Below, piece by piece: positions 1 through 14,561 of a stretch of DNA of 14,561 nucleotides. How positions within the stretch are numbered: the first letter of the stretch is position 1; each line of letters begins with the position of its first letter. Source of the DNA: Sulfurimonadaceae bacterium (lineage in GTDB: Bacteria; Campylobacterota; Campylobacteria; Campylobacterales; Sulfurimonadaceae); NCBI GenBank assembly GCA_041571435.1, contig JBFFUI010000048.1:1-14561 (forward strand), read 5' to 3'. The position numbers and the translations under genes are program-made. The notes below the pieces were generated by a model. The model did not search any database. It worked only from the letters and a program-made list of their open reading frames with translations, and was not told the origin of the DNA.

Positions 1-3
1 CAG

Positions 4-37
4 AGAAGGTTTAAGATGAGCAACCAAAAAGCTGCCC
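4..37 (-). repeat. Degenerate half-copy of the attC site at 1612-1683
   Basis: AGAAGGTTTAAGATGAGCAACCAAAAAGCTGCCC aligns ungapped to 1614-1647 (CTAACGTCTGAAATGAGCAATCAAAAAGCCACCC) at 25/34 positions. The core AAC is changed to AAG and the other arm is not evident. Confidence 0.5.
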
Positions 38-84
38 TAAGTTTTCAGTGGGTCTAGCGTGTTTGGGCCGGGGTGGGTGGGGTC

Positions 85-450
85 TTACTTGACCGTTTTC
101 AACCCTTGGTCGATCCAACCCCAGTTGATCCCGCCGTCGAGCTCATAGACGTTTTTGTATTTGAGTTTCAAGCCCATGATCTCGCCAATGGTCTTTGTCC
201 TGTTGGCATGGGCGCAGACCAAAATAAAAGGCTGTTCCTTGTCCGTCACCACCTTGGTAAAGGCTTCCAGAAATGCGTCGAGGTCATATTGGCCTACCTC
301 GTCAAAAAAGGTGATCTTATGGCTCCCTTCAATGGTGCCGTACTGTTCCCACTCGTCAGCTCGTCGTACGTCGATGACGGCAAAGCCTTCCTCTTTTTTC
401 TGTTGAAACTCTTTCGTCGAAAGAGACTTGAACGGCCCAAAATTTAACAT
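85..450 (-). CDS. Rhodanese-like domain protein (single-domain sulfurtransferase), 121 aa
   Basis: Motifs VIDVRRADEW, G-TIEGS, active-site loop LVCAHANRT and VYELDGGI..W. The ATG at 450 follows AAGGGA, so the ORF-track start at 540 is too long. Confidence 0.9.
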   Translation of the reverse strand: MLNFGPFKSLSTKEFQQKKEEGFAVIDVRRADEWEQYGTIEGSHKITFFDEVGQYDLDAFLEAFTKVVTDKEQPFILVCAHANRTKTIGEIMGLKLKYKNVYELDGGINWGWIDQGLKTVK

Positions 451-757
451 TGGTTCCCTTTTTTGTTGGTGTACCTTTTTGTCAGTCGGCAAAAGTCGTA
501 AAAATCGCTTAACATCAGGTACCGGTCTCGACATCTTCAAACTTTTTCTTTAAGATAGGATGGCCCTGCAGATAGAGCTTGACATCGTTCTGAAACTCTT
601 TCGGGTACTCCAGTTTTTCAGCCTGCAACGATGAAAAGCACTCCAAAAAGTCAAAAAATAGTTTCGTCACGATCGCCTCTTTTTCTGAAGACCTGTCCGA
701 GAAGAAATCGGTTATCTCCTCAAAGGTCGCACATATGTTCACCAAACACGTATTCAA
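444..757 (-). pseudogene. Small hypothetical protein with an apparent 1-nt frameshift near 522-526 (pseudogene or sequencing error)
   Basis: TTG start at 757 after AGGGAG. The frame stops at 515 (..FEDVETGT*), but adding one base at ACC^GG continues it as RYLMLSDFYDFCRLTKRYTNKKGNQC* to 444, overlapping the rhodanese ATG. Confidence 0.6.
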
Positions 758-800
758 AATACACTCCCTGCTACACGCAATTTGAATTGTGTATACATAA

Positions 801-886
801 ATCATACTTGATATGGATAGGGGAGGTGCTTGTTCTGTGTTATTCAAGAACTGCGGAGAGCAAGTTCCTATCGATTGCCGTTAGCA
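801..886 (-). mobile_element. Possible decayed attC / structured element downstream of the DUF4386 gene
   Basis: Minus strand reads TGCTAAC ... GTATGAT around nested inverted repeats (GATAGG/CCTATC, TGCT/AGCA, GTTCT/AGAAC). The right core lacks the canonical GTT. Confidence 0.35.
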
Positions 887-906
887 TCGAATGCTCTCTA
901 TATAGG

Positions 907-935
907 ATTATATTTTTACAATTTCACAAAGTGAA
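907..935 (-). promoter_or_regulatory. Putative sigma70 promoter for the 757-85 genes
   Basis: TTCACT (935-930), 17-nt spacer, TATAAT (912-907) on the minus strand. Confidence 0.55.
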
Positions 936-1559
936 TTACTGCGGCAACGTTTTTCTTTTTACCAATAGCCATACGCTTAGAGAAAGTTCAGCAATAGCCA
1001 TTGTTGACATCATAATCAACCCAAGAGTCCCTGATAAATCGATGTCTACAAAAAATACTATGTATGTGAAAGATGCAATTACCAGTAACATACCAATTGG
1101 TTTTGGTATGTATCCCGACTTCAAAACCGTGTAACCAAGAAAGAAGATATGTAAGGCAAAAAAAATGTAGCCAAATAACTTTATGGATGCGTAACCATAG
1201 ACGTCGATAATTTGAAATACGAGAGCGAATAATCCAACAACCAGAATACAGACGTATAGCAGCCTGAGAACTGACGTAAGCAGCGCAAGTTTTTTATTGG
1301 CGGGTTTAAGCACAACATAAAGTGCGAGACCAATAATAAAGTCGAGTGCTAGTACGAACAGATACCCAACAACAGCAAAACCAAAAAGAGTTCTATTGGC
1401 CTCAATATCTTTGGATAAAGCAGCAGTATCTCCTGGCACAACAAAATTAGCTAAAAGAAGATCATCGACTATAGATACTATTACTACCGCGGTTATAAAC
1501 GCAATCCCCACAGCCATTGCAGCTTTACTAGTAGATAAGGAAGCAAGTAAATTTTTCAT
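936..1559 (-). CDS. DUF4386-family multi-pass membrane protein, cassette-like
   Basis: Hydrophobic 207-aa protein with VVPGD.AA...I, LD..I.LALY.VLKP, KSGYIPK.IG.LL and E...WLLVK, recognised as DUF4386-type. AT-rich, and starts about 50 nt after the attC GTTAGAT core. Confidence 0.8.
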   Translation of the reverse strand: MKNLLASLSTSKAAMAVGIAFITAVVIVSIVDDLLLANFVVPGDTAALSKDIEANRTLFGFAVVGYLFVLALDFIIGLALYVVLKPANKKLALLTSVLRLLYVCILVVGLFALVFQIIDVYGYASIKLFGYIFFALHIFFLGYTVLKSGYIPKPIGMLLVIASFTYIVFFVDIDLSGTLGLIMMSTMAIAELSLSVWLLVKRKTLPQ

Positions 1560-1611
1560 TTTTGTTCACTCTATAATGATTTTAAGGTGGGCAGTACGTA
1601 ACTCACCGTTA

Positions 1612-1683
1612 ATCTAACGTCTGAAATGAGCAATCAAAAAGCCACCCGCGGGTATTTGATTGGTCTCCTTTGATTTGTTAGAG
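1612..1683 (-). mobile_element. Integron attC recombination site (72 bp)
   Basis: Minus strand: R'' CTCTAAC, 5-nt spacer AAATC, AAAGGAGACCAATCAAATACC-CGCG-GGTGGCTTTTTGATTGCTCATTT, 5-nt spacer CAGAC, R' GTTAGAT. An imperfect palindrome with unpaired bases on the left arm, starting immediately after the excalibur stop codon. Confidence 0.85.
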
Positions 1684-1935
1684 TTAATGATTACACCACT
1701 GCTTTTCACATGGGATTCCATCACCGTCACCATCCATCTTAGTACCTTTGCAATTTCTAATAAAGAATTTTGCTTCTGCACATGAACGCATTTGACTACA
1801 ATATTTACGTTCATCACATTTGAAACTTTGTTGGTTTTGAGCTAAATGTAAAGGCTCTATTCTCGATTGACCTTCTTCTGCAAGACAATTTGATGCAAAG
1901 AACAAGGCGATTGCAAGCACTATTGATTTTTTCAT
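1684..1935 (-). CDS. Secreted excalibur calcium-binding domain protein, cassette-like
   Basis: Signal peptide MKKSIVLAIALFFASNCLA. C-terminal FKCDERKYCSQMRSCAEAKFF...C...MDGDGDGIPCEKQWC has the DxDxDG..CE excalibur motif. AAGGA RBS upstream. Confidence 0.9.
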   Translation of the reverse strand: MKKSIVLAIALFFASNCLAEEGQSRIEPLHLAQNQQSFKCDERKYCSQMRSCAEAKFFIRNCKGTKMDGDGDGIPCEKQWCNH

Positions 1936-1966
1936 TTCTATTATCCTTTTCTATTTCGGAATGTAT

Positions 1967-2074
1967 ACATAACCAGTTGTTCAAGGCACATAGTAGCATC
2001 TTAATACTCTACAAAAATATAAAATCACATAAAAAGTGTGTGTTTATTTTTGAATTAATGGCATATTGTTATGA
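1967..2074 (-). mobile_element. Possible degenerate attC/attI-like site upstream of the excalibur gene
   Basis: Complementary cores TCATAAC (2074-2068) and GTTATGT (1973-1967) on the minus strand, with only partial internal pairing (TTCAA/TTGAA, CACA/TGTG). Confidence 0.3.
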
Positions 2075-2123
2075 AAATACAGATCTAAAGATGTTGATTT
2101 AATTCTACCGAGGCAGTAGGGGA

Positions 2124-2582
2124 TTATTTCGCCGTTATCCCCTGCCAAATGGCGCTGAAAAGCAGCCAGAGCAGGTAGAAGCCCAAGAGCTGGAGCAGGG
2201 CGAAGGCGGCCAGTTTGACCCAGACAAAAAGCGTCCACCCCTCTACGATGAGAAACCCGCTGAAGATGTCGAGGAGGGCGACGGCGAAGAGGGCGATGAC
2301 CGGTTTGACGGCACGGCGTTTTTTCTCCTTGGCGGCGAAGAGGAGGAAGTGGGCGGTGACCATGACGAAGAGGCCCATGGAGCCGAGGTGCGGCAGGGCG
2401 ACCTCCAGGAGGCCGTAGCTGCTTTTGGCGGTGGTGAAGAGGGCTTCGCTGCCGAGGTAGTAGCTCTCGACCGAGGCGTAGGAGAAGCCAATCTTGCTAA
2501 AAAAAAGCAGCGCGCCGCTGGCGAGCAGCAGTGCGCCGAAGAGGGCGAAGTAGGCGATGGCGTAGCGGTAGCTCTGGTGCAT
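2124..2582 (-). CDS. Inner-membrane protein B (about 4 TM), paralogue of 2582-3073; H65 and H78 on one helix
   Basis: 152-aa hydrophobic ORF containing YYLGSE..F....S.YGLLEVALPHLGSMGLFVMVTAH. Its start overlaps the upstream stop (TAATG). Confidence 0.8.
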   Translation of the reverse strand: MHQSYRYAIAYFALFGALLLASGALLFFSKIGFSYASVESYYLGSEALFTTAKSSYGLLEVALPHLGSMGLFVMVTAHFLLFAAKEKKRRAVKPVIALFAVALLDIFSGFLIVEGWTLFVWVKLAAFALLQLLGFYLLWLLFSAIWQGITAK

Positions 2583-3073
2583 TACTTTAGGTCGCTTTTT
2601 AGCGGGATAAAGAGGTAGAAGAGCGAGGCGAGCGTCATCATGATCGCCAGCAGGTGCCAGGTGTAGAAGGTGATGATGTAGGGGAGGATGAAGCTTGCCG
2701 ACACGTAGTACGCCAAGGGGAGCAGAATCACCGTCAAGAGTGCCGTTATCATCGTGGCGTTGATGTTGACGAGGCGCAGGCTTTTGTTCTGGCAGAGTCT
2801 GGCGTAGACGGCGCTGAGGGTGAGCAGGGTCATCATCATGAAGAAGATGTCGCTGTGCATCAGCTCAAGCAGAAAGTGCTCGCTTGCCGCTTCGATGTAC
2901 GCCTCTTCGTTGCCGTAGAGCGTCTGGCTGAGTGTGCTCTTAGTCAGACCGATATGGTTGCTTTTGAGCAGGACGTCGGCCGGAAGGAAGAGGAGTATAA
3001 AGAGCAGCAGACCGCCCAGAAGAGGGCGCATCAGGCTGTCGTTTTTAATGTCTTTGACAACGGTGAATTTCAT
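2582..3073 (-). CDS. Inner-membrane protein A (about 4 TM)
   Basis: 163-aa hydrophobic ORF containing LYGNEE.Y....SEHFLLELMHSDIFFMMM and TWH. The ATG directly abuts the upstream TAG. Confidence 0.8.
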   Translation of the reverse strand: MKFTVVKDIKNDSLMRPLLGGLLLFILLFLPADVLLKSNHIGLTKSTLSQTLYGNEEAYIEAASEHFLLELMHSDIFFMMMTLLTLSAVYARLCQNKSLRLVNINATMITALLTVILLPLAYYVSASFILPYIITFYTWHLLAIMMTLASLFYLFIPLKSDLK

Positions 3074-3595
3074 CTAGTGCTCTTTGAACAGCATCTCAAA
3101 GACGGCGAGGGCAAGACGGGCGCCGTCGGTGACGTTGCGCGCGCCCATGGTCGCACCGGTCACGGTCGGGATGTCCTTGCCGACACGTAGGGTGTCTTGC
3201 GCGCTTTTGCCTTTGAACTGGTCGACGTAGGTTTTGGTCGGGGTGTATTCCGGCGGTTCGTTAAAAGCGATCACTTCGACGCCGTCGATGACCCCTTCGG
3301 GCGAGATCATGTAGAGCACCGCGGCATCTTTGGTGCGGACAATGCGCGAGATGAGAATGGCGTAGGCAATGACCTTGCCGTTTTTGCGCACCGTGAAGGT
3401 TCGAAAGATCTTGCCCCCTTTTTTCATCTTGGCCTGTCTGTAGACCCTGTCCGCTTTGTCGACCGTCAAAAGAACATTCTTCTTCTCTATCTTGGCATCC
3501 TCGCCGTAGACGGCATGAATGGCGTCAAAAGGCGTTACAAGCAGTTTGGCCTGCAGTGAGGTGATGACAAACAGCGTTAGTAGTAGGTAGCGCAT
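3074..3595 (-). CDS. Exported FMN-binding domain protein (RnfG/NqrC-like fold, flavinylation substrate)
   Basis: Signal peptide MRYLLLTLFVITSLQA. Motifs G.I..VEVIAFNEPPEY, QFKGK and DIPTVTGATMGA, the last matching the [S/T]GA[S/T] ApbE target. Alternative TTG start at 3598. Confidence 0.85.
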   Translation of the reverse strand: MRYLLLTLFVITSLQAKLLVTPFDAIHAVYGEDAKIEKKNVLLTVDKADRVYRQAKMKKGGKIFRTFTVRKNGKVIAYAILISRIVRTKDAAVLYMISPEGVIDGVEVIAFNEPPEYTPTKTYVDQFKGKSAQDTLRVGKDIPTVTGATMGARNVTDGARLALAVFEMLFKEH

Positions 3596-3652
3596 CAATA
3601 TAGTCTCTCTTTTTTCACAGTTTTTCCAATATTAACATAAAGCCGAGGCGGG

Positions 3653-4939
3653 TTAGAAGATAAAACCCATCCCCAGGCTGAAGGTGTTGTAATCCGTACC
3701 GCCGGTCAGATCGTCCGTCATGGCATAATCGGCTTTCAGAACGACCTGCTCGTGCGGAAAGTAGTTGACGCCGACCGTGGTTGTCGCGGTCTCGCCGATG
3801 TCTTTGTCGACTGTTGCCGCCGTGGCATCGACGACCGTCGATGCAGGGTTGATGTAGTCGTACTGTACAAAGAGCGGGAGTCTGTCCGTTGTCGACAGCA
3901 TGGCCAGAGCATCATACTCCAGGTTCAGGTAGTAACCGTTGGACGCTTCGATCGATGTCGGACCGTAGGTCGGCTCGGCTGCGATGTTCTCGGCACCCGA
4001 GATCGATGTCGCGCCATACAGGGCTTTGGCTTTGAAACCCGAGAGCTCATAAGTGGCATGAAGGTCATAGATGAGGGCATCTGCACCCGAGACACTGCCT
4101 TGCGTCGCACTGCCGTAGTAGAGCGATGCGCCGAGCAGGAGACCGTTGAGACCTCTGTAGTCAAGTCGTCCGACAAAGGCGCCTTGCTCAAAGGCTGACT
4201 TTCCGGTTGAACCGGCACGCCCTTCGCGGATCTGTCCGTTTGTCCCGTTATCGGCGTTATTGAGCTCAAGTGCCTGGATGAGACCGGCGTTGTAGCTGAG
4301 CCCCGTCTCGCCGAATGTTCCGTAGGCCATTGCCCCTGTAGAGTGCCACGTCGCCGGGATGATGTACTTTTCCATCAAAGGTTTCTGCACCGTGTTATAC
4401 AAGGTCGGTTCGTGGCGCATGTTGATAAGCCCCATCGGCACCAGGAGGTGGCCAAGCTGGACGTTGAATGCCTGGTACATCAGGAAGTCGAGGTACATAA
4501 ACTCGACGATCGCGTAGCCTTCCGGCTTGATCATCTCGGGGTTGGCACCGCCGTGTTCGAACTCTATCTCGGTGTTGAGGATAATGTTCTCCGTGAACTT
4601 GTAGCCGATGTACGGCACAAAGTGGTAAACGTCGGCTACATTGCTTGCGCCGGGTCTGTCACTGCTGGCAAAGTACATGTCACCGTAACCGCCGATAGAG
4701 AGCGAGGAGGATGATCTGTAGACCTTGGAGGCGGCTGCCCCCATCCCGTTGTGGGAGAACGCTGTGTCGACGGTTGTAAAACCGACCTGTGCATTTGAGG
4801 TCTCGTCAATGAGCGCCTCCTGGTTGGCCTGAAGTTCGGCGATCTGTTGTTTCAGTGTTTCGATTTCGGTATTGGTGTCCGCATGTACGGTAGTGGCGAT
4901 AAGTGCCGCTGCCGTCACTGCCAGTGCTGTTTTTTTCAT
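3653..4939 (-). CDS. Outer-membrane beta-barrel porin with N-terminal coiled coil
   Basis: Signal peptide ending VHA and coiled coil EIETLKQQIAELQANQ. Amphipathic strands (SIGGYGDMYF, YIGYKF, EIEFEHG, VEFMYLD, GVNYFPHEQVVLKADY) and C-terminal GMGFIF with terminal Phe. Confidence 0.85.
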   Translation of the reverse strand: MKKTALAVTAAALIATTVHADTNTEIETLKQQIAELQANQEALIDETSNAQVGFTTVDTAFSHNGMGAAASKVYRSSSSLSIGGYGDMYFASSDRPGASNVADVYHFVPYIGYKFTENIILNTEIEFEHGGANPEMIKPEGYAIVEFMYLDFLMYQAFNVQLGHLLVPMGLINMRHEPTLYNTVQKPLMEKYIIPATWHSTGAMAYGTFGETGLSYNAGLIQALELNNADNGTNGQIREGRAGSTGKSAFEQGAFVGRLDYRGLNGLLLGASLYYGSATQGSVSGADALIYDLHATYELSGFKAKALYGATSISGAENIAAEPTYGPTSIEASNGYYLNLEYDALAMLSTTDRLPLFVQYDYINPASTVVDATAATVDKDIGETATTTVGVNYFPHEQVVLKADYAMTDDLTGGTDYNTFSLGMGFIF

Positions 4940-4960
4940 TGTTAAGCCTTTAATTCATTA

Positions 4961-4975
4961 TGATAATCGTTTTCA
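4961..4975. promoter_or_regulatory. Fur-family box 1
   Basis: TGATAAT-C-GTTTTCA, two mismatches to the 7-1-7 consensus TGATAATnATTATCA, in the porin 5' UTR. Confidence 0.7.
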
Positions 4976-4994
4976 CAATTAAATTTATGCCGAT

Positions 4995-5023
4995 ATCGTA
5001 CCACTGAATTAAAAGTTTGTCAA
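4995..5023 (-). promoter_or_regulatory. Sigma70 promoter of the porin operon
   Basis: TTGACA (5023-5018), 17-nt spacer ending TGG, TACGAT (5000-4995): perfect -35 plus extended -10. Confidence 0.75.
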
Positions 5024-5029
5024 TAGTTT

Positions 5030-5044
5030 TGAGACTTATTATCA
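5030..5044. promoter_or_regulatory. Fur-family box 2
   Basis: TGAGACT-T-ATTATCA, two mismatches, just upstream of the -35. Confidence 0.65.
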
Positions 5045-5080
5045 ATATATAAATTAAAAGAGGCACTTTTCTTTTGCCGG

Positions 5081-5097
5081 TGTAACTAAACGTTACA
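5081..5097. promoter_or_regulatory. Inverted repeat, possible second regulator site
   Basis: TGTAAC-TAAAC-GTTACA, a perfect 6-5-6 dyad 4 nt from Fur box 3. Confidence 0.4.
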
Positions 5098-5101
5098 ATA
5101 G

Positions 5102-5116
5102 TGATAATTATTATCA
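5102..5116. promoter_or_regulatory. Fur-family box 3 (perfect)
   Basis: TGATAAT-T-ATTATCA, an exact 7-1-7 Fur consensus. Confidence 0.8.
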
Positions 5117-5234
5117 TAATATACCTGGTCGGCAGTGATCTCGAGTATAGATAGGGCTGTTTTTGAGTGAATGGTGAAGAGTTGTGAAAGTGATGATCCG
5201 CGGCTGCGGACCGTCAGGGGTGGATGTTTAGTGT

Positions 5235-5414
5235 TTAGATGTCACACTTTTTAGTGATAAGACAAAGCGGGCAGAAGTTGACCAGACCCGCGATCAATGG
5301 TGCAACGCCAAGGTAGAACCAAGGGTTACCTGTAAAAACAGCGGTAGCGATCAGTGCAAGACCGACAACGATACGGAATGGGCGGCATACGGCTTTGATT
5401 TTCATAACATTCAT
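5235..5414 (-). CDS. DUF2892 (YgaP-like) small membrane protein, 59 aa
   Basis: R.FRIVVGLALI...W.YLG..PLIAGLVNFCPLC pattern. AGGAG RBS before the ATG at 5414 and TATAAT at 5456-5451. Confidence 0.85.
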   Translation of the reverse strand: MNVMKIKAVCRPFRIVVGLALIATAVFTGNPWFYLGVAPLIAGLVNFCPLCLITKKCDI

Positions 5415-5551
5415 AAATATTCTCCTGTGCGTCTTTATAGTAATGGCGGGATTATACCGAAAATATATCAAATATATAAATCATTTATGCATTTTATCAT
5501 AATTTATTAAGTGAAGGTCAAGCGGCCAAAGCGCCGAGAAAGGTGTCGGTG

Positions 5552-5953
5552 TCAGAAGAGAGAGATCGGTGTCAATGCAAAAAAGACCAGCGGTGTGTAG
5601 ACAAGAACAGAGAGGTAGGGCATCAGCGGGTGGAGCGGTGCGAGCAGCATAGCCGACATCTCGGGTGAGATCTCCTGTTTTTCGAAGATCTGCTGAATCA
5701 GCAGGATCTTGGTCGCCATATCGACGGTTTTGATGAAGACAAGGACAACGGCAGCGAAGGCAAGATCGGTGATCATGGCCAGCCCGATACCGAAATAGAA
5801 CGTCGGGTGCATGAGAAAAAAGAGGATGATGTTTTTGTTGTAGTAGCGGTAGAGCCTGCTCAAAATACCGATAAGGTTTTTTGCTTTCTGCCACTGTATC
5901 TCAAAGAGCTCCAGGGCAATATAGATGATTACGAGTACATAGATGTTTTCCAT
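5552..5953 (-). CDS. Hypothetical membrane protein, 133 aa
   Basis: Hydrophobic ORF with ELFEIQWQKA, FFLMHPTFYF and IKTVD..TK. ATG start, fills the intergenic space. Confidence 0.75.
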   Translation of the reverse strand: MENIYVLVIIYIALELFEIQWQKAKNLIGILSRLYRYYNKNIILFFLMHPTFYFGIGLAMITDLAFAAVVLVFIKTVDMATKILLIQQIFEKQEISPEMSAMLLAPLHPLMPYLSVLVYTPLVFFALTPISLF

Positions 5954-6024
5954 GGCTAGATTATAGCTATTTTAACAAGCAAGAAGATAAAATATACTCC
6001 ATTTTAAACTAAAGATATAAATAG

Positions 6025-6756
6025 ATGATCGAATACTATATAACCACCGACGACGAGAGTTCTGTCAAGACTGAACTCGAGATGGATTACGTCGACACGG
6101 CACCGCAAGAAGAGCGTCCATGGCTTTTGTGGGGCTTTTTAAAGATGCATGAGGTCGATGAAGAGGGCTTCCCGACGCCGTCTGAACTTGAGAGACTACA
6201 ACCGGTAACAGATGCGTTGAAAGAGACTCTTGCCAAAGAGATCGACGCGGTCAGTGTCGGTCAAAAGTATGAAGAGGGCTGGCTTGAACTTTACTTCTAT
6301 GCGCCGACGGCCAAAAAATTTCAGAGTATCGTCGCATCCGTTCTGGGTTCAGACTACGTTAGTGACATCGGTTCGGCCAGAGATACAAAGTGGGAACACT
6401 ACCTCTACACGCTCTATCCGGATGCTTTGATGCTCCAGCAGGTACAGAGCCGTCACATCATGGATGAGCTTAAAGAGGCGGGGGATGACCTCTCTGTCGA
6501 ACGTGAAGTGGAACACTACCTGGGCTTTCTGACAGAGAGCAATGCCAAGCGCGTCGCCGAGATCCTCTACCTGCACGGCTTCAAAGAGAAAGAGATCTCC
6601 TATAACAGCAGTGAAGAGTACGGCTACACCCTCATCATGACAAAAGAGCACGCCATCGATGCGGCGCTTTTGGAAGAGCTGGCTTTTCTGCTCATCACGA
6701 CGGTTGAGAAAGAGCACGGCATCTATGCGGGTTGGAGTACAGGGGTCGCTGCTTGA
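6025..6756 (+). CDS. DUF695 domain protein with C-terminal RraB-like domain
   Basis: Acidic protein. N-terminal GFP...E...L, ELYFYA and D.KW..Y...LYP. C-terminal GDDLSVEREVEHYLGF ... HGIYAGW is RraB-like. Confidence 0.8.
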   Translation: MIEYYITTDDESSVKTELEMDYVDTAPQEERPWLLWGFLKMHEVDEEGFPTPSELERLQPVTDALKETLAKEIDAVSVGQKYEEGWLELYFYAPTAKKFQSIVASVLGSDYVSDIGSARDTKWEHYLYTLYPDALMLQQVQSRHIMDELKEAGDDLSVEREVEHYLGFLTESNAKRVAEILYLHGFKEKEISYNSSEEYGYTLIMTKEHAIDAALLEELAFLLITTVEKEHGIYAGWSTGVAA

Positions 6757-8585
6757 AAGAGATGTTCAAGATCAAAGGCACCTATGCCTACATCGTAGCG
6801 CTGTTTTTAAATGCCTTTACCGATCTTGGACATAAGATCATTATCCAGAACACCGTCTTCAAGATCTATGACAACCAGGAGCAGATCATCCTGACAGCCA
6901 TCGTCAACGCACTGATCCTGCTGCCGTTCATCATGGTCTTTACGCCCGCAGGTTTTCTCTCGGACAAGTACCCTAAAAACAGGGTGATGGTCTTTGCCGC
7001 CGTGTTGGCGGTCTTCCTTACGCTGGCCATCACGGCGTCGTATTACATGGGGTGGTTCGAAGTGGCCTTCGGGTTTACCTTTCTTTTGGCAATGCAGAGC
7101 GCGATCTATTCGCCTGCCAAGTACGGCTACATCAAAGAGCTTGTCGGAAACAAGTTCATCTCGGCAGGTAATGCCGCAGTACAGGCGGCAACGACAGTCG
7201 CTATCCTCTCTGGGATCGTCGTCTATACACTGCTGTTTGAAAACACATTGGGCACGTTTGAAGATGCGGATGAGATCTTGAAACAGGTGGCACCGCTGGG
7301 TTGGCTGCTGGTCCTGGGTTCACTTGTCGAACTCTTTATGATCTCCCGGCTTCCCAACAAGCAGCGTGTACCGTCTGCGAGACGGTTCCACCTCAGACGC
7401 TACCTTAGAGGCTACTATCTGCGTAAAAACATGAAGACCATTACACGCAAACGCTCTATTTTGGACGCGATCATCGCCCTCTCGATCTTCTGGGGCGTCT
7501 CGCAGGTCGCGCTGGCGATCTTCGGGGCGTATGCCAAAAACGAGCTGGCGATCGTTAACACCATCTATGTGCAAGGCGTACTGGGACTGACGGCAATAGG
7601 TATTATCTTCGGTTCGTTGGTGGCAGCACGGTTTTCCACGTATTACATCCATATGGGCCTCGTACCGTTCAGTGCTGTCGGCATGGCGGTCAGTCTCTTG
7701 CTGGTCCCGATGTCGGAGCATCTCAACACGATCGCGATTCTCTTTTTCACCTTCGGACTCTCTTCGGGCATGTTTATCGTGCCACTGAACGCGTTTATCC
7801 AGAAACATGCACCCGGTGTACACCTTGGTACCATCATTGCCGGGAACAACTTTATTCAAAACATCTTTATGGTGACGTTTTTGATGTTAACGACATTTTT
7901 CGCCTATAAAGGACTCAATGCAGGCGCTCTCTTTTACGTCATTTCTGCATTGAGCGGCTTGATGGCACTCTATCTGATCCGAAAATATGGCATTATATTA
8001 ACATGGTTTGTTGTCGAGCTCTTTTTGTCCGTCCGCTATAAGTTTGTCAACATCAACAGTAGCAATGTACCGCCAAGCGGTGCCGTGTTGCTGTTGGGCA
8101 ACCACGTCAGCTGGATCGACTGGATGATCGTCCAGTTCCCGATCGAGAGACGTACTATCTTTATGATGGAGAGAGGTATCTACAACTGGCCGTTACTGAA
8201 CCGTTTTTTCAGGTGGGGGAGTGCGATCCCTATTTCGGTCAAGGCCTCAAAAGATGCCTTTCGCAAGGCCAAAGAGTGTATTCGCCATCATGCGCTGGTT
8301 ACGCTGTTTCCAGAGGGTTCCATCAACAGGGAAGAAGAACTGCAGAAGTTTCAGCGGGGATTTGAGATGGTCGCTAGAGAGAGTGACGGTGTGATCGTCC
8401 CTTTTTATATCGGGGGGATGTGGGGCAGCCGCTATTCGCGGTCGCCCAAGAAGTATGTTGAACAAAGAGAGACGCTGCGCCGTAAAGTGACCGTGATCTA
8501 CGGTGATCCCATGCCGATGAACTCGTCAGCGGATGACGTCAGAGCAGCGGTACAAAAACTGAAGGATGACTATTATGCACAATAA
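6753..8585 (+). CDS. MFS lysophospholipid transporter (LplT-like) fused to PlsC-type acyltransferase; Aas-like but without the acyl-ACP synthetase domain
   Basis: N-terminal FLNAFTD, GFLSDKYPK and QSAIYSPAKYG with about 12 TM. C-terminal NHVSWID (HX4D) and FPEG. Start is TTG 6753 (overlapping the upstream TGA) or ATG 6762. Confidence 0.9.
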   Translation: MKEMFKIKGTYAYIVALFLNAFTDLGHKIIIQNTVFKIYDNQEQIILTAIVNALILLPFIMVFTPAGFLSDKYPKNRVMVFAAVLAVFLTLAITASYYMGWFEVAFGFTFLLAMQSAIYSPAKYGYIKELVGNKFISAGNAAVQAATTVAILSGIVVYTLLFENTLGTFEDADEILKQVAPLGWLLVLGSLVELFMISRLPNKQRVPSARRFHLRRYLRGYYLRKNMKTITRKRSILDAIIALSIFWGVSQVALAIFGAYAKNELAIVNTIYVQGVLGLTAIGIIFGSLVAARFSTYYIHMGLVPFSAVGMAVSLLLVPMSEHLNTIAILFFTFGLSSGMFIVPLNAFIQKHAPGVHLGTIIAGNNFIQNIFMVTFLMLTTFFAYKGLNAGALFYVISALSGLMALYLIRKYGIILTWFVVELFLSVRYKFVNINSSNVPPSGAVLLLGNHVSWIDWMIVQFPIERRTIFMMERGIYNWPLLNRFFRWGSAIPISVKASKDAFRKAKECIRHHALVTLFPEGSINREEELQKFQRGFEMVARESDGVIVPFYIGGMWGSRYSRSPKKYVEQRETLRRKVTVIYGDPMPMNSSADDVRAAVQKLKDDYYAQ

Positions 8586-8943
8586 GCCGAAACACAACCT
8601 GTTCAAGAACACCGTTTATGCGCTGGAAGGTCTTGTCGATATCACCAAACATGAGGCCTCTTTTAAGTGGCAGATACTGCTGTTTGTTACAGGGATTGTC
8701 GTTGCCTGGGCTTTGCCGATAGAGATAGGCTATAAATTTGTGTTGAGCATCTCATTGATCATTCCGGTGATGGCCGAGATCATCAACAGTGCGATCGAAC
8801 GCGTCGTCGACCTTGTCACACAGGACTATCACATCCTGGCCAAACAGGCGAAAGATGCCGGTGCTGCGATCGTATTTGTCTCCCTGGTGACTTTGGCCGC
8901 TATCTGGATATCTACCCTTCTTTTAGCCTTTAAATTGGTATAA
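8575..8943 (+). CDS. dgkA: Diacylglycerol kinase
   Basis: Motifs YALEGL, E.SF, EIINSAIERVVDL and LAKQAKDAGAAIV. AAGGA RBS before the ATG at 8575. Confidence 0.93.
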   Translation: MHNKPKHNLFKNTVYALEGLVDITKHEASFKWQILLFVTGIVVAWALPIEIGYKFVLSISLIIPVMAEIINSAIERVVDLVTQDYHILAKQAKDAGAAIVFVSLVTLAAIWISTLLLAFKLV

Positions 8944-8944
8944 T
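8936..8944 (+). promoter_or_regulatory. Extended -10 promoter for CASDH
   Basis: TGGTATAAT (TGnTATAAT) overlapping the dgkA stop, 33 nt before the ATG. Confidence 0.55.
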
Positions 8945-8977
8945 ATAGACTAAAAAAATTTTCAGCAAGGAAGCCGT

Positions 8978-10159
8978 ATGTCAACTGTTTTGATTATAGG
9001 CGCCGGCGGCGTCGGCGGTGTAGTGACACACAAATGTGTGATGAACAAAGAGACGTTTACTAAGATCGTCTTGGCGAGTCGTCGTCTGGAGAGCTGCGAG
9101 AAGATACAGAAGCAATTGCCCGAGGGTGCGATCGAGATCGCGCAGGTCGATGCGGACAATGTGGATGAAACAGCGGCTTTGATCGAGAAAGTCGGTGCCG
9201 ACATCGTTATCAACGTCGCTCTTCCATACCAGGACCTTAGCATCATGGATGCCTGTACAAAAGTCGGTGTTGATTACCTTGACACGGCCAACTACGAACA
9301 TCCGGACGAAGCGAAGTTCGAGTACAAAGAGCAGTGGGCGCGTGACGGCCAGTTCAAAGAGGCGAATATCATGGGTTTGCTCGGCAGCGGGTTCGATCCT
9401 GGAGCGACCAACATCTTCTGTGCCTACGCGCAAAAACACTACTTCGATGAGATCCATACCATCGACATTCTCGACTGCAACGCTGGTGACCACGGTTACC
9501 CGTTTGCAACGAACTTCAACCCGGAGATCAACCTTCGTGAAGTAAGTGCGAAAGGGCGCTACTGGGAAAACGGCAAGTGGATCGAGACAGAGCCGATGGA
9601 GATCCATATGTCATGGGATTACCCGGAGGTCGGCCCAAAAGAGAGCTATCTTCTCTATCACGAGGAGATGGAGTCACTGGTCAAGCACATCAAGGGACTC
9701 AAACGTATCCGTTTCTTTATGACCTTCGGCGAGAGCTACCTTATGCATATGAAGGCGCTTGAAAATGTCGGTATGCTGGGCATTGAACCGGTGGAACACA
9801 AAGGTCAGCAGATCATCCCGATAGAGTTTCTGAAGACACTTCTGCCTGACCCGGCTTCTCTGGGTCCGCGCACCAAAGGCAAGACCAACATCGGTATCGT
9901 TGCCGAGGGCCTAAAAGACGGTCAAAAGAAGAAGATCTACATCTACCAGGTGAGCGATCATGAGAAGTGCTACGCAGAGGTCATGTCACAGGCCGTCTCC
10001 TACACAACCGGTGTCCCGGCGATGATCGGCGCGAAGCTGATGCTTGATGGCAAGTGGCAGGGCAAAGGGGTCTTCAACATGGAAGAGTTTGACCCGGATC
10101 CGTTTATGGACGAACTCAACAAGCAGGGCCTTCCTTGGAAGGTCATTGAGCTGGATTAA
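8978..10159 (+). CDS. Carboxy(nor)spermidine dehydrogenase (saccharopine dehydrogenase family)
   Basis: Motifs IIGAGGVG, NVALPYQDL, YLDTANYE, GFDPG, FATNFNPEINLRE, YHEE and SYTTGVPAMIG; nspC lies nearby. Confidence 0.93.
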   Translation: MSTVLIIGAGGVGGVVTHKCVMNKETFTKIVLASRRLESCEKIQKQLPEGAIEIAQVDADNVDETAALIEKVGADIVINVALPYQDLSIMDACTKVGVDYLDTANYEHPDEAKFEYKEQWARDGQFKEANIMGLLGSGFDPGATNIFCAYAQKHYFDEIHTIDILDCNAGDHGYPFATNFNPEINLREVSAKGRYWENGKWIETEPMEIHMSWDYPEVGPKESYLLYHEEMESLVKHIKGLKRIRFFMTFGESYLMHMKALENVGMLGIEPVEHKGQQIIPIEFLKTLLPDPASLGPRTKGKTNIGIVAEGLKDGQKKKIYIYQVSDHEKCYAEVMSQAVSYTTGVPAMIGAKLMLDGKWQGKGVFNMEEFDPDPFMDELNKQGLPWKVIELD

Positions 10160-10170
10160 AATTCAGTGAA

Positions 10171-10205
10171 GCCTCTTCGCCTTCTCTTATCGGGAAGGGA
10201 GGGGC
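10171..10205. terminator. GC-rich hairpin between convergent genes
   Basis: GCCTCTTC-G-CCTTCTC-TTATC-GGGAAGG-GAGGGGC, with no clear U-tract. Confidence 0.5.
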
Positions 10206-10364
10206 GCGCGTGTTTAGAACGCAGGTGCAAACGGCAACAGTGCCTAAGCATCTGCCGTGTTTGACTTCAGGTGCCTCTATTGAGCTGTTTTGCTCGATAT
10301 TTGACGCATTGATATCTTTGTCGCTGTCCTGTGTATGGGGCAGCTCTTGTGCATGCGCTACGAC

Positions 10365-11339
10365 TTATTTTTCGCCGTCATCGGCTAATACTGTTAAATC
10401 TGTGGCATGTGAACTGTTCATATCCTCATTTGGGATCTCTAATGCGTCATTATTCTCTTTTTTACACTTTTCAGCAATTTCAGCAGCCGATTTTTTCTTG
10501 ACCGGAATCAGGTACTTTGGATCGGCAGGTTTGATGTTTTCCCAGCCCGGCGGCATATATTGCGGATCGTCAAGCGTATAGAACTTGTTGCTTTTGATCA
10601 CATAGTAGAGGCGCTTGACATACTCATGACGCAGCTCCGAATAGTGGTCAAGGTAGGGGATGATCTCAAACGGGTTGTCACTGTGCAGACGGGCTTCCCT
10701 AAACTGTTTATAGGCATGGCCTTTAGCCATCATGCGGTAGTACCCTTCGATGGAGGCCTCAAGGTTTTTATATTTTTTGACAAAGACGGTCTGTTTGCCG
10801 TGACGCTGGATACCGGCCGCCAAACGCGGCTCGTTTTTGTTATATGACCAGATACCGAAAATGTTGTTGGCTTCTCTGTAAAAGCGTGAGCTCCCCCATC
10901 CGGTTTCAAGTGCGGCCTGGGCGATAACGATGCTTACCGGGTGTGTTCTCAGACGTTTGAGTAGACAGGGTATACCTGCTACGTTGTAGCTCTTTTTCAA
11001 CTTCTCTATTTTTGCCGTTTCGGCCGGTGTGAGGCTCTTTTTCAGACTGAGCTCGTAGACCATCTGGTACTCTGCGTCAAGACGTTTTTTGACCTTTGTG
11101 ATGGCAGCGATGCTTTTCTTTAAAAACAGTCGCTTCGTCTCTGGCGTCGCAGCCGGGACTTTGTAAGCAGCTTTGTTGGCAGACGTTTTTTCCGCTTCTG
11201 TTGTCTTTTCGCTTGCAGTCGTTTTCTCGGTCGTTGTGTTGTGCTCATCAAATATGCCGGTCTTTAGAAGCGCGTTATAGACAAAATAGATGCTGACAAT
11301 TAAAAAAAAGGCCAAAACGGCCAAAATAGTCTGTTTCAT
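10365..11339 (-). CDS. Bax-like glucosaminidase (GH73-type) with N-terminal membrane anchor
   Basis: Motifs PVSIVIAQAALETGWGSSRF..EANNIFGIW, SIEGY, AYKQFREAR and L.HYSE...YV. N-terminal TM and a low-complexity acidic tail. Confidence 0.9.
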   Translation of the reverse strand: MKQTILAVLAFFLIVSIYFVYNALLKTGIFDEHNTTTEKTTASEKTTEAEKTSANKAAYKVPAATPETKRLFLKKSIAAITKVKKRLDAEYQMVYELSLKKSLTPAETAKIEKLKKSYNVAGIPCLLKRLRTHPVSIVIAQAALETGWGSSRFYREANNIFGIWSYNKNEPRLAAGIQRHGKQTVFVKKYKNLEASIEGYYRMMAKGHAYKQFREARLHSDNPFEIIPYLDHYSELRHEYVKRLYYVIKSNKFYTLDDPQYMPPGWENIKPADPKYLIPVKKKSAAEIAEKCKKENNDALEIPNEDMNSSHATDLTVLADDGEK

Positions 11340-11380
11340 TTCACTCGCTTTTTTTACTTGTTTCGCTAAAATATTGTTAA

Positions 11381-11388
11381 ATTATAAT
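11381..11388. promoter_or_regulatory. Palindromic ATTATAAT giving a -10 box on both strands between divergent genes
   Basis: TATAAT at 11383-11388 (+) and 11386-11381 (-) within the 75-bp divergent spacer. Confidence 0.4.
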
Positions 11389-11414
11389 CGTAATAATATC
11401 TAAAAAGTGAGAGA

Positions 11415-12551
11415 ATGATAAATTACCATGATGTACCATCACCTTCTTATGTGTGCGACCTGACACGTTTGGAGAACAACTTGAAACTGTTAGCCCGGGT
11501 AAAAGAAGAGAGCGGTGCCCGGGTTATACTCGCACTCAAAGGGTTTGCCATGTGGTCCACCTTTGACCTTGTCGGTCAATATCTTGACGGTGCTACGGCA
11601 AGCGGTCTTCATGAGGCAAAACTTGCTCATGAAGAGTTAAAGGGAGAGGTCCACACCTATTCGCCGGCATTTAAAGAAGAAGAGATAGCGGAGATCGCGA
11701 CAATTTCAGACCATATCGTCTTTAATACACCTTCTCAGCTAAAACGGTTCGTGGCCAAGGTTAAGGCGGTCAATCCGGATATCTCGGTCTCTCTTCGTGT
11801 CAACCCTGAATTTTCATCGTCTCCTGTCGATCTTTATAATCCCTGCGGTATATACAGCCGGCTCGGGACGACGGCAGCGAATTTTGATGAGAGCATTTTG
11901 AAGGACCTTGACGGTTTGAACTTTCATGCACTTTGCGAACAGAATGTGGATGCGCTCGAAGGTGTGCTCGAAGCTTTCGAAGCAAAGTTCGGCAGCTATA
12001 TCGACACGATGAAATACATCAACTTCGGCGGCGGACACCACATTACCCGCAAAGATTACGACGTTGATCGCCTTATTGCGGTCATCAAAGCCTTTAGAGC
12101 ACGCCACAACAACATCGAGGTCTATTTGGAGCCGGGCGAAGCGGTCGGCTGGCAGACGGGTGAACTGGTTTCGACAGTTCTGGATGTTTTTCATAACGGC
12201 ATGGATGTCGCGATCCTGGACACCTCCGCAGAGGCCCATATGCCGGATACACTTGCGATGCCATATCGCGCGGACGTCCGCGGATCGGGTGAAGCAGGGG
12301 AGAAAGCCTATACCTACCGCTTAGGCGGTAACACCTGCCTTGCAGGTGACATTATGGGGGATTACTCATTTGACACGCCGTTACAGGTGGGCGATAAGAT
12401 CATCTTTGAAGACCAGATCCACTACACCTTTGTCAAGAACACGACCTTCAACGGCATCAAACTGCCATCTTTGGTCCTGGTAGACCAAAACGGTAAAATC
12501 AGGGTCGTAAAAGAGTTCGGTTATACGGACTATAAGATGCGCCTTTCCTGA
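11415..12551 (+). CDS. nspC: Carboxynorspermidine/carboxyspermidine decarboxylase
   Basis: Motifs LALKGF (PLP lysine), ASGLHEA, LRVNP, LYNPC..YSRLG, FHALCEQ, NFGGGHHIT, LEPGEA, HMPD, TCLAGD and HYT.VK.TTFNG. Confidence 0.95.
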   Translation: MINYHDVPSPSYVCDLTRLENNLKLLARVKEESGARVILALKGFAMWSTFDLVGQYLDGATASGLHEAKLAHEELKGEVHTYSPAFKEEEIAEIATISDHIVFNTPSQLKRFVAKVKAVNPDISVSLRVNPEFSSSPVDLYNPCGIYSRLGTTAANFDESILKDLDGLNFHALCEQNVDALEGVLEAFEAKFGSYIDTMKYINFGGGHHITRKDYDVDRLIAVIKAFRARHNNIEVYLEPGEAVGWQTGELVSTVLDVFHNGMDVAILDTSAEAHMPDTLAMPYRADVRGSGEAGEKAYTYRLGGNTCLAGDIMGDYSFDTPLQVGDKIIFEDQIHYTFVKNTTFNGIKLPSLVLVDQNGKIRVVKEFGYTDYKMRLS

Positions 12552-12709
12552 TATCTTCAATATTATCACATCTCTGATCTGGGCAAAGCTGCAATAGAGT
12601 AGTCGTATCAGATTGTTGTTTTAGATCATTTTATGTAGAATGACCTATAAGCCTTGATGGAAATAGGTGATAACTATCCAATGAGGTTTTATACTGAAAA
12701 GGATCATCT

Positions 12710-13309
12710 ATGAAAAAAATTATTTACGGTCTTGTTGTATTGGTACTGGCTTTAGGTCTTGGTGGATGTGCCGGAAAAGTCAAGCGTATGGATGTCGCAC
12801 CTGCAGGCAAAAGTATAGAAGCACCGCAGAGCGGAAAATCAAAAGTCGTTTTTATGCGTCCAAGCGGGATGGGTTATGCTGTTCAGTCCAGTGTCTTTGA
12901 AATCAAGAACAATGAACCGTCCATGGTAGGTATTGTTGCCGCAAAGACAAAGGTAGCCTATGAACTGGAGCCGGGCGAACACCTTTTTATGGTTGTCGGC
13001 GAAAGTGCGGATTTTATGTCAGCAACGCTGGAAGCAGATAAGATTTATTATGCCTTAGTGACACCTCGAATGGGCTGGTGGAAGGCAAGGTTTTCATTGA
13101 AACCGGTTCATAAAGGTGAATGGGATTCAGATGAATTTAAGAGTTGGCTTGATGACTGTCAGTTGGTCGAACTCTCCAAAGAGACTGAAGCGTGGGCAAA
13201 GGAGAACAGAGCGAGCATTCAGAGCAAGTATGATAAATATTACAATGCCTGGATGAAGAAGGAAGCCTCAGAGAAACCTACATTGTCTCCGGAGGACGGG
13301 CACAATTAA
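12710..13309 (+). CDS. Hypothetical lipoprotein
   Basis: Lipobox LGGC (Cys20), VVFMRPS and LEPGEHLFMVVGESADF. AAGGA RBS. Confidence 0.8.
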   Translation: MKKIIYGLVVLVLALGLGGCAGKVKRMDVAPAGKSIEAPQSGKSKVVFMRPSGMGYAVQSSVFEIKNNEPSMVGIVAAKTKVAYELEPGEHLFMVVGESADFMSATLEADKIYYALVTPRMGWWKARFSLKPVHKGEWDSDEFKSWLDDCQLVELSKETEAWAKENRASIQSKYDKYYNAWMKKEASEKPTLSPEDGHN

Positions 13310-13326
13310 GTACTAGCGAAGTACTT
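13308..13326. terminator. Short inverted repeat between convergent genes
   Basis: AAGTACT-AGCGA-AGTACTT. Confidence 0.3.
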
Positions 13327-13362
13327 GCATGGCAGGTTTGATTTTCCTGAAGCAAAAGAGTT

Positions 13363-13806
13363 TTATTTTTTAAAGATCTCCGGAGGGAAAGCGACAGGAA
13401 TAGGGTCGTGCAGATGCATTGTGATCTCATCGGAACTGCTGCTTTTGTAGAGTTGGTAGGGGACATACAAAAACCGTGCACCGATCTTGTCATCAGCCTT
13501 GTGGCGCTCTTCGAGATGGATTCTGATACCGTCATCGACAGGGGCTTTGTACTGGGCAGGAATAGAGACTTTTGCCACGATAGCGAGACCGGTGATCTTG
13601 GGTTCGTCAACAATACGCTTTTTTAGTGTCGATACAAGTGACGCATACTGGTCTTCGTGGCTCGTATCGTCTGCGGTGATACTCTCTATATAGCCGTTCT
13701 TATACAGCAGCATTGCAAACGGTGTCAGTTCCTGGCTTTTTTCCAGTCTGTCTTTTGCATACATAACGGCTTCATTGACCATCTCAAATAATTGTTCTTC
13801 GTGCAT
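13363..13806 (-). CDS. Hypothetical protein, 147 aa
   Basis: AAGGA RBS before the ATG at 13806 (MHEEQLFE...). Globular composition with PFAML, DGIRIHLEE and FLYVPY. Confidence 0.75.
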   Translation of the reverse strand: MHEEQLFEMVNEAVMYAKDRLEKSQELTPFAMLLYKNGYIESITADDTSHEDQYASLVSTLKKRIVDEPKITGLAIVAKVSIPAQYKAPVDDGIRIHLEERHKADDKIGARFLYVPYQLYKSSSSDEITMHLHDPIPVAFPPEIFKK

Positions 13807-13910
13807 GTTTATCCTTATTGGACGGTATTTTAACATAGAGTTTTGTATAGAATATCCACACACCTTTAAGATATTTTAACTCAAAAAGAAATCCACTCTG
13901 TTTTAAGAGG

Positions 13911-13928
13911 TGTCATTTTATAATGACA
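13911..13928. promoter_or_regulatory. Palindromic operator candidate overlapping a -10 box upstream of the FTR gene
   Basis: TGTCATT-TTAT-AATGACA, containing TATAAT at 13919-13924. Confidence 0.5.
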
Positions 13929-13948
13929 GTAATAAAAAAAGGATTTGC

Positions 13949-14284
13949 ATGCAAAAAATTGACATGAGCTCACCGGAATTTTTAGCCGAGATGGAAAAAA
14001 CCAAAAAGTTTACAGACAAGGTCAACAAACAGTTTGGCTGGGTCTATAACCCGAACGAAGATGTAAATGAGGGCGTATTGATGGGCCTTGCCCGTCATAA
14101 AATGCTGTACGGCAAGCGTTACTGCCCATGCTTTATGGTCATCGAAGAGAACGGTAAGCATGTCAGTGCCGACAACCGTACCTGCCCATGTGCCCCGGCC
14201 ATCGAAAAAGAGATCCCGGAAGACGGCAAATGTCACTGCGGGATCTTCTGTACTCCGGAATACGCCGCCAATAACGATCAATAA
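13949..14284 (+). CDS. Ferredoxin-thioredoxin reductase catalytic (beta) domain protein
   Basis: CPC, CPC and CHC motifs (YGKRYCPC...TCPC...GKCHCGIF). AAGGA RBS before the ATG at 13949. Confidence 0.92.
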   Translation: MQKIDMSSPEFLAEMEKTKKFTDKVNKQFGWVYNPNEDVNEGVLMGLARHKMLYGKRYCPCFMVIEENGKHVSADNRTCPCAPAIEKEIPEDGKCHCGIFCTPEYAANNDQ

Positions 14285-14361
14285 CTTCAGTGCATCTTGC
14301 ACTGAAGTTCACCCCTCAACGCACACAAGTGCGCCTTCGGGTTCACTTCAGCTCGATCTAC
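14283..14361. repeat. REP/REPIN-like compound palindrome
   Basis: Perfect 12-bp stem AACTTCAGTGCA-TCT-TGCACTGAAGTT, and a second interrupted stem CTGAAGT..ACCC..CGCAC-ACAA-GTGCG..GGGT..ACTTCAG. Ends in CTAC (GTAG on the minus strand). Confidence 0.55.
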
Positions 14362-14402
14362 ACTAAATTTATTGTCGTTGTTCTAAACTTTTTATCTTTT
14401 AC

Positions 14403-14561
14403 TTAATTAAACAGTGCCTGATAGATCTTTTTGTTCTTCTTGTCGCTTCTGCTTCCCACTAACGACCAAAAATAGAGCTCGTTTTCGCCGTCATCAAAGA
14501 TCAGCGTGCCGATATCTTTAAAATCTATGGTGATCAACACCATGTCGACATCGATCTCGTA
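14403..14561 (-). CDS. 3' end of a gene truncated by the window edge (unknown product)
   Basis: Open frame YEIDVDMVLITIDFKDIGTLIFDDGENELYFWSLVGSRSDKKNKKIYQALFN* running off the window end. Confidence 0.7.
   Translation of the reverse strand, partial: YEIDVDMVLITIDFKDIGTLIFDDGENELYFWSLVGSRSDKKNKKIYQALFN

What the first reader, a model, noticed from the sequence alone, without database searches (positions are those of the whole stretch)
2124..5116. Candidate uncharacterised Fur-controlled reductive iron-uptake system: porin + flavinylated FMN-binding protein + two-subunit membrane module
Seen: four co-oriented genes, the last three joined by a 0-nt gap and a TAATG overlap, behind a near-consensus promoter with three Fur-type boxes, one of them perfect. 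The products span the envelope: an outer-membrane beta-barrel with no evident TonB-receptor plug, an exported FMN-binding protein with TGAT, and two small inner-membrane proteins with intramembrane His/Glu/Asp/Met. Established: ApbE attaches FMN to [S/T]GA[S/T] motifs of RnfG/NqrC-like domains for extracytosolic electron transfer, and TGATAATnATTATCA is the Fur-family 7-1-7 operator. No TonB, ABC, Feo, FTR1, Rnf or Nqr genes are in the operon. Inference: under iron limitation Fe(III) enters by the porin, is reduced by the flavinylated periplasmic protein, and the membrane pair supplies electrons and/or imports Fe(II). I cannot verify novelty without a search.
Basis: partly seen in the sequence, partly recalled or inferred. 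Interest (0 to 1): 0.85.

Follow-up and report, generated by a model that had tools for sequence, protein, structure and literature searches.

The report
Iron-regulated periplasmic flavoprotein electron-transfer operon
A conserved four-gene operon of sulfur-oxidising Campylobacterota, sitting behind iron-regulator binding sites, encodes an outer-membrane pore, an exported flavin-carrying protein and a pair of uncharacterised membrane proteins, and probably forms a new route for carrying electrons to the periplasm, most likely to reduce iron for uptake.

Summary
On the minus strand lie a porin (3653-4939), an RnfG-like FMN-binding protein (3074-3598), and two 4-TM proteins, memA (2582-3073) and memB (2124-2582). 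Their junctions are TAGATG and TAATG. Upstream are a 10/12 promoter and three Fur-type boxes. The perfect box is the only one in the 2.16-Mb genome.

The cassette keeps its gene order in 20 of 20 related loci fetched, from 5 families. All 20 have Fur-type boxes upstream of the porin. ApbE lies within about 2.1 kb of memA in 25 of 27 cassette genomes. memA and memB are paralogs of one uncharacterised Pfam family, PF27139 (Aq_1264_TM). Elsewhere the two occur fused A-B, and some are fused to ApbE. The only superfamily-wide invariant residues are TM2 histidines. I found no link to the known flavinylation-associated membrane modules.

Best reading (0.45): a Fur-repressed, ApbE-flavinylated periplasmic reductase fed by a new, probably haem-b, heterodimeric membrane conduit. 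It would reduce Fe(III) that enters through the porin, for uptake by FeoAB. Regulation, flavinylation, haem binding and iron reduction are all inferred.

Verdict: a new variant of a known kind, interest 0.7. The complex prediction could not be run.

The parts
5102..5116 (.). Perfect 7-1-7 Fur-type box TGATAATTATTATCA, 163 nt upstream of the porin start
   Evidence: 0 mismatches. It is the only perfect match in the 2,161,605-base genome. It has no positional counterpart in most relatives.
5030..5044 (.). Fur-type box with 2 mismatches, just upstream of the -35 hexamer (about -105 from the porin ATG)
   Evidence: A box at about -90 to -135 recurs in the 20 related loci.
4995..5023 (-). Sigma-70-type promoter TTGACA-17-TACGAT with an extended TG
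   Evidence: 10 of 12 matches. This is a consensus match only; no transcription start was mapped.
4961..4975 (.). Fur-type box with 2 mismatches between the -10 hexamer and the porin start (about -36)
   Evidence: A box at about -28 to -61 recurs in 17 of the 20 related loci (not in L037, L038 or L039, whose nearest boxes lie at -109, -116 and -78).
3653..4939 (-). Outer-membrane beta-barrel porin, 428 aa. By inspection it has a signal peptide, an N-terminal coiled-coil stretch and a C-terminal Phe. Porin_O_P-like is a lead only.
   Evidence: Orthologs are found in 20 of 20 loci.
3074..3598 (-). Exported RnfG-like FMN-binding protein. The predicted ApbE flavinylation site is Thr150, in TGAT at residues 147-150.
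   Evidence: Pfam PF04205 27.2 bits. PDB profile hit to RnfG 9eri_G, E 4.5e-9, with GAT aligned to RnfG GST and NEPP to NETP. G148, A149 and T150 are invariant in 18 of 18 sequences. It is the only FMN_bind hit in the genome.
2582..3073 (-). memA, the 4-TM A-type member of PF27139 (Aq_1264_TM). H73 and H140 are invariant within the Campylobacterota set.
2124..2582 (-). memB, the 4-TM B-type member of PF27139. H65 and H78 on TM2 are invariant.
   Evidence: Paralogy to memA: hhalign probability 96.3%, E 1.6e-9.

Best explanation
This is a Fur-family-repressed operon for a flavin-based periplasmic electron-transfer chain. The exported RnfG-like protein would be covalently flavinylated at Thr150 by ApbE. 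In most relatives ApbE is encoded right next to the cassette; in this genome it lies on another contig. memA and memB are parallel-topology (N-in, C-in) paralogs that would form a heterodimer in the inner membrane. The heterodimer would pass electrons from the membrane or cytoplasmic pool to the flavoprotein, most likely through b-type haem held between the subunits by the invariant TM2 histidines. The reduced flavoprotein would reduce Fe(III) species that diffuse in through the co-transcribed porin. The resulting Fe(II) would be taken up by FeoAB, whose promoter carries a similar box. Shown here: gene content, gene order, conservation, box conservation, the flavinylation motif, ApbE linkage, paralogy and natural fusions. 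Inferred: repression by Fur and iron, flavinylation, heterodimer formation, haem binding, direction of electron flow and the substrate.
For: Anatomy and translational coupling. The FMN-memA junction overlaps or abuts in 16 of 20 related loci (coordinates).

Conservation: the order porin-FMN-memA-memB holds in 20 of 20 loci from 5 families and 8 genera.

Regulation:
- Every one of the 20 loci has at least one box with <=2 mismatches within 300 nt upstream of the porin.
- 34 of the 39 such boxes in 313,011 bases of these loci lie in that promoter.
- In the window's genome only 18 boxes with <=2 mismatches exist. Three are here and one is 19 nt upstream of feoA-feoB.
- The second Fur-family gene sits beside a cytochrome c peroxidase, as expected for PerR.

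Flavinylation:
- GAT is invariant in 18 of 18 sequences, and the site aligns with that of RnfG.
- All 27 genomes with a strong memA hit have ApbE. In 25 of them it lies within about 2.1 kb of memA.
- 23 of the 27 FMN_bind hits in 401 Campylobacteria genomes lie next to memA.
- RibBA is next to ApbE in 6 of 20 loci.

Membrane pair:
- Both carry PF27139 and are paralogs.
- 22 of 147 representatives are A-B tandem fusions in the same order as the genes.
- H65 and H78 are invariant in 138 of 138 B-type segments, and H73 in 21 of 21 A-type segments.
- The two B-type histidines are 13 residues apart on one helix, about 19.5 A. This resembles di-haem membrane cytochromes (my own knowledge).
- Positive-inside counts put both N-termini in the cytoplasm and loop 1 in the periplasm.

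Core module: the trio FMN protein-memA-memB is kept in 3 of 3 full Spirochaetota loci without ApbE nearby, so the pair goes with the flavoprotein.

Literature: in other flavinylation-associated membrane cytochromes the histidines are likewise the most conserved residues, and FezC builds its haem sites by dimerising (PMC11334425, sections 10-12 read). Flavinylation clusters are often linked to iron reduction (PMC8238504, abstract and sections 8, 11 and 14 read). ribBA, Fur and ferric reduction are linked in H. pylori and C. jejuni (review PMC6041382, passages).
Against: - There is no expression or binding data. The only RNA trace is one 268-nt contig over the FMN gene in one sediment RNA library.
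- The box type cannot by itself separate Fur from other Fur-family regulators.
- The four TonB-dependent receptor genes of this genome carry no such box, so the Fur regulon here is not well defined.
- FeoA loci in 5 relatives have a box within 100 nt upstream in only 2 of 11 cases.
- Two bis-His haems would need four histidines. Only three are invariant across the superfamily; memA H140 is Gln in 12 of 21 distant A-type halves.
- No structural match supports a cytochrome fold. Foldseek gives E > 0.8 and VIA gives only generic four-helix bundles.
- The Ni_hydr_CYTB hits are sub-threshold and come from closely related proteins.
- Four PF27139-ApbE fusions and the RibBA adjacency fit a flavin-supply role equally well.
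- A haem-containing device induced under iron shortage costs iron.
- The Spirochaetota trio has no porin and no Fur boxes, so iron is not the universal function.
Confidence: 0.45

Rival explanations
1. memA/memB is a flavin (FAD, FMN or riboflavin) exporter or an ApbE-docking module that supplies the periplasmic flavinylation reaction. The FMN protein would then receive its electrons from a partner encoded elsewhere.
For: Four natural fusions of PF27139 domains to ApbE, among the 16 long representatives scanned. ApbE is convergent right behind memB in most loci. RibBA is beside ApbE in 6 of 20 loci. Flavin transporters are known to sit in apbE clusters (PMC11334425, section 11).
Against: In this scan 11 of 38 ApbE-positive Campylobacteria genomes lack a PF27139 memA hit. 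In Spirochaetota the pair stays with the FMN protein while ApbE is not within 6 kb. The pair is translationally coupled to the FMN gene, not to apbE. Histidines as the only invariant residues are unusual for a transporter (my own knowledge).
Confidence: 0.2
2. Iron sparing. Under iron limitation the flavoprotein and its membrane partner replace an iron-rich periplasmic electron carrier, such as a multihaem cytochrome, in respiration. Iron is not the substrate.
For: Fur-type control. A pentahaem cytochrome c is the fifth gene of the operon in 3 of 20 loci. The paper's outline lists a section on modular flavinylation/cytochrome usage (PMC8238504, abstract and outline only). The review lists replacement of iron enzymes by flavoenzymes under iron restriction (PMC6041382, passage).
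Against: This does not explain why a dedicated porin is the first gene in 20 of 20 Campylobacteria loci. No terminal reductase is linked to the cassette.
Confidence: 0.15
3. memA/memB is a His-lined Fe(II) or other divalent-metal permease. The flavoprotein reduces Fe(III) with electrons from elsewhere.
For: Invariant intramembrane histidines. An acidic periplasmic loop in memA, mean D+E 5.4. Fur-type control.
Against: No acidic or Met residue in the membrane is invariant. The genome already has FeoAB behind a similar box. Fusion to ApbE and the housekeeping context in Spirochaetota are hard to reconcile with a metal importer. There is no similarity to any transporter family.
Confidence: 0.1
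4. The boxes are bound by PerR or another Fur-family regulator, and the system serves oxidative-stress repair in the periplasm, like MsrPQ.
For: The genome has two Fur-family genes. None of the four TonB-dependent receptor genes has a box.
Against: The same box type lies 19 nt upstream of feoAB in this genome and upstream of feoA in 2 relatives. The consensus is the classical Fur 7-1-7 operator (my own knowledge). No Msr or peroxidase gene is linked.
Confidence: 0.07

Closest known systems
ApbE-flavinylation-associated extracytosolic electron-transfer systems (NapH-like, MsrQ-like, PepSY-like/FoxB, DsbD, Nqr/Rnf-like, DUF4405/FezC) of Meheust et al. 2021 and Huang et al. 2024
   Same: An exported FMN_bind protein with an [S/T]GA[S/T] site. 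apbE lies in the cluster. A membrane partner is encoded beside the flavoprotein, and its most conserved residues are histidines. Several classes are linked to iron reduction and Fur.
   Different: The membrane partner is a pair of 4-TM paralogs of PF27139. It has no detectable sequence relation to those modules:
- Pfam scans gave no hit at E <= 0.1 for memA/memB.
- No known family recurred among 65 diverse members.
- hhalign against 12 DUF4405 proteins gave a probability of at most 4.4%, while the control pair scored 96.3%.
A porin is part of the operon. The text I read of the two papers does not mention such a cluster. Their large supplementary tables were not available.
RnfG/NqrC with the RnfA-RnfE (NqrD-NqrE) pair of the Rnf/Nqr complexes
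   Same: The flavoprotein's closest solved relative is RnfG. In Rnf/Nqr the flavinylated subunit also takes electrons from a pair of small paralogous membrane subunits (my own knowledge).
   Different: No other Rnf or Nqr subunit is in the window. The rnfG NCBIfam model scores 21.6 bits against a cut-off of 102. The pair here has parallel topology and conserved His rather than the Cys of the Fe-S site. The flavoprotein appears to have a cleavable signal peptide rather than an anchor (by inspection).
Porin plus FeoAB ferrous-iron route, and riboflavin-linked assimilatory ferric reduction in C. jejuni and H. pylori
   Same: The steps are diffusion through the outer membrane via a porin, reduction outside the cytoplasm, and Fe(II) import by Feo. 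Riboflavin genes are linked to Fur and ferric reduction (PMC6041382 passages; PMC7315122, listing and abstract only).
   Different: Those systems have no dedicated flavinylated protein or PF27139 pair. In the sampled genomes the two largest families of the class had no convincing memA hit (f2 1 of 118 and f3 1 of 158, both at E > 1e-4). This cassette therefore does not explain the reductase activity reported for those species, if they belong to these families (family names are not given by the tool).
OprP/OprO-type phosphate-selective porins (Pfam Porin_O_P)
   Same: Similar size (about 410-430 aa) and a beta-barrel with a C-terminal Phe. The nearest language-model clusters carry Porin_O_P in 20-47% of members.
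   Different: There is no Pfam hit at E <= 0.1. The profile match to OprP 2o4v is not significant, E 0.11. Selectivity is unknown.

Membership tests
FMN_bind (PF04205), RnfG/NqrC-like flavinylated domain | Domain match above Pfam's gathering score | tested here: met
   27.2 bits against a cut-off of 22, residues 94-164. PDB profile hit to RnfG 9eri_G, E 4.5e-9.
FMN_bind (PF04205), RnfG/NqrC-like flavinylated domain | [S/T]GA[S/T] flavinylation motif at the position of the RnfG/NqrC site | tested here: met
   TGAT at residues 147-150. G148, A149 and T150 are invariant in 18 of 18 sequences. The motif aligns to ITGST of RnfG.
FMN_bind (PF04205), RnfG/NqrC-like flavinylated domain | Extracytosolic location and an ApbE in the genome | tested here: met
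   An N-terminal hydrophobic signal ending in LQA|K (by inspection; no predictor was run). One ApbE at C15:944-1708.
FMN_bind (PF04205), RnfG/NqrC-like flavinylated domain | Covalent FMN actually attached | not testable with these tools
   Needs co-expression with ApbE and a UV-fluorescence gel.
Rnf or Nqr complex | The other subunits (RnfA-E or NqrA-F) encoded with the G/C subunit; equivalog score for RnfG | tested here: not met
   No such family was hit in any window ORF scanned. TIGR01947 rnfG scores 21.6 bits against a cut-off of 102. There is only one FMN_bind hit in the genome.
PF27139 Aq_1264_TM | Match to the family model | tested here: inconclusive
   The model is not in the local Pfam copy. 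Precomputed PF27139.1 is on 118 of the 120 listed memA homologs and on 74 of 74 memB homologs, including one 99% identical. The Atlas clusters nearest to memB carry it in 99-100% of members. Membership is very likely but was not scored directly.
Fur regulon | Match to the 7-1-7 operator at the promoter, above chance, with a Fur gene present | tested here: met
Fur regulon | Operator conserved in orthologous promoters and shared with known iron genes | tested here: met
   20 of 20 loci. 34 of 39 boxes lie in this promoter. feoAB in this genome has a box. feoA in relatives has a box within 100 nt in 2 of 11 cases. The TonB-dependent receptor genes have none.
Fur regulon | Iron- and Fur-dependent transcription | not testable with these tools
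   The only RNA trace is a single 268-nt contig in one RNA library.
Known flavinylation-associated membrane modules (MsrQ-like, PepSY-like, NapH-like, DsbD, NqrB/RnfD-like, DUF4405) | Sequence match of memA or memB to the module's family | tested here: not met
   No Pfam hit at E <= 0.1. No known family recurs among 65 diverse members. The DUF4405 model hits other places in G000 but not contig C48. hhalign against 12 DUF4405 proteins gives a probability of at most 4.4%.
Transmembrane b-type cytochrome (functional class) | Pairs of invariant intramembrane histidines positioned to ligate haem; haem bound | tested here: inconclusive
   Three histidines are invariant across the superfamily, and a fourth only within the Campylobacterota set. 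Fold searches were uninformative.
TonB-dependent receptor | Plug domain and 22-strand barrel families | tested here: not met
   No Plug or TonB_dep_Rec hit in the 428-aa porin. The genome's four receptors lie elsewhere.
Porin_O_P (PF07396) | Family match or a significant match to OprP/OprO | tested here: inconclusive
   No Pfam hit. OprP 2o4v matches at E 0.11. The Atlas neighbour clusters carry the family in 20-47% of members.

The most novel reading that the evidence does not exclude
PF27139 (Aq_1264_TM) is an unrecognised family of minimal transmembrane cytochromes b. Haem would be held at the interface of a 4-TM homo- or heterodimer by the invariant TM2 histidines (i and i+13 on the B-type subunit). 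The family would be dedicated to feeding electrons to an RnfG-like flavinylated periplasmic protein. In Campylobacterota this trio has been joined to a porin and placed under Fur, giving a compact porin-flavoprotein-cytochrome pathway for reductive iron assimilation. It would also be the main client of ApbE in that class.
Probability: 0.35. Interest if true: 0.8.

Novelty: new variant of a known kind. Interest (0 to 1): 0.7.

Why it matters
Flavinylated extracytosolic electron transfer has been catalogued into a handful of membrane modules, and this cassette would add one that is unrelated in sequence. It would also give a first functional context to a Pfam family that has none.

In the 401 Campylobacteria genomes sampled, 23 of the 27 FMN_bind hits and 27 of the 38 ApbE-positive genomes belong to this cassette. 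It therefore appears to be the main reason these bacteria keep ApbE.

The conserved Fur-type boxes make a clear and cheap prediction: the operon should be de-repressed by iron chelation. If confirmed, that would show how sulfur-oxidising Campylobacterota of vents and sediments obtain iron from oxidised sources without siderophore genes in the operon.

The natural A-B and ApbE fusions offer ready-made constructs for biochemistry.

Tried and rejected
- **Complex prediction.** It never entered the queue, and the tool finally reported itself unavailable. No complex was modelled.
- **Fold searches.** Foldseek against the PDB gave no match at E <= 0.001 for memA or memB. VIA-align wide for memB gave only generic four-helix bundles, Z <= 11.5, below the level quoted as meaningful for helical bundles. 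Cytochrome b chains appear among the non-significant Foldseek rows for both; I give this no weight.
- **Family scans.** Pfam and NCBIfam gave nothing for memA or memB. A Pfam scan of 65 diverse family members showed no recurrent known family. The Ni_hydr_CYTB hits (E 1.6e-4 to 4.2e-4, 21-22 bits against a cut-off of 30.1) are confined to one group of closely related spirochaete proteins.
- **DUF4405 relation.** Not detected.
- **Reaching other phyla.** The Aquifex-type fusion P0229 found nothing in genome contigs or metagenome contigs. The ApbE fusion P0298 found nothing in metagenome contigs. The genomic context of the fused forms is therefore unknown.
- **Other checks.** PF27139 could not be searched as a family. 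The earlier-findings look-ups returned nothing. The supplementary text held for PMC8238504 is only 5,406 characters and had no hit for Sulfurimonas, Sulfurovum, Campylobacterota or Epsilonproteobacteria. The RNA run X1 holds 0.08 of the sampled words and gives two short contigs only.
- **Readings considered and dropped.** (1) The porin as an MtrB-like sheath for the flavoprotein: a barrel of about 400 aa is too small (my own knowledge). (2) The porin as a flavinylated DUF3570: no Pfam hit, and by reading the translation I saw no [S/T]GA[S/T] motif; the nearest are TGAM and SGAE. (3) The FxEPxEYxP motif of the flavoprotein as a metal site: it aligns with the ordinary NETPG motif of RnfG.

Full report
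**What is in the window**

The window is a whole 14,561-base contig (C48) of a 2.16-Mb, 66-contig genome. Names attached to close homologs place it among Sulfurimonadaceae-like Campylobacterota.

Four ORFs lie head to tail on the minus strand:
- a 428-aa protein at 3653-4939;
- a 174-aa protein at 3074-3598 (TTG start, with an ATG one codon later);
- a 163-aa protein at 2582-3073, here called memA;
- a 152-aa protein at 2124-2582, here called memB.

The sequence shows TAG|ATG at the second junction and TAATG at the third.

The Fur 7-1-7 consensus matches at 5102-5116 (perfect), 5030-5044 and 4961-4975 (2 mismatches each). The window holds four matches at <=3 mismatches, against 0.73 expected, and no shuffle in 200 reached four. 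A TTGACA-17-TACGAT promoter with an extended TG lies between the two imperfect boxes.

**The proteins**

- **FMN protein.** It passes Pfam's FMN_bind threshold (27.2 bits against 22). Its family profile finds RnfG structures (9eri_G, E 4.5e-9). In that alignment its GAT lines up with the flavinylated GST of RnfG, and its NEPP with RnfG's NETP. G148, A149 and T150 are invariant in 18 of 18 orthologs. It falls far below the rnfG equivalog score (21.6 against 102). It is the only FMN_bind hit in the genome.
- **Porin.** By inspection it has a signal peptide, a short coiled-coil stretch and a C-terminal Phe. It has no plug or TonB-receptor hit and only a sub-threshold OMP_b-brl hit. Language-model neighbours carry Porin_O_P in 20-47% of members. 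The profile match to OprP is not significant (E 0.11). 'OprP-like' is therefore a lead, not a finding.
- **memA and memB.** Neither has a hit in the local Pfam or NCBIfam libraries.

**The membrane pair is one new family**

Homologs of both proteins carry the precomputed Pfam family PF27139: 118 of the 120 listed for memA and 74 of 74 for memB. The protein atlas names this family Aq_1264_TM. It is not in the local Pfam copy. A search for the family's names found no paper in the library.

Profile-profile comparison shows that memA and memB are paralogs (96.3% probability, E 1.6e-9 over 134 columns).

AlphaFold models are confident (mean pLDDT 88.6 and 92.0). Each shows four long helices plus a short helix and a beta-bridge in loop 1. 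Charge counts follow the positive-inside rule for an N-in, C-in topology in both proteins. Loop 1 is periplasmic, and in memA it is acidic.

Within the Campylobacterota-centred alignments, the invariant residues are:
- memA: F3, G42, G54, L69, H73, F77, R92, H140;
- memB: P64, H65, H78.

A profile search of 1.84 billion representatives found 385 family members at E <= 0.001. Of the 147 new representatives I examined:
- 22 are tandem fusions with an A-like N-terminal half and a B-like C-terminal half, the same order as the genes;
- 4 of the 16 long ones scanned are fused to ApbE, one of them as A-B-ApbE.

One fusion cluster contains records named Aquifex aeolicus and Aquificaceae.

Across these distant members:
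- the two B-type histidines are invariant (138 of 138 segments);
- the A-type TM2 histidine is invariant (21 of 21);
- memA H140 is not conserved (Gln in 12 of 21);
- memA R92 is not conserved.

**Conservation of the operon**

A six-frame search of 401 Campylobacteria genomes found memA at E <= 0.001 in 31. Of these, 27 have E < 1e-7 (G000 included) and four are weak hits, at E between 2.7e-4 and 7.1e-4.

I fetched about 16 kb around 20 of the 26 strong relatives. I left out G030, G295, G321, G297, G390 and G032, which belong to genera already represented.

tblastn found the porin, the FMN protein and memA in the same order in 20 of 20 loci, and memB in 18. The two missing memB genes are present as ORFs carrying the PH...H motif. 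The loci come from 5 families and 8 genera as labelled by the tool. The FMN-memA junction overlaps or abuts in 16 of 20 (coordinates).

**Regulation**

- Every one of the 20 loci has at least one box with <=2 mismatches within 300 nt upstream of the porin. Usually there are two, near -40 and -100.
- Of the 39 such boxes in the 313,011 bases of these loci, 34 lie in that promoter.
- In the window's own genome there are only 18 boxes with <=2 mismatches and one perfect one. Three are in this promoter, and one lies 19 nt upstream of feoA-feoB.
- The genome has two Fur-family genes. One sits beside a di-haem cytochrome c peroxidase, as PerR genes often do. The other sits beside cvpA.
- Against a simple picture: the four TonB-dependent receptor genes have no box with <=3 mismatches within 400 nt upstream.
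- Also against it: in five relatives only 2 of 11 feoA loci have a box within 100 nt, and 5 of 11 within 1.4 kb.

Fur control is thus well supported by phylogenetic footprinting, but it has not been demonstrated.

**Link to flavinylation**

- ApbE is present in 38 of the same 401 genomes.
- All 27 genomes with a strong memA hit have it. By coordinates, it lies within about 2.1 kb of memA in 25 of them, mostly convergent right behind memB.
- The exceptions are G341 and the window's own genome. Here ApbE sits on contig C15, beside a HAD hydrolase and ferrochelatase.
- In these scans, 11 ApbE-positive genomes have no memA hit.
- FMN_bind hits occur in 27 of 401 genomes, and 23 of them are adjacent to memA.
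- Three cassette genomes (G245, G393, G341) were missed by the Pfam model, although tblastn finds the gene there.
- RibBA lies next to ApbE in 6 of 20 loci.
- A pentahaem cytochrome c follows memB on the same strand in 3 of 20 loci.

**Beyond the class**

Three full loci from Spirochaetota MAGs keep the FMN protein (profile E 1e-35 to 1e-38), memA and memB in the same order. They have no porin hit, no ApbE within 6 kb, housekeeping genes on both flanks, and no Fur-type box.

The conserved core is therefore the trio of flavoprotein, memA and memB. The porin and the Fur boxes are features seen in the Campylobacteria loci.

**How it most likely works**

By analogy with every characterised flavinylated system, the flavoprotein needs a membrane partner that brings it electrons. 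Here the only candidate is the PF27139 pair, which is translationally coupled to it.

Histidines as the sole invariant residues match what was reported for the PepSY-like, MsrQ-like, DUF4405 and FezC cytochromes. FezC forms its haem sites by dimerisation (PMC11334425, sections 8 and 10-12 read). The two B-type histidines are 13 residues apart on one helix, roughly 19.5 A. That is close to the inter-haem distance of di-haem membrane cytochromes (my own knowledge).

I therefore favour a haem-b conduit at the A/B interface. The Fur boxes, the leading porin, the box at feoAB, and the known link between flavinylation clusters and iron reduction (PMC8238504, abstract and sections 8, 11 and 14) point to reductive iron assimilation as the role in Campylobacterota. 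So does the link between ribBA, Fur and ferric reduction in H. pylori and C. jejuni (PMC6041382, passages).

Weak points:
- only three histidines are universal;
- no fold match supports a cytochrome;
- the ApbE fusions and the RibBA adjacency fit a flavin-supply role equally well;
- there are no expression data beyond one 268-nt RNA-library contig.

The complex prediction that might have tested the histidine geometry and the docking was unavailable.

**Comparison with what is known, and novelty**

The system belongs to the known kind 'ApbE-flavinylated extracytosolic electron transfer, often for iron'. Its membrane module shows no detectable relation to the described classes.

The parts of the two survey papers that I read do not mention a porin or Campylobacterota-type cluster. 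Their large supplementary tables could not be seen, so the cluster may be listed there unclassified. Library searches for the family names and for FMN-binding, ApbE, Fur and porin together found nothing that describes it.

I rate it a new variant of a known kind, with interest 0.7. It gives a function-less Pfam family a strong context. It appears to be the main ApbE client in a whole class. It also makes simple, decisive experiments obvious.

Noticed in passing
L041:2437-3537 (-), L043:6428-7528 (-), L044:8935-10032 (+): In 3 of 20 related loci a 366-367-aa exported cytochrome c with five CXXCH motifs follows memB on the same strand, as a fifth operon gene. It lies between memB and the convergent apbE-ribBA. 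The window's genome has only a weak relative, on contig C24 (21% identity, E 3e-6).
   Followed up: partly
Proteins P0243, P0298, P0309, P0314: These are natural fusions of PF27139 membrane domains to a C-terminal ApbE domain. One has the form A-B-ApbE (600 aa). Their organisms and gene neighbourhoods could not be retrieved.
   Followed up: partly
G000 contig C15:1-6000 (locus L061): The genome's single apbE lies in a co-oriented row with a PEBP-family gene, a HAD hydrolase, ferrochelatase, an alpha/beta hydrolase and a DAO-type FAD oxidoreductase. In L037 and L038 the apbE-HAD pair lies next to the cassette, which suggests a rearrangement in the window's lineage.
   Followed up: no
window 6025-6756 (+), 6732-8585 (+), 8566-8943 (+): These three genes are a DUF695/RraB-domain protein, an MFS-acyltransferase fusion and a diacylglycerol kinase. 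The RraB-like gene is the divergent neighbour of the porin in 4 of 20 related loci (L040, L042, L043, L045). In the window two small membrane-protein genes (5235-5471, YgaP-like TM; 5552-5953, no family) lie between them.
   Followed up: partly
window 8978-10159 (+) and 11415-12551 (+): A saccharopine-dehydrogenase-like protein and an Orn/DAP/Arg-decarboxylase-like protein. The pairing recalls the carboxy(nor)spermidine route of polyamine synthesis (recalled, not tested). A glucosaminidase-domain protein lies between them on the other strand (10365-11339).
   Followed up: no
G000 C43:15575-15913 (locus L004): The second Fur-family gene of the genome sits beside a di-haem cytochrome c peroxidase gene, which suggests PerR. 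The first (C11:33380-33745) sits beside cvpA.
   Followed up: no
G000 C13, C5, C22, C36 (loci L077-L080): None of the four TonB-dependent receptor genes has a 7-1-7 box with <=3 mismatches within 400 nt upstream of its longest ORF. The strict box seems reserved for this operon and feoAB.
   Followed up: partly
window 936-1559 (-), 1684-1935 (-), 85-540 (-), 13910-14284 (+): Other window genes: a DUF4386 membrane protein, a small exported Excalibur calcium-binding-domain protein just downstream of memB, a rhodanese-domain protein, and a ferredoxin-thioredoxin reductase catalytic-chain homolog.
   Followed up: no
window 2101-2147: An inverted repeat AGGGGAT...ATCCCCT overlaps the memB stop codon. 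No T-run follows it on the coding strand. The terminator scan listed no site immediately downstream of memB.
   Followed up: no
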